DNA of 64,000 nucleotides, taken from positions 1,991 through 65,990 of the forward strand of contig DASZEX010000033.1 in assembly GCA_035940365.1 (NCBI GenBank). Reading direction: 5' to 3'. Below, one piece after another: positions 1 through 64,000 of the stretch. Both the position numbers and the translations under genes were made by a program. The notes under the pieces are model-generated. The model was not told where the DNA came from and did not search any database. It saw only the letters and a program-made list of their open reading frames with translations. Source of the DNA: Candidatus Babeliales bacterium (GTDB lineage Bacteria; Babelota; Babeliae; Babelales; Vermiphilaceae). Numbering within the stretch: the first letter of the stretch is position 1; each line of letters opens with the position of its first letter.

Positions 1-309
1 TGTTATAACGTCACCAAGAAGTTTTTCTGGCCAATCGCGATAAAGGCTGGCAAGTTTAATAATATATTGACACGCTTGTGGCTCTCTGAGTTTGGCAAGT
101 ATATACATCGCTGTAATGTAATCGACATCGCAACTAGTTAACTTTTGGTAATTTTCTGCTGCATTTTTAACTATTGCAAGAAGCGTGGGAATAATTTCTT
201 CTTTATATAGAATAGCAGTGTTTATAGCCGCCTCCGGGACTTTATTTCTCTGATTAAGAGCTGTTATAATTTGGGGTATTGTATATTGAAATGTCGTTAT
301 ATTGTTCAC
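1..309 (-). CDS. hypothetical protein, N-terminal part only (gene runs off window start); DUF1186-like by eye
   Basis: Minus-strand frame open from GTG at 309 (alt TTG 327) to position 1 (103 codons): VNNITTFQYTIPQIITALNQRNKVPEAAINTAILYKEEIIPTLLAIVKNAAENYQ...DWPEKLLGDVIT. Absent from ORF track because truncated. The P-EA..IIP.LL...LLGD.IT pattern recalls DUF1186/SEC-C-associated proteins. Confidence 0.4.
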   Translation of the reverse strand, partial: MNNITTFQYTIPQIITALNQRNKVPEAAINTAILYKEEIIPTLLAIVKNAAENYQKLTSCDVDYITAMYILAKLREPQACQYIIKLASLYRDWPEKLLGDVIT

Positions 310-431
310 ATAAACCTCAAAATGCAAAATTCAAAAATTCATTTTCATGTGCGAATGTACCAAACATCTATCTCTATTAATTATATCATAAATTAAGGTT
401 ATTTCTATATATTGACCTGCCAGTAGGAGCA

Positions 432-1037
432 TTACTTGAGTAACATATTGTTCATTTCTTTTAGAATTTGCATGTCCGATTTTTTATTTATTTTTACCGA
501 TGTAAATTGCCCATTGGATCTCTCTATAAGAACGTTTTGCGAACCCCGGTAAGAATAATAAAAATATTCTGCATCTTTGGGCGCATTTTTATCTAAATTT
601 GGTCTCCAACAGCCTTGCCATTGAGGGCTGATAGTAGCCTTATACAATTCTTCTGCTAGCAATTTATCTGTTTCATTATCATTAAGCTTAGCAGTTGAAG
701 AAGAAGTAGTAGTAGTACTTATTATTTCTTTGCTATCAAAAATTCTTTTGTTTCTTTTTTCGCCAACAGGATAATATCTTTTAAATAATCTATACCCACC
801 AAAGATAAGACCTATAATTCCTATTGTATATGCCATTTCTTGTTTTTTTGGAGCTCGTAATTGACCGCATTCGCATGGGATAAATTTTTTTAATCCCTGG
901 TGGAAAAATAAACATATGTCGTGAGAGCTTGGCAAACACAACACTTCTGATATGCATATAAAATTACTCATCAAAGCAATCCATAACCAAAAATATCGCA
1001 TGCTCTGTCTTTTCATTGTGAATTTTTTTCTAAACAT
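432..1037 (-). CDS. hypothetical membrane protein
   Basis: 201-aa ORF; hydrophobic N-terminus (YFWLWIALMSNFICI), second TM (YTIGIIGLIFGGY), Ser/Thr linker; no recognisable family. Confidence 0.5.
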   Translation of the reverse strand: MFRKKFTMKRQSMRYFWLWIALMSNFICISEVLCLPSSHDICLFFHQGLKKFIPCECGQLRAPKKQEMAYTIGIIGLIFGGYRLFKRYYPVGEKRNKRIFDSKEIISTTTTSSSTAKLNDNETDKLLAEELYKATISPQWQGCWRPNLDKNAPKDAEYFYYSYRGSQNVLIERSNGQFTSVKINKKSDMQILKEMNNMLLK

Positions 1038-1047
1038 TTAAAAAATT

Positions 1048-1065
1048 GGCTCGCCATACGTAGCC
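1048..1065 (-). terminator. possible intrinsic terminator after tRNA-Arg / atp cluster
   Basis: Minus-strand hairpin GGCTACGTATGGCGAGCC followed by AATTTTTT; short imperfect stem. Confidence 0.3.
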
Positions 1066-1104
1066 TTCTACTTCGCTAAAGCTCCGTAGAATTAAGGCGA
1101 AGTA

Positions 1105-1181
1105 TGGTGTGCCCGGTAGGATTTGAACCTACGACCTACGGATTAGAAGTCCGTCGCTCTATCCAACTGAGCTACGGGCAC
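1105..1181 (-). tRNA. tRNA-Arg (anticodon UCU)
   Basis: Reverse complement GTGCCCGTAGCTCAGTTGGATAGAGCGACGGACTTCTAATCCGTAGGTCGTAGGTTCAAATCCTACCGGGCACACCA folds as a cloverleaf: 7-bp acceptor, D arm GCTC/GAGC, anticodon stem ACGGA/TCCGT with loop CTTCTAA, T arm GTAGG-TTCAAAT-CCTAC, encoded CCA. Confidence 0.95.
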
Positions 1182-1239
1182 AGAATGGTAAAAACATGTT
1201 TATTGTAGCTGGTTATGCATAACTTTACAAGATTACAAA

Positions 1240-2769
1240 TTACCAGCTGCCTTGTATCCCTACTTTTGGTTGTGGCATGACAAACAACATACTAAAATCA
1301 GTGGCAATTTTTTTAAGTTTTGCTCGGTTGAGTTCAGATAGATCACCGGTATCTTTTATAGCATTGTATAGATCACCATATACTGATGCAATATAACTGA
1401 CAAATTGAGTAGCAAAAGATACCACTTGGTCAACAGCTAGTGCATCTAAGATATGCTCTTGTAATAAAAATAACATAAGCGTTTGATCCACAAAAGAGTA
1501 GGTTACATGTTCAGGTTGTTTGAGTAGAGCAATAGCACGTTCTCCCCGCGCTAAATGTTTTTTTGATACTTCATCTAGTTCTGCTCCAAATTGTGCAAAG
1601 CCCTTCAGTTCATGGTATTGTGCCAGCTCAAGCCTAAATGATTTGGTAACTTTTTTGATTGCGGCTGTTTGGGCTGCACTGCCTACCCGTGATACTGAAA
1701 GTTCAGCATTGACTGCTGGCCTAATGCCACGGTTAAATAATTGTGTATCAAGAAATATTTGCCCATCTGTGATGGAAATTAAATTAGTTGGAATATATGA
1801 AGTTATATCATCACCTTGAATTTGTACCAATGGCAAGGCAGTCAATGAACCACCTTTAGCCATATTGCCAGCTCGTTCAAGTAGTCGTGAGTGTAAATAG
1901 AAAACATCACCTGGATATGCCTCGCGTCCTGGTGAACGGCGTAATAATAAAGACATTTCCCGAAATGCAATAGCATGGTTACTTAAATCATCATATACAA
2001 TAAGGACATCACGTCCTTGATCGCGAAAATATTCACCAATTGTACAGCCAACATAAGGTGCTAAATATTGATTTAATACAGCCTCACCAGCTTGCGCATT
2101 AACGATAATAGTATGAGCCAATGCTTGTTGCTCTTCCAGATATCTGACTAAACGAGCTACATTAGCTTGCCGCTGACCAATAGCAACATAAATACAAAGC
2201 ACATTTTGATTTTTTTGGTGTACAATAGTATCAATAACTAATGTGGTTTTTCCTGCACCGCGATTACCAATAACTAATTCCCGTTGCCCGCGCCCTATAG
2301 GTACCAAGGAATCAATTGCCATAATACCAGTTTCAAGTGATTTGTTCACTGGCGTACGTTCCATAATACCAGGTATGGGAACTTCAATAGGATTAAATAC
2401 ATCTGCTTTAATATCACCCAAACCATCAAGCGGTAATCCTTGTGCATTAATAACCCGACCGAGCAAATCAGAAGATATAGGAATAGTATATACGCTTCCT
2501 GTACACCGGGCGATTTCTCTTTCTACTACCGGAATTACCGTATCAATGAGAAATATATCAACTGCATCATCATTTATTTGAAAAACCATCCCACGGTTAC
2601 CACCTTCAAAGGTGACAAGTTCTCCAAATACGACCGTCCGCAATCCATGCACCTTGCAAATACCATCACCTACCTGAACCACAATCCCTATTTCATCAAG
2701 ACTATCTTCTGGCAGAGCACTGAGTGCACGCTCGAATAATGAAACAAGATCTGAGCTTTTGAGTGCCAT
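1240..2769 (-). CDS. atpA: F0F1 ATP synthase subunit alpha
   Basis: 509 aa; Walker A GNRGAGKTT, QRELVIGNR, DDLSNHAIAFREMSLLLRRSPGREAYPGDVFYLHSRLLERA are hallmark alpha-subunit blocks; follows delta gene. Confidence 0.95.
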   Translation of the reverse strand: MALKSSDLVSLFERALSALPEDSLDEIGIVVQVGDGICKVHGLRTVVFGELVTFEGGNRGMVFQINDDAVDIFLIDTVIPVVEREIARCTGSVYTIPISSDLLGRVINAQGLPLDGLGDIKADVFNPIEVPIPGIMERTPVNKSLETGIMAIDSLVPIGRGQRELVIGNRGAGKTTLVIDTIVHQKNQNVLCIYVAIGQRQANVARLVRYLEEQQALAHTIIVNAQAGEAVLNQYLAPYVGCTIGEYFRDQGRDVLIVYDDLSNHAIAFREMSLLLRRSPGREAYPGDVFYLHSRLLERAGNMAKGGSLTALPLVQIQGDDITSYIPTNLISITDGQIFLDTQLFNRGIRPAVNAELSVSRVGSAAQTAAIKKVTKSFRLELAQYHELKGFAQFGAELDEVSKKHLARGERAIALLKQPEHVTYSFVDQTLMLFLLQEHILDALAVDQVVSFATQFVSYIASVYGDLYNAIKDTGDLSELNRAKLKKIATDFSMLFVMPQPKVGIQGSW

Positions 2770-2781
2770 GTCTTTTATCCC

Positions 2782-3330
2782 CTACTGCACTAAAAGATTA
2801 TGCATCATGCGCATATCTTTACTAACTGAATGTTCCCATAAAAAGTAATTACTTTGCATGCGTATACCAGCAATAAGATTGGTATCAATATGATATATAC
2901 AACGAACTTCTTTTTTGCAATGCTGTTCCAGAAACAATCGGCACACTTCTTGTTGATTATCAGAAAGTGGCTCTGCGCTGCTAATGGTAAACCATTCAAC
3001 GTTTTTCTTTTGCCAATATAATTGTACAATAACATGTAAAATTGATTCCAATAAATAGGTGCGCTTATGCGCAATCAAAAGATTACAGAGTTGTTGGTAT
3101 CCTTGTGGCAAGTGATATAATGAATCAAGTATCGATAATGCTTCTTTTTTTATAGTATCTTCTATAATTAATAATTTGAACATAAATTGAAGATGTGGTT
3201 GCTTGTGTAAATAATCAGCTGCATTATTAATATGAACAATATCGTTTTCGGTTAAATCAGCACCAAATAGGGTAGTCCAAGCCATAGCATATCGTTTTAC
3301 CAATAATGATTCAGTGTCAGAAGTAATCAT
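2782..3330 (-). CDS. atpH: F0F1 ATP synthase subunit delta (OSCP)
   Basis: 182 aa, position between b and alpha, C-terminal ...IAGIRMQSNYFLWEHSV resembles the delta (I/L)GG(i/v) block; call is mostly positional. Confidence 0.7.
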   Translation of the reverse strand: MITSDTESLLVKRYAMAWTTLFGADLTENDIVHINNAADYLHKQPHLQFMFKLLIIEDTIKKEALSILDSLYHLPQGYQQLCNLLIAHKRTYLLESILHVIVQLYWQKKNVEWFTISSAEPLSDNQQEVCRLFLEQHCKKEVRCIYHIDTNLIAGIRMQSNYFLWEHSVSKDMRMMHNLLVQ

Positions 3331-3824
3331 TGATGGTCCTTATTGGCTAAATATCCTATAAGTTTTGATTGATAGTTTTGAATGGCATCCTTATTGGTAT
3401 ATATTTGCTTTAATTCTTGCTGCGCATTGTGCAATGCTTGTGTGAAAATTTTTTTTTGTAATGCTATCGTTGCCATTTGTTCCATACGAGTATTAGTTTG
3501 TGCGTGCAGAAGTATACGATATGCTTGTAATTCGTCTTCTTGGCGTGCGCGTTTAAAAATAGAAGCTGTTTGCCATATCTCCAAAGATTTTTGTAATGCA
3601 AGACTATTTTTTTCTGCTTGTTCCAATTGCTGCTGTTGTTTTTTATATTGTGTACGTAATTCTTCTATGGCCAGTGTTTGCGTGCGACGTGCTGTTTGCA
3701 TATCAAGATAGTTCGCTTGTATTATTGGCATTAGTTTTTTGACTATAACCCAATAGATACTTAGGAATAATACAATGCCATTAAGTATTGAAAAAAATGT
3801 ATTAATAAATACTGATGTATTCAT
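3327..3824 (-). CDS. atpF: F0F1 ATP synthase subunit b
   Basis: 165 aa, single N-terminal TM then long charged helix; 4-nt overlaps with flanking atp genes. Confidence 0.7.
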   Translation of the reverse strand: MNTSVFINTFFSILNGIVLFLSIYWVIVKKLMPIIQANYLDMQTARRTQTLAIEELRTQYKKQQQQLEQAEKNSLALQKSLEIWQTASIFKRARQEDELQAYRILLHAQTNTRMEQMATIALQKKIFTQALHNAQQELKQIYTNKDAIQNYQSKLIGYLANKDHQ

Positions 3825-4180
3825 ACAGATTCTTTGACTTTCTTGATTATGAGTTGTTGGATATCGGTAATCAAAGAGGTTGTATCATCTTCTTGAAATT
3901 CCTTAAAGCTTCGTACATATTCTATGCGCGGTGTCAGAGGCGCGATTGCATATATTTGAGTTTGTTTATATCGCAAATGTGCCATATGCCATAGTGTATA
4001 GTTTTTATCTTGTAATAAAGTAATTCCAGCTTGTAGATCAGCTTCTTGTTGCTTGAGGGATTGATCATAGGCATTCCTGCGGGCAATAATAGCAAAAACA
4101 GGCCTTAATACAATTGTATATAAGGCGAGCCATATTAAACAAAAATTAATTATTTGTATTATAATAGTTGCATCTATCAT
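3821..4180 (-). CDS. F0F1 ATP synthase subunit b' (second b-type stalk subunit)
   Basis: 119 aa, N-terminal TM (IIQIINFCLIWLALYTIVLRPV) plus helical tail, located between c and b. Confidence 0.6.
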   Translation of the reverse strand: MIDATIIIQIINFCLIWLALYTIVLRPVFAIIARRNAYDQSLKQQEADLQAGITLLQDKNYTLWHMAHLRYKQTQIYAIAPLTPRIEYVRSFKEFQEDDTTSLITDIQQLIIKKVKESV

Positions 4181-4210
4181 AATGCATACCCATATATCGT
4201 GATCGCGTCA

Positions 4211-4471
4211 TTATAAAATTAATGCAACCCAAATTAATGCGCCAGCTACCATCGCAGCATAAATTGCTGAAGTTTCTACCAGAGCCATAGCTAAAATCAT
4301 GGCATTTCGAATTTTACCGCTATGTTCTGGATATTTACCCATATTTTCGCAAGCTTTCATACCAATAAGACCTTGTCCAATAGCAGGTCCAATGCTACCA
4401 ATACCCATTGCTATGGCCGATCCAATGAGGGCTAACCCTTTAGCATAAAATATTCCGTCAATAGCATCCAT
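4211..4471 (-). CDS. atpE: F0F1 ATP synthase subunit c
   Basis: 86 aa two-helix hairpin, GxGxGxG-like IGSIGPAIGQGLIG, polar loop, second helix with LVETSAIYA carboxylate. Confidence 0.9.
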   Translation of the reverse strand: MDAIDGIFYAKGLALIGSAIAMGIGSIGPAIGQGLIGMKACENMGKYPEHSGKIRNAMILAMALVETSAIYAAMVAGALIWVALIL

Positions 4472-4714
4472 ATAAAAATCCCTTTGAGTATATGCTTATT
4501 TTATAAACTATTGCACTCTAGCGTATTTTTTTTATAGTACCTAAGTTGATTATAAAAAGCTAATAATTATTTGAAATGTATGAAAAAGTAATCATTTTTT
4601 AGTAGTTCTTTTTTGTCAGGGTACTTAAAATAAAGTAAACTGACATCCGTATCTCTAATAAAAAGGCATATAGATCATTTATTAATATCTTAGTACTGTA
4701 CTGATGAGGCATAT

Positions 4715-6397
4715 ATGATACGCGTATGGCGTTATGGTCTCTATACGTTATGTATAGGATCGCTACTAGTAAATACTATAACATATACTAACTTACTAGA
4801 AGATTATATTCACGAGGAACTATATAACAATGATGCATTTGATGAAGATCTTTTTGATGATTCTGATACGTATAATGAGTTTTTCACATCGGCAATATCA
4901 AAACAGTTACCCCCCGAGGTTATTATTGGATTTTTACTAAGTCTCAATGCTCTTGAAATATTACAAACAGATTTTTTTGTTCATACAAATCCCTTAAATA
5001 AGCGCTCTATTTTGGATTCCCCTTTATTTGAATTTCGTGACTGTAATGATTATGATGGTTGGCATTTGCGCGCCGAGGCTTTTTATAATAAAACAGATCG
5101 TTATAATTTTACGGCAAAAAGTGATAAAATTTGTTCTTATCTTGCCTTGGCTTCGCCTACTTTAATTGGTGCTATTGTTTCTGTTTTGGAAAATGTAAAT
5201 GCGCTGGTACCTAATTTTTTTGATTTTGATGTGCCAACCGTATTTAAAATTTTGCAAAAAATACGCATCGAGGAACGCAATTTGGGTATTATGGTTTCAG
5301 GTGTGCGCCAATGGAAACGGGGTTATTTTCAAATTATGACCCCTATTTTGTATCATGAAAGAAACTTCTTTTTGACTACAAGTGAATTGGACGAACTGGC
5401 CGATGAGTTGGGCGAAGGGGAACCCGACTTTCAAAAAAAACATGTCATTAGCGATAAGCTTGGTTTAGGAGATACTCGTATTGAAGCTGGTATGCGGGTA
5501 GTGGAAAAACCTTCAATAGAATGTATTTTTGGTATGCAAGCTACTATTCCTACAGCATTTACTATAGCCAAATGTATTTTTGGTAATCATTTTAATAAAT
5601 CAAAATTTGAATCATATCCCGATGTAGATTTTGATACTATTTATCGCGCTCTTGAACATTATTTAAACCATACTATTGATTTGCGGGAAAAACAAAATGT
5701 TATTGATATTGCCCGAGAGTTTATTATAGGTGTTATTGACAGGATTGCTGCAAATCTTATTGATGACCCACTGGGCAATGGTGGCCATTTGGGTCTTGGT
5801 GTTTTTGGGACAAGCCAATCACCACTTACCTGTTTTTTTTCTCGGCAATGGGCAGAACCTTGGTGTTGGCATAATCGTATGTCACTTGAATATTTATGGC
5901 CAAAAAAGGAAAAACGTTTTTATATTAATAAGAATGATCCACAATCTTTTGCTGAGCGAAATTTTGCTGATCCTGCACAAGCGGCAGCTAATTTGATTTT
6001 TCTGCAAAATGAATTGATTAATCGTGTTTATTTACTTGCAATAACCACTACGGTACAGCCAGGACTTATATACAGATGGACTAGTTCATTTAATTATGTA
6101 AGTGAACATTTAAAAGGTGATGTTGGTACTAACCTATGGGTACAGCAAGCAGAAAAGTTATATGATAAAACACTCAGTCCATGTACTGCAACAACTATCA
6201 ATCAACTGCTTGCTCTTGATATGTGCAAAGTGCGTGCACCAGTTGCGCTGCAACTTAAAATTTTTGGCGATATAGCATACTGCTTTCAGCAAGAGGATCT
6301 ATCATGGACAATCGGCGTGAATGGTGATATAACTGCTCTTAAACATGGCATTGGAAGAGATTACACGCTCGGTCTATTTGTTGAAGCATTATGGTAG
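4715..6397 (+). CDS. hypothetical exported protein, candidate outer-membrane beta-barrel
   Basis: 560 aa; N-terminal hydrophobic segment; C-terminus DYTLGLFVEALW has alternating hydrophobics and a terminal aromatic like an OMP beta-signal (compare BamA here ending SYDW). Confidence 0.45.
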   Translation: MIRVWRYGLYTLCIGSLLVNTITYTNLLEDYIHEELYNNDAFDEDLFDDSDTYNEFFTSAISKQLPPEVIIGFLLSLNALEILQTDFFVHTNPLNKRSILDSPLFEFRDCNDYDGWHLRAEAFYNKTDRYNFTAKSDKICSYLALASPTLIGAIVSVLENVNALVPNFFDFDVPTVFKILQKIRIEERNLGIMVSGVRQWKRGYFQIMTPILYHERNFFLTTSELDELADELGEGEPDFQKKHVISDKLGLGDTRIEAGMRVVEKPSIECIFGMQATIPTAFTIAKCIFGNHFNKSKFESYPDVDFDTIYRALEHYLNHTIDLREKQNVIDIAREFIIGVIDRIAANLIDDPLGNGGHLGLGVFGTSQSPLTCFFSRQWAEPWCWHNRMSLEYLWPKKEKRFYINKNDPQSFAERNFADPAQAAANLIFLQNELINRVYLLAITTTVQPGLIYRWTSSFNYVSEHLKGDVGTNLWVQQAEKLYDKTLSPCTATTINQLLALDMCKVRAPVALQLKIFGDIAYCFQQEDLSWTIGVNGDITALKHGIGRDYTLGLFVEALW

Positions 6398-6424
6398 ATA
6401 TTTTAAAAATAAAAAGGATTTTAC

Positions 6425-7198
6425 ATGAACAGTAATTGTTTGTATACCAAGACTGTATTTTCTTTATTGTTACTTTATTCCTATATACCAATATACAGCC
6501 ATAATTTTGAATCCTCTATTGTGTTTGAATCTAGAATGTTAAAATTAGTGGATGGCACGCCCGTATTTAATGGTTCTACTGTCACTATCGTACAACGATA
6601 TCGTAAACATGTGTATAATTTTATGAATCAATTGTATTGTATAGGAGATGCCCAGCATTCATTGGTAGAATGGGCACAACTTGAACAAGTGCAGCCATTG
6701 CCAGGCAACGCACCAGAGCATTTAGCATTATTAATCAAAACATTTGAAACATTTTCAGAACCTTTTTTGGATACTATACGATCAGCAAAGCCTGTCTTGG
6801 TAGAACTTGTTAAAGAATTTTGTACAAAACGAGATAGACATGAATCACTATTGCTGCAATTGGCGCTTAGTCCCAATGGTGAAGAGCGTGCGGTATTTAA
6901 GCAGGAATTAAAGTCTTATAATCATTTATGTAATTTTTGTATTGATTTGATGCATTTTCTGAAAGATCTTCTTCATTCATGTCCAAAAGCATATGCAGAT
7001 TACAAACATTATAATGACATTTCCAAGCAAGTACGTACAATATTGAATGAACGCAATATAACACTCAAGAGAGAAACATATCGTGCATTAATGGCAACTA
7101 TAAGCAAACAATATGAACCAAATGAAGTAGTAACACGTGAAAAAGTCGAACAATTAATTAATACTTATTTGAAGAAATATACGACCTACAATGGATGA
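6425..7198 (+). CDS. hypothetical secreted protein
   Basis: 257 aa, signal-like N-terminus (VFSLLLLYSYIPIYS); overlaps recD2 start by 8 nt, suggesting co-transcription. Confidence 0.5.
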   Translation: MNSNCLYTKTVFSLLLLYSYIPIYSHNFESSIVFESRMLKLVDGTPVFNGSTVTIVQRYRKHVYNFMNQLYCIGDAQHSLVEWAQLEQVQPLPGNAPEHLALLIKTFETFSEPFLDTIRSAKPVLVELVKEFCTKRDRHESLLLQLALSPNGEERAVFKQELKSYNHLCNFCIDLMHFLKDLLHSCPKAYADYKHYNDISKQVRTILNERNITLKRETYRALMATISKQYEPNEVVTREKVEQLINTYLKKYTTYNG

Positions 7199-9371
7199 TA
7201 AAGAGATATTATGTGGAACATTGGAGAGATTTGTATATAAAAATCAGGAAAATGGTTTTTCAGTATGTATTCTTGCATTATCTGATAATCAATCAGTTAC
7301 TCTCAAAGGAACTCTCGCTCATTTGCATGAAGGTGAGCGAGTGCAAGTTACCGGAATATGGACAAGTCATACTAAATTTGGTAAACAATTTGAAGTCAAT
7401 CAATGCATAATTCAAACACCCAATACTATTGTAGGACTCAAAAAATATCTTGCGTCAGGGCTTATTAAAGGCATAGGGCCGGCATATGCAGATAAACTAG
7501 TTAATAGATTTGGCCTTGATGTACTCAATGTTATAGAGAATTACCCAGAAAAATTACAGTATGTGCCTGGTATAGGACCAAAGCGTGTAGAAACTATCAT
7601 AACTGCTTGGCAAGAACAAAAAGCAATTTCCCATATTATGGTTTTTTTACAGGAAAAAGGAATATCATCCGCCTATGCTATTAAAATATATAAACGATAC
7701 GGATCACAGGCTCTTTCAATAGTTACGCAAAATCCTTACCAACTTGCTCATGATGTATGGGGTATAGGATTTACTATTGCAGATACTATAGCTTCCAATT
7801 TAGGTATTCCTTTTGATTCAATACAAAGAATTCAAGCAGGTATATTACATACTATACGCAGTGCGATAGATAATGGTCATTTATATGTTGCATTAGATCA
7901 TTTAAAAGAAGAAACAAAAACCTTATTATCGCTTGATGATACTCACATGCACCTGCTCAAGCAAGCGTTGCATATATTGCATGACACTAAACAGATTGTA
8001 CTTATTACCTATCAAATGAAACATTATATAACGCAGACACAATACTATCAGATAGAATATGCTGTTGCACAAGATATACAACACCGATTGTCAGATAAAG
8101 ATACGCGTTTTCCCCTTAATGAAATATATACTAAATTGAGAACGTATATATATAACAAACAATCATTAAGCGATGATCAACAGGTAGGGATTATGACGAG
8201 TCTGAGTCATAGGTTTACTATTATTACTGGCGGTCCTGGTACGGGAAAAACAACATTAATAAAAACATTATTAGATATTTTAGATGCACATAACGTACTA
8301 TACAAACTTGCAGCACCAACCGGCAGAGCAGCAAAACGTATTACAGAAAGTACGGCAAAACTTGCAACGACTATTCATCGCTTACTGGAATTTGATGCAA
8401 GTATTATGAAGTTTACTAGAAATGAAAAACATCCACTGAAGCTTGATTTTCTTATTGTAGATGAAGCTTCTATGATTGATATTTTTTTGGCGCATGCATT
8501 ACTGAAAGCTATTCCATTGCAAGCTCATTTTTTGTTACTAGGCGATATTGATCAATTGCCTTCAGTAGGTGCAGGCAATTTCTTGCAAGATCTTATTAAT
8601 AGTAATAAAGTTCCTTGTATACGTCTTACTCATATATTCAGACAAGCACAAACGAGCTTAATTATCACTAATGCTCATCGTATTAATAAAGGAGAGTTTC
8701 CGTTTACTGATACCAACCGAGAAAAGCCTGATTATATATTTATAGAAGAAAAAGAACCGCAAGCGCTTGCTGATCGGTTACGTAGTATATATACAATGAG
8801 TATACCTCAGTATGCTATTAAAATAGAAAATACTATTACCTTAGTTCCATTAAAGCGCGGTATAGTGGGCTCAGAAGCATTAAATCAATATATACAAGAT
8901 ATTGTAAATCCACCTGTAATAGCATCAGAAACTATAAATCGTGGTCAAACTACATTACGTATTGGTGATCGTGTGATGCAAATACGTAATAATTATGATA
9001 AATATATATTTAATGGAGATATTGGTTATATTGAAAATATAGATACGGCACAACAAAGTATAACGGTTCGTTTTGCTGAACAAACAATAATATATGAATC
9101 ATCTGAACTGGATGAACTAGTATTGGCGTATGCTATATCTATACACAAAAGTCAGGGATCTGAGTTTGATGCTGTTATTGTACCGTTATATATGCAACAT
9201 TTTGCATTACTGAAAAGAAATTTATTGTATACTGCTATAACAAGGGCAAAGAAATTATGTATTTTTGTGGGACAACCACAAGCAATTGGTATGGCAATAA
9301 AAAATAATACACACAAAGAACGATGTACTTTTTTAAAAATATTTTTAACCGATACGGTACAATGCCGCTAA
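7191..9371 (+). CDS. recD2: ATP-dependent RecD-like DNA helicase (RecD2/SF1B)
   Basis: 726 aa; HhH-like GIGPAYADKLV / GIGPKRVE, Walker A GGPGTGKTT, LIVDEASMID, GDIDQLPSVGAGN, C-terminal AISIHKSQGSEF...YTAITRAKK. Confidence 0.9.
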   Translation: MDDKEILCGTLERFVYKNQENGFSVCILALSDNQSVTLKGTLAHLHEGERVQVTGIWTSHTKFGKQFEVNQCIIQTPNTIVGLKKYLASGLIKGIGPAYADKLVNRFGLDVLNVIENYPEKLQYVPGIGPKRVETIITAWQEQKAISHIMVFLQEKGISSAYAIKIYKRYGSQALSIVTQNPYQLAHDVWGIGFTIADTIASNLGIPFDSIQRIQAGILHTIRSAIDNGHLYVALDHLKEETKTLLSLDDTHMHLLKQALHILHDTKQIVLITYQMKHYITQTQYYQIEYAVAQDIQHRLSDKDTRFPLNEIYTKLRTYIYNKQSLSDDQQVGIMTSLSHRFTIITGGPGTGKTTLIKTLLDILDAHNVLYKLAAPTGRAAKRITESTAKLATTIHRLLEFDASIMKFTRNEKHPLKLDFLIVDEASMIDIFLAHALLKAIPLQAHFLLLGDIDQLPSVGAGNFLQDLINSNKVPCIRLTHIFRQAQTSLIITNAHRINKGEFPFTDTNREKPDYIFIEEKEPQALADRLRSIYTMSIPQYAIKIENTITLVPLKRGIVGSEALNQYIQDIVNPPVIASETINRGQTTLRIGDRVMQIRNNYDKYIFNGDIGYIENIDTAQQSITVRFAEQTIIYESSELDELVLAYAISIHKSQGSEFDAVIVPLYMQHFALLKRNLLYTAITRAKKLCIFVGQPQAIGMAIKNNTHKERCTFLKIFLTDTVQCR

Positions 9372-9976
9372 TTAAGGTAATGATAGTAGCATTATTTTTT
9401 TCTAATATTAATGCACTATTTACTATCGTATTAGATCCATCTGATGCAGATAGGCAACTGGCCAGCTCATTTGCCAAAGGTGCTACTATGCAATGTGCAC
9501 AAAAAATAAAAATGATATTAGAAGAAAAATATCCGATCAGCGTTATTATTACGCGGTCTCCTGGGATACCAGCTTCTCATGAAAGTTATGCGCAGATAAG
9601 TAATCGCATGCAAGCCGATCTGTATATACATCTTTCTTTTTTTCAGGAAACTTCAGTGCAACCGCATGGGTATATATATTATCATGCATATGGTAATGAG
9701 TGTTATATGCCACTAAAAAATAATGCTTTTTATACGTATGAATCTGCTCATATAATGGCACATACACAAACTGTTGCATGGTCAAATAGTATATATCAAG
9801 TACTCAAAAAATATAAGCAATGTTCTTTTGAATTTCCTTTAGGTATTCCTTGCGCACCATTAATAGGTGTTTTGGCGCCGGCATATATGATAGAAATTGG
9901 ATTACATACTGATGATGCCTGGCAGGTATATATAGAACCGATATGCACCGCATGCGCTGCTTTAATTATTAATTAA
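9323..9976 (+). CDS. N-acetylmuramoyl-L-alanine amidase (Amidase_3)-like protein, catalytic site apparently degenerate
   Basis: FTIVLDPSDADRQ where amidase_3 has (V/I)IDPGHGG; ...ITRSPG...ADLYIHLSF parallels ltR..D...ADLfiSiH. Likely true start at ATG 9362 (MPLIKVMIVALFF signal). Confidence 0.5.
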   Translation: MYFFKNIFNRYGTMPLIKVMIVALFFSNINALFTIVLDPSDADRQLASSFAKGATMQCAQKIKMILEEKYPISVIITRSPGIPASHESYAQISNRMQADLYIHLSFFQETSVQPHGYIYYHAYGNECYMPLKNNAFYTYESAHIMAHTQTVAWSNSIYQVLKKYKQCSFEFPLGIPCAPLIGVLAPAYMIEIGLHTDDAWQVYIEPICTACAALIIN

Positions 9977-9989
9977 TAAGTAATGAGAT

Positions 9990-10532
9990 ATGAAAATACA
10001 CTATTATGTATTGTTATGTGTAATAAGCATTGTGGTGGGAGTAGGTATATTTTGTATTTCACATGAGTTAATTGTGATCTATATACCTAAATATTCTTTA
10101 TCTACCTATAATAAAAGTACACCTACACGTACCATGAAACTATACTATTGGCAAGAAGGAATATGGCATGAGCAGGTAATAGATAGTTTAGCATTTTCTG
10201 ATATACAAGAGTATATAACAACCTTACTATCTGCATGGTTAGTTATGATGCATGAGGAACAATTATTTCCTTATCCTATTGGTCTGCAATCTGTCTTATG
10301 TTCAGTACATGGAGATACAGTATATCTTTCATTTAATGGTACATTCATACAACGTAATAAGTCGACCTACCATAATCTAATGCTCGTTGAATCTCTTTTG
10401 CGTACATTACGGGAAAATAATATTGATGCTATACGATATTGCAGATTTTTAGTCAATCACACACCGATGATTGATACGTATTTTGATTTTTCACAACCAT
10501 GGCCAATAGAAGGTTTTATTAAACGGAAATAG
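9990..10532 (+). CDS. hypothetical membrane-anchored protein
   Basis: 180 aa, N-terminal TM (YYVLLCVISIVVGVGIFCI); directly follows the amidase-like gene. Confidence 0.5.
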   Translation: MKIHYYVLLCVISIVVGVGIFCISHELIVIYIPKYSLSTYNKSTPTRTMKLYYWQEGIWHEQVIDSLAFSDIQEYITTLLSAWLVMMHEEQLFPYPIGLQSVLCSVHGDTVYLSFNGTFIQRNKSTYHNLMLVESLLRTLRENNIDAIRYCRFLVNHTPMIDTYFDFSQPWPIEGFIKRK

Positions 10533-10555
10533 GAAACTTAAAGTTTCCTATTTCC
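10524..10555. terminator. perfect 32-nt palindrome, probable bidirectional terminator
   Basis: CGGAAATAGGAAACTT|AAGTTTCCTATTTCCG, overlapping the stop of 9990..10532, between convergent genes. Confidence 0.5.
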
Positions 10556-10590
10556 GAGTTATATATTAAGCAAACATCTTACATGCAAGG

Positions 10591-11634
10591 TTAAAATCCG
10601 CATGGTGTACATGGTGGACACGGTGCAAAGCATGGTTGACATTGCATTGGTGTACACGGTGTACATTCAACAACACAAGGAGTTGTTTGACAAATTAGAT
10701 CACATATTGAATCGCATCCACTGAAGGTGCCCTCACAGTCAGATGAAACGTATTGAATATAGAATACTGGTTTGTATGCTGCAGGATTTGGATTACCAAG
10801 TAACTCTATTTTGCCAGGGTAAGCTATTACCCCTACATTTGGATCTAAAACAAAAATTTGATATTTAGAAGTAACTACATCTCCCGCATTGAGAAATATA
10901 AGTGTAGTTAAAAAAGTTTGGGAACTCGTAGTAAACATCAAAAATGGCGTATCCACTGCCCTGCGTATTAGCCCATTTATATAGAGCTCAAGAGACCCTT
11001 TTGGTGTACCTGCAATAATGGTAGGCCCAGTCAAATTATCAAAGACTACTTGTACGGTAATTTCATAAACACCTGCTTCAGGTGCTGTATATTCAGTAGG
11101 AGCTTGAGTGATAGAACTGCTTGGATCATATTCTACGGTATCAAAGGGTAAGTCATCACCCAAATTATAAGTAACTAAAGTAGATTGTGATGCGCGGGCA
11201 CTTATATTACTACAAAAACGTAAATTTTTAATACATGCATTATCAAAATATGCCTGACGTGCACATAGCTGATTGATCATAGCTTTGAGTGCGCAAAGTT
11301 CATCTATTTGTACATGATGAGCGCACATATTTTTTATTTGAGCATTATTAGCACATACCGTATCTATATTCAATGATGGGGTACAAAATTGGTTAGTAGT
11401 TATGCGGTTGGCACATACATCTCCCGCAGAAACACGCTCTGCTTGCAGGCAACAGGCACCTATGGCATCCGCTTTTAATGTACATAGGGTCAAACTATTA
11501 GTCGGGCAACAAGGATTTGAAACAGCGCAGCAGACTTTTGTTTCTTCTAGTGGAATTTCATTAGTGCCTATAAGATATGTGGAGATACCTAAAGCAAACA
11601 TTATTATTTGATATACATTACCATGTTTATTCAT
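10591..11634 (-). CDS. secreted cysteine-rich protein: decapeptide Cys-ladder repeats + C1q/TNF(BclA-C)-like globular domain + Cys/Pro tail
   Basis: Start chosen at MNKHGNVYQIIMFALG (SD AAGGGA upstream). About 7 repeats with Cys every 10 aa (CANRITTNQF CTPSLNIDTV CANNAQIKNM CAHHVQIDEL ...). Middle block LPFDTVEYD...YTAPEAGVYEITVQVV...LELYINGL...LNAGDVVTSKY resembles C1q-like jelly-roll motifs. Tail CTPCTPMQCQPCFAPCPPCTPCGF. Confidence 0.55.
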   Translation of the reverse strand: MNKHGNVYQIIMFALGISTYLIGTNEIPLEETKVCCAVSNPCCPTNSLTLCTLKADAIGACCLQAERVSAGDVCANRITTNQFCTPSLNIDTVCANNAQIKNMCAHHVQIDELCALKAMINQLCARQAYFDNACIKNLRFCSNISARASQSTLVTYNLGDDLPFDTVEYDPSSSITQAPTEYTAPEAGVYEITVQVVFDNLTGPTIIAGTPKGSLELYINGLIRRAVDTPFLMFTTSSQTFLTTLIFLNAGDVVTSKYQIFVLDPNVGVIAYPGKIELLGNPNPAAYKPVFYIQYVSSDCEGTFSGCDSICDLICQTTPCVVECTPCTPMQCQPCFAPCPPCTPCGF

Positions 11635-11857
11635 ATGATTCCCTTTTAGGTTAAAAAACAATAAGAATAAAAAAATAAATTTTTATTTTTGATTCACCTC
11701 CATTGTTAATAAATTTAAAAATAAGGATTCTGTTTTTTCAGCAAACATCTACTCGAAAATGTTTGTCAAGAATAAAGAAAAACGCCACAAAAAAGTCCTT
11801 ATAAGTCTTTTCTATACTAAAAAAAATTAGATAATAACAAGTGTATTAATAGTATAT

Positions 11858-12343
11858 TTAAAGATTAAACTCACTATGTATGAGTGATTTAAACTCTTTG
11901 GCCGTTGATGGGGCATTATGGCGGTAAATTGATTTACCATCTTTGAAGAAAATAATATAGGGAATACTTTTGACGCCATACTCATCGGCAAGATCTTTAA
12001 ATGTCGCTGTATTGACTTTGACAAATAAAATATTAGGCTCTTGTGCCGCTACCCGTTCAAAAATAGGTCCAAATTTTTTGCATGGTGGACACCATTCGGC
12101 ATAAAAGTCAACAATAACCATACTATGGTCATTAATTATTTTAGTAAATGCATCAGCTGCAGATTCTCCTTTTTCAATTATATTTTGTAACTCAGTAGCA
12201 TTATGAGTTCGTTTTTCTGCTGTGATATCTTGGGTTATAGGTTCGGTGATAGGTTCATGCATTTCTTTTTTTTGAGTTTGTGTGCAACCAGTTAAACCAG
12301 TCATGCAAAAAAAAGATATTATTATAGAATTTGATTTCATCAT
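11858..12343 (-). CDS. exported thioredoxin-fold lipoprotein
   Basis: 161 aa; lipobox LTGC after signal peptide; VDFYAEWCPPCKKFGP thioredoxin active site. Confidence 0.85.
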   Translation of the reverse strand: MMKSNSIIISFFCMTGLTGCTQTQKKEMHEPITEPITQDITAEKRTHNATELQNIIEKGESAADAFTKIINDHSMVIVDFYAEWCPPCKKFGPIFERVAAQEPNILFVKVNTATFKDLADEYGVKSIPYIIFFKDGKSIYRHNAPSTAKEFKSLIHSEFNL

Positions 12344-12490
12344 TGTTATACCTTTTACATTTATATTATAATGGTGCTATCTTGTATTAGTAGTACCTTA
12401 TACCAAAATATATATTGTATGCAAGATAAATAATATAATTGATAAAAATGTACTATGTAATGGATGCATAGAATAAAAAAGGAGAATTAT

Positions 12491-12709
12491 ATGCAACATT
12501 TTATGAAAAATTTACCTGAACCATTTGTTGGCCTTCTTTTTATGATATTTAGTATTATTATTATATTAGATGCCATGGGAATTATTTATGCAACAGCACT
12601 TGTTATTATTGGTGCATTTATTGCATTATGGTATGGGTTTATATTGATACAAGGGCCCAAAAAAGTACGTCATGTATTGGAGAATATGCATATAGGTAAA
12701 AAGCATTAA
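12491..12709 (+). CDS. small two-TM membrane protein
   Basis: ATG at 12491 preceded by AAGGAG; the ORF track start at 12464 lacks an SD; two hydrophobic helices. Confidence 0.5.
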   Translation: MQHFMKNLPEPFVGLLFMIFSIIIILDAMGIIYATALVIIGAFIALWYGFILIQGPKKVRHVLENMHIGKKH

Positions 12710-12727
12710 TTTAGATACTTTTTTGTA

Positions 12728-12766
12728 TGCAAATAAAGCCACGTTATTCACGTGGCTTTATTTGCA
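12728..12766. terminator. 16-bp stem hairpin between convergent genes
   Basis: TGCAAATAAAGCCACG-ttattca-CGTGGCTTTATTTGCA; preceded by a T-run on plus; overlaps the last codons of the channel gene. Confidence 0.55.
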
Positions 12767-15700
12767 TATGAGGGCCTATATTGTTTTTTTCACTTAACTC
12801 TTGCGGTATAATTTGCATTATAGGTAATGCGAGTTTAATATCCAATTCGCGGAATTTTTGAACTATAGCAATGCGTACATCACTTGCAATATCCCATTGA
12901 TCTAACGTATAAGCAGAACTCAAGTAGCCACGTACCATAAATACAAATCCTCGGTTACCCAAATCATCAAGACGTACAATAGCTTTTGGATTGCGCAATA
13001 CTTGAGGATGCTCATGTACTATCTGCATCAAAAGTTCTTTGACCCGAGCAGGATCTTCATGGATTTGTACAATAACATAAATATCATCAAACGCGATAAA
13101 GTTTCGTGTATAATTCCAATTCTCAATAGCATGCGTAATTAAATGTGCATTTGGTACTACAATAGTAGTGCTATTGCGGCGTCGCAATACAACAGCACGT
13201 GGTGTAATTTTGCGTACAATACCCATTATTTGATCATTAATTCTAATATAATCACCAATTTTAATTTGTCTTTGAACCAGAATAATAAAGTAAGCAACAA
13301 TATCAACCATCGGATCTTTTAGAACCCAACCAATACTCAAACCAAGTACTGCAATGAGCCAGGTTACCAGACCGCCCAAACCAACACTTTGCAGTGCAAT
13401 ACAAAATACAGCAGTTACTATTATATAACGTAAAATACGAGTAACCATATTTTGTACACCAGTATCAACCAACAAAAGATCAAAAATTTTCTCCAGCACA
13501 AACCGGTTTAATGCATATGAAATTAAAAATCCAGCTACAATAAAACCAAAGATCATAAATAGAGAAATCATGGTGATTGGATGAGGCGATGCTTTAAGCA
13601 ATAATGGTTCATATAACCATTCAAAAGCATGTTTGAGTGTAATAGGCCAGCCCCATATTTTGGCACCAATAAATATGCCAATCGATAAAAACAAAAGAAA
13701 TGATGCAATAATAGATAAACCAAACCATGTTTTGGCATTAGCAAACCGCTCGCGGATAACTTGATCTCGCTCTTCAAAAAAAAGATACTTGGCACCACTT
13801 TTGAAAAAGTTATGCGCAATAAGTAATGCTTTGCATAATAATATAGTATATACAATACCAGCAACTATATACATGACCAATCGGCCGTACCCTACATATG
13901 GATGACTCATTACAATAACCAATAAAACACAACAAAAAAGCAAATAATAGTAATTGTCTACAAAACTATAGAGCCAATCGGTAATAGTATTATAACGTGG
14001 AATAATACTTAATATCTGTTCTTTGGTAATTAAAAGGAGCAGAGATATTTGAAAAAAAATAATATTAACCGCTGATATAATAGTCGGTAATTCCGAATGA
14101 TACAGATCTGGCTGATAATAATAAATATTCATAAATGCATGTCTAAAAATTATAAGTATGGTACTGACGTACCCGAGCAAAGATAATATGGTTATGTATC
14201 TATCTTGTATATGAACATCAAAAAGAACATAATTATGTTGCTCATTAAAGCGTATGCATTGGTGGGCAAAGGTATATATAATAAAACTAAAATAGGCAAT
14301 AGACATTAAGCAAATAAGTACATAAATATATGGATCAGGAATAATATGTAAACTCAATACATTATATATAATAAGCCCAAAGGTAAGCAGAATTATATGT
14401 GTGCGTATATATAACAGGCTTAATGCAATGAGTAAACCAAAAAAATGCACAATACCACGTCCCGGTAATACTATGTGTATAATGCGGTTATAAATACTTG
14501 GTATTATGCGGTATAATATAATAGATAATAGTATAATGAGTAGTAGCTTATATAATAAAGTAAAAAGTATACCAGGAACGGTGAGTAATTCACCTACACG
14601 CACTATAAATGCTTTCATATCAAAGCGCGCTAAATAAGAATTTAATTCACCGGCAAAGGATGCTATATCATGTCCTATTGAAGTAAATCCCTTCCAGGAA
14701 ATAGCATAGGAAGGTCTATACCATATGGTAATAATAGATTGCAATTCTCCTATAATGAAATTAATAACGCGAATTGATGCATTAATTTCAGATAATAAAC
14801 CGGAATAAACACCGGTCAATTTTCCCAATACTTCAGTTGTTTCACGTACTTTGCGGTCTGCACGTCTAAGTACATCTAGACATAAAGCATGTTCTTGAGG
14901 TACATTTTTGAATAAAGTAGCTCGTTTTGATTCAATGGTCATACGTAGTGTATGAATATTATCTGAAATTCTTTTTTGCATATTAAGTTGCTCTGCTACT
15001 TGTGTATTTTTTTCTTTATATGTAGCAAGCGATGCTTGGATAGTGGCCTTTATGGTTTCATAATATTTTATTTCTTGATTAATTTGTTCTTCTGTTGCAA
15101 AACGTCGTGCAATAATTTTAAAATAGGTTTCTTTTGCTTTTGCTTGTAACATATGATATGAAAATTGTTCATCTTCAAGGGCAATATTTGCATCAAGCAA
15201 AATCTTATTTTTTTTTAGCAGAAGCATACTTGAGTTAACTAAACCTGCTTTGCAAAGACCTACATATGATTCTACTGTTTGATTTGGTTCACGGCTCCAG
15301 TCATCAAGGTCAGTACCAGGGTTAATATTATATTGTTTGCGGATAACCTCATATGCAGCTTCTTGTATTTTAAGTTGTGTATCCAATTCATCAATTGCAT
15401 GACGATATGATTCTTTGCGGGCAAAATATTCTTGTTGCAGCTTTTTGAGCGATTCTTTAGCCCCTAAAACATCCGTTTCATTAATACGTAATGATGATTT
15501 AATACGTCCTAAAAAATCTTTCAAAATAGTAAGTTGCGATTTGGCAATAAACTGCTGAAAAGCGGTTAATTCAACGCGGTAGGTACTTTCATCTACTTGT
15601 AATTGGCTATATTCTTTTTTTGCTTCATATAATGCTATTTCTGCTTTGAGTAAATCAATTGGCTCTTGGTCATGTGTATTACTCATATATGTTAGGTCTT

Positions 15701-16334
15701 CTTGTCGTTTTTTTAGATCTGATACTATGACTGTAAGGGCACGTTCACGGGTTTTGAGCTCTGTTTGTGCGTTTTTTAATTGTTCGCTTAAATGCCCAAG
15801 CCGTTGTTCATTTTCTCTAATCATCTGATGTATGCGTAATATATCATCAAATGAATAATATACATTTGCTATTAATTTACGTTCTTTTTTGAAACTTTCA
15901 TGTTGTATATCATCTAAAAATTTAGTGATTTCACTGCTGAGGGTCTCGATAGTTGTTTTAAGTTCATCTCGTTGACGTTCGATATCTTTGAATGTTTGGT
16001 ATGTTTCATTTAATATCGTGAGTTTTTTGACCGCATCATCTTCTGCTTGATATTGTAACCCTTCGCGGGTGGTGCGACGTGCGGTTTTTACTTCATTAAG
16101 TACCTGTGTGATACGTTCCTGAAATAATGGTGTACTTTCTTCAAGCGATTGGCGTATTTTTTCTAATTGTTCTTTTTGATGTTGCTTTTCTTCCCGAACA
16201 CTCAACAAAGGTCTTTGTACACTAATAGTATGTACTGCATCAAGTATTCCATTACCTCCGCCATGATTGCTATCAGCATATGTTAACCCATCTATTACTA
16301 ATAGGAAGGTGAAAATGGTATATAATATCTTCAT
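12744..16334 (-). CDS. MscS-family mechanosensitive channel with long N-terminal coiled-coil domain (MscK/MscM-like)
   Basis: 1196 aa; signal peptide, ~550 aa coiled-coil region, ~11 TM helices, C-terminal MscS core (IKIGDYIRINDQIMGIVRKITPRAVVLRRRNSTTIVVPNAHLIT). Confidence 0.85.
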   Translation of the reverse strand: MKILYTIFTFLLVIDGLTYADSNHGGGNGILDAVHTISVQRPLLSVREEKQHQKEQLEKIRQSLEESTPLFQERITQVLNEVKTARRTTREGLQYQAEDDAVKKLTILNETYQTFKDIERQRDELKTTIETLSSEITKFLDDIQHESFKKERKLIANVYYSFDDILRIHQMIRENEQRLGHLSEQLKNAQTELKTRERALTVIVSDLKKRQEDLTYMSNTHDQEPIDLLKAEIALYEAKKEYSQLQVDESTYRVELTAFQQFIAKSQLTILKDFLGRIKSSLRINETDVLGAKESLKKLQQEYFARKESYRHAIDELDTQLKIQEAAYEVIRKQYNINPGTDLDDWSREPNQTVESYVGLCKAGLVNSSMLLLKKNKILLDANIALEDEQFSYHMLQAKAKETYFKIIARRFATEEQINQEIKYYETIKATIQASLATYKEKNTQVAEQLNMQKRISDNIHTLRMTIESKRATLFKNVPQEHALCLDVLRRADRKVRETTEVLGKLTGVYSGLLSEINASIRVINFIIGELQSIITIWYRPSYAISWKGFTSIGHDIASFAGELNSYLARFDMKAFIVRVGELLTVPGILFTLLYKLLLIILLSIILYRIIPSIYNRIIHIVLPGRGIVHFFGLLIALSLLYIRTHIILLTFGLIIYNVLSLHIIPDPYIYVLICLMSIAYFSFIIYTFAHQCIRFNEQHNYVLFDVHIQDRYITILSLLGYVSTILIIFRHAFMNIYYYQPDLYHSELPTIISAVNIIFFQISLLLLITKEQILSIIPRYNTITDWLYSFVDNYYYLLFCCVLLVIVMSHPYVGYGRLVMYIVAGIVYTILLCKALLIAHNFFKSGAKYLFFEERDQVIRERFANAKTWFGLSIIASFLLFLSIGIFIGAKIWGWPITLKHAFEWLYEPLLLKASPHPITMISLFMIFGFIVAGFLISYALNRFVLEKIFDLLLVDTGVQNMVTRILRYIIVTAVFCIALQSVGLGGLVTWLIAVLGLSIGWVLKDPMVDIVAYFIILVQRQIKIGDYIRINDQIMGIVRKITPRAVVLRRRNSTTIVVPNAHLITHAIENWNYTRNFIAFDDIYVIVQIHEDPARVKELLMQIVHEHPQVLRNPKAIVRLDDLGNRGFVFMVRGYLSSAYTLDQWDIASDVRIAIVQKFRELDIKLALPIMQIIPQELSEKNNIGPHMQIKPRE

Positions 16335-16340
16335 TGTACC

Positions 16341-16916
16341 CTATAATTTTTTAGATATTTTAGTAGTATTTGTTACCAATTTAAATTCTTCTAAACAATA
16401 ATGTATCCATATTTGTAACCCTGTTAAACACTCTACATGGAGATTAATATTATTTAAAGTATTAATGGGCGTAGCATGTATATGATATATACATTCGTGG
16501 CATATAGCCGGTTGATGGGGTCCATGTGAGCCAAAAAGCATACATAACTTCATCAAAATTATATCTTTGCATACAGCATTTAACATTAAAGGGACATTAA
16601 TACATAACCAATGCACTATCGTATATACTTCAGGTATAGATGACCCTATAGGCATTTTATCACAAAGTTCCATGACTTGGTGTAAAAATGCAAGATCTTC
16701 TACTGATACAGCAAGTGGTACATGACAAAGTTCTTGTATAACAAGACGGGATATGCCACCCTTGCCTGATATAGAATAAAGTATATGAGAACAAATAGGA
16801 ATATAGTGAGGATATAGAAGTATATTTTTTCCTTGTATTGAATCTAAAATGGTAACATTTTGCTTTTGCTGATCAGTACGTAGTATTATTCCAATAAGTA
16901 TATCGTGTTGTTTCAT
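16341..16916 (-). CDS. hypothetical protein (weakly RecO-like)
   Basis: 191 aa; the N-terminal GIILRTDQQKQNVTILDSIQGKNILL block and later helical region loosely resemble RecO; not secure. Confidence 0.3.
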   Translation of the reverse strand: MKQHDILIGIILRTDQQKQNVTILDSIQGKNILLYPHYIPICSHILYSISGKGGISRLVIQELCHVPLAVSVEDLAFLHQVMELCDKMPIGSSIPEVYTIVHWLCINVPLMLNAVCKDIILMKLCMLFGSHGPHQPAICHECIYHIHATPINTLNNINLHVECLTGLQIWIHYCLEEFKLVTNTTKISKKL

Positions 16917-16962
16917 TACATCCTTTTAAATTCAGATCAATAGTTTTATAGGAAATAATACT

Positions 16963-18615
16963 ATGAAAAATCATATAGTACAAAAAATGGTATTCATGAT
17001 CATTATATATACACTATTATTACAGGGAGACAATGCTACTCCGCGGCTTACGCTTATTTTTGTTATAGATCAACTTGCCTATAATACATTACAATTGGTA
17101 CAATCCCATTTACATAAAGGATTAAAACGTTTGCTAGCCGAAGGGGTAGTATTTACTAATGCGCATCATCCTCATGGAATGCCTGCTACTTGTACAGGAC
17201 ATACAGCTTTAAGTACTGGTGCCTATGGCAATGAACATGGTATTGTGGGTAATAGTTGGATTAATACAGAAGGAAAGCATGTTGCATGTGATGATGCTAG
17301 TGCTGTAGACGCAGCGGTACTTTCGCCTGATGGTGAATATGCATATGGCAAATCATTTCAATACGGTATGGTAGATGGCATATCTGATCAGTTTGTGTTG
17401 CAAAGTACAAAAGAAGAACCATACTATGCCTATGGTATTTCACTCAAAAGTCGTGCGGCTATTGCAACGGCCAATAGAGCTGGAATCGCATTATGGTTTG
17501 ATGCTCAGTCGGGCACGTTCACTTCAAGCAAAGCATACGTGCAAACATTACCAGAATGGGTTATTGCATTCAATAAACAGTATGCAGTTACATCACCCGG
17601 GCAAATAAGGTGGCAGCAAAAATATAACAATAATGCAGCCTATAGTATGGTTTTATATGATAATTATAAATACGTTGCGTCCCATAAGCCATTAGTAAAT
17701 ACTATTATTCCTATTGGTCCTATGGTAGATGCCAAAAATCCTTATGAACTTTTTATGTTAACACCAGCAGCAAATCAATTAATGATTGATTGTGCAACTG
17801 CTTGTGTACAAGCACATATAAATAAAGAAAAACCAGATACATTATTATTATGGGCTTGTATTAGTAGTCTTGATAAATTAGGACATGCATATGGGCCATG
17901 GAGCAAAGAAACCGTTGATATGTTATATCATTTGGATTATCAAATTTCAGCTATGATGCATACTATTGAATCATATATAGACCCGGCATCAATTGTATAT
18001 GTATTGACCAGCGATCATGGTATTTCGCCAATTGTACAGCAAATGAATCAAAAAGGATTTAATTTTGCAAAACGCATTGATAGTGAGCAATTAATAAAGA
18101 ATCTCAATAAATATGTACAAGAGACATACGGATATACTAATAGTATCTATGGTATTAAAGGTCATCAATTATATCTTAATACCAATATACTCATGAAAAT
18201 GCCTTACCAGGAGCGTCAAAAGTTAATAAAAGATTTACAAGTGTTGCTTGAATCCCATGATGGTATCAAAAGGGCATGGACACCTGAGGAGTTATTAATG
18301 CGTTGTTTTCCCCGTTATTCGGCTGAAAATTATTTTAAACAACAATTATTCAAAAATAGATCGGGTAATTTGATTATGCAGGTATATCCCTACACTATTA
18401 TCACCAGTCATCCCTATGGCACAAGCCACAAAACACCGTATACCTATAATACGCATGTGCCACTTATTGTATATCAAAAGGGTACAATACAGAAAAAACA
18501 GATACATACGAAGGTATTAACGCTGCAACTAGCACCTACGCTGGCCCAGCTGCTTCATATTCCGCAGCCATCCTGTGCAATGGAAGAAGTATTACCCGGT
18601 ATACTACCTGAATAA
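16963..18615 (+). CDS. alkaline phosphatase family / nucleotide pyrophosphatase-phosphodiesterase (NPP, PafA-like)
   Basis: 550 aa; signal peptide, IFVIDQLAY, PATCTGHTALSTGAYGNEHGIVGNSW (nucleophile Thr region), LDKLGHAYGP, LTSDHG. Confidence 0.8.
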   Translation: MKNHIVQKMVFMIIIYTLLLQGDNATPRLTLIFVIDQLAYNTLQLVQSHLHKGLKRLLAEGVVFTNAHHPHGMPATCTGHTALSTGAYGNEHGIVGNSWINTEGKHVACDDASAVDAAVLSPDGEYAYGKSFQYGMVDGISDQFVLQSTKEEPYYAYGISLKSRAAIATANRAGIALWFDAQSGTFTSSKAYVQTLPEWVIAFNKQYAVTSPGQIRWQQKYNNNAAYSMVLYDNYKYVASHKPLVNTIIPIGPMVDAKNPYELFMLTPAANQLMIDCATACVQAHINKEKPDTLLLWACISSLDKLGHAYGPWSKETVDMLYHLDYQISAMMHTIESYIDPASIVYVLTSDHGISPIVQQMNQKGFNFAKRIDSEQLIKNLNKYVQETYGYTNSIYGIKGHQLYLNTNILMKMPYQERQKLIKDLQVLLESHDGIKRAWTPEELLMRCFPRYSAENYFKQQLFKNRSGNLIMQVYPYTIITSHPYGTSHKTPYTYNTHVPLIVYQKGTIQKKQIHTKVLTLQLAPTLAQLLHIPQPSCAMEEVLPGILPE

Positions 18616-18637
18616 ATATTTTCTATTTATCAATTTA

Positions 18638-18667
18638 TTGACATGCGACCGCTATATATGCTATTAT
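18638..18667 (+). promoter_or_regulatory. sigma70-like promoter
   Basis: TTGACA (18638-18643), 18-nt spacer, TATTAT (18662-18667), about 50 nt upstream of the SD-supported ATG at 18720. Confidence 0.4.
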
Positions 18668-18719
18668 GTAATTGAATGATAAAAAATTACTGATTTTTCA
18701 TAATAGTTCGGGGGATTAT

Positions 18720-19595
18720 ATGAATTACCTAAACATAAACAAATTATTTATATTGTTTATAGTCAATAATGTATTTATTGGGGTATATCCAAGTGATATT
18801 AGTCAGATTGATTTAGCAGAAGCTAAACAACAATTGAAAAAAGAAATTGCAGAAGGACCACGATATTTTGAAAATAATGCTGCCTTAAGTCAAGTTAATA
18901 TATTGAAAGTATATGAAAATGCAAAACATGTGCCTGAAGGTATAGCAGGTATGGAACGTACAAGCTATATATTTCTTAATACTATGAAACCAAAAAATGA
19001 TTATATAGAGAATTATATAAAAGCAGAGACGCTGAAAAAATATGCAAATGATATGTACAAAGATATTGATAATGCTACAGATAGAGAATCACTTGATAAA
19101 GTAAAAGAAAAATATGGCAAAATAACGAGTGAGTATGCTATGTCAATTTTTGATGAACGGCATGCAACTATGGCTGATAGTTTAACAGAAGCAAATATAC
19201 TCAAGCAATTGGGATTAAACTCAACTGAGGATCTTCGAAATTTCACGGATGCACAACTCGTTAAAAAAGCAAAAGCTAATATAGAAAAAAGTATTACTCC
19301 AAAAAGATTTTTCCTTTTTAGTGCAGCAGAACCAAAACTTTCAGTGTGGCAAAGAGTTGTTAACTGGTTGAGAGGAACACCAAAAACGAGCCTTGGATTT
19401 GCTAGCCAAGTACCTCAAAAAATTACACAAGAGCCTGCTATGCAGACTAGTTATGGGCAACGTCTAATGCCAAGAAGAATGCCGCGGTGGCAAGATACTC
19501 AACAATGGCTAAAAGAAAAAAAAGCAAAATATTTTTCGCCAGAAATGCATAAACAAAAAGTTCATGAATATTTGTATGGGGAACAATATTGGTAA
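18720..19595 (+). CDS. hypothetical secreted protein, paralog A of a tandem pair
   Basis: Start at MNYLNINKLFILF (SD GGGGGA); ORF track start is 18672. Shares blocks with 19678..20304. Confidence 0.55.
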   Translation: MNYLNINKLFILFIVNNVFIGVYPSDISQIDLAEAKQQLKKEIAEGPRYFENNAALSQVNILKVYENAKHVPEGIAGMERTSYIFLNTMKPKNDYIENYIKAETLKKYANDMYKDIDNATDRESLDKVKEKYGKITSEYAMSIFDERHATMADSLTEANILKQLGLNSTEDLRNFTDAQLVKKAKANIEKSITPKRFFLFSAAEPKLSVWQRVVNWLRGTPKTSLGFASQVPQKITQEPAMQTSYGQRLMPRRMPRWQDTQQWLKEKKAKYFSPEMHKQKVHEYLYGEQYW

Positions 19596-19677
19596 ATTAC
19601 GCAATACATTTGAGATTCATTGGCAATAATGTTTAAAGAAAATACATATAAGATTTGTTAATTATATGGGGGATCCA

Positions 19678-20304
19678 ATGCGCAATATATCATTAATAAT
19701 AGGCATATCTATGGTATTGTCACAAACATATGTATATGCCCAAGAGACTCATCAAATTACCTTAAAAGAAGCTAAAGAAGAAGCGAAAAAAAAATTTGCA
19801 GATGATCTGTACTATAATTTAGATGAAATAATACGAACCCAAATTAAATATTTGCAAAAATATCAAAATGAAGAAATAGATTTTTCTTCATTTTCTGATG
19901 GATTAGACTTACTCTTTTATATTTGGCATTATACGATAGCAGATGCCATAAAACAACATTTGGCTGAAATCTATTATACTATTGATAAGGCATATGATCA
20001 AAATAATCTTACTGTATTAATTGAAGAATGTATGGAAATAATAAAAAAAGAGACAGATACATTAGGCAATAAAAATTATAAAAATACTATAAAGTCTACT
20101 TTAACTAATAAAGAAAACTTACTTAAAGCATTCGGTCTATCTTCTATTGACCAGGTAAAAGAATATACTGATGAACAATTGTTTGCAATCAGAAAAGAAA
20201 AAATGCAGGATATGTATAGGCTTCCTACTACACGTTGGTTTTCTACACCAACGTTTATACAACGATTTATTAATTGGTGGAAAGGAATACCTTCTACTAA
20301 GTAA
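19678..20304 (+). CDS. hypothetical secreted protein, paralog B of a tandem pair
   Basis: Start at MRNISLIIGISMVLSQTYVYAQ (SD GGGGGA). LLKAFGLSSIDQVKEYTDEQL / FIQRFINWWKGIPSTK match ILKQLGLNSTEDLRNFTDAQL / VWQRVVNWLRGTPKTS in the neighbour. Confidence 0.55.
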   Translation: MRNISLIIGISMVLSQTYVYAQETHQITLKEAKEEAKKKFADDLYYNLDEIIRTQIKYLQKYQNEEIDFSSFSDGLDLLFYIWHYTIADAIKQHLAEIYYTIDKAYDQNNLTVLIEECMEIIKKETDTLGNKNYKNTIKSTLTNKENLLKAFGLSSIDQVKEYTDEQLFAIRKEKMQDMYRLPTTRWFSTPTFIQRFINWWKGIPSTK

Positions 20305-20405
20305 ACAGATAGTTTTAATGAAATAATGTATAGATGTTTATTCTGTTTTTTACTTTACTCTTTGTATATTTTATGTCACACTAATAGAAATATCTTTGAT
20401 ATATA

Positions 20406-20779
20406 CGCACCGTGGGTAGGCAATCGCGTACACTATATGTATGAGGAAAGTCCGGACTCCAAACAAATACAGTGCCTCGGGAGAATAGTATGTCAATCGA
20501 GGGGAATCATATAATATATCGGTTATATGGTTTACGGAAAGTGCCACAGAAAATAACCGCCTTATATGTTATATAGGGTAAGGGTGAAAATGTGTAGTAA
20601 GAGTACACGCGCGCTAGCAGTAATGCTATAGCGGGGTAAACCCCACTGGGAGCAAGACAAAGCAGTGCAAATTGTCCGATTATTTGTTTCGGCCTGATGC
20701 ACGGGTATGTCGCATAGATAAATGGTTGCCATGACTAGTACTATAGTCAGACAGAATCCGGCTTATGCTCACGAGTGCG
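20406..20779 (+). ncRNA. rnpB: RNase P RNA (bacterial type A)
   Basis: Conserved blocks GAGGAAAGTCCGGACTCC, GGTAAGGGTGAAA, ACAGAATCCGGCTTA. P1 pairing 20406-20418 with 20766-20779. GC-rich island in AT-rich DNA. Confidence 0.9.
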
Positions 20780-20874
20780 AATTTTAATAAAAATACCGAA
20801 TCTATATTGTTTTTAATTATTTCCTTCAGTACACTGATATATACTGTTGTATTCTCTATTGTTAAAGGATCAGC

Positions 20875-21441
20875 GTGATTTCTACTTCTGACTTCAAAAA
20901 AGGTTCCAAGATATTATTTAATAATGAACCATACCAAGTTATTGATTTTTTGCATGTAAAACCAGGCAAGGGTGGCGCATTCATGCGTACCAAGATGAAA
21001 AATCTTATTACTGGTCTTATTCGGGAAGAAACATTCCGCTCAGGCGAAAAATTTGAAAAGCCAGATTTAGTCTATAGGGAAATGCAGTATTTATATAATG
21101 AAGATGATCTGTATCATTTTATGGATCAAGAATCATTTGAGCAAGTAAGTCTTAATTCCAATCAGCTAGAAGATGTATTAAATTATCTAAAAGAACAATT
21201 TATTTACACTATCCTATATTTTGAAGGTAAACCAATTAGTGTAAACCCACCGTTGTTTATGGAATTGCAAGTAAAAGAAACTATGCCTGGCGTGCGTGGT
21301 GATACTGCACAAGGTGGTGCAACCAAACCAGCAACATTGGAGACCGGTTTAGTGGTGAATGTGCCTTTATTTGTCAATGAAGGTGATTATGTCAAAGTTG
21401 ATACACGCGATGGTTCATATATAGAACGTGTAAAAAAATAA
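20875..21441 (+). CDS. efp: elongation factor P
   Basis: 188 aa, GTG start; SDFKKGSKILFNNEPYQVIDFLHVKPGKGGAFMRTKMKNL with the KPGKG loop. Confidence 0.95.
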   Translation: MISTSDFKKGSKILFNNEPYQVIDFLHVKPGKGGAFMRTKMKNLITGLIREETFRSGEKFEKPDLVYREMQYLYNEDDLYHFMDQESFEQVSLNSNQLEDVLNYLKEQFIYTILYFEGKPISVNPPLFMELQVKETMPGVRGDTAQGGATKPATLETGLVVNVPLFVNEGDYVKVDTRDGSYIERVKK

Positions 21442-21461
21442 TCACCAAAGCGAGAAATAGT

Positions 21462-21944
21462 ATGTGTTCAGAACCAACGTGCAGCCAACAGGAAGCTATG
21501 CAAGATAAACCAGTTAAATATACTGAATTATCGCGGCGTGATATTCGTGCGCTTATCTTTCATTTGTTGTATGCGGCAGAGGCATATGAATATCAAGATT
21601 CTTTGCAGGCTATTGTTGATAATCTTAATCGCGGTTTTCAATTAGATATTCCTTTTGATAGTGAGGCAGTACAAACAGCGCAAGCAATTATTGATATGCG
21701 AGATCAGCTTGATCAAAAATATATAGCATTGCTTGATAATTGGCGGCCAGAACGCGTGAGTGTATGCACTAAATTAATTTTGCGTCTTGGTATGTGGGAA
21801 TTAATATATACAGATACTGATCCGCGCATTATTATCAATGAAGCCATTGAACTAGCCAAATGCTTTGCCGAGGCTGATGCATATCGCTTTATTAATGGTT
21901 TGCTTGACCGTGCAGTCAAACAAGGTTCATATCGTAATACATAA
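21462..21944 (+). CDS. nusB: transcription antitermination factor NusB
   Basis: 160 aa; RRDIRALIFHLLY..., INEAIELAKCFAEADAYRFINGLLDRAVK. Confidence 0.85.
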   Translation: MCSEPTCSQQEAMQDKPVKYTELSRRDIRALIFHLLYAAEAYEYQDSLQAIVDNLNRGFQLDIPFDSEAVQTAQAIIDMRDQLDQKYIALLDNWRPERVSVCTKLILRLGMWELIYTDTDPRIIINEAIELAKCFAEADAYRFINGLLDRAVKQGSYRNT

Positions 21945-21963
21945 TCACCTTATATTATAGATG

Positions 21964-22824
21964 TCACTTGGATGCATATAAGGATAATTCTTGATCTTCA
22001 TTTTGATATGCCATATCATCAGGTGCATTCCAGAATATACCAGTTTTACGTATAAACAAATCTTTTGGCTTATATACTTCTTTGTATTCACTACTGCCAT
22101 ATGCGGTATATATCAAATTATTTTTTGTAGAAGTCAGAGCTTTACTATAGCGTGGATGTTTTCCTATACCAGGAAAGCTGTTGGTTGCATTGTATAACAA
22201 AGTAAGAATTTCATTAGCTTTGTCTTTTTGTACATCTTCTTTTAATTGAACAATAATACGCGACAATGCTTTTCTATTACTATACGTAACGCCCGGTGTC
22301 AAACGAATAGCAACAAGATTTATATAATTCTGTAAGTTATTAAGTTTAAGTGTATCTATAATACCTTGATATACTACAGCTATATCACCATCTTGTGGCA
22401 TAAAATAAAATTCATATCCCTTTGGTCCATGTATGTTGCTAATTATGTCAAATTCACGCGATACTTGATAATTTTTTTGCCCAATTACAATTGGTTTGGC
22501 AAAATCTTTTTCATTGAACTTACGCATTTGTTCACGCCAAGCGGGTTTAGATGTTTTCATATATTGATATAAAACTGGTAACGTTAAGGCTCCAATAAAT
22601 GCACCACTAATCAGTTTGTCTGAAAGAGATTTACTATGCCAACCATATTTTGCAGTACCACCAAGAAGAAGACTATAAGCAGTAATATCAATAGGACCTG
22701 CAGATATAGGTTTGAGTTCTGCTCGTTTTCTATAAAATTCAAAGCCTTTTTGAGAACTTTCTGCTTGTATATATATAGTATTACCAAGTAATACTGCACA
22801 TAGGGCATATATATAGTGGTTCAT
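21964..22824 (-). CDS. hypothetical exported/membrane protein
   Basis: Start at MNHYIYALCAVLLG (SD GAGAGG); no family recognised. Confidence 0.5.
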   Translation of the reverse strand: MNHYIYALCAVLLGNTIYIQAESSQKGFEFYRKRAELKPISAGPIDITAYSLLLGGTAKYGWHSKSLSDKLISGAFIGALTLPVLYQYMKTSKPAWREQMRKFNEKDFAKPIVIGQKNYQVSREFDIISNIHGPKGYEFYFMPQDGDIAVVYQGIIDTLKLNNLQNYINLVAIRLTPGVTYSNRKALSRIIVQLKEDVQKDKANEILTLLYNATNSFPGIGKHPRYSKALTSTKNNLIYTAYGSSEYKEVYKPKDLFIRKTGIFWNAPDDMAYQNEDQELSLYASK

Positions 22825-22983
22825 ATAATAACCTCTCATTTTTATTAATTCAGCTTATTTCATTGTGAGTATATATGATATAATTTCCGATAGTCAATGG
22901 TTAATGAAAAATATCCTTATACATAATAATTATTTTTTGTGGGGTATTACACAAATATTCCCATACCCCCCAACTCTGCACGA

Positions 22984-23018
22984 GGCTAAGTTGCTCAAAC
23001 AATGACGCCTTAATAGAA
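22984..23018. repeat. copy 1 of a ~32-nt conserved box (second copy at 56776-56811)
   Basis: GGCTAAGTTGCTCAAACAATGACGCCTTAATAGAA vs GGCTAAGTTGTTCAAACATTGACGCCTCAATAAGAA; both lie just 3' of minus-strand stop codons and next to a GC-rich hairpin. Confidence 0.6.
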
Positions 23019-23024
23019 AATATA

Positions 23025-23804
23025 TCATATAATAGATGGCCTAATTGCTGATATCTTTTTGTTTCGGGATATTGAATTGAGCATCACGGTATTAATATAG
23101 GTATCACGTGCAATTCGTTGTTCCCATTTTGTGTCAATCTCATAGATCGGTGCTTGGTTGCTATAAAAATGAATGGTTCCTGGTTTTTGATAGGTAAAAT
23201 GTATAAAACTATCTTCTTTTGTATGTGTATGTAATATAGTATCCAGATACACAAGCCAACTGCCCACTATTGGATGATGCAAATCCGTATGATTTGGCTC
23301 TTTATTGTGTATGGTAATACGCATATTTGCTATACGCTCATGGTGTGGTTGCTCACGGCCAAAGAAACCAATAACTGGTTGCACCATATCTTCAAAAGAA
23401 ATTAAGTTATATACATAATTGATTACATCCATATTTGGTTTATATGAACTTCCAGCCGGGGTGCCCAGTAAATATAAGGCATCAATAGATCTATGCCTAT
23501 CAGAATTTTGTGCACATATATGTGAAGCAAGAATGGCAACATTGCCGCCATGGCTATGACCTACCATGCAAATACGTGTAGCAGCATCATACCTTTTAAC
23601 TAATGCAGCAAGATCTTGAGCAGCTTGTTTGCGCGCAACATCATTATTATATCCAGACCACCGAAAAGGAATAACCATGGCATGTTGTACGGTACATTTG
23701 GCATTAAGTGCCTCAAAAAAATCGCCATCTGGCTTATACCAAGAACTATCAGCACCCCAGGTGCCATGAATCAATATAAATATTGTATGAATAATAGGCG
23801 ACAT
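23025..23804 (-). CDS. alpha/beta-hydrolase (lipase/esterase-like)
   Basis: 259 aa; ILIHGTWG oxyanion region and GHSHGG nucleophile elbow. Confidence 0.7.
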   Translation of the reverse strand: MSPIIHTIFILIHGTWGADSSWYKPDGDFFEALNAKCTVQHAMVIPFRWSGYNNDVARKQAAQDLAALVKRYDAATRICMVGHSHGGNVAILASHICAQNSDRHRSIDALYLLGTPAGSSYKPNMDVINYVYNLISFEDMVQPVIGFFGREQPHHERIANMRITIHNKEPNHTDLHHPIVGSWLVYLDTILHTHTKEDSFIHFTYQKPGTIHFYSNQAPIYEIDTKWEQRIARDTYINTVMLNSISRNKKISAIRPSII

Positions 23805-23839
23805 ACTACTCTCACCAATTATTGTATCACACTTTATAG

Positions 23840-24184
23840 CTAGTTCCGCCTATATCGATTTTCTGTATACTCCCGGAAAGCTTTGCGGCGGTTTCTGTTT
23901 TCCAAAAATTCAACTTCTTGTTTCATACAGGTATCTGAAAGATATACATATTCGGTAAGCCATTGTTTGTATCTAGCAGGCGAGGGAAGGATATTATTAA
24001 GGTTTTGCCAATTGCGATAATAAACATTATAAAACATCTTAGATTCAGCAGGTGTAATAGGGGAATCTATTTCAGCAGGTTGATGTATGGGCAATTTTAG
24101 TATGCGTCTTGTGCGCATAGCATGAGCATCATTACATAGAAAAATAGATAGATAAACTATAGATATAGATACTATTTTATGCAT
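23840..24184 (-). CDS. hypothetical secreted protein
   Basis: 114 aa with signal peptide (IVSISIVYLSIFLCNDAHA). Confidence 0.45.
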   Translation of the reverse strand: MHKIVSISIVYLSIFLCNDAHAMRTRRILKLPIHQPAEIDSPITPAESKMFYNVYYRNWQNLNNILPSPARYKQWLTEYVYLSDTCMKQEVEFLENRNRRKAFREYTENRYRRN

Positions 24185-24198
24185 GTATAAACCTTTTT

Positions 24199-24873
24199 TT
24201 ATTTTTTGTTATGTATAGACATGAGAGTACGTGATATAAGTAACCACGGCACGCTTATTATAATAGCAATAACTTTTATGGTATAACTTATTATAATAAT
24301 TTGTTCTATGTGCTCTACAATACCATACAATCCAAACAAGCTAAATGCAATAGTATCAAATAATTGCGATAGCATAATTGATATATAATTACGTACAACA
24401 AGAAGTCGGCTTGTCCAATATTTTTTCAAAAAGCTATACAAGTAATAGTCAATAGCTTGAGCCATAAAATAAACCAATACAGATGCAATAACAATACGAG
24501 GAGTGTGAACAAGAATTGCATGAAAATGGTGTTGTGTACTATCAAACATATTTGGTTGGTACCAAAGATGTATATAACTCAGTAATGTATATAATGACAA
24601 AACAAAAAAATTAATAGTAATTGCCTGCCATGCTACTTTTTTTCCGTAATATTCTTGTAACATATTAAGTGCCAATGTAGCGCCAATAGTAAATGCATCT
24701 GATCCAGTTGCATTCAGGCCAAATAAGGTAATTTGCTTGATAACAAATATATTGGCAAGTAAACAATAGAGAGATACTAATGTAGTCAAAGCTGCTGGGC
24801 CTATATATACTCCAATAAGCGTAGCACAGGTTAATATGAGGCTATGTATAATAAAAATATATTCATTCATCAT
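24199..24873 (-). CDS. queuosine-precursor transporter (VUT family, YhhQ/DUF165-like)
   Basis: Multi-TM; GSDAFTIGATLALNMLQEYYGKK and SQLFDTIAFS blocks. Start moved to MMNEY (24873) because the 25011 start would overlap the ABC-F gene by ~150 nt. Confidence 0.7.
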   Translation of the reverse strand: MMNEYIFIIHSLILTCATLIGVYIGPAALTTLVSLYCLLANIFVIKQITLFGLNATGSDAFTIGATLALNMLQEYYGKKVAWQAITINFFVLSLYTLLSYIHLWYQPNMFDSTQHHFHAILVHTPRIVIASVLVYFMAQAIDYYLYSFLKKYWTSRLLVVRNYISIMLSQLFDTIAFSLFGLYGIVEHIEQIIIISYTIKVIAIIISVPWLLISRTLMSIHNKK

Positions 24874-26728
24874 GCAGGCGTTCCCATTCGTGCAATAACT
24901 GTTCATGTTCTTTCTGTAAATTCTGCAGCTGTGTAGTTGCTTGGTTAAATAGTATTGAACCATATATAAGATCTGCAAAAGATTCTTGTATCTTTTGTAT
25001 TTCGCGCTCAATTTTTTCTATTTTTTGCTCAAGTGAACGAATGTGTTTACGCATTTCATATGTTTGTGTAGGTGATTTTTTTGCCAAAAAAGTTTGGGAT
25101 TGTGCAGATTCTATTGAAGGTGCAGATACAGAAGCAGCCGCTTTTTTTTGATATATATAGGCATCATAATTGCCATGATAGAAAAAAGTGCCTTGTGGTG
25201 TCAGTTCAACAATATGTGTTGCTAGTTGATTAACAAAATCATGATCATGGGAAACAAATAACAGAGTGCCTTCATATGCCTGCAATGCAGCAAGCAAAAT
25301 ATCTTTTGAGGGAATATCTAAATGATTGGTAGGTTCATCCAGCATCAAAAAATTAGCATTTTGTAATAATACTTTGACCATGCCAAGCCGGTTGCGTTCA
25401 CCGCCACTCAGAACGCTTGCTTTTTTGTTAACTGCTTCATTGGTAAATAAAAATGATCCTAGCATTGAACGTACCGTTTGTTCAGTAGTATTGCCTGCAT
25501 GTGCATATGCATTTTCAAATACGGTGTGTGAAAGATTAAGTGATGCTGTTTGATCTTGGTCAAATACTGCCGTTGTTACTTTATAGCCAAAAGAAAGCGT
25601 ACCAGTCTGCAATGGTAAACGGCCTGAAATAATATTCAATAAGGTAGTTTTACCTACGCCATTGGCAGCAACAATAGCAACTTTATTCCCTCGCTCTATA
25701 GTAAAGGTTGCATTACTAAAAATATGTTTAGTGCCAAAATGATATGATAAATCTTTGGCCGTCAATACAATACGGCCTGATTGTTCAAGTGGAGCAAAAT
25801 GGAACATAATTTTTTTATGATCAGGTGGCAATGTAATCCGTTCAATTTTTTCAACTTTTTTGATCATGCTTTGCGCCATGCGTGCCTTGCTGGCACTTGC
25901 GCGAAACCGATCAATCGTTGCCTGCATTTGCTTGAGGGTACGCTGTTGATTTTTATAAGAAGCTTCTAGCCGAGCAAGCGCTTCTGCTTTTTGTTTTACA
26001 TAATCATCATAATTTCCGGTATAAAAGGTAGCAGTACCTCGCTCCAGTTCAATAATGCCAGAACATAATCTATTGAGAAATCGTTTTTCATGGCAGACAA
26101 GCATAAACCCAAATGAACTTTCTTCCAGAAATGATAAAAACCATTCTTTTGCCACAATATCTAAATGGTTAGTTGGTTCATCAAAAAGATAAAAATCTGC
26201 ATGTTTTAATAGTAGGGTTGCCAGTATCACACGCATTTTCCAGCCGACACTCAATGTTTGCACTGATTGATCAAGTTGAGGGATAGTAAACCCAAGACCG
26301 CATAATATACGTTGTGCTTCTGCCCGTTTTTGCTCCGGTTCCATGAGTTCTTTTTGCTGACATAGTTGTGCATAAATATCGATTAATTCTTGATTACTGG
26401 GGTTATGTTCTAGTTCTTGCTCAATATGATGCAAACGAGTCAGAAGTTCCTGAAGCCCTTCAAATGCAGTCATAGTTTGATCAATAATAGATTTTTCTGA
26501 GGCAAGCACTACCTCTTGTGGCAAATATGCAAACGTTTTACCTTTGACAATAGCAATAGTACCGCCATCTACTTTTTGATTGCCCGCAATTGCCTTGAGC
26601 AAAGTAGATTTACCTGAACCATTGAGGCCAAAAAGACCGATACGGTCTGATTCTTGGATAATACAAGAAATATCATTAAAAATAGGTTGATCGCCATATG
26701 ATAGGCGAAGGTTACGTATACTAATCAT
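24863..26728 (-). CDS. ABC-F family ATPase (two ABC domains, no TM)
   Basis: 621 aa; two Walker A sites (GLNGSGKST, ANGVGKTT), two signatures (LSVGWKMR, LSGGERNR), Walker B LFDEPTNHLD / MLDEPTNHLD, C-terminal coiled coil. Confidence 0.9.
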   Translation of the reverse strand: MISIRNLRLSYGDQPIFNDISCIIQESDRIGLFGLNGSGKSTLLKAIAGNQKVDGGTIAIVKGKTFAYLPQEVVLASEKSIIDQTMTAFEGLQELLTRLHHIEQELEHNPSNQELIDIYAQLCQQKELMEPEQKRAEAQRILCGLGFTIPQLDQSVQTLSVGWKMRVILATLLLKHADFYLFDEPTNHLDIVAKEWFLSFLEESSFGFMLVCHEKRFLNRLCSGIIELERGTATFYTGNYDDYVKQKAEALARLEASYKNQQRTLKQMQATIDRFRASASKARMAQSMIKKVEKIERITLPPDHKKIMFHFAPLEQSGRIVLTAKDLSYHFGTKHIFSNATFTIERGNKVAIVAANGVGKTTLLNIISGRLPLQTGTLSFGYKVTTAVFDQDQTASLNLSHTVFENAYAHAGNTTEQTVRSMLGSFLFTNEAVNKKASVLSGGERNRLGMVKVLLQNANFLMLDEPTNHLDIPSKDILLAALQAYEGTLLFVSHDHDFVNQLATHIVELTPQGTFFYHGNYDAYIYQKKAAASVSAPSIESAQSQTFLAKKSPTQTYEMRKHIRSLEQKIEKIEREIQKIQESFADLIYGSILFNQATTQLQNLQKEHEQLLHEWERLHDE

Positions 26729-26833
26729 ACGTATAAGTATACGAGCATTTCAGTACAAAGTGTAGTAAAATTCGTATTTTTATTGCATGTATAGTAAAAG
26801 TAATTATGATTATAATATTTAACAATCAAAGAT

Positions 26834-28660
26834 ATGTTTTATTGTATCATTTTTTATTTTCTATGTTTCTTGCCACATCTTTGTGCAATGAATGCAGCTG
26901 ACTCACCATTATTGTATGAGCAACCTGAAACCGCAGGGCTAGATATTTGTGTTGATCATGGTGTATATCTTGGTTACTCTTACTTGAATACTATTTTTGG
27001 TCTTCGATCAGTAAATCGGTATTATAGAAATTTAATAGATCAAAATCACAATACTATTGCCAAAATATTAGAGAAAGAGGCTCAGGAATCACTCGATACC
27101 AAACATACCTTTAATATAAAAACGTTTGTATTTAATAAATATAATACTGCTTGCGGCTGGACTTACTATTATTGTGATGCCTGTAAATTGCCTGAACGCA
27201 AACCATGTGGTTGGATGTACTGTTGGCATACTGAATGCACATCATCCAAGCGTTGTACCTGTAAAACGCCTGCTATTAAAGTGACGTTATTTCGTTTTCA
27301 ATTTGCAGGTAAGACTGAAGCATCTACGGACAACAATACCGTAACATTTGCGCCAAATATAAAAAAATACGTAATAAATAGTGAAGTTTTGGGGGCAAAA
27401 CTTACATGGGCTGACAATTCAAGCTATACCCTCAAAAATAGCTACAAGGATAACTTATTAGATATTGCACCATGGTTTGATACACAAGATAATCTTTGTA
27501 TCTATAAAAATTATTTGAATTCTAATTCCGCCTTTATTGCTGAAAGTTATATAAATAATAAAGGTGAATATTATATAGGTGACTTAGCATGTACTCTAGA
27601 TAGAGAAACGATTGACCTATCTTCTTTTGTATGTTTGCCAGGGTTTTTTGATACTATCATATCTAATAATGTGTACAAAAAACGTACAGATGATGGTATT
27701 ACTTTTGACGCAGATGCCATTTTATCGTGTACATATAATTTTAATCAGGAACAACTGCATCTATTGAATCTATTATTGAAACGGAAAGGCCCCACAAATT
27801 TGTTCATGCTTTATCTCATGCGTATTGGTTATTATTCATCACGAGATCAAAAAGCGGTTTTGGATATTTACAAGTATAGCCTTACTAAGTCTAAGAAATG
27901 CGGCGGGGCATATGTAAATGTAAAAACAAATCCCCTAGGATGGTTAGAATACAATGGCAAATATATTAGGGAAAATGATATTTGTTTAGATACCTTATTA
28001 GAAAGAAATTTTACATGGGAAGGGTGTAAATCAGTAATGAAAGAATTAAAAGTATGTAAAAAAAAATCAAAAATTATTTTACCACCTAATCACGAGTTTT
28101 CTGGATCTTTTTTCCCATCATTTTTAGCTGAAGTCAGAAAAAAACCATATGAACCAGTATTATTACATATATGGACAGGTTTTGATAAAGAAAATAAACA
28201 CGTGCCATCATATAATTTTGCTCATATCAATCAATTAACTGAAAAAACTTATATTGATCTATGGAAACAAAGTGTCAATATTATAGTAGGTTCAACGCTC
28301 TATTGTCTAAAAAAAGATGGAAAAATAGATACCACGAGTGAAATTCCTGTATTGACTGACCAGGATACCAAAAAAGGTTATATTATTGATAAAGTTGAAC
28401 CAATTAATCAAGAAAAAGGAACTATTGCTGCTTACCTGAAACCCAAAAAAGTATGGGATTATATGTATCTGCCTTATAAGCATATAGATCTTTCTACTGG
28501 CGTGAATACATTTGCTCGTGATGGATTTAATTTTAAGTTACTGTCTTATGATTATCTGATGAAATCGTTTAGTATAGTCACATCGTTATTATATAACTGG
28601 CAAACACGTATAGAAAGAATTAAATATACGATTTTAGATTTGTTTAATGGCCGCCGATGA
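26834..28660 (+). CDS. hypothetical protein, paralog 1 of Cys-cluster family
   Basis: 608 aa; hydrophobic N-terminus; FNKYNTACGWTYYYCDACKLPERKPCGWMYCWHTECTSSKRCTCK shared with the next gene. Confidence 0.55.
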   Translation: MFYCIIFYFLCFLPHLCAMNAADSPLLYEQPETAGLDICVDHGVYLGYSYLNTIFGLRSVNRYYRNLIDQNHNTIAKILEKEAQESLDTKHTFNIKTFVFNKYNTACGWTYYYCDACKLPERKPCGWMYCWHTECTSSKRCTCKTPAIKVTLFRFQFAGKTEASTDNNTVTFAPNIKKYVINSEVLGAKLTWADNSSYTLKNSYKDNLLDIAPWFDTQDNLCIYKNYLNSNSAFIAESYINNKGEYYIGDLACTLDRETIDLSSFVCLPGFFDTIISNNVYKKRTDDGITFDADAILSCTYNFNQEQLHLLNLLLKRKGPTNLFMLYLMRIGYYSSRDQKAVLDIYKYSLTKSKKCGGAYVNVKTNPLGWLEYNGKYIRENDICLDTLLERNFTWEGCKSVMKELKVCKKKSKIILPPNHEFSGSFFPSFLAEVRKKPYEPVLLHIWTGFDKENKHVPSYNFAHINQLTEKTYIDLWKQSVNIIVGSTLYCLKKDGKIDTTSEIPVLTDQDTKKGYIIDKVEPINQEKGTIAAYLKPKKVWDYMYLPYKHIDLSTGVNTFARDGFNFKLLSYDYLMKSFSIVTSLLYNWQTRIERIKYTILDLFNGRR

Positions 28661-28810
28661 CATTATTATGTAATATACTATGAATGTATCTTTCTGGTTA
28701 TTATATTGGTCGGGTTGTCATACACAACCATAGAGTGATATACAGAAATATAAAAGTATTATAGTATATGAATATAGCAATTATTCTTTAAAAAAATCTT
28801 ATTATTCAAT

Positions 28811-30610
28811 ATGTTTATTTTTTATATATGCTGGTATTTGATAGGTTCTACTTGGCAACTTCTTGGTATGGATTATGCTGATGGGTTGGAAATATTTTGT
28901 GATCATAGTCCGTATCTTAGTTATGAATATAGCAATGATTCATTGAAATTACTTGCTAGACTTAATAAAAAATGTAATGAAAAAGTTATTTTAGCGCGAG
29001 CATGTATAAAAAAAAAATTGAAAAAGACAATAGATAATATATCAAAGAATCATGAAGATTTTAATCCAAACACTTTGACGTTCAATAAATGGTACACCGC
29101 ATGTGGATGGACATATTGTTATTGCAAACTATGTACTTTATCCAAACATAAGCCCTGTGAGGATACAGAAAGTCAATGCCCATCTAAAAATAGGTGTGCT
29201 TGTCGAAAATCGGATATTGAGATGAAGTTATATTGCCTCGAGCCGAGTGAAGCTATTCGTGACAAATCAAAAAGATATATAATGCGAAATACGTTGTATG
29301 TTGCCAAATTTCCATTACCTAAACATCCAGACAATTTATTTTTTGACAAACATAACGAATCTTATGTAGATACTAATCCTTGGTTTAATCAAAATGATGA
29401 ACTATCAATGTTTCCAATATATGCAGATAGTGCTTCTGATGATTTAATAGAGTATTCTTTCTATAATGGAAAAGTTATAAAGCGTACGCTAACACAACCC
29501 TTTAGTTCAGCTTTTACTTCTTCTTTAACTATAAAAGCATCAAATAATAATTTTGGTGCATTCGCTGCAATGCCATCATCAAGTCTCAATTTATTTAAAA
29601 AGTTTCCGGTATTTTTTAGTGCACTATTACATGCAAAAAAACATACATATCTAGATGAATCATATAAATATATTAAAATTGATTCTATTTTAGCAGAAAT
29701 GTTTCATTTAAATGAAAACCATTTAAAGATACTCGCTCACATGATAAAGTATAAGTCTCCAAATAAGTATCCAAATTTTAACCCAAAACAATCTCTTATT
29801 GCTTCATACTTAGCCCACATAGGAGATACAAATACTGATTTAAAAGGTACGTTATTTTGCGCTTATATTAATCACTACAATAAAAAGTTTTCTTTTCCAA
29901 ATCATGATATTTTTTATCTTAATCCTTTAGGTGGATTGACATCAAAAGGGCAATGGATAAGATTTAATGATTTTGTTTCATTTAGCAATATGGTAATGCA
30001 AAGTACTATCGATGCCATTGAAACAATTGATGATGAAATGCAAAAATCCTTTGAACAATTATATATTATTCAACCGAAACCGGACCCGACATATACTATT
30101 GATCCAAGATGTTTTCATCCAGAATATTTTATAGAAATACAAAAAAAGATCTATAACCCATGCATAATAAATCTATGGAAAATATATGGTAATACAGTAC
30201 CTATTCAGTATGATTTTAAATATAGTTCCCAACTAACAAACATGTCATATATATATCCTTGGAAAAACAATCTCATTATTATACTCAATGCTATGATATA
30301 TAATCTCAAAAAAGATGAAGACAAAACTATAACATGTGAAGATGTATTAATTACAAAAGAAGAAGAAAATCATGGGTATACTATAAAAGATATTGAACCA
30401 ATTGATCTTACTACTAATACCATTACGGTTCATTTGAATGCAGTAACATGGTGGGAAAAAATTCTGTGTCCAATAAAAAAAATAAGTTTGTTACCCATGA
30501 ATATAGTATTTAAAAGATATATTAATTATCCCTTATTATATCCATGGAATTTTATACCATTCTTGTATAAGACAATAAAGGGGAAAGTGGGTTATTTTAG
30601 GTATATATGA
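28811..30610 (+). CDS. hypothetical protein, paralog 2 of Cys-cluster family
   Basis: 599 aa; FNKWYTACGWTYCYCKLCTLSKHKPCEDTESQCPSKNRCACRK; also N-terminal LEIFCDHSPYLSYEYSN and C-terminal GYTIKDIEPID match paralog 1. Confidence 0.55.
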   Translation: MFIFYICWYLIGSTWQLLGMDYADGLEIFCDHSPYLSYEYSNDSLKLLARLNKKCNEKVILARACIKKKLKKTIDNISKNHEDFNPNTLTFNKWYTACGWTYCYCKLCTLSKHKPCEDTESQCPSKNRCACRKSDIEMKLYCLEPSEAIRDKSKRYIMRNTLYVAKFPLPKHPDNLFFDKHNESYVDTNPWFNQNDELSMFPIYADSASDDLIEYSFYNGKVIKRTLTQPFSSAFTSSLTIKASNNNFGAFAAMPSSSLNLFKKFPVFFSALLHAKKHTYLDESYKYIKIDSILAEMFHLNENHLKILAHMIKYKSPNKYPNFNPKQSLIASYLAHIGDTNTDLKGTLFCAYINHYNKKFSFPNHDIFYLNPLGGLTSKGQWIRFNDFVSFSNMVMQSTIDAIETIDDEMQKSFEQLYIIQPKPDPTYTIDPRCFHPEYFIEIQKKIYNPCIINLWKIYGNTVPIQYDFKYSSQLTNMSYIYPWKNNLIIILNAMIYNLKKDEDKTITCEDVLITKEEENHGYTIKDIEPIDLTTNTITVHLNAVTWWEKILCPIKKISLLPMNIVFKRYINYPLLYPWNFIPFLYKTIKGKVGYFRYI

Positions 30611-30651
30611 TAATAAATATATGCAGTATGTAAGTATCGTGTCTTGTAAAA

Positions 30652-31899
30652 TCAAGCTCGTGTTAATTTATATCTGCTGGACAACTTTTTTATCGATTTA
30701 TCAGCAGGTTCACCTTTAAATTCTGTATCTATAATAACAGCATCCCCATTAGCATCACTAAGAATATTATCATATCCAACATCAAATGGAGCTTTTTTAA
30801 TTAATTGTACAAGTTCTTTTGATGATTCGGCATTAAATGGTACATTATGATTAATCTTTTTTTCAGCAAAAATAACAAGCGCATATTCTTTTGTGACATC
30901 ACTAATATTAATATCAACGTTATATGAAGATAAACATGTAGGGTTTATTATTTTATCTACAATCAAAAGAGATTCTTGATAACCAAGGTATTTTTCTGTG
31001 GTTTTATTTTTAACAAATATAACTTTTAGGGGAAGGTGTATATGAGAAAGTTTTTCATCATGCATAACTTGCTGTAACTTAGTATAAGTTAAAATTCGAG
31101 ATAAAACATAGTGTTTTTTAATGCAGTTTTTTTCAAACCATTGTACGTCATAATCTATTAAAAATGATTTTACAATCATTCTTGCATCATGCATTAGTAC
31201 ATCAATATCATCTATTGGTAGTGGTTTATGAGCTATATCCACTATACCACCTGCACCTCTTGATCGTTTTTCAAGTGTGAAAAATGCTTCTTTCCATTTC
31301 TTATCATCCCATGGCTTTCCTGTACGATCTGCCATAAAATAATCAGTTGCTATATTATGTGAAACAAAGACTTCTTTTAAATTACTTACCGTTTTGTTTT
31401 CATCAAAGAAAGTCTTGGGTAAAAAGAGATATCGATTGTTTTTCCCTTTCCACTGATATAATACATCTAAAGATTCTTTTTTAATCTGCAATAATGCGTG
31501 TTGCCATTTTTCTGCTTGTTGATCTTTTAATTCAGTTAAATTTATTCTATTTTGGCTATTAAAATACGAGTACCATGTAATTGGATTAATCCATTGCATA
31601 GTCATCTTAAGCGCATTCTTGAAAGAATTGATTACCGAATTTTTGCTTGTAGTCAACTGAATTGGCTGATTCTTAGGTAATTCTTTTTTTGTATACCAAT
31701 AATATCCTAATCCACACATACCACCAGCACACAGTGATGTTATAGCATATGGATGCTGTTTGAGAGCAGAGGCAAGATTAAACGGTACTTTATGTTTTAA
31801 TGGATTAGTATGCATGCAGTATAAAGGTAAGCTTGTAACTTCTACTATCAAAAATAGTATTAACAATCCTTTAATTGTTTGTGACAAAATATTTTTCAT
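30652..31899 (-). CDS. hypothetical membrane-anchored protein with possible atypical kinase-like C-terminal domain
   Basis: 415 aa; N-terminal TMs; C-terminal FDVGYDNILSDANGDAVIIDTEF fits D-x4-N followed by a metal-binding Asp as in APH/choline-kinase/protein-kinase-like folds. Confidence 0.45.
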   Translation of the reverse strand: MKNILSQTIKGLLILFLIVEVTSLPLYCMHTNPLKHKVPFNLASALKQHPYAITSLCAGGMCGLGYYWYTKKELPKNQPIQLTTSKNSVINSFKNALKMTMQWINPITWYSYFNSQNRINLTELKDQQAEKWQHALLQIKKESLDVLYQWKGKNNRYLFLPKTFFDENKTVSNLKEVFVSHNIATDYFMADRTGKPWDDKKWKEAFFTLEKRSRGAGGIVDIAHKPLPIDDIDVLMHDARMIVKSFLIDYDVQWFEKNCIKKHYVLSRILTYTKLQQVMHDEKLSHIHLPLKVIFVKNKTTEKYLGYQESLLIVDKIINPTCLSSYNVDINISDVTKEYALVIFAEKKINHNVPFNAESSKELVQLIKKAPFDVGYDNILSDANGDAVIIDTEFKGEPADKSIKKLSSRYKLTRA

Positions 31900-32140
31900 A
31901 GAAGTACCTTATTACAAATAATTTCACAATAAAAATATATCTTTTGTATTTGATTATTGTCAATAATATACGAATGTATAAGTATTACTAAGCAAAAAAG
32001 AATAAAATGTATTTAGTTTATTTGGCATTCTTGCGTGTCTATCTCGGTTAATAGTTGCAATAATCCTTATAAATAAATGATTTTATTTTAAAAGAATAAC
32101 TGATAGTGGAATATCTCATGCGAGGTAGGAGGTAGAATAT

Positions 32141-32175
32141 AAAAGAAGAAGCGGCAAATATCCGCTTCTTCTTTT
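32141..32175 (-). terminator. intrinsic terminator after ndk
   Basis: AAAAGAAGAAGCGG-caaatat-CCGCTTCTTCTTTT, 14-bp stem with flanking A/T runs, 5 nt past the ndk stop. Confidence 0.75.
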
Positions 32176-32180
32176 ATTAT

Positions 32181-32591
32181 TTAGTTTTTCAAATCAGGAA
32201 AAAATATACTCAGTTCATACTGGGCATTTTCTGCAGAATCAGAGCCATGCGCTGCATTAGTGCCTATGGAAGTACCATACAATTTACGAACGGTACCTTC
32301 TGCAGCATCTTTTGGATTAGTTGCGCCCATGAGCGTACGCCATGCAAATACTGCATCATCTTTTGCTAATGCCATAACCACTACTGGTCCAGAGGTAATA
32401 AAATCTACCAATTCACCAAAAAATGGTCGCGCTGCATGTACTGCATAGAACTTTTCTGCTGTCTTTTTATCTATAGTACGTTTTTCCATACGCGCTATAG
32501 TAAAGCCATTATCTTCAATCATTTTAATAATTGAGCCGGTATGGCCTGCTTTGACTGCATCCGGTTTGATCATTGCAAATGTATATGCCAT
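32181..32591 (-). CDS. ndk: nucleoside diphosphate kinase
   Basis: 136 aa; FAMIKPDAV, YAVHAARPFFGELVDFITSGPVVVMAL, NAAHGSDS active-site His. Confidence 0.95.
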   Translation of the reverse strand: MAYTFAMIKPDAVKAGHTGSIIKMIEDNGFTIARMEKRTIDKKTAEKFYAVHAARPFFGELVDFITSGPVVVMALAKDDAVFAWRTLMGATNPKDAAEGTVRKLYGTSIGTNAAHGSDSAENAQYELSIFFPDLKN

Positions 32592-32596
32592 GTTGT

Positions 32597-34453
32597 TTAT
32601 TCCTTATCTGCTTTGCTATTTTCTTTTTCTTCACGTTGTCTAATTGCAGATTCCAATGCAAGCTGAAAAGCACTCTTTGCACCAGTTGATGCAGCTTGTG
32701 TTCCTGATGTTGCAGTAGATTGGGTTGTTGATGTTTTTTTGGATGAAGATTTTGACGTTGCTGTTTTGGCTGGCGCAGGTGTTGCTACTTGCTGGGTTGC
32801 TGGTGCACCTTCCAGACGTGTACTGAGCGCCAATTTGCGATCCTGTTTGCTTACTGCAATGACGCGAAGTTCATACGTATTACCTATAGTAAAGTATTCT
32901 TCCGCTTTTTTGGATTGTTCACTTTGCAAAGTAGTATTATGGACTAAACCTTCAATACCATTCGGCAAACGAATAAAAGCGCCAAAGTTAGTTACTTTAG
33001 ATACTACACCATTTACTAATGAACCTACTGGATAGAGTGTTTCCACTTCAGACCATGGATCTGGAGTTAATTGTTTAACGCCAAGTGATATCTTTTTATT
33101 ATCTTTATCAATAGAAAGTACAATTACGTCGATTTCTTGACCTATATGATATTTATCTTTTGGATGTTCTACATGCTCAGTCCAAGAAAGATCAGAAATA
33201 TGAACAAGCCCATCAATACCTGGCAATAATTGTACAAAGATACCAAAGTCGGTAATATTGCTAATTGTGCCATGGATTTTTTGGCCGACAGTAAATTGTT
33301 CAGTAACCTGTTCCCATGGATTTTTTGAAAGTTGCTTGATGCTCAAGGACATACGGCGATTTTCTTTATCCAATGAAACAAGCAATACTTCTATTTCATC
33401 ACCAACTTTATAAAGTGAATGCAAATTTTCTATGCGATCAGTCCATGAAACTTCAGAAATATGTACAAGGCCTTCAATATTTGGAGCAACTTCTACAAAT
33501 AAGCCATAGTCAGTAATGCTTGAAATCTTACCTTTAATACGAGAACCAACAACCAATGATCTCTCAACTTCTTCCCATGGGTTTGAGGTAAGCTGTTTGA
33601 GTCCAAGTGATATTTTTTCAGTATCTTTGTCAAAAGAGAGTACCATAACAGTAATAGTATCACCAATAGATATAAGTTCACTTGGATGAGCAATACGCCC
33701 CCACGTCATATCGGTGATATGTAATAACCCATCAACGCCACCGATATCAATAAAGGCACCATAATTGGTAATATTTTTGACTACGCCTTGTATAATTTGA
33801 TTTGGCTGTAGATCAGTAAGTACTCGTTTGCGGGCATCTGCTCGTATGTCAGAAAGATATTTTCTGCGAGAAATAATAACATTACCCCGTTTGCGGTTAA
33901 TTTTTAGTATATTGGCAGTAATTTTTTGGCCAACATATTGATCAAAATCAGTTACCCGTTGTAAATCAATTTGGGAACCAGGTAAAAAGGCATCAATACC
34001 AATATCAACACTCAAGCCACCTTTGACTTTATGAGTAACAATACCTTGGACCGGTTCTTCACTTTCAAATAATTTAACAATACGATCCCATGCGCGCATT
34101 GCTTTGGCACGCTCATAGGATACTACTACATGACCTTCAGCATTTTCCAATTGCTCAATAAGGACTTCAATAGTATCGCCAACAACTAAATTTTTTAATT
34201 CATGAGGACCAAATTCAAATTTTGGTATAAGGCCATATGATTTGCAACCAATATCAATTAATACACCATCAGAATCTACACGAATAATAGTGGCGGTGGC
34301 TGGTTTGCCAGGAGTATAGTTATTAAATATACCTTCATAAAGGCCATTGAGTTCTTCTTGAATTTCAGGGGAAGTAAGAAGAATATCTTCATTAATAAGA
34401 GATTTGGACCGAATAGCGCAAAACTGTTCGGGGCGGATTAATTCTTTTGACAT
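32597..34453 (-). CDS. rpsA: 30S ribosomal protein S1 with Ala/Thr/Ser-rich C-terminal extension
   Basis: 618 aa; six S1/OB repeats (GxVxxxxxxGxFVxL..GIDGLVHISD pattern repeated). Confidence 0.95.
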   Translation of the reverse strand: MSKELIRPEQFCAIRSKSLINEDILLTSPEIQEELNGLYEGIFNNYTPGKPATATIIRVDSDGVLIDIGCKSYGLIPKFEFGPHELKNLVVGDTIEVLIEQLENAEGHVVVSYERAKAMRAWDRIVKLFESEEPVQGIVTHKVKGGLSVDIGIDAFLPGSQIDLQRVTDFDQYVGQKITANILKINRKRGNVIISRRKYLSDIRADARKRVLTDLQPNQIIQGVVKNITNYGAFIDIGGVDGLLHITDMTWGRIAHPSELISIGDTITVMVLSFDKDTEKISLGLKQLTSNPWEEVERSLVVGSRIKGKISSITDYGLFVEVAPNIEGLVHISEVSWTDRIENLHSLYKVGDEIEVLLVSLDKENRRMSLSIKQLSKNPWEQVTEQFTVGQKIHGTISNITDFGIFVQLLPGIDGLVHISDLSWTEHVEHPKDKYHIGQEIDVIVLSIDKDNKKISLGVKQLTPDPWSEVETLYPVGSLVNGVVSKVTNFGAFIRLPNGIEGLVHNTTLQSEQSKKAEEYFTIGNTYELRVIAVSKQDRKLALSTRLEGAPATQQVATPAPAKTATSKSSSKKTSTTQSTATSGTQAASTGAKSAFQLALESAIRQREEKENSKADKE

Positions 34454-34548
34454 GTATATGAGCTCCCAGAGCGTATATTGTATCGCTTGCCATACAGGAA
34501 AGGTATTAAAGCAAGGTTACAGGTTATTAAAATATAAATACTCAAACC

Positions 34549-34579
34549 GCTATAATAGACATTTTCTGCCTATTATAGC
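34549..34579 (-). terminator. 10-bp hairpin between small basic ORF and rpsA (terminator/attenuator candidate)
   Basis: GCTATAATAG-11 nt-CTATTATAGC; on the minus strand followed by a U-rich stretch. Confidence 0.35.
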
Positions 34580-34623
34580 AGTCTTTTTTATAATATCAGG
34601 CAATGATAATCTCTGCAAATATA

Positions 34624-34761
34624 TTATCTGCCAGAGGATTTTCTTGATCGGCCAGTAGTTTTTTTGGATGATCCAGATACAGAAGACCGCGTACGTTTGG
34701 TTGATGATGAACGTTTGCGGCTATGAGTCTTTTTGTGACTTCCTCTTTTTTTTGTAACCAT
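34624..34761 (-). CDS. unannotated small highly basic Ser/Arg/Lys-rich protein (45 aa)
   Basis: Not in ORF track (too short). ATG at 34761 preceded by AAAAAGGAGG-7 nt. MVTKKRGSHKKTHSRKRSSSTKRTRSSVSGSSKKTTGRSRKSSGR, stop TAA at 34626-34624. Hairpin downstream. Confidence 0.5.
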   Translation of the reverse strand: MVTKKRGSHKKTHSRKRSSSTKRTRSSVSGSSKKTTGRSRKSSGR

Positions 34762-34883
34762 AGGAAAACCTCCTTTTTATAGTTAAAACTTATTACTCAT
34801 TATTACTATAGCAATTATTAATTTTTAACTGCAATAATTCTTATATAAAAATTTTTAAATTTAAATATTAATAAATAAAATAA

Positions 34884-36494
34884 TTATATATCCTCATTAG
34901 GAATAATTGCCATAGGTATTATGGGTGAAGGTATAGTAGTATTTTCAGAACGTCGCACAAATGGTGTATAATCGTCTTTAAATTCATCTTCATAACAACC
35001 TGTATAGCCTCCTATGCCCATTGTTTTCGGAGATGATTGATATAAAATATACGCACATCTAGATGCCGTTAAGGCAAAAGAACTCATAAAAGATTTTACA
35101 TAACTCATACCCACTATTTTATGTGCAATACCTGTTAAAATACCGCATAAACCAGTTAGGCCTAAAACTTCTAATGTTGTCTTATATTTGTTATATAGAG
35201 TTTCCAATACATCTATTTTAGTATCAACATCAGGGACTTGTTGGTTAATATGATATGTTAGCATAGATTTATCAACAGCATTTTCAGCAGGTTTATATAC
35301 CTTATCTAATAAATTTTTTAACCAAAAACGGGGAGCTTGCCATGGTACTTCCCATAAATAGCCAAAAGTATTTCTTCGTTTAAAAATACTCATATCAATA
35401 GGTTTGTTGGCATAACCTCGTACAGCTTCCATAATAAGTCGTACTTGTGGTGAACAAGAAGGCTTTAGCGGACGCCAAAGTGGAATATAAGCATATCCAG
35501 GTATCTGGCCGCAAAATTTATGATGTCTTTGATCATATGCTATAGTATGTAAAGGTTCATAAGTCCATTCACGACGACTGTGGATACCTAAGGTATATAT
35601 TTCTCCCATTAATGTTTGATCTGATGGCATTGACACACAAAGACTATATTTATTAGATTCTGTTTCATCAAGATAAGTTCCCATACAAGATTCATGCAAT
35701 ATAGGCTCAGCAAAAACAAAATTATCCGGTTTATCAACTGGTTTATTTGAAATAAGTATGCCTGCTGATGTCAAAAATGGTATCCCTGAGGAAATAGGAA
35801 AATATATTTCTTCCTCATTTTTAATGTTTTGAACACCCAGCGTTAATCCATCTTTACTGAGGCATGCTTTAAAATTACCGTTATGTTCCATTGTACTATT
35901 ATAAAAGACACGTGGTCTAAGGTTAAATACTATATTACGAACCCACCATCGCGGCTCACAATGAAGATTATACGCGCAAGTCCATATAGGCGAACGATAT
36001 AATGCCAATCTTTCTTGAAATTTTATACTAAAATCAGTAAGAACAGCAGCCTTTTGTACGCGGTTTTTATGTGGTATTCTTGTAAGATATGTATAAGAAA
36101 ATAATGAAGAGATACAATCATTGTCTTTCATGCGTTGAATGACTGTAGGATTTTTTCTAATTCTTGCCAGTTCATGCCAAATAATATAATCCATACCGTA
36201 ATCTGTTTGCCAATAATGCAATGCACATAATAATGTACGATTAATTTCATATTGTTTTTCAGAATGTGATTTTTTGCAGAAACAGGTACTATCTGTACAT
36301 GCAGTAGATAATTGTTGATGATTGTCACATCTATGCTTTTTTAATTGTATATCAAACCAATAATTAAAAGTGTGTTGTTTGTTGTCATCGCATATTTCCT
36401 TCCAAGTTTTAATATTTTGAGATTCAACAAATGTTTCATCATTTGCATATAACGTTGGATAGAAAAAGCATAGAAATACTAAAATAATGATCAT
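34884..36494 (-). CDS. hypothetical secreted/membrane protein
   Basis: 536 aa; signal peptide, Cys-rich N-terminal segment (CDNHQQLSTACTDSTCFCKK), C-terminal hydrophobic helices. Confidence 0.5.
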   Translation of the reverse strand: MIIILVFLCFFYPTLYANDETFVESQNIKTWKEICDDNKQHTFNYWFDIQLKKHRCDNHQQLSTACTDSTCFCKKSHSEKQYEINRTLLCALHYWQTDYGMDYIIWHELARIRKNPTVIQRMKDNDCISSLFSYTYLTRIPHKNRVQKAAVLTDFSIKFQERLALYRSPIWTCAYNLHCEPRWWVRNIVFNLRPRVFYNSTMEHNGNFKACLSKDGLTLGVQNIKNEEEIYFPISSGIPFLTSAGILISNKPVDKPDNFVFAEPILHESCMGTYLDETESNKYSLCVSMPSDQTLMGEIYTLGIHSRREWTYEPLHTIAYDQRHHKFCGQIPGYAYIPLWRPLKPSCSPQVRLIMEAVRGYANKPIDMSIFKRRNTFGYLWEVPWQAPRFWLKNLLDKVYKPAENAVDKSMLTYHINQQVPDVDTKIDVLETLYNKYKTTLEVLGLTGLCGILTGIAHKIVGMSYVKSFMSSFALTASRCAYILYQSSPKTMGIGGYTGCYEDEFKDDYTPFVRRSENTTIPSPIIPMAIIPNEDI

Positions 36495-36698
36495 TATAAA
36501 TCCTTATTGCATGCTAAAGTACAAAATATATATACTTATAGTACTTATTTTATGTCATTATGTAATAAAAATACCGCAATCGTATGCATGTATGACATAT
36601 ATATAGCATAGAAAAATAAAATCTTAAACTCTATCAGTATGTTTTTGTTGACAATGCATTAGTAAAAAGTATATTTAAAAACCAAAAATTATTTTTAT

Positions 36699-38699
36699 TT
36701 GAGGAGTATTTCTGTGCAAGCATTGATAATGTATAGTTATATATGTATAATAATAAATATGTCCATGCCTTCTTTTTGTATGAAACAAGATATAAAAGGT
36801 GGCCAATTAAAAATCAGTAAAAACAGTAGAAGTAAATCAAGTCGTATATTACGAAGAACAGAAGCTACCCATAAAAGATTTGAAATACCAAAAAGGTTTG
36901 AAATATCAAAAGAACTTCTACCTGATATTCCCGATCTTTCTGAATCGAGTATTGTAACTTTTTTTGAAGAAGAAAAATGTCCTATTACTCATGAGAGATT
37001 ATGTCAAGCTATTGAATATAATGATCTAAAATCAGTAAAAAAAATCTTGAAAAATCAATCAATTAATATTGAACATACTAGTATCAAAGAAATATCTTTT
37101 GGTAATTCTACATTTGAAGAACGATTAACACCGTTGGGTTTGGCAAGCTATCTTTGCTTACCTAACATGGTACAAACCCTTATTGACAAAAATGCGAATA
37201 TTAATGTGCAAGGGTTTTTTAATCCATTGAATCTTGTAATGTGTGCAAAACCGCCTATTCGTTTTGATATGTTTGATACGTCATTTCTTGTTTGTAGGAA
37301 CCAAGAAAAATATGATTTAGGTAGAGTATTTCACCCATTCACTCAAGAAGAAAAAATAGAAGAATCACTATTTCGCCAGCGGCAGAGGGAATGTCTAAAA
37401 TTACTTGTAGAAAACCGTGCTGATATACATAAAAATTATTATGGTGGGGGAACCGCATTACATAGAGCAGCCCATGTATGCGCGCATCTTATACCTGATT
37501 TAATTGACTATGGTATAAAAGTTAATGAAACAAAGCCGTTAAATAATAAAAATGCTCTTCTGGAATTATTAGATCATTGTTATAACCACCCAATAACAGA
37601 TGTTATAGAAGCGGCTCAAGCATTGTTGGATGCTCGTGGTGATGTTTATCAAGAGACTAATCTTGGTCTTTTTGATGATACTATTGCTAAAAAAAGATGG
37701 GATGGTGAATCAGTATATACATGGATGCAGCATCAAGTACGATCTGATGTAGACGTTCACCCTAAACTTATGGAAATAATCTTGTCAGCTATTGACCAGC
37801 AAACAAAAGATAGGTTACCTGTACATATTCTTAAACAGATTTTTATTATTATAGGAAAAAGAAACCCACAAATATTGGCTACCTTCGCATGTGTAAATAA
37901 AAATTGGAATGAGGCTATTAATAGTGCAGAAGTTACTAAAAAAGTTTTTCCTACTGTGCATCGTATACCCTTATATACGTTTGGAGCAAAGGTGTATCAT
38001 TGGGTAAATGCAAACTTATGCGAGGCAATACTACATCAAGATATAAAAACTATGAATTTGCTTTTGCAAGATTCAAGAAATTATGTAAATCCTAATTATA
38101 TGTACATAAAAAAAACAGATGTAGGGCCTCTTAATTATAAGATGCATACCACACCGATGGTACTTGTTGGCCAACAATGCAATATAAAGATGATGAATGC
38201 TTTAATACGTGCAGGAGGCAATATTAATGCACCAGCGCCATATAATGCCCTTATGGCGGTAGTTGAGGCACATAGTGATAAATCTGGATTTAAAGAAACT
38301 CAGCAGAAATGTGTACAACTTCTTCTTGATAATAAAGCAGATATACATAAAAAAAATAAAAATGGTACCGTATTACATCATGCTGCACAGTATGGCAAGG
38401 CACATTTAATGCCTATGCTTGTATCTGAGGAAAATGTTAATATACAAGATAGTAATGGATCAACAGCACTCTGTAAACTTTTTGAACACTGGAATACATA
38501 TAATCCATCAGTATTTACAACTGCAGTAAAAGCCCTATTGGAAGCAAAAGCAGATATTGCTATAAGTAACAAAGAGGGTAAATCAGTCGATTATTATGTG
38601 CAAAAAATAAAGAAAGGTTTCCGGTTTACTAGAGGTTTTGATCCTGCAATACATATGATAAAAGAACTATCAGGAAAAAAAATTAATGAATCATTATAA
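36699..38699 (+). CDS. ankyrin-repeat protein with internal F-box-like motif (eukaryote-like)
   Basis: 666 aa; ANK repeats (GGTALHRAAHVCAHLIPDLIDYGIKVNE; NGTVLHHAAQYGKAHLMPMLV...NIQDSNGSTALCKL); F-box-like LPVHILKQIFIIIGKRNPQILATFACVNKNWNEAI at ~37815-37925. Confidence 0.75.
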   Translation: MRSISVQALIMYSYICIIINMSMPSFCMKQDIKGGQLKISKNSRSKSSRILRRTEATHKRFEIPKRFEISKELLPDIPDLSESSIVTFFEEEKCPITHERLCQAIEYNDLKSVKKILKNQSINIEHTSIKEISFGNSTFEERLTPLGLASYLCLPNMVQTLIDKNANINVQGFFNPLNLVMCAKPPIRFDMFDTSFLVCRNQEKYDLGRVFHPFTQEEKIEESLFRQRQRECLKLLVENRADIHKNYYGGGTALHRAAHVCAHLIPDLIDYGIKVNETKPLNNKNALLELLDHCYNHPITDVIEAAQALLDARGDVYQETNLGLFDDTIAKKRWDGESVYTWMQHQVRSDVDVHPKLMEIILSAIDQQTKDRLPVHILKQIFIIIGKRNPQILATFACVNKNWNEAINSAEVTKKVFPTVHRIPLYTFGAKVYHWVNANLCEAILHQDIKTMNLLLQDSRNYVNPNYMYIKKTDVGPLNYKMHTTPMVLVGQQCNIKMMNALIRAGGNINAPAPYNALMAVVEAHSDKSGFKETQQKCVQLLLDNKADIHKKNKNGTVLHHAAQYGKAHLMPMLVSEENVNIQDSNGSTALCKLFEHWNTYNPSVFTTAVKALLEAKADIAISNKEGKSVDYYVQKIKKGFRFTRGFDPAIHMIKELSGKKINESL

Positions 38700-38867
38700 G
38701 TTAAAACTCTTGTTCAGATGAGTAATTCAGATAATGTAGAAGATCGTAAGTATTTAGTTCAGAGTATTACAGTTATTGATAAAAATTTTAAAATGGTTAT
38801 TTACAAAAAACGATAATCTGTATAGTCTGAGTAAATCAAAAAAAATGTTATTTTGGGAATAGTTAAT

Positions 38868-39362
38868 ATGAAAAATACATATCTGTTATTAATTTTTGGA
38901 TTTATGATGTACGGAGCATTGGCAGCTGTACAGGAACAACCTAAAGTATTATTAAATACAAAAAATCTTGGTGATGGTTTCTATACTATCAAAGATGGTA
39001 ATGTAATAGCATTTAAAGATATGAAAGAATCTTCTGCATTGTCAAAAAATATATGCAAAGATGTATACAACGATTTGTTTGTAAATCCAGATTATTCTCC
39101 AGCCAAAAAAGCTGGTTATATGATTGGTGATGTAGGATTAGCTTTTGGATGTTTATATACGTGTGAATATATGGTCCATGGTAATTGGGCTGCAGCAGGT
39201 ATATCTTTACTTGCAACTGCATTGTCGGCCGGTTTATGTGTGATTGGATTGCAAAATGAGTCTGAAATATTTCGCCCATTAAAAGCCGAAATAACTATAA
39301 AAACAGCATTATTTTTTGCCGCGATGGGCCTGACATCCCGATTGAACCCAGGAAAAAACTGA
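38868..39362 (+). CDS. hypothetical membrane protein
   Basis: Start at ATG MKNTYLLLIFGFMMYG; several C-terminal TM helices. Confidence 0.45.
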   Translation: MKNTYLLLIFGFMMYGALAAVQEQPKVLLNTKNLGDGFYTIKDGNVIAFKDMKESSALSKNICKDVYNDLFVNPDYSPAKKAGYMIGDVGLAFGCLYTCEYMVHGNWAAAGISLLATALSAGLCVIGLQNESEIFRPLKAEITIKTALFFAAMGLTSRLNPGKN

Positions 39363-39380
39363 TTCAAAAGGTAAGTGATA

Positions 39381-40127
39381 TTATCTGTTATTTGTTACAT
39401 ATCCTATGTATAACGCAATAGATCCGGCAATGGCGGCATTAAGACTTTCAGTGCCGCCGGGCATGGCAAGGGTAATATGTGTTTGGCAATCATTGAGCCA
39501 TCTTTGTGGTAGTCCATGTGCTTCATTACCTATTACCAGTAAACTTTGGGCAATGGCAGCTTTTTCTGGTTTTATGCCACCTTCAACTACCAATGCACAT
39601 AATGGAATATGTGTATGTTTAATAAGTATATCCCAGGATGAATTATATATAGTAACCAATGCTATAGTACCTGCGGTAGCTTGAATAACTTTTGGACTCC
39701 AGGGATCGCAGCCCTCTACTATTATTACGGTTTTGACTCTCATAGCTGCAGCTGTGCGAATTAGGGTTCCCATATTACCCGGATTGGTGATATTTGCCAG
39801 CACAAGGCCTGGTGTCATGGCAAGCAAACTTATTTCTTTTGGGATGACAAATATACCAACAATACCACTGGGCGTGCTGGTACTACTTATTTTTTTTATT
39901 AAAGCATCAGAAACTATAACAGGCTCAATGTCAATAGATGAAGCTACCTCTTGGTACGTATCTTCAGTGCAAAAAAGATAATGCAGCACAAGGCCAGCTT
40001 CATACATAGTTTGGCAGGTACGCAACCCTTCAGCTATACATTCTTGATGTTTCTGCCTATAGGCACGATCTTGCAATTTAGTTGCATGTTGAATAAGTGG
40101 ATTTTGTACGGATGTTATATATTTCAC
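39381..40127 (-). CDS. TrmH/SpoU-family RNA 2'-O-methyltransferase
   Basis: 248 aa; NPGNMGTLIRTAAAM, VIGNEAHGL, ESLNAAIAGSIALY motifs. Confidence 0.85.
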   Translation of the reverse strand: MKYITSVQNPLIQHATKLQDRAYRQKHQECIAEGLRTCQTMYEAGLVLHYLFCTEDTYQEVASSIDIEPVIVSDALIKKISSTSTPSGIVGIFVIPKEISLLAMTPGLVLANITNPGNMGTLIRTAAAMRVKTVIIVEGCDPWSPKVIQATAGTIALVTIYNSSWDILIKHTHIPLCALVVEGGIKPEKAAIAQSLLVIGNEAHGLPQRWLNDCQTHITLAMPGGTESLNAAIAGSIALYIGYVTNNR

Positions 40128-41263
40128 TACAAATCTCCATCACATATACGTTGGCGGTATTGTGCCATTAATTGCATCATAAAATGAATATTATGAATAG
40201 AAGCAAGAGTATATCCGGTCATTTCGTGTGCTTTAAATAAATGGTGTATATATGCACGGGAATAATGTTGGCATACCATGCAGATACAGCCAGGTTCTAG
40301 TGGGCCAAAATCATTCTTATTGCTGCTATTTAAAATTTTTAAATTGCCATACTGAGTAAATAGTAAACCATGGCGAGCACAGCGGGTAGGATGTGATGAA
40401 TCAAACGTATCTATACCTAGTGGTATACCTGTAGCAAGTGAAGGTAGATCGCCTATACCCAATAAATGATTTGGCTTGTCCTGAGGCAATTTAGGCATAA
40501 GGGTAGTAAGCATGGTGATCATTTCTTCTCTGGTTTTTCCAAGGCTTCCCCCAATAGCATACCCATCAAAAGGTAATGAAGCCAGATATGCACAGCTATG
40601 TGCACGTAGTGCATCATCAATACCTCCATGAATTACTGCATACATAGCTTGGTTTTGTGGATTCTTTTTATGTTCCTGCAGCGAACGTGTTTCCCAGCGA
40701 TGTGTGCGTTCAAGCGACTGTACCAGAGCCTGTTTATCAATATGATATGGTGGTAATTCATCAAATGGAATAATAATATCAGCACCCAATTGCTTTTGTG
40801 CTTGCACTGATGACTCTGGCGTTAATAATAAAGAAGAACCATCACGATATGATTTAAATAAAACGCCTTCCTCATTAATAGTAATAACGGCATTAGAGCC
40901 TTTTTTGGTTCCTTGACTTTTCAGTTCATCATGTACAGTGCCATAGGCTAAACTAAATACTTGAAAGCCTCCTGAATCGGTAATGAGAGGCATAGTGCGA
41001 TGCATAAAGGTATGCAAACCGCCTGCTTTTTGAATGATATCGGTACCAGGCTGAATCATTAAATGGTAGGTATTGCAAAACATAAGTTGCACACCCAGTT
41101 CGGTGGCGAGCTTAGTGTCAATAGCCTTGAGTGATGCATTAGTACCTACTGGCACAAAATTAGGAGTATCAATAATGCCATGAGGTGTATGGATGCGTCC
41201 CACTCTGGCACGTGATTTTTTTGATGTATACAGTAATTCAAACCAAAAATAAGGATTTTGCAT
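40127..41263 (-). CDS. tgt: tRNA-guanine transglycosylase (queuine tRNA-ribosyltransferase)
   Basis: 378 aa; TPNFVPVGT, TDSGGFQVFS, GGSLGK, zinc site CxCxxC...H (CICMVCQHYSRAYIHHL). Confidence 0.95.
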   Translation of the reverse strand: MQNPYFWFELLYTSKKSRARVGRIHTPHGIIDTPNFVPVGTNASLKAIDTKLATELGVQLMFCNTYHLMIQPGTDIIQKAGGLHTFMHRTMPLITDSGGFQVFSLAYGTVHDELKSQGTKKGSNAVITINEEGVLFKSYRDGSSLLLTPESSVQAQKQLGADIIIPFDELPPYHIDKQALVQSLERTHRWETRSLQEHKKNPQNQAMYAVIHGGIDDALRAHSCAYLASLPFDGYAIGGSLGKTREEMITMLTTLMPKLPQDKPNHLLGIGDLPSLATGIPLGIDTFDSSHPTRCARHGLLFTQYGNLKILNSSNKNDFGPLEPGCICMVCQHYSRAYIHHLFKAHEMTGYTLASIHNIHFMMQLMAQYRQRICDGDL

Positions 41264-41383
41264 AACTATGTAATCTATTAAAAATTAAAATATGAGAATG
41301 ATTCTTTATAAATATACTAAAAAGCAATCATTTAGCAATAATGCATTTCAAATAGAAATGTGTCATGTATGTTTTTGTTGATA

Positions 41384-42812
41384 CTATTCAGACCACCATC
41401 CAGACCATCCAAGTCCAAATCTAGATTGTTTTTGTTTTTTAGGAAATTTTTCAGCTAATTCAGAGATGTTGCTAGGTTTAATTTTAGAAGGTGGTTGTCC
41501 GGGACTAGGTGTTTTTCCTGTCGGCGGTTGATTCGGTTGTGTTTTTGTAATTGAAGGTGGGGTACCTGCTGGCGCTGGAGATGGAGCGCCTACTGGTGTA
41601 GTAGAGATTTGTTCACCAGTTACTGTGGGTGGCGTTGGGGGAGTTTCTGGTGGTGTAACTACTGAAGTAGGTGGCTGCACAATAGATGTTTGTCCTGTTG
41701 GCGGTTGAATAGGTTGTATTGCTTCTGTAGTTTGGGGATATAGTACCTGTTGATGTAATAGTAGGAACTTGTCCTTCAGTTAATGTGAGCGGTGCTGGTG
41801 GAGTTTCTGGTGGTGCTATAAAGGATGGCTCACCTACTTCAGTAGGTGGAGGCGAAATAGGTGTTGGTTCTATTGGCGGTTGAATAGACTGTATTGGAGG
41901 AGTTTTTGGTGGTATTTGAATAGAAGTTGGTGATGGCGTTATATTTGGCGACTTAGCCGGTGTTGCTTTACTACCTTGCAACCATTCGCCCCAACTAGTA
42001 ACTTTTCGACCGGTTTGCTCAATACCACCCCCTATATCACTCAGTGATGGTATTTGATTCCAGTATTTGTACGTTAAATATCCTAATCCACTTGCAAGAA
42101 ATAATCCCCAGACAACTTTTCTTTTAGGTCCACCGGCCAAGAGTTCTGTGGTAGCAGAAACTCCTTTTAATACTAAACCATGTGTACGAGGCATATCAAC
42201 CCAAATAATAGCTGCAAAATCAACGATGTCATTATATATTCTGGTCCAAAACCTACTTAATGGACTATATCCACCAATATTAACTTGCATATATCCCTGT
42301 AATTTAGATGGTATTTTTTCGCCACCTGATAACAGTGTTGGGCTTGCATTATTAATATCTTCAATAAGATATGCATTTAATTTATTTTTTAATGATTCCC
42401 ATGCGGTGCTGATGTTATTTTTTTCTGTATTGGATAATGTTCCGGCTACTTGTAATGCAATAAGTGCATCTTCAAATTCCTTATATTTAGTAGGAAATGT
42501 ACTATAGATAAACATTCCTTGATCTAAGAATTTATCTGAAACGAGTGCCTTTTCAGCATATTTTGCGTGTAGGGGTGGTTGTCCTGGTAATTGTATTTTA
42601 ATAATAAAATGTTCAGCATTTTCAGCTGATTTATCTATAGCAAAGGATGCAGCAAATGGTTCGCGATAAAGCGGATAGCTAGTAATTCTGCTTATGGTTT
42701 CTCCAGGCCTTTGGTATATATATCCTAAGCCCTTTTTTATTGCTCCCATATTATAACTTGAACTAGGTGCCAATAATAATAATATGAATATTTGTTTTAT
42801 ATACGTATTCAT
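41384..42812 (-). pseudogene. exported/TM protein with Pro-rich repeat tail, reading frame broken (+1) inside the repeat region
   Basis: ORFs 41613..42812 and 41384..41680 overlap in different frames. Both carry PPETPP(A/T)P..T.(T)(E)GQ repeat units. The second frame is open from ~41775 and ends ...FGLGWSGWWSE. G4 run at 41734-41737 is a likely slip site. Confidence 0.55.
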
Positions 42813-43777
42813 TATTTATTACCTCCAAAGATTTTGCTTGGCCATAATTTGGTTGCAGTATAGCCTAAAGCGCCAATACCAAGCAGCCTCAGCATTGTCC
42901 ATTTATTGTATAACACTTTTTTTGCTGTAGTGGCTAAGGGTTCTATTGGAGCAACATCTACATGCAACGCAGTACCAAGTTTTTGTATTTCTGAATATAT
43001 GATTCTAAATGGTTTACTTATTGCATTATCTTGAGCCAGATTAGTTGTATAATTTAGGCTTCCAAAAAATAATGCCATGAAAAAATTATTAATACTGGAA
43101 TCATTTGCAGCAATAATGTTTTTGTAGGTACCAGGCAATGAAGCCTGTAAGCCTTCAATAATATTATTAATAAAAACATTGTGCCAATTATTTATATTTT
43201 TTTCAATTTCATTATAGGTTACTAATGTTTCTTCGCTTGATTTATCTTTATTAAATATAGCTATCATAAATTCGCCAAGTAATTTTTTAAATCGCTCTAT
43301 TGCATTCTCTTCTATAGTTATGCTTTTTTCAATTCTTTTTCCAAATGAAATTAAGCTTGTAATTTTATCATGAATAGAAGTTTGAAATCTTTTTATATCA
43401 TTTTGTATTTTGGTAATAAGAGGATCGATAATTTTAGATGGAAGTTGGGTATTTTCCGAAGTTTTTGGTATTGTATTATTTATAGCTAAGTCATACTTAT
43501 CAATTAATTGTGAATCAAAAGTAAATATAAAATTATCTTGGAAAAAAAGTTTGGAAATTTGATTATATACACCTTGGCCCTCTTGTTTAATAAATAATGG
43601 CTTATGCAAACTTTGTATTTTTATATAAAATGTTCCGTCGGCTCTTTTATATAATGTACAATGGCAATCTATATTTCCTACATCCCATATTGGTTTTATT
43701 GATTGCATTGCATATATAGGGGCAATAAGTGTACATGCAAGGTATGCAATACTATAGTTATTAATATATTTCTCCAT
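42812..43777 (-). CDS. hypothetical exported/TM protein, tandem paralog of 41384..42812
   Basis: 321 aa; YIKIQSLHKPLFIKQEGQG vs FIIKIQLPGQPPLHAKYAEKA; C-terminal TM LLGIGALGYTATKLW vs GLFLASGLGYLTYKYW; 1-nt stop/start overlap (TAATG). Confidence 0.5.
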   Translation of the reverse strand: MEKYINNYSIAYLACTLIAPIYAMQSIKPIWDVGNIDCHCTLYKRADGTFYIKIQSLHKPLFIKQEGQGVYNQISKLFFQDNFIFTFDSQLIDKYDLAINNTIPKTSENTQLPSKIIDPLITKIQNDIKRFQTSIHDKITSLISFGKRIEKSITIEENAIERFKKLLGEFMIAIFNKDKSSEETLVTYNEIEKNINNWHNVFINNIIEGLQASLPGTYKNIIAANDSSINNFFMALFFGSLNYTTNLAQDNAISKPFRIIYSEIQKLGTALHVDVAPIEPLATTAKKVLYNKWTMLRLLGIGALGYTATKLWPSKIFGGNK

Positions 43778-43897
43778 TTCCCCTACTCCTATCTATCTAT
43801 TATAATTATTTCCTATTGCGCAATCAAATTGCAATAGTTTAATAAAAATAGATAAAAAGAATAGTTATATACTAATACTATTGGTGTTATATATATG

Positions 43898-44233
43898 TTA
43901 CTCTGATAATAAAATGATGGGGCTATAACGAAGAATATTGAGTGTAGGATAATATAAGATACTTAAGGCTGTTTTATTTATTTCCGGATGTTTAGAAAGA
44001 ATGCTACCGGTTTGGCTTGCCAAAAACTTAAGCCATAGAATTCTTGGATTTTTTTTGGCTACCAATGTTATCAATTGCTGTATTGCGGATGCCTTTGAAC
44101 TATAGGGTGAAACTGCTGCAGTTGGTGTAAATTTTTCGTGCAATTTAGGAATAGAAGGAGGCCGAAACATAGACATAGTTATGCTATAGGTACATGTAAT
44201 AAGAAATAAAAAGTTTTGTATATAATGTTTCAT
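43898..44233 (-). CDS. hypothetical secreted protein
   Basis: 111 aa with N-terminal hydrophobic segment. Confidence 0.4.
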   Translation of the reverse strand: MKHYIQNFLFLITCTYSITMSMFRPPSIPKLHEKFTPTAAVSPYSSKASAIQQLITLVAKKNPRILWLKFLASQTGSILSKHPEINKTALSILYYPTLNILRYSPIILLSE

Positions 44234-44368
44234 ATGCCTTTAACCTACTTATATTAATTCTAATATAATTATACATAGATAAGTATAATAAAGACAATAT
44301 TTTATATCAAACTTTGTTAAATCATATTTGAACTAATAGGCAATGAAACGAATAATAATCAAATATAA

Positions 44369-46867
44369 TTACCAATCATATGATGTGCCAAAATGCACTT
44401 GATGTGAACTTTCACCAGGGGCTGGATCTATTTTAAAACCCCAGTCAATACGTATAGGCATAGGTTGCAAAATACGCAGTCCAAAACCTACTGCATGTCT
44501 ATAATTAAATTTATTATTAATAAACGTTGGTGGTGCGTTCTCTGGCACATAAGGGTTATCCCAACCAGCACCCCCATCATAGAATAAAAGACCTTTCATG
44601 GTCATACTTGGATTAATAGGAAATACCAATTCTGCATTTACATAAAATGCTTTTTGTGCACCTATACTGTCACTAATACCTTGTGCTTTAAATTTAGGAC
44701 TTATATCACCAAACCCATAGCCACGTACCGTTGCATCACCACCAATATGAAATAGTTTTCCATAGGGAATAGTACGATTACCAATAGGTTGAGCAATACC
44801 AAAAAAACCATGTAGATGAAATACCAAATCGCGCTCACCAATAAGCGGTGTGAACCAATGCGCTTCCAGTTCGGTAGTATAAAAGCTTATAGGACTATCA
44901 AAGCTTGGTACTGCAACGCGGGAGGCAAGCCGAATTCGATGTCCTCTGCTTGGATGAATAGGATGATTGCGAACATCTTGTTCAGCAGCAAATAAAAGCC
45001 ACGTAAATAAACCAGTCTGAAATTCATTAGTAATAAGATTTTGATACAGAATATTGCTTTTCAGAACACAATCTACAATATCAGGATTTTTATCAGGGCG
45101 AGGAACAATTTCTTGTATCACTGGCTGAGTTTCATATTTGATGTTATCTATGCCCAATCCCGCCATCAGTTGCATATTGTGAATCATATAAACCCATGGT
45201 GGTATTATATAACCGAATGATAATGATCCGCCTGTGAGCTTTTCATGTATTGCACGTGCTTTAATATGATGCAATTGGCTATATGATGGTCGTTTGTGAT
45301 ACAAGTCAAAAGCGCCGGTAATCGGTTTATCAAATAACCAAGGCTGTGCAATATGAAATTGTGCACTTTTATCATCTTTTGCCCAACTGAGTGCCAAATT
45401 AATACGTGTACCATAGCCAAACAGATTAGTATCAGAAAATTCACCGGTCATAGTAATACCAGAGGCAGGAGATGCTTTATTACTTTCTTTTCCACCATAA
45501 CTCAGTTGAAAACCAAGATGGCCTGTTTTTGCTTCTTTTACTACTAAATCAAGATCAGCAGTATCTTCTGATTGTTTTATAACTTTCCATTGCACACCTT
45601 CTGCCGGATCAAAGTAACCAAGGGCTGAAACGTTATTTTTTGAATTTTCCATAAGCCGTTTGGTTATAGTGGTTCCCTCCTGCAATGCAAGTACGCGGCG
45701 AATAACTTTATCACGCGTTTTTTTATTTCCTTTAATAGTAATCTTGCGCAAAGTAATAGGATTACCTATGTCAGAATATAAGATAATATCAATGGTTCGC
45801 GTTTCTTTATTAAGTTCAATAGATGGATTAATATGGGCAAAGATATACCCTTGATCACCCCAGAGAGTTTCAAGTCGTTTTATTGCTGCTGTTAATTTTT
45901 CACGTGAATATACGTCACCAGTACGGATAGAAATAGCAGCAAGCAATACTGATTCAGGTAAAATATCATTGCCAGGAGCTTGAATAGAACCAATATAATA
46001 TTGATCGCCTTCATCAACGGTAAATATCATATGCATATGATATGTTTCTGGATCAACATCAGTTTCTACATTAGTCACGCGAGCATTTAAAAATCCGCGG
46101 TTTTGGTATAAATCTTCAATTTTATATTTATCTGCTTCTGTTTTACCTGGATGATAGGTGCCAGATTTATCAAGAAAACTGAGTAGCCAATCCTCTTTGG
46201 TTATAATAGTTGCACGTAGTTCTTTATCATTAATAGAATTATTACCCTCAAATGAAATCCGTTTGACTACAGTTTTTTGTCCTTCGTGTACCGTAAATAC
46301 CGCTGTTACTTTATTATTATCTTCAGGATCAAGGTCCAAGCGGGTATCTATGATTGCATCATGATATCCTTTTTCATGATACATATCTTTAATTTTTTGC
46401 GCATACCGCTTTAATTCAGATTCCATAATAGAACTTATAGTGGTGAATGGGATTTTCTTGAATATATCTTTATCTGTTAGCGCACAGTTGCCTTTTATTA
46501 TTACTTCTTTTAATCGTTTTTTTTCTGTTACTTCTACAATAAGAATAAGAGAATTTGGTCCATTTTCTTTGCCATATAAACGTATATTTTCAAAGTGGCC
46601 CAGCGCAAATAAGCTATGGATAGCTTTGCGTGTTTTGATAGGATCAAAAACATCCCCTACCAAATAAGGCAGCGCGTGCAGAATTATAGAATCTTGCACG
46701 GTATTATTCCCCTTTACCTGAATAGCATCTACTATACGTTTATCTGACCATGCAAATGCATCATCAACTACAGTTTCATCAGCATATATAGCAGCAAAAG
46801 CTATACCCAATACACTACATATAAGCATTAAAATACTAGGCGTTGTATATTTTTTCATACTACTCAA
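44369..46867 (-). CDS. bamA: outer membrane protein assembly factor BamA (Omp85)
   Basis: 832 aa; signal peptide, repeated POTRA-like units (VKGNNTVQDSIIL..., IKGNCALTDKDI..., FEGNNSINDKELR..., IKGNKKTRDKVIRR), C-terminal beta-barrel ending HFGTSYDW. Confidence 0.9.
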   Translation of the reverse strand: MSSMKKYTTPSILMLICSVLGIAFAAIYADETVVDDAFAWSDKRIVDAIQVKGNNTVQDSIILHALPYLVGDVFDPIKTRKAIHSLFALGHFENIRLYGKENGPNSLILIVEVTEKKRLKEVIIKGNCALTDKDIFKKIPFTTISSIMESELKRYAQKIKDMYHEKGYHDAIIDTRLDLDPEDNNKVTAVFTVHEGQKTVVKRISFEGNNSINDKELRATIITKEDWLLSFLDKSGTYHPGKTEADKYKIEDLYQNRGFLNARVTNVETDVDPETYHMHMIFTVDEGDQYYIGSIQAPGNDILPESVLLAAISIRTGDVYSREKLTAAIKRLETLWGDQGYIFAHINPSIELNKETRTIDIILYSDIGNPITLRKITIKGNKKTRDKVIRRVLALQEGTTITKRLMENSKNNVSALGYFDPAEGVQWKVIKQSEDTADLDLVVKEAKTGHLGFQLSYGGKESNKASPASGITMTGEFSDTNLFGYGTRINLALSWAKDDKSAQFHIAQPWLFDKPITGAFDLYHKRPSYSQLHHIKARAIHEKLTGGSLSFGYIIPPWVYMIHNMQLMAGLGIDNIKYETQPVIQEIVPRPDKNPDIVDCVLKSNILYQNLITNEFQTGLFTWLLFAAEQDVRNHPIHPSRGHRIRLASRVAVPSFDSPISFYTTELEAHWFTPLIGERDLVFHLHGFFGIAQPIGNRTIPYGKLFHIGGDATVRGYGFGDISPKFKAQGISDSIGAQKAFYVNAELVFPINPSMTMKGLLFYDGGAGWDNPYVPENAPPTFINNKFNYRHAVGFGLRILQPMPIRIDWGFKIDPAPGESSHQVHFGTSYDW

Positions 46868-46998
46868 TATATTGATTATTATGTTTGGCTCCGCATGTTG
46901 GATTATACTTATACTACTCTTTTTTTATGGTATGACTAGTCAGAAGATGTGCAGCATGCGTTTTGAAAGTAAAAAATAAGTGTATCTAGTATAATAAG

Positions 46999-48645
46999 TT
47001 ATTCCAATACAAGACGATTAGCTTTTTTTGGTTCTTTTATTTTGATTGTACGTGGTTGTGGCCAAAGCCATGATTTAAATAATCTATAAGTAGTAGAAAA
47101 AGCTGCTATAGGTAATGCAGCAAAACTGAAAAAACTAAGAAAGGTGTTCCTGCCATCATATTCATCATAATTTTTGAGTATGTTGTATATTTTTGCTAAA
47201 GATTTTTTGTTTATTACTATAGTAGTAGAATTAGATCTGTTCATAATTGACAATAGGGGATCTTTTATTAATGTAGGTTTAATGGTATGTACAGCATGTA
47301 AAACTGATATATGATCATCAAAAGAGAGAATTTCATGCTCTATTTGGTCATATTTTTTATCACTCCATTTTTCAAGATTATTCTGACAATATTTGAGCCA
47401 GAGGAAAAATGCACCTATTACTGATAATGTGCATGCACCAAGAGCAATAAACCGTTTAGGCCAGTACCATTTTGACCAAATAGACAACGTATTTTTATTA
47501 TGTAACATATGCTTATATTCATTAATATTCAAAGGAACATGATTTAATGTTACTATTTTTTCAGGCATTGAATCCAAATTATCAAAACATGCTGTCGGCA
47601 GAGTACTTATATCAATTGTTGCTTTTGGGCTAAAAACACTATTAGCTAATGCCATAGTATCAACATCATATAATCTACGAATGCTTTTATTGCCAATGGT
47701 TAATTTATCAATGTGTATAAAGCTATATTCATATTTTACATGAAATTTTGTCCTATTATATTCATGAAATTTTGCTATTAAAGGAAGATGTGTCCGATCT
47801 ATTGGATCTTTTATGGATATATTTGGTTTATTTTCTGCATTAAATTTTTCATTAGTACAATAATAAAATTCGTGTAATGATGTACGTGGTTGATCATTTA
47901 ACCATATTGAACGACGGTTTAATGCATCCATACATTTGCCAAATAGTATGCGGGCAGGGTCTTGTGTATACCATTGCTCAAGTCCTGAAACGGGACGATA
48001 TTCTATTTTCAGTTCAGCATTAATATCTAACATTGTTTTATGATCAATATCGAACTTAGTATCTTTACCAACATTGTTCCACAAAGTAGATACATTAGGA
48101 TTATACATAGCCATATATAAGGCACAACAGAATGATGTATGATCGTTCTGATTATCTGCCTGCATAGCCAATAGTTTTTGGGTCGGCTTATCTGCACTAT
48201 CAAAGATTTGTTCATATAAAGTGAGCAAAGGTAGATTTTTATATATATCTTTAGGCCGAGCTTTTAATCTATTGGCAATAGATGTAGTAATGAATGCTTG
48301 CTGTTCTGCTATGCCGGCAGATAAAAAATTGTTTAAATGCAATAAAGGTTCAACATCTTCATCAGTAATAGGGCTGTTGTTCCAGTATTGCCAAGACAGA
48401 ATAGAAGAGGGTTTATTTTCTACTAGATCAAAAAACTGTTTTATATGTTTATAGTCAAATTCTTGTAATGTTATTTTTTCTTGTTTCAATTGAGTATTAG
48501 ATTGCAATGAAAAAAATGAATATTTATCTGTGATAGTTGATGGAATAGTAATGTGACCCTGAGGATGGTCAATAGTATACAATTTATTATTGTTCATACC
48601 TATTAATGGAAATATGATACATAATAATAGAAATATAATAAACAT
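46999..48645 (-). CDS. hypothetical membrane protein, paralog 1 (possible BTB-like N-domain)
   Basis: Start at MFIIFLLLCIIFPLIGM by analogy with the paralog. HPQGHITIPSTITDKYSFFSLQSNTQLKQEKITLQEFDYKHIKQFF nearly identical to 49550..51355. Confidence 0.55.
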   Translation of the reverse strand: MFIIFLLLCIIFPLIGMNNNKLYTIDHPQGHITIPSTITDKYSFFSLQSNTQLKQEKITLQEFDYKHIKQFFDLVENKPSSILSWQYWNNSPITDEDVEPLLHLNNFLSAGIAEQQAFITTSIANRLKARPKDIYKNLPLLTLYEQIFDSADKPTQKLLAMQADNQNDHTSFCCALYMAMYNPNVSTLWNNVGKDTKFDIDHKTMLDINAELKIEYRPVSGLEQWYTQDPARILFGKCMDALNRRSIWLNDQPRTSLHEFYYCTNEKFNAENKPNISIKDPIDRTHLPLIAKFHEYNRTKFHVKYEYSFIHIDKLTIGNKSIRRLYDVDTMALANSVFSPKATIDISTLPTACFDNLDSMPEKIVTLNHVPLNINEYKHMLHNKNTLSIWSKWYWPKRFIALGACTLSVIGAFFLWLKYCQNNLEKWSDKKYDQIEHEILSFDDHISVLHAVHTIKPTLIKDPLLSIMNRSNSTTIVINKKSLAKIYNILKNYDEYDGRNTFLSFFSFAALPIAAFSTTYRLFKSWLWPQPRTIKIKEPKKANRLVLE

Positions 48646-48808
48646 ATACGTAATACTATTAAAATTTAAAATATGTGACTTAGTATAATTATTTTTTTGC
48701 CCATTATCAAAAAAAATAATTATCAATTGTTTAATTGACACATTAATATAAAAATGAAAAACTATTATTAATTTTCTTGTTATGCAAATAATTCAAATAA
48801 AGGTCTAT

Positions 48809-49465
48809 ATGAAATCTATAAAGAAATATGTCCCCCTGTTATCGATATGCCTGCTTTATACACAATGTACTTTGGGTATGTTTGGTTGGGGCAATAGTAA
48901 TAGAAAAATTGCTGCAGAAACATTTAATCTTATTACATTAAGTACCTCCGAGAAAGAAGACGATAAAAAACTTGCGCAAAATCTTGCTGAAAAATTACTA
49001 AAGCCATCTGCACATAGGCAAAAAAAATCGCAAAACGGTTTATTGCTTAGCGGTTTAGCTACTGCAGCATTAATCGGTGGTGTATTTTTCGCATTCAAAA
49101 AATCTGAATCTTTGTGCATGCAAGTCGGTTCCTGTATGTCTACTATTCTTGGAATAAGTTTCGTCAATACTTTTTGGAACCAAACAGATAAATATGGTAA
49201 GGTAAAAAATTTAGTAAGCAAAAAAGAGAAAACTATAAGAGATTGGACAGATTTGACTGAAGTAGGCCAATCTCTTATAGAAAATAATATTCAAAATATA
49301 GGCATACAAACAGATGCGTTTAAATCAACACATTTTAAATTACAGAGCAACTATGATACGCAAAAGGTAGAAAAAATAGTTTGGAATATGAAAAATCCGG
49401 GATTTGTAGCTCGTGTACTTGAAGGTACCTATAATAAATCTACATGGAAGTTTATAGAAGAATAA
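48809..49465 (+). CDS. hypothetical membrane protein
   Basis: Start at MKSIKKYVPLLSICLLY; internal TM; lies between the two paralogs. Confidence 0.45.
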   Translation: MKSIKKYVPLLSICLLYTQCTLGMFGWGNSNRKIAAETFNLITLSTSEKEDDKKLAQNLAEKLLKPSAHRQKKSQNGLLLSGLATAALIGGVFFAFKKSESLCMQVGSCMSTILGISFVNTFWNQTDKYGKVKNLVSKKEKTIRDWTDLTEVGQSLIENNIQNIGIQTDAFKSTHFKLQSNYDTQKVEKIVWNMKNPGFVARVLEGTYNKSTWKFIEE

Positions 49466-49549
49466 TATTCATAACTATCTGATATAAACACCACAATTTA
49501 CTGAAATTGCTGATGCTTTATTGAAAGTGCATGATACCAAGAAATAATG

Positions 49550-51355
49550 TCAGGTATCTTTGTGATTTACATTAATAGTACATGCAGCGTCTGGTGGATA
49601 CATATATGATGAAAACATTTGGCTAATACGTGAAGGAAAAATCGCATATAATAGGTTTGCAAGAGAATCAGTACCTTTATTCCATATATAGCCTAAAAGT
49701 CCCGCAGATGGTATGGTAGGCACGGTTGATCCAGGGAAAAAGTATTTAGCAAAACGAATGCGATTATGATCAAATGTTATCTCTGTTAAACTGTTATACG
49801 TTAGAATAAGTGATTCAGGCGTTGTTGTTACTTGGTCAGTAGGAGATAAAGAAGGTATTATAGTAGTAGTATCTAAAGCTTCTGAGACTAATGAAGGATT
49901 AGTTATTTGTAATGTCGACAATGCTGTTGGATGCTGCTTTATTGTTTCTGTATGTTGAATGATGTCATTGTGTAGATTTTGTATTATTCTAGATCCCCCT
50001 AATTGTAATATGCGACGTATGTAATAGAATCCTCCTACAATAAAAGCCCAATACGTGATCGTTTTAATTCGCCACCAGGCAGGAAAAACTTTATAGGCAT
50101 ACATAAATTTGTTGCCAGATGGAAAATCATGGCTAAATGTTGCATCTATATTAGGCGGCAAATGGTGCAGGGAGAATGTAATTTCTTTTGATGGAGGTAT
50201 AGTATTGAGACCATCAAAATGGGCAGTAGGCTTTGCATCACATACTATTCTTGTCCGAGTGCAAAAGATTGGTTTGTGCAATGTAAAGCTATCAACATCA
50301 TAAAATCGCCGAATACTTTGATTATCACCGATTTTTATTGCTGAAAGACGAGATACATTTCCGGATTCGATGGCTTTTTGATATTGGCTTTCCTTTATAT
50401 ATCTGCACCATTCTACGATTAAAGGTAAATGTGTGCGGTCAAATGCATTACAAGCATACAAGCTTATAGGATTAAGCTGTTGTTTCAAGTCATCTTCACG
50501 CAAATACCAATAACATACATCAAAGTTGTGTAATGAAGTTACCGTTTTATTGATATTTACCTCACTACCATGTGAATAATCGCTGTTAGTAAAAAGACCA
50601 AGCGTAGTTGAATCATGTCCAAGCGCATCCATAAGTTTGCCAAATAATCTGCAAGCAGGATCATGTTGTTTCCATTTTTGCAATGCCAAAAAAAAGGGAT
50701 CAGAAAATTCGACTTTTTCTTTTAGATCAAAACAATATTTACGGTTTTTTTCGGTGTATCCTATTGCAGTTTTTTTTGTCACTTGGTACCACAAATCAGA
50801 TATGTTTGGGTTATACATAGCCATATATAAGGCACAACAAAATGATGTATGATCATTTTGATTATCCGCCTGCAAAGCCAATGATTTTTGCATTGGCTTA
50901 TCTACACTATCAAAGATTTGTTCATATAAAGTGAGCAAAGGTAGATTTTTATATATATCTTTAGGCCGAGCTTTTAATGTATTTGCAATCAAAAAAGGAA
51001 TAGCAAGAGATTGTTGGGCATGATTTCCTGCAGATAAAAAGTCGTTAAGCTTTTGCAAGGCGTATATATCATCACTCGTAATGGTACTATTTGAGGGGTT
51101 TTCATATGACCATGAACTTTGTTGATTATTTTCCAATGCAAAAAACTGTTTTATATGTTTATAGTTAAATTCTTGTAGTGTTATATTTTCTTGTTTCCAT
51201 TGAGTATTAGATTGCAATGAAAAAAATGAATATTTATTTGCAATAGTTGATGGAATAGTAATGTGACCATGAGGATGCTCAATAGCAGATGTTTTTTTGT
51301 TATCTTCCATACCAAGTAATGGCATAGCACTTAGTAGTATGTATATAATAAACAT
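49550..51355 (-). CDS. hypothetical membrane protein, paralog 2 (possible BTB-like N-domain)
   Basis: 601 aa; shares N-terminal third with 46999..48645, including a 74-nt identical run. Confidence 0.55.
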   Translation of the reverse strand: MFIIYILLSAMPLLGMEDNKKTSAIEHPHGHITIPSTIANKYSFFSLQSNTQWKQENITLQEFNYKHIKQFFALENNQQSSWSYENPSNSTITSDDIYALQKLNDFLSAGNHAQQSLAIPFLIANTLKARPKDIYKNLPLLTLYEQIFDSVDKPMQKSLALQADNQNDHTSFCCALYMAMYNPNISDLWYQVTKKTAIGYTEKNRKYCFDLKEKVEFSDPFFLALQKWKQHDPACRLFGKLMDALGHDSTTLGLFTNSDYSHGSEVNINKTVTSLHNFDVCYWYLREDDLKQQLNPISLYACNAFDRTHLPLIVEWCRYIKESQYQKAIESGNVSRLSAIKIGDNQSIRRFYDVDSFTLHKPIFCTRTRIVCDAKPTAHFDGLNTIPPSKEITFSLHHLPPNIDATFSHDFPSGNKFMYAYKVFPAWWRIKTITYWAFIVGGFYYIRRILQLGGSRIIQNLHNDIIQHTETIKQHPTALSTLQITNPSLVSEALDTTTIIPSLSPTDQVTTTPESLILTYNSLTEITFDHNRIRFAKYFFPGSTVPTIPSAGLLGYIWNKGTDSLANLLYAIFPSRISQMFSSYMYPPDAACTINVNHKDT

Positions 51356-51493
51356 GTATATAGCTTTTATGTAATAAAATATCCTTTAGTGTAGAGATAT
51401 TTTCATTTCTTTCAAGAATATTACATACTATTTATTATCTAAAAATCGTAGGTATACTAAATATATATATTACACAAGTGAGGTACCGTCAGG

Positions 51494-52828
51494 ATGATTA
51501 CTATTACCAATACTCGTTCAGGATTAAAGGAACAGTTTATACCTCATACACCAGGTAATGTGACCATGTATGTGTGTGGTATTACGCCCTATGATAGAGC
51601 GCATATTGGTCATGGAAGATGTTATACATCATTTGATTTATTATATAGGTTATTACTTTTTTATAGTTACAAGGTACAATATTGCCGCAATTTTACTGAT
51701 ATTGATGATAAATTGCTCAAGCGGGCACAAGAACACTATGGCGATCAGAAACGGTATCATGAAATTGCAACTATGTATATGTATGCATACCACGAAGATA
51801 TGCAAAAACTTAATTGCCTCAAACCTACCTATGAGCCGCGAGTTACTGATCATATTCCTGCTATTATTTCTTTTATAGAGCAATTAATCAATAAAGGATA
51901 TGCATATCAGGTAGGCGGTGATGTTTATTTTCATATTGAAGCATTTCCTTCCTATGGAGCTTTATCAAAACATACGCTTGAGGATTTATATGCTGGTGCA
52001 CGCGTTGAAGTAATAGCTGGCAAAAAAAATCCTTTAGATTTTGCGTTATGGAAGAAGGAGCCAAAAGGTCAATTTTGGCAAAGTCCATGGGGTTATGGAA
52101 GACCGGGTTGGCATATTGAATGTTCAGTGCTAGCTCATGAATATTTGGGTGATTATGTTGATATTCATGCTGGCGGGCTTGATTTGGTATTTCCCCACCA
52201 TGAAAATGAAATAGCGCAATCGGAAGCCTTGCTTGGCCATATATTTGGCACTTATTGGATGCATAATGGGTTTGTGCAGATTAATAAAGAAAAAATGTCT
52301 AAATCATTAGGTAACTTTTTTACGTTGGAGCAAATATTTCAACAGTTTGATCCTATGATTATACGGTATTATTTCTTGACGCATCATTATAGAGCTCCGC
52401 TTGAATTTGCAATCGATGATATTGCTGCAGCGCAAAAAGCATACAAACGCCTATTGCGGGTATTTAACAAGATAGAAAGTAAAAAAGTAACCATTGACAT
52501 GCTCAGCGAGTATCCTATTGCTATGCAAATGATAGAAGCATTGTCCAACGATCTTAATACCCCCGCATTACTGGGAATTATATTTGAATCATTACATATG
52601 CTAAGCTCAGATATACAACAGTTAGAAATTATCAAATATATTCTGAAAGATATAGTAGGCTTAACCTTGCAGCCGTTGCCAGAAACAGAAATATCAATTA
52701 CGCCAGAAATTGAAGCTCTTATACAAAAAAGAGATGCTGCGCGCGCAGCCAAAGACTGGAAGATGGCTGATGCATTGCGCGATCAACTGCGCAGTTTAGG
52801 TTTTGAAGTACATGACACAAAGAAATAA
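51494..52828 (+). CDS. cysS: cysteine--tRNA ligase
   Basis: 444 aa; HIGH-type AHIGHGRCY, WGYGRPGWHIECS, KMSKSLGN. Confidence 0.95.
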   Translation: MITITNTRSGLKEQFIPHTPGNVTMYVCGITPYDRAHIGHGRCYTSFDLLYRLLLFYSYKVQYCRNFTDIDDKLLKRAQEHYGDQKRYHEIATMYMYAYHEDMQKLNCLKPTYEPRVTDHIPAIISFIEQLINKGYAYQVGGDVYFHIEAFPSYGALSKHTLEDLYAGARVEVIAGKKNPLDFALWKKEPKGQFWQSPWGYGRPGWHIECSVLAHEYLGDYVDIHAGGLDLVFPHHENEIAQSEALLGHIFGTYWMHNGFVQINKEKMSKSLGNFFTLEQIFQQFDPMIIRYYFLTHHYRAPLEFAIDDIAAAQKAYKRLLRVFNKIESKKVTIDMLSEYPIAMQMIEALSNDLNTPALLGIIFESLHMLSSDIQQLEIIKYILKDIVGLTLQPLPETEISITPEIEALIQKRDAARAAKDWKMADALRDQLRSLGFEVHDTKK

Positions 52829-52837
52829 TATACGATT

Positions 52838-52996
52838 TTATATTTTTTTCGCTTGAGGCATAGTTTTCACTTGTGTAATAGGTGATGTAGATGTTATTTG
52901 TTTTGGTTTTTGATACAAATGTATAAGCACAATACTACTACACAATAATGATGTTATAATGAGCAGTATTTGTTTATTTTGTACATGATTATCCAT
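52838..52996 (-). CDS. small single-pass membrane protein
   Basis: 52 aa from MDNHVQNKQILLIITSLLCSSIVLIHLY; strong SD AAAGGAGG upstream; the longer track ORF (53089) lacks an SD. Confidence 0.45.
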   Translation of the reverse strand: MDNHVQNKQILLIITSLLCSSIVLIHLYQKPKQITSTSPITQVKTMPQAKKI

Positions 52997-53101
52997 GATA
53001 CCTCCTTTTTTATTAATTGATGCATTGATGCATTTATAGTGAGTATATCTCATTACTGATATAAGATACAATAAAAAATAATTATACAAATAGAACTTGG
53101 T

Positions 53102-53854
53102 TTATTTAATTAGTATGCTGCGGAATATAGCAACGCTTAATGCCGCTGCGAGTGATGAACGAAGTATAGTAGGGGTTAAAGCGCAAAAAGTAATACCTTG
53201 TTTATGCAAGAAAGCTTTTTCATCAGTAGTTAAATCACCTTCGGGGCCAATGATAATAGTTATAGATTGCGGTTTATTTGCAAGTACTGTTTCTATAAGC
53301 GTATATAATGGTATTCCTTCTGGATCTAAGAAAATATAAAAGCTTTTCGGATTATGTATAATAAGTTCTTGTAAAGATACAGGACTATATACCGTAGGTA
53401 ATTTAAAATATTTTGATTGTTCTGCAGCCGCAATAATACAACGCTCAATTCTTTCTTTGTCCTTTTTGGTCCAAATTCCTTGTGTTTTTTGTGTATATAC
53501 CAGATTAATAGTAGAGACTCCTGCCGCAGTGGTCATTGTGACCGCATCAGACAAATCATCTTTTTTTAATAAGGGTAAGTATACATGTATAGGAGGTAAT
53601 AATTCTTTGTTGTCTGCTTGAGAAAGTTGTAAAACTTCAACTGAATGTTTAGATATATGTTCAATTATGACTTTTGTATGCAAGTTCGCATCAAAAAAAA
53701 TAATATGATCGCCAGGTTTTAGGCGTATTACTGATATAATACGAGATACAATATCTTTTTGAGTAATGGAAAAACGGGTGTTAATAATAGCAGAAAGATT
53801 GGCAATAAAAAGAGCAAATTCATGGATATTGGTAGATTGATTTTTGTATTTCAT
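53102..53854 (-). CDS. rsmE: 16S rRNA (uracil1498-N3)-methyltransferase RsmE
   Basis: 250 aa; IIIGPEGDLTTDEKAFL...LTPTILRSSLAAALSVAI matches the RsmE GPEGGfs..E...LG..ILR.ETA block. Confidence 0.8.
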   Translation of the reverse strand: MKYKNQSTNIHEFALFIANLSAIINTRFSITQKDIVSRIISVIRLKPGDHIIFFDANLHTKVIIEHISKHSVEVLQLSQADNKELLPPIHVYLPLLKKDDLSDAVTMTTAAGVSTINLVYTQKTQGIWTKKDKERIERCIIAAAEQSKYFKLPTVYSPVSLQELIIHNPKSFYIFLDPEGIPLYTLIETVLANKPQSITIIIGPEGDLTTDEKAFLHKQGITFCALTPTILRSSLAAALSVAIFRSILIK

Positions 53855-53857
53855 AGG

Positions 53858-54226
53858 TTATATCTTATGTAGTTTGGTATGCATTATTGTGTCTATATGG
53901 TTATAAAGATGAGTGCCCTTTGTATAAAGAGATTCTTTAATAATAAGATAATTAATGTAACAGCTATATAAAAAATAATTGAAATAATACGCAAAGTGAG
54001 CCAATAAGCCTTCATTTTCTATATTTTGTTCAGTTTCAATACGGGTACTATCTGAAATATCTGCGTCAATAGCAAAATCATCAATGTCATATTCCTGGAT
54101 ATCTTCATCTAAAGGGTCTATATTATATTTCATATCGATTGCATTAGATTCAATGTTGTTATTCGTATTTGTAGATACAGAATAATAAGTAAAGCATAAA
54201 AATATAATTACTATTTTTTTGTACAT
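53858..54226 (-). CDS. hypothetical secreted acidic protein
   Basis: Start at MYKKIVIIFLCF (SD AGGGA); acidic D/E-rich middle. Confidence 0.4.
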   Translation of the reverse strand: MYKKIVIIFLCFTYYSVSTNTNNNIESNAIDMKYNIDPLDEDIQEYDIDDFAIDADISDSTRIETEQNIENEGLLAHFAYYFNYFLYSCYINYLIIKESLYTKGTHLYNHIDTIMHTKLHKI

Positions 54227-54456
54227 GTTTAAAATCCCTGTTATTTTCATTATTTTTGTATAAAAAAGTTAATATTCTGCATAGATGTTTATTTTAGTAT
54301 CTATGTATAATCAAGATTATAGATGGTTATGCGTCTAGTATAGGGGATATAAGACAGACTTGAAAAGAAGTTTTTTTAATTGAAAAAAAATTATTGCAAT
54401 AACCAAATTATTATTTTGTATAATAAAAATAAATAATCACATTTGTGGAGAAAATT

Positions 54457-54738
54457 ATGAATGCTACCTATCTAAATGTTTTTATTATAACATTGATTAT
54501 ATGTTTGCTTGGCGGAACTATAGTATATAGTATGCAAAAACAGCAACATATACTGAGTCCCGCAAAACAAACTATGTATGCTTGGATGCAAAGAAACAAG
54601 CCATGGCTTCATTACAGCTCCCCTGGGCTTGCGCTTTTTACTCTCAGCAAAACGGGAGTACAAAAAAGCTCACAAGCTATAAGTAATTTTTATCGAACCA
54701 TGTGGTTAAAGCAAGATATACCACCAAAAAGCCAATAA
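54457..54738 (+). CDS. hypothetical small membrane protein
   Basis: ATG after GTGGAG; N-terminal TM. Confidence 0.4.
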   Translation: MNATYLNVFIITLIICLLGGTIVYSMQKQQHILSPAKQTMYAWMQRNKPWLHYSSPGLALFTLSKTGVQKSSQAISNFYRTMWLKQDIPPKSQ

Positions 54739-54748
54739 AAATATTTAA

Positions 54749-55024
54749 TTACGATGCTTGTTGCTGGCTCCCGCGTGGAAAATTATAATCAAGATCTTGG
54801 TTGAAATCTAAAGCGCGGCCCACATGAGCATTAACAATTCTTCTTTGCATATACCTATATGCAATAGGGGTTTGTGGAAGACGGATATTTTGTTGTTGTG
54901 AATACTGTTCCGGTGAACCATAATATGGTTGTTGGTTTGGTCGTGGTGGTGAATCATATTCCATTGCCATTGCAGCTGATGTAACTAATACAGCAAAAAG
55001 TAGTATATGTTTTGACATAAACAT
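54749..55024 (-). CDS. hypothetical small secreted Gln/Pro-rich protein
   Basis: 91 aa, signal peptide ending AMA, Q/P/Y-rich mature part. Confidence 0.4.
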   Translation of the reverse strand: MFMSKHILLFAVLVTSAAMAMEYDSPPRPNQQPYYGSPEQYSQQQNIRLPQTPIAYRYMQRRIVNAHVGRALDFNQDLDYNFPRGSQQQAS

Positions 55025-55161
55025 CCTTTAATAAAAGTGTTTTTAAAGCTATAATTTTCGGGCATTTTCTTTTACCTGTCAAGTTTTATATTTTTACCTA
55101 CTATCCATGTACATTAGGTGATCAGTAAGCGTATGCTAATATGCATATAAAGGAGTTTTGC

Positions 55162-56676
55162 ATGCATAATAATCCAGTAATGCTTATTATTTTGGATGGT
55201 TTTGGCTATAGCAATGATACGCAATATAATGCCATATACAAAGCACAAATGCCTTATTTTAAGCAATGGATGCATGAGTATCCGCACGCACTATTACATG
55301 CAGCTGGGAACTATGTTGGATTGCCAGACGGTTATATAGGAAATTCAGAAGTTGGACATGAAACAATTGGTGCAGGTCGTATTATTGAGCAACCTATTAC
55401 GCATGTTAACAATGAAATACAAAATGGTAATTTTTTCAAAGATTCACTATTACAGGAAAAACTAAAACAATTAGCAAAATCTGGTCATGCATTGCATATT
55501 ATAGGATTACTTTCTGATGCAGGAGTACATGCACATATTGAACATATGTATGCATATATGTATGCTGCAGTGCAAGCAGGTATACAACGTATATATGTGC
55601 ATCCTATTTTGGATGGTAGAGATACAAAACCATGCTCAGCTGAAAACTTTTTAACAGAATTACAAAAAAAAACAGAAGAATGTGGAGCTATTATTGCATC
55701 AATGCATGGACGCTTTTATGCTATGGACCGCAATGCCAATTGGGATAGAACTTTGCAAAGCTATCGTGTATTAACACAAAAGCCTTCACATATAACAACA
55801 ATAACATGGTCAGAAGTACTTGAAACTAATTATGCACAAAGCAATACCGATGAATTTATAGTCCCGACGTTGCTTGATCCAAAAGGTATTGTACAGCCAA
55901 AAGATGGTATTATTTTTACTAACATTCGTGCTGACCGTGCTCGGCAACTTACTCGTTGTTTTATTGCACCACAGACAGTGCCGCAGCTTTATAAATCAAT
56001 GCCACTTAGTTTTTTTATTACCCCATATTCTTATGGTGTTGATATACATACTGACATATTATATATGCATCCTATAATTACCAATACATTAAAAGAAGTG
56101 CTCAGCAAGGCAGGTTGTTCTTTATTTTCTATAGCAGAAACAGAAAAATATGCGCATATAACCTATTTTTTTAATGGACAAAAAGAATCAAGCGTGCCAA
56201 ACGAAATACGTCATTTAGTGCCATCCAAGACAGTCAGGGATTATAGTAAATTACCCGCAATGAGTGCGCCAGAAATAACCAAAGCAGTACTACGTTCGCT
56301 TATGCATGAGCCACGAGATTTTTATTTAATAAATTATGCAAATCCAGATATGGTTGGTCATTCAGGTAATTTTGATGCCACAGTACAAGCGCTTGAAATT
56401 GTGGATGAACAATTGGGTCAATTATATGCAGTTGCCGTTTTGCAAATGGGTGGTACGCTATTTATTACTGGAGATCATGGTAAGGCAGAATCTATGGCTG
56501 ATCCCGAGTCTGGTAATCCAATTACTGCACATACTACCAATGATGTACCTTTTGTGATAGTGACAGCCACATTGCCGTCAGCAGAAAATATAAATGCACC
56601 ACTCACACAATTGGCTGATATTGCACCATGTATATTAACGCAAATGGGTATACCGGTACCACCAGAAATGAAATGA
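55162..56676 (+). CDS. gpmI: 2,3-bisphosphoglycerate-independent phosphoglycerate mutase
   Basis: Start at ATG 55162 after AAGGAG; LIILDGFGYS, GNSEVGHETIGAGR, DGRDT, NYANPDMVGHSG, ITGDHG. Confidence 0.95.
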   Translation: MHNNPVMLIILDGFGYSNDTQYNAIYKAQMPYFKQWMHEYPHALLHAAGNYVGLPDGYIGNSEVGHETIGAGRIIEQPITHVNNEIQNGNFFKDSLLQEKLKQLAKSGHALHIIGLLSDAGVHAHIEHMYAYMYAAVQAGIQRIYVHPILDGRDTKPCSAENFLTELQKKTEECGAIIASMHGRFYAMDRNANWDRTLQSYRVLTQKPSHITTITWSEVLETNYAQSNTDEFIVPTLLDPKGIVQPKDGIIFTNIRADRARQLTRCFIAPQTVPQLYKSMPLSFFITPYSYGVDIHTDILYMHPIITNTLKEVLSKAGCSLFSIAETEKYAHITYFFNGQKESSVPNEIRHLVPSKTVRDYSKLPAMSAPEITKAVLRSLMHEPRDFYLINYANPDMVGHSGNFDATVQALEIVDEQLGQLYAVAVLQMGGTLFITGDHGKAESMADPESGNPITAHTTNDVPFVIVTATLPSAENINAPLTQLADIAPCILTQMGIPVPPEMK

Positions 56677-56685
56677 GAATAATTT

Positions 56686-56715
56686 CGTGGAGATGTTCTT
56701 GTAAACACCTCCACG
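56686..56715. other. GC-rich hairpin at start of a ~130-nt GC-rich intergenic island
   Basis: CGTGGAG-a-TGTT cttgta AACA-c-CTCCACG, 10 nt after the gpmI stop; no T-run follows, so not a canonical terminator. Confidence 0.4.
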
Positions 56716-56775
56716 CCTCCGTACACAAACAGTTCCTTTTGATCCCTGTCGGCGTAACTCACAACCAGCGCCTTT

Positions 56776-56811
56776 GGCTAAGTTGTTCAAACATTGACGC
56801 CTCAATAAGAA
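56776..56811. repeat. copy 2 of the ~32-nt conserved box (see 22984-23018)
   Basis: 29/32 identity with copy 1 across GGCTAAGTTGYTCAAACAWTGACGCCTYAATA. Confidence 0.6.
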
Positions 56812-56842
56812 TTAATTTCTATTAATACTTATGTATAAATTT

Positions 56843-57714
56843 CTATTCTTCACCATATGGGCCAAGTTTTTCTTTAATTTTATCTTGTGCTTGCCATGCG
56901 CGCAAAAGTGGATAAGGATGTTGAGGATCTTTGATATTCAATAATTTTTGATCTAAATGTCCCTTGAGCATCTTTGATTCAAGGCCCATAAGGGCTTCAA
57001 TATCATTACTATTAAGTACTTCAGCGTCAGCTTCAAATTCCATTTTTTGCATATTATTATAATATTCTTGGAGAGTTATTTCGGATTTTACATATTTATC
57101 ATACAGCAAGCGTAACTTATCAGAATCATTATGTTTTAAATGCGCATATTCATGAAGAATACTTGATTTAATTTCGAATGGATGCAGTGAATGAGAATAA
57201 GGTTTGTAAAAATATCGGATAATTGGATCACCCAAAAAAAATTATAATAAAGTAATTGCCATATATTTGGATTGTTTATTTTTTTAAATTCTTTCCACGA
57301 TAATAATTTAGCCTTATTTTTTTTTATTGATTTGATAATAGAAGGATGTATAAATATATATTTATTATTTGTATAGGGTGATTGATTAGAAGCAAAAGGG
57401 TTATCCAAATTAGCTTGAATTACAATAACAGATGGGTCTTGTGTAATTTGATGTACATAATTCTGTATTTCTTGGTCAGCAAAGCGCCATCCAGGATAAT
57501 ATTTATCTGCAATTGCTTTATCTATTTCTATAGGATTATCTTTTTCTAGGTTGCTTATTGTTTTTTTGGCTGCGGATGTTGGCAGAAAAAATAATGAGAA
57601 TGAGTGTTTTAATCTATTTATAAATTCCAATCTAGGCTGTATTGGTTCATTATGAGCAATTAAACGAACTACTAATATAAAAAATATACATAATGCTCTT
57701 ATTGCTTGTTTCAT
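56843..57714 (-). pseudogene. exported HExxH metallopeptidase paralog, frame broken at a T8 (plus-strand A8) tract
   Basis: ORFs 57136..57714 (N-part) and 56843..57235 (C-part with ILHEYAHLKHND) join into one 290-aa frame if the run at 57234-57241 were 9 nt (...LLYYNFFLGDPIIRYFYKPYSHSLHPFE...); collinear with intact paralog 58274..59155. Confidence 0.7.
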
Positions 57715-57842
57715 TAGGCCTCCATTTATTATTATAAGTATAACAAGAATAAGAAAATAATTTCAATATACAATAAAAACTTGATTTAATATAATAAATA
57801 TATGTAGATATGATATTATTATCAACATAACGTATAAAAAAT

Positions 57843-58175
57843 TTAACGTGATCGTTTAAATATTTCGTGTGGATCTTTGCCAAGTAAAGCACATAAATGC
57901 GCTAAGCTGGCTAAGGTAATATTGGCTTCACCTTTTTGAATTTTTGCCACTTTACTTGGACTCCAATCTAATTTTCTCACCAAATCATTAAAGCCAATTT
58001 TGTTGATTTTCATATAATCATTCATAATATCAGAAATCATTTTCTGTATTGTTTGAAGGTAACGAACTTCCAATGCTGCTTGAGCTTCTATGGTAGCTAT
58101 TTCATTCTTATTAAGTCTTTGTTCTAAGTATTTTTGAAAGCTTTTTGTTTTCATAGTTTTTTCATAATTATCCAT
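57843..58175 (-). CDS. XRE-family helix-turn-helix transcriptional regulator
   Basis: 110 aa; C-terminal LVRKLDWSPSKVAKIQKGEANITLASLAHLCALLGKDPHEIF is a Cro/C1-type HTH. Confidence 0.75.
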   Translation of the reverse strand: MDNYEKTMKTKSFQKYLEQRLNKNEIATIEAQAALEVRYLQTIQKMISDIMNDYMKINKIGFNDLVRKLDWSPSKVAKIQKGEANITLASLAHLCALLGKDPHEIFKRSR

Positions 58176-58273
58176 GTAATATATATTTTATATTATACTA
58201 CATTATATTATATTATAATCTATAATATTTTGATAAAAACTATCCAAAATGGTTTGAATGAAACGAGAATAGC

Positions 58274-59155
58274 TTATTCCTCGCCATATGGGCCAAGTTT
58301 TTCTTTAATTTTATCTTGTGCTTGCCATGCGCGCAAAAGTGGATAGGGATGGTGTGGGTCTTTTATATTATGAATTTTTTTATTTAAGTGGGATTTAAGC
58401 ATACTAGATTCTACTCCCATTAATATATGGATATCATTACTTTTAAGTACTTCAGTATCAGCTTCTTTTTCTAATTTTTGCCTTTGTCTGTAATATTCTT
58501 CTGCAGTTATTTCTGATTTTTTATATTTATTATTAAGTTTTCTTATTTTTGCAGTATCATCATGTTGTAAATGTGCATATTCATGCAAGATTATTGTATC
58601 AATTTCCCATGGATGTAAGGTATTGTAGAATTTTCCTCGTATTATTTGATGAATAAGATTATGTAGAGATGGTGTTTCTTTAGTGAAAAGTAGATCCGAT
58701 GATTTATCATATTCATTTATAGTTTTAAATTCTTTCCAAGATAGCAATATGTTGTTATGAGATTTATTTTTTAGTATTTGAATGATTGCAGAGTTTAATA
58801 TAATATATTTATTATTTGTATAAGGAGATTTCAAAGATGTAGGGTCCATGCCATTCGTTTCAATTACTACGATGGACGGATCTTTAGTTAATGTTGCTAC
58901 ATAATTCTGAATTTCTTTATCTGCAAAGCGCCAGCCATTTGGAAAAAAAGAGTTACTATTAAATGCTTCAAGATCTATGGCAAAATTTGCACCAAAAAAT
59001 GGAATTGAAGGCCGTTTAATAGGAAAAAATCTTCTTTTTATACGTGACCAAAGGTCAATTTGTTTGAATATTAAAGGCCTTTTATCTTGAGCATATAAGT
59101 TTATAGATACGGTAAATAGTATATACAATCTATATGCTCTTATTGCTTGTTTCAT
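58274..59155 (-). CDS. exported zinc metallopeptidase (HExxH; M48/M56-like motif HEYAHLQHDD)
   Basis: Start at MKQAIRAYRLYILFTVSINLYAQ (SD GGAG); HExxH at ILHEYAHLQHDD, downstream acidic EKEADTE; intact paralog of 56843..57714. Confidence 0.6.
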   Translation of the reverse strand: MKQAIRAYRLYILFTVSINLYAQDKRPLIFKQIDLWSRIKRRFFPIKRPSIPFFGANFAIDLEAFNSNSFFPNGWRFADKEIQNYVATLTKDPSIVVIETNGMDPTSLKSPYTNNKYIILNSAIIQILKNKSHNNILLSWKEFKTINEYDKSSDLLFTKETPSLHNLIHQIIRGKFYNTLHPWEIDTIILHEYAHLQHDDTAKIRKLNNKYKKSEITAEEYYRQRQKLEKEADTEVLKSNDIHILMGVESSMLKSHLNKKIHNIKDPHHPYPLLRAWQAQDKIKEKLGPYGEE

Positions 59156-59244
59156 TGCATACTCCAATTAATTCTAATATACCAAATTCAATGCAATAAT
59201 TACAAGTATTTATTATATAATCAAAAAAATGCAATTATATATAT

Positions 59245-59823
59245 TTAATTATTATGTGGTTCATATACAAAATAGACAAGGCCATGTTCATCACGCATAA
59301 TTTCATGAAATCCTATTTTTGTATATATGCGTTGTGCGGGTGTATTATCAGTACGGGTGACTAAATTTATTTGGTTTGCACCCATTTTGATTAATTGCTC
59401 AATTGCATAGCGTGCCATTTTTTCACCATATTGTTTGCCGCGATATTCGTGTTTGACCGCCAAAAAGAGTAGCATGCCTATGTGTTTGGTTTTCATATAA
59501 TATGCCACAAAACCAGCGACCTTATTATCAATATGCAATATTTTTATGATTAATTTGTCATGATGCATAGGATTTGCTTGTGGTGCTTTGTGTTTAAATA
59601 CATAGTCTACATAGCCTGGGTGGTATGATTCTTTGGGTTCTGGAAATAACCAATACCAATTTTCATTAATAATATCTAAAATTTCTGGCATATCCCGTTT
59701 GTAGACAAAATCAGCAAGTGGCATAGTTGCTTTGCTAGAGCTATAATACCATATGCCTGTTGATATAAGGCCTATAGTAGCAATTAAAGGGGCAATAACA
59801 CGAAAGGATTTATTAATGTGCAT
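59245..59823 (-). CDS. GNAT-family N-acetyltransferase with N-terminal TM anchor
   Basis: 192 aa; FLAVKHEYRGKQYGEKMARYAIEQL acetyl-CoA binding motif (R-x-x-G-x-G/A type). Confidence 0.8.
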   Translation of the reverse strand: MHINKSFRVIAPLIATIGLISTGIWYYSSSKATMPLADFVYKRDMPEILDIINENWYWLFPEPKESYHPGYVDYVFKHKAPQANPMHHDKLIIKILHIDNKVAGFVAYYMKTKHIGMLLFLAVKHEYRGKQYGEKMARYAIEQLIKMGANQINLVTRTDNTPAQRIYTKIGFHEIMRDEHGLVYFVYEPHNN

Positions 59824-59826
59824 GAA

Positions 59827-60573
59827 TTATCCATTGGTATAAGTTATTCGATATAATAATAAACCTTCAGCTGGCGCATTTAGTAATGCATGCTGAGGAT
59901 TTTTAGCCAAAAGCACTTGTTTTATTAAGTTTACCTGAAAATCAGAGTTTGATGCAACATGCACGGCAGCACCGACTATGCGTCTGATCATATGACGCAA
60001 AAAAGAATGGCCTTTGACCGTGATGCGATAGGCATTGAACCGTTTAATATAGTGCACAGAAATAGCATCAATAGTACGTATAGTATCAGTACGTTTATCC
60101 TCCGCACAATAAAAGGCATTAAAATCATGAGTACCTACAAATATCTGCAACGCTTCCTCTAATTTTTTGCTATCAATAGGTGTTCTATAATACCAGCCAT
60201 ATAGTGCACAAAATGGCAACGGCCGCTGGGTATATATATGATAATAATATATTTTGTGATCAACATTATGCATAGGGTGAAAGGTATCTGAAACGAGCGC
60301 AGCCGAACGTATATGAATATCAATTGGCAAGCTATTATTTAATACCCATACAAGTTTATTTGGATCGATGGATAATGGCGTTATACACCGCACTACTTGC
60401 CCCAATGCATGCACACCAGCATCAGTACGTGAAGCACCTAAAAATTGTGCAGGTACATTACATACCCGTGCAAACGTTTTTTCTATAGTACCAAGCACCG
60501 AAGGTACATGTGCTTGTTGTTGCCACCCTGCATAGGCAGTACCATCATAGGCAATAATAAGTTTGTAGATCAT
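59827..60573 (-). CDS. truA: tRNA pseudouridine(38-40) synthase TruA
   Basis: 248 aa; IAYDGTAYAGWQ, GASRTDAGVHALGQV catalytic Asp motif. Confidence 0.95.
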   Translation of the reverse strand: MIYKLIIAYDGTAYAGWQQQAHVPSVLGTIEKTFARVCNVPAQFLGASRTDAGVHALGQVVRCITPLSIDPNKLVWVLNNSLPIDIHIRSAALVSDTFHPMHNVDHKIYYYHIYTQRPLPFCALYGWYYRTPIDSKKLEEALQIFVGTHDFNAFYCAEDKRTDTIRTIDAISVHYIKRFNAYRITVKGHSFLRHMIRRIVGAAVHVASNSDFQVNLIKQVLLAKNPQHALLNAPAEGLLLYRITYTNG

Positions 60574-60911
60574 TCGTCTTCTGTATATATATCAGATTTC
60601 GAAGCATTGTAGAGAAATTTACAAACCCACACAATGAAACCAGTAGTACCAATAACTCCCATATACCATTCAATAGTATCTTGCGTTCCACGGTTTGGCC
60701 ATTTTTTGGTTTGTTTTATAGTATTGAGGGATTCCGTAAGATTTTTACATTCACTCTTCAATGCATTTATTTCATATTGTAATTTGTTATTTTCCTGCTT
60801 GAGCACAATGATTTCTTCTTGCAATTCTGAATATTCAATATTAGATAATTTAGTCGAATATATAGCTATATTATATACTAAACAAAAAGATAGTGCTAAA
60901 AAATATTTCAT
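60570..60911 (-). CDS. small coiled-coil protein with C-terminal TM (array member 6 in transcription order)
   Basis: 113 aa; MKYFLALSFCLVYNIAIYS, LQEEIIVLKQENNKLQYEINALKSECKNLTESL, TM WYMGVIGTTGFIVWVCKFLY; ATGA overlap with truA. Confidence 0.55.
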   Translation of the reverse strand: MKYFLALSFCLVYNIAIYSTKLSNIEYSELQEEIIVLKQENNKLQYEINALKSECKNLTESLNTIKQTKKWPNRGTQDTIEWYMGVIGTTGFIVWVCKFLYNASKSDIYTEDE

Positions 60912-60946
60912 AAGTATCCACTAAATATTATCTTTTTTTTGCAAAA

Positions 60947-61285
60947 TTATTCGCCACCCTCATATGGATTTTGATGCTCTATTACTGCTGCGAACATAAA
61001 GCATACTATGGCTATTCCTGCTACTGCCCAACCACGTATAGCCCATTTTTTCCACCAATCTCTATCTTTTTGTAAATCAGACAGGTGAATTTCAAATAAA
61101 GCTTTTTCTTCTTTTAATTGTTTATACTTTGCATATAATGATCCGGGTTTTTGATAATTTTTTTGATCAAAATGTTCAGGAAAGAGTACATTTTCGTTGG
61201 AAATTATATTCTGATTGCTGATATTCATAGTATATGCATGTATATTACAAAATATAAAAATAAGTAAAAGACAACGTTTTGTCAT
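60947..61285 (-). CDS. small coiled-coil protein with C-terminal TM (array member 5)
   Basis: Start at MTKRCLLLIFIFCNIHAYT; LFPEHFDQ...YKQLKEEKALFEIHLSDLQKDRDWWKKWAIRGWAVAGIAIVCFMFAAV. Confidence 0.55.
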   Translation of the reverse strand: MTKRCLLLIFIFCNIHAYTMNISNQNIISNENVLFPEHFDQKNYQKPGSLYAKYKQLKEEKALFEIHLSDLQKDRDWWKKWAIRGWAVAGIAIVCFMFAAVIEHQNPYEGGE

Positions 61286-61313
61286 ATGTATCTTGCATAT
61301 TTTCCAGATAATA

Positions 61314-61646
61314 TTACTTCCATGGATCTGTAGATTGTTGTTCATCTCGGTAGTCTTTTATTATTTTGACCAATAAAAGTAATAAAATTGCAGATACTGA
61401 CCAGCCAGCTATACTTGTTTTTTTCCATGAATCTTTACTTTTTTGCAAATCAGACAGGCGAATTTCAGATAAAGCATTTTCTGCTTTTAATTGTTTAATT
61501 TGTGTATGCAATGAAGGCTTTTCTTTTTGTGTTTGATCAAAATGTTCAGGCAAGAGTAAACCTATATTTTGATTGTCATTGGTGTTCATAGGAGATGAGT
61601 GCGTACTATACAATATACATACAAGTACAAAAAGATGTTTTTTCAT
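61314..61646 (-). CDS. small coiled-coil protein with C-terminal TM (array member 4)
   Basis: Start at MKKHLFVLVCILYS (SD GAAGGA); LLPEHFDQ...IKQLKAENALSEIRLSDLQKSKDSWKKTSIAGWSVSAILLLLLV; clear paralog of the preceding entry. Confidence 0.6.
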   Translation of the reverse strand: MKKHLFVLVCILYSTHSSPMNTNDNQNIGLLLPEHFDQTQKEKPSLHTQIKQLKAENALSEIRLSDLQKSKDSWKKTSIAGWSVSAILLLLLVKIIKDYRDEQQSTDPWK

Positions 61647-61761
61647 GATAATTCCTTCTATATACATAATTATTCTTATTTTGATGAATTATTAAAATTG
61701 GTTATTTTTCCAATATTATAAGTAAGAACTGCTATACCAGCAATAAGGAATATACCTAATA

Positions 61762-61862
61762 ATACCAATCCGCTGACAAAAAATAAGTGATTGTTTTACA
61801 CAAAATTCCGTTGCAGGAGATGCGGTTTCAATGCTGCTTAGTAGTTGTCAGCGGATTGGTAT
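61762..61862. repeat. perfect 18-bp inverted repeat with 65-nt spacer
   Basis: ATACCAATCCGCTGACAA (61762-61779) and TTGTCAGCGGATTGGTAT (61845-61862); spacer contains two in-frame TAA codons of the array member above it. Confidence 0.85.
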
Positions 61863-62113
61863 AAGTTATTTCCTAAAGTTTGTATTGCGTTGTAGCTAAT
61901 GTATACGGTTTGAGATGTATATTGTTCGTGTAATGCGTTATACTTTTCATTTAGCTCTGTATTAACTCTTTCCAGTCTATCAATTTTTTCTTGATATAAC
62001 TGTAATATTTGTTCATTTGATACTAAGGGCCTTTCTGTATTTTTTTCTTGATTCATTGCAACAATATGCATAGAATACATCGACAAGAAAAAGATAATGG
62101 TTTGTTTCTTCAT
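61838..62113 (-). CDS. small coiled-coil protein lacking the C-terminal TM (array member 3; anchor-coding remnant continues in frame downstream to 61676)
   Basis: 91 aa; MKKQTIIFFLSMYSMHIVA, coiled coil QILQLYQEKIDRLERVNTELNEKYNALHEQY; stops at TAA 61838-61840. Confidence 0.5.
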   Translation of the reverse strand: MKKQTIIFFLSMYSMHIVAMNQEKNTERPLVSNEQILQLYQEKIDRLERVNTELNEKYNALHEQYTSQTVYISYNAIQTLGNNLYQSADNY

Positions 62114-62124
62114 AATAATTCCAT

Positions 62125-62532
62125 TTATTTATTTGAATTTCCTGATGCCCACCAAATAAAGCCAATGACAATGGCATTTATGCCACCAAGAGTCCATATT
62201 AGTTCCCACGGAATAGAGGGGAACGGTACATCTGTAGACATACTTTGTAATTTGGAAATAGGTGTATTTTGTAATTTGGAAAGATTATTCAAATCATTTT
62301 TCATTGCGTTTATGTTGATAGCCAATTGATTACGGTCTTCAAGTAATTTATTATTCTCTTGTCTTAATAGGTTGTTTTCTTGCCTAAGTTTATCGATTTC
62401 TTTTGCATACACAGCTACTACCTGTTGGTCATGAGATAACAATGGTTTGCCTTTTGAAGGATCATCAACTGAACCATATAATACATGAGTAGTTAGCAGC
62501 ATGCTACTAACTACTCTACTTAATTTTTTCAT
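62125..62532 (-). CDS. small coiled-coil protein with C-terminal TM (array member 2)
   Basis: 135 aa; EIDKLRQENNLLRQENNKLLEDRNQLAININAMKNDLNNL; TM WELIWTLGGINAIVIGFIWWA. Confidence 0.55.
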   Translation of the reverse strand: MKKLSRVVSSMLLTTHVLYGSVDDPSKGKPLLSHDQQVVAVYAKEIDKLRQENNLLRQENNKLLEDRNQLAININAMKNDLNNLSKLQNTPISKLQSMSTDVPFPSIPWELIWTLGGINAIVIGFIWWASGNSNK

Positions 62533-62833
62533 TTGAATCCTTTGAATTAATTACATAAAGCAAAGCAATGAAACAACCTAACAATGTCACTCCCAATGCT
62601 CCAGATAATAACTGCAATTCAAAATTTTCTTTTTGAAGAATCTTTTTTTCAGTTTTTAATCGCCCATTTTTTTGATTAAGTTTATTAATTTCTGTAACTA
62701 AATCGAATGATTTTACTAATAACGATTCAGTAGATTTTACTGGCGATTCAGTATTTGTTAGTTTATCCATAGTGTAAATAGTATTAGTTAGTATGCTCAT
62801 ACTAACTAATACATGCATGCACATTCTTTTCAT
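62516..62833 (-). CDS. small coiled-coil protein with C-terminal TM (array member 1)
   Basis: Start at MKRMCMHVLVSMSILT; EINKLNQKNGRLKTEKKILQKENFELQ; TM LLSGALGVTLLGCFIALLYVI. Confidence 0.55.
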   Translation of the reverse strand: MKRMCMHVLVSMSILTNTIYTMDKLTNTESPVKSTESLLVKSFDLVTEINKLNQKNGRLKTEKKILQKENFELQLLSGALGVTLLGCFIALLYVINSKDSNEKIK

Positions 62834-62838
62834 ATACA

Positions 62839-64000
62839 CTACTTTCTTTTGGCCGGCTTTTTGCGTAAACGAATGGCAACTGGTGTTACTTCTATCAGTT
62901 CATCAGGACCAATCCATTCAATACATGTTTCTAGGTCCATAATACGTGGTGGCGCTAGTTTAATAGCATCATCAGTACCTGAAGCGCGCATATTGGTTAA
63001 TTTTTTTTCTTTGCATGGATTAACGCTCAAATCATTCGATCTGCTATGCTCACCAATAATCATACCATCATAGACCGGAGCGCCAGGTTTTATAAATAAA
63101 ACGCCGCGCGGTTGCAATGCATCAAGCGCATAACCGGTTGCAGTGCCAGTGTCCATAGATACCAGTGCGCCTTTGGTTCGCGTCGGAATATCACCTTTAT
63201 ATGGCTCGTATCCATAAAAACGCATGGTAACTACGCCAGTACCCCGAGTATCGGTCAAAAATTGGTTACGGAATCCAAGAAGAGCGCGTGATGGTACATG
63301 ATATTCAATACGCATGCGATCTCCTGGTAATGGAGATAGGTTCTGCATAATAGCTTTGCGGTTTCCCATCATTTCCATAACCACGCCTTGATGTTCGGCA
63401 GGGACATCAATAACTACGTGTTCAATAGGTTCGCATTTTTCGCCATCAATAGTTTTATAAATAACTTCTGGCGCAGATACTTGTAGTTCAAAACCTTCAC
63501 GCCGCATAGTTTCAATTAAAATGCCCAAATGTAGTTGGCCACGGCCAGAAACTTTAACCGTTTCAGGTGAATCAGTTTCTTCTACGCGCAATGCAACATT
63601 AGTACGTAATTCTTTTTGTAGACGGTCTTTGAGGTTACGTGATGTCAAAAAGGTACCTTCCCTACCTGCAAAGGGAGAATCATTTACTGAGAAATACATA
63701 CTCAAGGTCGGTTCATCAATTTTAACATAAGCATGTGGTGCTGGATGCCCTACGGCACATAAGGTAGTACCAATAGTAGGTGAAGTATCAAAACCTGCAA
63801 CAGCTACGATATCTCCATAACTTACTTCAGGTGTTTCTTGGCGTGTAAGTCCATGAAAAGTGAATAATTTAATTATTTTAGTTGGTGCAGAAATCGTTTT
63901 ATCTTTGCACAAAATTATTTGATCACCGGTTTTGACCGCGCCACTAAATACACGTCCAATAGCTATTGGACCCAAAAAGTCTGAATGATCTAGACTGGTG
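62839..64000 (-). CDS. typA: translational GTPase TypA/BipA, C-terminal ~385 aa (N-terminus beyond window end)
   Basis: Frame open to position 64000. IAIGRVFSGAVKTGDQI, EETDSPETVKVSGRGQLHLGILIETMRREGFELQVSAPEVIYK, C-terminal ...IEVTPVAIRLRKK are BipA-typical. Confidence 0.9.
   Translation of the reverse strand, partial: TSLDHSDFLGPIAIGRVFSGAVKTGDQIILCKDKTISAPTKIIKLFTFHGLTRQETPEVSYGDIVAVAGFDTSPTIGTTLCAVGHPAPHAYVKIDEPTLSMYFSVNDSPFAGREGTFLTSRNLKDRLQKELRTNVALRVEETDSPETVKVSGRGQLHLGILIETMRREGFELQVSAPEVIYKTIDGEKCEPIEHVVIDVPAEHQGVVMEMMGNRKAIMQNLSPLPGDRMRIEYHVPSRALLGFRNQFLTDTRGTGVVTMRFYGYEPYKGDIPTRTKGALVSMDTGTATGYALDALQPRGVLFIKPGAPVYDGMIIGEHSRSNDLSVNPCKEKKLTNMRASGTDDAIKLAPPRIMDLETCIEWIGPDELIEVTPVAIRLRKKPAKRK

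Follow-up and report, generated by a model that had tools for sequence, protein, structure and literature searches.

Gene content of the typA-truA interval

The window analysed here, a stretch of 64,000 nucleotides from a Candidatus Babeliales bacterium, carries six packed minus-strand ORFs of 91-135 aa (m1-m6) in the interval between typA and truA. The coordinates that a preliminary description had given for these ORFs were all confirmed, and the peptide strings that it quoted were also correct. The features are as follows.

62839..63975, minus strand: 3' part of typA/bipA, upstream flank (Pfam GTP_EFTU, EFG_C, BipA_C)
62516..62833, minus strand: m1, 105 aa from the ATG at 62833; signal-like N-terminus, Leu zipper, C-terminal TM helix
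62487..62516, minus strand: 13-bp hairpin, perfectly paired, with a 4-nt loop; it begins at the m1 stop codon and falls within the m2 signal-peptide codons
62125..62532, minus strand: m2, 135 aa; weak signal-like N-terminus, zipper, linker, C-terminal TM helix
61838..62113, minus strand: m3 ORF, 91 aa; signal peptide and coiled coil, ended by a premature TAA
61676..61837, minus strand: m3 remnant in the same frame as m3; disrupted C-terminal anchor (frame 0 translation)
61314..61646, minus strand: m4, 110 aa; signal peptide, short helix, C-terminal TM helix
60947..61285, minus strand: m5, 112 aa; signal peptide, short helix, C-terminal TM helix, acidic tail
60570..60911, minus strand: m6, 113 aa; signal-like N-terminus, Leu zipper of about six heptads, C-terminal helix
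59827..60573, minus strand: truA, downstream flank (Pfam PseudoU_synth_1)
59245-59823: GNAT acetyltransferase, after truA

The full typA gene is visible in L001. Its stop codon in the window (TAG, 62841-62839) is separated by 5 nt from the ATG of m1 (62833), and an alternative m1 start, a GTG at 62839, would overlap this stop. m1 and m2 overlap by 17 nt, gaps of 11, 28 and 35 nt lie between m2 and m3, m4 and m5, and m5 and m6, respectively, and m6 overlaps truA by the ATGA at 60573-60570. From the typA stop to the truA start, these gaps and overlaps bear out the earlier view that the array is packed into a run of housekeeping genes. No terminator or promoter signals above shuffle expectation were found in the array, and the tight same-strand packing suggests that the array is co-transcribed with the rpsF-rpsR-typA...truA-GNAT run. 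The hairpin has a dG of -19.4 kcal/mol (z = -3.4), and none of 200 shuffles folded equally well. The G+C content of the slot genes is 0.29-0.32, compared to 0.38-0.43 in the flanks. Neither the rest of the 64-kb window nor other parts of the fetched loci yielded further array members.

Architecture of the encoded proteins

All six members have an N-terminal h-region (11-residue Kyte-Doolittle (KD) mean 1.45-2.9) and, with the m3 remnant included, a C-terminal hydrophobic 19-mer (KD 1.36-2.75), with no hydrophobic stretch between the two ends; the weakest segments are the h-region of m2 (KD 1.45) and the anchor of m6 (KD 1.36). The signal-like N-terminus, polar helical core and anchor in five of the six members, as first described, were found again, and the anchor of m3 proved to be encoded too, behind stop codons. 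The m3 ORF ends at a TAA (61840-61838), 13 codons separate this from a second TAA (61798-61796), and the 39 codons beyond, ending at 61676, encode a TM helix LFFVSGLVLLGIFLIAGIAVLTY (KD 2.75) and a polar tail. Two in-frame stops before a still-encoded anchor imply that all six members once had an anchor. Judging from its reading frame, m3 is a decayed, nonsense-disrupted copy.

A heptad coiled coil had been assigned to every member, which was upheld for m1, m2, m6 and, by a looser test, m3, but not for m4 and m5. In the strict test, six consecutive heptad-spaced L/I/M residues were compared with shuffles, giving P=0.003 for m1, P=0.013 for m2 and P=0.001 for m6. m3 cleared the looser a/d heptad test (5/500 shuffles), whereas m4 and m5 have about three irregular heptads each, within chance. 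For the six members together, Fisher's combined P was 1.6e-4. AF2 gave confident helices across zipper and TM, with m5 modelled as one continuous helix (residues 49-105) and m6 as two (2-68 and 77-105, with a zipper pLDDT of 91-94).

The six-heptad Leu zipper of m1 abuts the TM helix SGALGVTLLGCFIALLYVI, which is followed by the tail NSKDSNEKIK. In m2, the sequence of which is identical to P0130, the Leu zipper spans six heptads, has Asn at a positions and leads through a Pro-containing linker to the TM helix LIWTLGGINAIVIGFIWWA. A KWPNRGTQ break separates the zipper of m6 from a moderately hydrophobic C-terminal helix. m4 carries LPEHFDQ and a DSWKK juxtamembrane segment, and m5 carries FPEHFDQ and DWWKKW. 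The members start with MK[KR], 9 of 11 have a conserved Met following the h-region, and the Gly at the TM start is near-invariant across the aligned members; together these shared landmarks support a common origin. The layout is common to all six members and to L084_g1/g2, L086_g1-g3, L088_g2 and P0140.

The h-regions, of 9-16 residues, are too short for a TM helix, and in most members small residues occupy positions -3/-1 before the conserved Met (IVA, SFG, SFS, TMG and AYT directly before M). The upstream ATGs that had been picked as starts appear to be the true ones, as AGAAGGA precedes the m4 ATG (61646) and AAGGA the m2 ATG. The internal conserved Met is absent in m2 and m6. With an out-of-frame stop-codon fraction of 0.05-0.07 per codon, the approximately 20 open codons upstream of the Met in nine genes would occur by chance with a probability of about 0.26 per gene, which we estimate at roughly 5e-6 jointly. 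The ribosome-binding sites (RBSs), the lack of this Met in m2 and m6 and the open upstream frames suggest that the N-terminal extension is translated.

Divergence and occurrence in relatives

The paralogy reported for neighbouring members was confirmed for m4 and m5 (48% identity, E=7e-26). Moderate similarity links m2 to both m3 and m6 (E about 1e-6); the match of m3 to m4 is weak (E=3e-4), and that of m1 to m6 is marginal (E=0.01). The family evolves very fast, with omega of 0.4-0.8 compared to 0.03-0.08 in the flanks: the slot genes have dN of 0.15-0.6 and omega of 0.4-0.6, and the m4/m5 pair has an omega of 0.76, against 0.026 for typA and 0.084 for truA. In L088, g1 is frameshifted and the coil and TM of g2 are replaced (mosaic).

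Relatives with TruA 58-67% identical encode 1-4 small proteins at the equivalent position, a slot that follows typA or, where typA is absent, rpsR. There are 1-3 small ORFs between typA and truA in L084, L085, L086, L087, L088 and L094, and four between rpsR and truA in L092 and in one JGI contig; in a more distant relative, P0140 directly follows rpsF-rpsR. Comparison of the interval across related genomes, a check proposed earlier, thus revealed a positionally conserved slot family in which most, not all, genes have the architecture. L087_g1 and L094_1476 are without an anchor, L092 matches the architecture only partially, and the slot content of L004 and L093 is completely different. The family is not species-specific and belongs to one clade of Babeliales (Dependentiae/TM6).

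Almost nothing but the family itself was returned by searches of 5.8 billion and 1.84 billion proteins, which gave no homologs outside the clade. The preliminary description recognized no named family, and indeed Pfam, NCBIfam, PHROGs, PADLOC and PDB gave only sub-threshold generic coiled-coil matches, with nothing significant among the PHROGs and PADLOC profiles and no match to Pfam SNARE/Synaptobrevin at E<=1. As far as we found, the literature describes neither a small zipper-plus-anchor family of Dependentiae nor a hypervariable slot within the rpsF-rpsR-typA-truA run.

Interpretation

We suggest, with a probability of about one half, that the array encodes a lineage-specific, fast birth-and-death family of small Sec-exported type I bitopic inner-membrane zipper proteins. 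The MK[KR] n-region and the h-region would form a Sec-type signal peptide, which signal peptidase I would cut after the small -3/-1 residues, directly before the conserved Met. The C-terminal hydrophobic helix would stop transfer, and by sequence rules a helical ectodomain of 50-90 residues would face the periplasm and a polar tail of 6-17 residues the cytoplasm. The ectodomain zipper, with Leu at d and Asn at a, probably continues in m1 and m5 as one helix into the Gly-rich TM, and zipper and TM together may cause the paralogs to assemble into parallel homo- or hetero-oligomers. Selection would hold the physicochemical pattern (signal, heptads, anchor) and not the sequence, so that copies could duplicate, recombine and decay quickly.

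The T2SS is the sole dedicated secretion system found in Babela and is part of the TM6 core (PMC4378268, PMC4776705). With only this system and a stop-transfer helix of KD 2.1-3.0, the proteins should stay in the inner membrane. In Chromulinavorax, signal peptides occur on 44% of CDS, a set in which ORFans are over-represented (PMC6561590). The proteins could serve as an envelope spacer or scaffold, or as an adaptor at the bacterium-host interface. An envelope protein had been the second option of the preliminary description, and it agrees better with the evidence than the SNARE-like/Inc-like analogy offered there. However, m5 and m6 have acidic tails and there are basic residues (KK, R) on the N-terminal side of the TM helix, a charge pattern contrary to the positive-inside rule if the anchor is N-out/C-in. 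The weakness of the m2 h-region and of the m6 anchor also speaks against this reading.

Host-exposed proteins evolve fast more typically than periplasmic ones do, which counts against an inner-membrane reading; very fast evolution, copy-number change and mosaicism are typical of host-interface proteins. It is conceivable, though unlikely, that the proteins are host-directed tail-anchored zipper effectors (SNARE-like mimics or tethers), leaving the bacterium via outer-membrane vesicles or an unknown route; the C-terminal anchor would insert into host organelle membranes and the zipper would pair with host or bacterial coiled coils. The coil passes straight into the TM helix in m1 and m5, and the W/K-rich juxtamembrane segment (DWWKKW, NRWWDRGK) resembles VAMP2. 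The family profile touches VAMP2 over coil and TM, with only 19 bits (E=0.011), and a tandem synaptobrevin was matched at E=4e-4. The charge pattern, acidic in the C-tails and basic in the N-side flanks, is compatible with an N-cytosol/C-lumen orientation. The phylum is obligately host-associated (PMC4378268, PMC6561590), vesicle budding is reported in Chromulinavorax (PMC6561590), and in yeast, mitochondria or peroxisomes can be the destination of bacterial tail anchors (PMC5525287, PMC6219538).

Against SNARE mimicry, L/I/M fill every d position and the polar residues of the core are Asn at a, with no central Gln/Arg zero layer, the criterion for SNARE-like proteins (PMC2265411). The coils have 3-6 heptads, compared to about 8, an N-terminal Sec-type signal is present, unlike in tail-anchored SNAREs, the Pfam SNARE and Synaptobrevin profiles gave nothing at E<=1, and per domain the VAMP matches do not rise above noise. 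Dependentiae are reported with only a T2SS (PMC4378268), which does not export strongly hydrophobic anchors (KD up to 3.0), and this argues against delivery to host membranes. As for the Inc class, it was rejected: the two hydrophobic segments are 55-90 residues apart, so there is no bilobed hydrophobic Inc domain, which is the criterion for that class (PMC3656976). The SNARE-like/Inc-like analogy thus fails on the zero layer (the register check proposed with it found Asn at a only), coil length, Sec signal, bilobed domain and secretion route.

Near-neutral omega and recurrent pseudogenes are also expected of dispensable, decaying genes, and the slot could be a mutational and recombinational hot spot in which small AT-rich ORFs of little or no function come and go. 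The omega of 0.4-0.8, the two in-frame stops in m3, the frameshifted L088 g1, the low G+C of the slot, its wholly different content in L004 and L093 and the lack of homologs outside the clade are consistent with this. We consider it rather improbable, because the three-part architecture and landmarks recur across genomes with TruA only 58-67% identical, five of the six copies remain open over 105-135 codons despite out-of-frame stops at 5-7% per codon, the zipper heptads are statistically non-random, and starts and stops are coupled with essential genes.

There is only a slim chance that these are cytoplasmic C-tail-anchored proteins translated from the internal Met without a signal peptide, like E. 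coli ElaB/YqjD/YgaM, which might tether ribosomes or TypA to the membrane given the rpsF-rpsR-typA context. The Met stands at the same alignment column in 9/11 members, the JGI gene caller starts m1, m4 and m5 there (84, 91 and 93 aa), a translation-related operon surrounds the slot in every relative, and an N-in/C-out topology would agree with the acidic tail and the basic flank on the N-side. However, m2 and m6 have no internal Met, the upstream extension is always open, hydrophobic and begins with MK[KR], RBSs lie before the upstream ATGs but not before the internal Met, the class is defined by the absence of an N-terminal signal (PMC6389858), and no DUF883/ElaB Pfam match was obtained.

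It is highly improbable that the family consists of divergent FtsB/DivIC/FtsL divisome zipper proteins, or is of an Lpp, holin or spanin envelope/lysis type: m6 reaches 27.0 bits against DivIC (cutoff 28.9) and E=5e-5 against FtsL TIGR02209, the JGI precomputed annotation holds a weak DivIC match, ZapB-like matches occur in 3/11 members and an Rz-like spanin gave E=0.009, but every score is below its curated cutoff and limited to the coil, DivIC is touched by only 2/11 members, the extra C-terminal TM helix, multi-copy state and fast evolution are unlike FtsB/FtsL, sequence inspection showed no lipobox Cys after a [GAS] residue, and there is neither phage context nor a significant PHROGs or PADLOC hit, and the FtsB/DivIC-like, Lpp-like and holin identities, named earlier as what might overturn the novelty of the array, fail.

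Comparison with known systems

The TIGR04211 SH3_and_anchor proteins (E. coli YgiM type) likewise have a signal peptide, periplasmic coiled coil, single C-terminal TM anchor and short tail, and m1, m2 and m6 match exactly the coil and anchor module weakly (E about 3e-3). However, the array proteins have no SH3 domain, reach 17 bits against a 65-bit cutoff with no demonstrable homology, and form a multi-copy, fast-evolving family. FtsB/DivIC/FtsL (PF04977, TIGR02209) are likewise small and bitopic, with a periplasmic leucine zipper, polar a residues and an adjoining hydrophobic N-terminal segment, and m6 scores near the Pfam threshold, yet below the cutoff. Their TM is N-terminal and uncleaved, whereas the array anchor is at the opposite end (cleavable signal and C-terminal TM), and the array has 1-6 tandem copies with omega of 0.4-0.8 and a sequence unconserved even between close relatives.

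In SNAREs and bacterial IncA (PMC2265411) a heptad coil is likewise immediately N-terminal to a C-terminal TM, and the m5 helix is predicted to be continuous into its TM; the W/K-rich juxtamembrane segment and the weak profile contact with VAMP2 add to this likeness. In the array proteins the Q/R zero layer is missing, the coil is shorter and the N-terminus bears a Sec signal, and no host-delivery route is known for this phylum with a T2SS only. The ElaB/YqjD/YgaM type (DUF883) is likewise of about 100 aa, with a helical N-terminal part, a single C-terminal TM and a very short tail, but those proteins have no N-terminal signal and face the cytoplasm, and the array has no DUF883 similarity. The described expanded families of Dependentiae are ankyrin, F-box/ubiquitin-related or enzyme-like, and the array family is none of these. 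It shares its phylum with the ORFan and expanded families of Babela and Chromulinavorax, where many lineage-specific proteins of unknown function have signal peptides, and such signal-bearing ORFans are presumed to act at the host interface (PMC6561590).

Gene layout and neighbourhood

The preliminary description had placed six small minus-strand genes (91-135 aa) in a row between typA and truA, and all of them were found; they are numbered here from m1 to m6 in transcriptional order.

62516-62833, minus strand, m1
62125-62532, minus strand, m2
61838-62113, minus strand, m3
61314-61646, minus strand, m4
60947-61285, minus strand, m5
60570-60911, minus strand, m6

Pfam domains confirmed the flanks as TypA/BipA and TruA. 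The m1 ATG follows 5 nt after the typA stop codon (TAG, 62841-62839), m1 shares 17 nt with m2, the remaining gaps measure 11-35 nt, and m6 overlaps truA at the ATGA previously claimed (60573-60570). Gene callers differ among themselves in the starts of the array and overlooked a decayed anchor of m3. The starts chosen in the preliminary description are supported by good Shine-Dalgarno sequences upstream of the m2 (AAGGA) and m4 (AGAAGGA) ATGs. A scan of the array region for promoters and terminators returned no signal above the shuffle expectation; the genes are probably co-transcribed with the housekeeping run. GC content of the array was 0.29-0.32, compared to 0.38-0.43 in the flanks. JGI 3300037491 and two SRA runs (SRR12659365 and SRR12659388) contain contigs 100% identical to the window. 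The NCBI label of the array proteins, 'hypothetical protein VGW78_02250-02265 [Candidatus Babeliales bacterium]', places their organism in the phylum Dependentiae/TM6.

A hairpin with a perfect 13-bp stem and a 4-nt loop (GAGTAGTTAGTAGC-ATGC-GCTAACTACTC; 62487-62516, minus strand) begins at the stop codon of m1, and the start of m2 lies 16 nt upstream of it. Its folding energy is -19.4 kcal/mol (z -3.4), none of 200 shuffles folded equally well, and a role in modulating m2 translation or in marking a site of RNA processing is possible. Just downstream of truA and the GNAT gene, two signal-peptide paralogs (MKQAIRA..., SPYTNNKYI) occupy 56843-59167 on the minus strand, one intact (58274-59167, 297 aa) and the other split by a frameshift (57136-57714 and 56843-57235), with an XRE/HTH_26 gene between them (57843-58175); GC in this region drops to 0.27. 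Both have an HExxH motif (HEYAHLQHDD or HEYAHLKHND) and the same C-terminus, PYPLLRAWQAQDKIKEKLGPYGEE. Pfam assigned them to no protease family, and they may be a secreted, Zn-metalloprotease-like ORFan family. The class A bacterial RNase P RNA (190.8 bits; 20407-20782) and tRNA-Arg(TCT) (1105-1181) of the window are ordinary housekeeping RNAs.

Signal, zipper and anchor

Hydropathy analysis gave the same picture for each of m1-m6: an MK[KR] start followed by an N-terminal h-region of 9-16 residues, a non-hydrophobic middle (maximum hydropathy <=0.4) and a C-terminal hydrophobic 19-mer (KD 1.36-2.75), that of m3 lying behind stop codons. The two hydrophobic segments are located at the extreme termini, 55-90 residues apart, and a polar spacer follows the h-region in family members; the signal of m2 and the anchor of m6 are weak. 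A Sec-like N-terminal signal was seen in all members, and most of them follow the sequence rules of type I bitopic proteins (n/h/c signal, small residues at -3/-1, one C-terminal TM helix). In m5 and m6, the tail is acidic and the N-side flank basic, contrary to the positive-inside rule.

A coiled coil had been attributed to all six members. Analysis of the register and central polar layers identified a classical leucine zipper in m1, m2 and m6, with six consecutive heptad-spaced L/I/M residues at d positions (LLLLLL, LLLLML and LLLLLI, respectively; P = 0.003, 0.013 and 0.001 against shuffles) and with Asn as the polar core residue at several a positions. These values come from the d-chain test; a cruder a/d heptad score was underpowered and truncated the m1 zipper. 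The attribution also holds for m3 by a looser a/d test (5/500 shuffles), but not for m4 and m5, which have only about three irregular heptads, within reach of chance. Agreement with AlphaFold2 supports the predicted helices of m5 and m6. In the m6 model, the zipper forms a confident helix (pLDDT 91-94), which breaks at KWPNRGTQ ahead of the TM helix, and m5 is modelled as a single unbroken helix (49-105) in which a short coil leads through DWWKKW into the TM segment.

Decay of m3 and paralogy

Only five of the six members had been described as anchored. The m3 ORF does stop before its anchor, but the anchor is still encoded in frame: past the TAA codons at 61840-61838 and 61798-61796, the frame encodes LFFVSGLVLLGIFLIAGIAVLTY and a polar tail, and ends at 61676. 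Therefore, all six copies were once anchored and m3 has been disrupted by nonsense mutation. Recoding or read-through was rejected, because TAA is the usual stop of m2, m4 and m5. The proposed paralogy of the genes was borne out, with unequal strength across pairs.

Similarity between members of the array
m4-m5: 48% identity, E=7e-26
m2-m3 and m2-m6: E about 1e-6
m3-m4: E=3e-4
m1-m6: E=0.01

A 19-nt stretch, CCTGAACATTTTGATCAAA, which encodes PEHFDQ, is identical in m4 and m5 (61520-61560 and 61160-61200, minus strand). Set against an overall m4/m5 dS of about 0.5, this identity points either to a tightly constrained motif peculiar to the pair or to a local tract of gene conversion.

The slot in related genomes

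TruA served to find closer relatives (58-67% identity), all of which had the gene order rnhB / lexA-like / rpsF / rpsR / (typA) / small ORFs / truA / GNAT. The small ORFs lie in what we call the slot, after typA (or after rpsR where typA is absent) and before truA, and most of them have the architecture of the array.

Small ORFs in the slot of relatives, by locus
L084: 2
L085: 1
L086: 3
L087: 2
L088: 2
L094: 3
L092: 4
One JGI contig: 4 (from gene calls alone)

In most of these ORFs, a signal-like N-terminus closes in [small]-x-[small]-Met-[N/E/Q/D] and is followed by a zipper or, in two cases, by a Pro/Gln-rich linker. Several have a W/K/R-rich juxtamembrane segment, and those bearing the architecture all finish in a Gly-rich C-terminal TM whose first Gly is near-invariant. 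Cross-genome BLAST similarity was nearly lost (E=1e-3 to 1e-4). Some slot genes had no anchor, namely L087_g1, its homolog in L094 and two genes of L092. Directly upstream of rpsF and divergent from rnhB, a LexA-like gene (HTH_3/HTH_19 plus Peptidase_S24) is located in every related genome examined (4266-4943 in L001, a locus showing full typA; equivalents in L084-L087 and L092).

A TypA scan of species-representative genomes found one relative only (L004; TypA 65% identical), where rpsF-rpsR-typA...truA is kept and a 5.6-kb interval contains unrelated genes, including two tandem paralog pairs. One pair measures 284/308 aa and the other, with small signal-peptide proteins of 94/133 aa, shares the motif GDTSGM(T/S)WQQLA..C..GQC(T/S)P; the interval also contains a 265-aa multi-TM protein and, on the minus strand, a protein of 428 aa (L004, 12022-17329). 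It seems that the slot is a hot spot for lineage-specific secreted proteins in general.

When 5.8 billion proteins were searched twice with word-indexed profiles, only the family itself and L088 were recovered. Apart from the family, the 1.84 billion representatives searched exhaustively by HMM yielded mostly generic, long coiled coils, along with a few small proteins of similar architecture. P0140 is a probable distant member, accepted because it has the family landmarks and lies immediately after rpsF-rpsR in a remoter relative (RpsF 48% identical). The family HMM found no further copies elsewhere in the window (64 kb) or in the loci retrieved, and we found no description of this zipper-plus-anchor slot family in the literature. 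P0150 and P0146 were not accepted as members and are regarded as architecture look-alikes only. P0150 (signal peptide, zipper and C-terminal anchor) lies between dnaE and dnaN in a very AT-rich small genome (L091, 5632-7233; GCA_964031065.1, OZ034995.1; 524-kb record, locus GC 27%). Its flanks are two paralogous signal-peptide and coil proteins sharing the end YR(K/E)(A/S)RGIK, and these genes are possibly an analogous array in an unrelated context.

Evolutionary rates

Rates were compared between the close relatives L084 and L088, and between the window paralogs m4 and m5.

Substitution rates of slot genes and their neighbours
typA: dN 0.004, dS 0.156, omega 0.026
truA: dN 0.042, dS 0.505, omega 0.084
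Slot gene 1, 3' part: dN 0.146, dS 0.36, omega 0.41
Slot gene 2: dN 0.446, dS 0.90, omega 0.49
m4 vs m5: dN 0.375, dS 0.495, omega 0.76

Slot gene 1 of L088 is frameshifted. In slot gene 2, the signal-peptide region has 88% nucleotide identity between the two relatives, compared to 50-60% with indels in the coil and TM, so this latter part has effectively been replaced. The dN/dS values, the frameshift and the replacement together mark a fast-evolving family, which by this estimate changes 10-100 times faster at the protein level than its neighbours, and duplicates, recombines and decays. Its physicochemical pattern is retained despite this rapid change. Synonymous divergence shifts sharply across the slot (L084 7492-10750 vs L088 1-2569), from a dS of 0.16 in typA, through 61 identical codons at the start of slot gene 1, to 0.9 in slot gene 2 and 0.5 in truA; this abrupt change suggests a recombination breakpoint inside the slot.

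Proposed role and alternatives

Gene layout, the three-part architecture, zipper statistics, positional conservation and evolutionary rates were observed directly. The array is real, beyond chance; its small zipper membrane proteins belong to an unnamed family confined to one clade, fast-evolving and kept in position, at a variable site in the rpsF-rpsR-typA-truA run of Babeliales. With a probability of about 0.5, we propose that these are Sec-exported type I proteins of the inner membrane. Judged from the sequences, signal peptidase I would cut just before the conserved Met, and the C-terminal helix would stop transfer, leaving a zipper ectodomain in the periplasm and a short tail in the cytoplasm; the zipper and the Gly-rich TM helix would then drive parallel oligomerisation. 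Retention in the bacterial inner membrane is favoured, because the sole dedicated secretion system of Babela and of core TM6 genomes is type II (PMC4378268, PMC4776705) and anchors with KD 2.1-3.0 should be held back by it. ORFans with signal peptides abound in the phylum, and in Chromulinavorax 44% of CDS carry a signal peptide (PMC6561590).

It is unlikely that the proteins are tail-anchored effectors of host membranes. Fast evolution, a coil running into the TM and the WW/KK juxtamembrane motif would fit, but the coil has the wrong length, a signal peptide is predicted and the known secretion repertoire is unsuited. The SNARE-like and Inc-like analogies of the preliminary description are not supported. 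SNAREs have a heptad motif with a conserved central Gln/Arg at d, the zero layer (PMC2265411), which the d-chains of m1, m2 and m6 lack; they are tail-anchored with a cytosolic coil and no N-terminal signal; array members all carry a putative signal of Sec type. Pfam gave no SNARE or Synaptobrevin match for m1-m6 at E<=1. A match to VAMP2 3hd7 (19 bits, E=0.011), from the PDB search only, is at noise level, and one to a tandem VAMP (E=4e-4) is made of two stretches of ~18 bits. The chlamydial Inc domain is long, bilobed and hydrophobic, with two TMs and a short loop between (PMC3656976); in the array, the segments lie 55-90 residues apart and form no bilobed domain. Inc proteins are also substrates of type III secretion, and type II is the only system reported for Babela and TM6 (PMC4378268, PMC4776705).

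That these are functionless, decaying ORFs is quite unlikely: the omega values and the pseudogenes fit, but the recurrence of the architecture across genomes is left unexplained. Still less can be said for translation from the conserved internal Met, by which a ribosome-related operon would yield tail-anchored cytoplasmic proteins similar to ElaB. [quoted passage not shown] The ElaB/YqjD/YgaM class carries DUF883, for which Pfam searches of m1-m6 and of all 11 family members gave no match; the array has a conserved signal-like N-terminus instead. Initiation at that Met is unlikely: m2 and m6 lack it, the extension upstream of it is open in every case, begins with MK and is hydrophobic, and ribosome-binding sites precede the upstream ATGs.

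The preliminary description rightly recognised no named family, as matches in Pfam, NCBIfam, PHROGs, PADLOC and PDB all fell below threshold. Pfam and NCBIfam searches of the six proteins, and Pfam searches of the 11 members, gave only generic coiled-coil matches and nothing at cutoff. The nearest curated match was DivIC on m6 (27.0 bits, cutoff 28.9); m6 also scored 23 for FtsL (cutoff 42.45) and 14.8 for FtsB (cutoff 101); DivIC matched 2/11 members at E<=0.01. These families (PF04977, TIGR02209, NF002058) were rejected on sub-cutoff scores and on architecture: they have an uncleaved N-terminal TM before the zipper and no C-terminal TM, and are single-copy and conserved, whereas the array has an h-region of 9-16 aa with a polar spacer, a C-terminal TM, 1-6 copies and omega of 0.4-0.8. 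Lpp-like proteins were rejected since inspection by eye found no lipobox with Cys after [GAS]; m1, m2 and m3 have no c-region Cys, and in m4 (VLVC), m5 (IFC) and m6 (SFC) position -1 is not G/A/S. The best PHROG matches, 'hemolysin' (E=4.5e-4) and Rz-like (E=0.009), concern m6 only; m2 had a single weak non-lysis match (phrog_8369, E=5.8e-4), and m1, m3, m4 and m5 had none. Holin, spanin and defence-system readings were rejected because PHROGs and PADLOC gave nothing significant; the flanks, moreover, are typA and truA. With no confident profile hit and a different architecture, membership in FtsB/DivIC, Lpp or holin families is highly improbable. TIGR04211 SH3_and_anchor (YgiM-like) was rejected likewise, at 17 bits against a 65-bit cutoff, over coil-plus-anchor positions only, with no SH3 domain in the Pfam searches of m1-m6 or the 11 members. 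ZapB was the best match in the PDB sequence-profile search (E=9e-4), and Foldseek returned 0 PDB hits for the m6 model, as expected because this is an extended two-helix model.

Dependentiae, a phylum of parasites of protists, are widespread and hardly ever cultured, and their host-interaction machinery is largely obscure. They are seemingly limited to Sec and type II secretion, yet rich in signal-peptide ORFans. The locus is a well-delimited example of these, constant in position and highly variable in sequence, with a signal-zipper-anchor design that is simple and testable. If envelope-resident, the proteins are a new small bitopic zipper family, in which constraint at the level of pattern can mask homology. 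If they reach host membranes, they would indicate that delivery takes a new route and that membrane-targeted effectors include a new class. The slot might in that case encode a hypervariable tail-anchor-type zipper repertoire, carried in vesicles or along a route yet to be recognised to membranes of host organelles, for example mitochondria or the ER, where coil pairing would tether or remodel membranes; we regard this as improbable, and a genuinely new class of host-membrane effector as a long shot. Such proteins would be convergent analogues of SNARE/Inc mimics, the array being without a zero layer. As a family of zipper membrane proteins, the array is of a familiar kind, that of the small bitopic coiled-coil membrane proteins and the signal-peptide ORFan families of intracellular bacteria.
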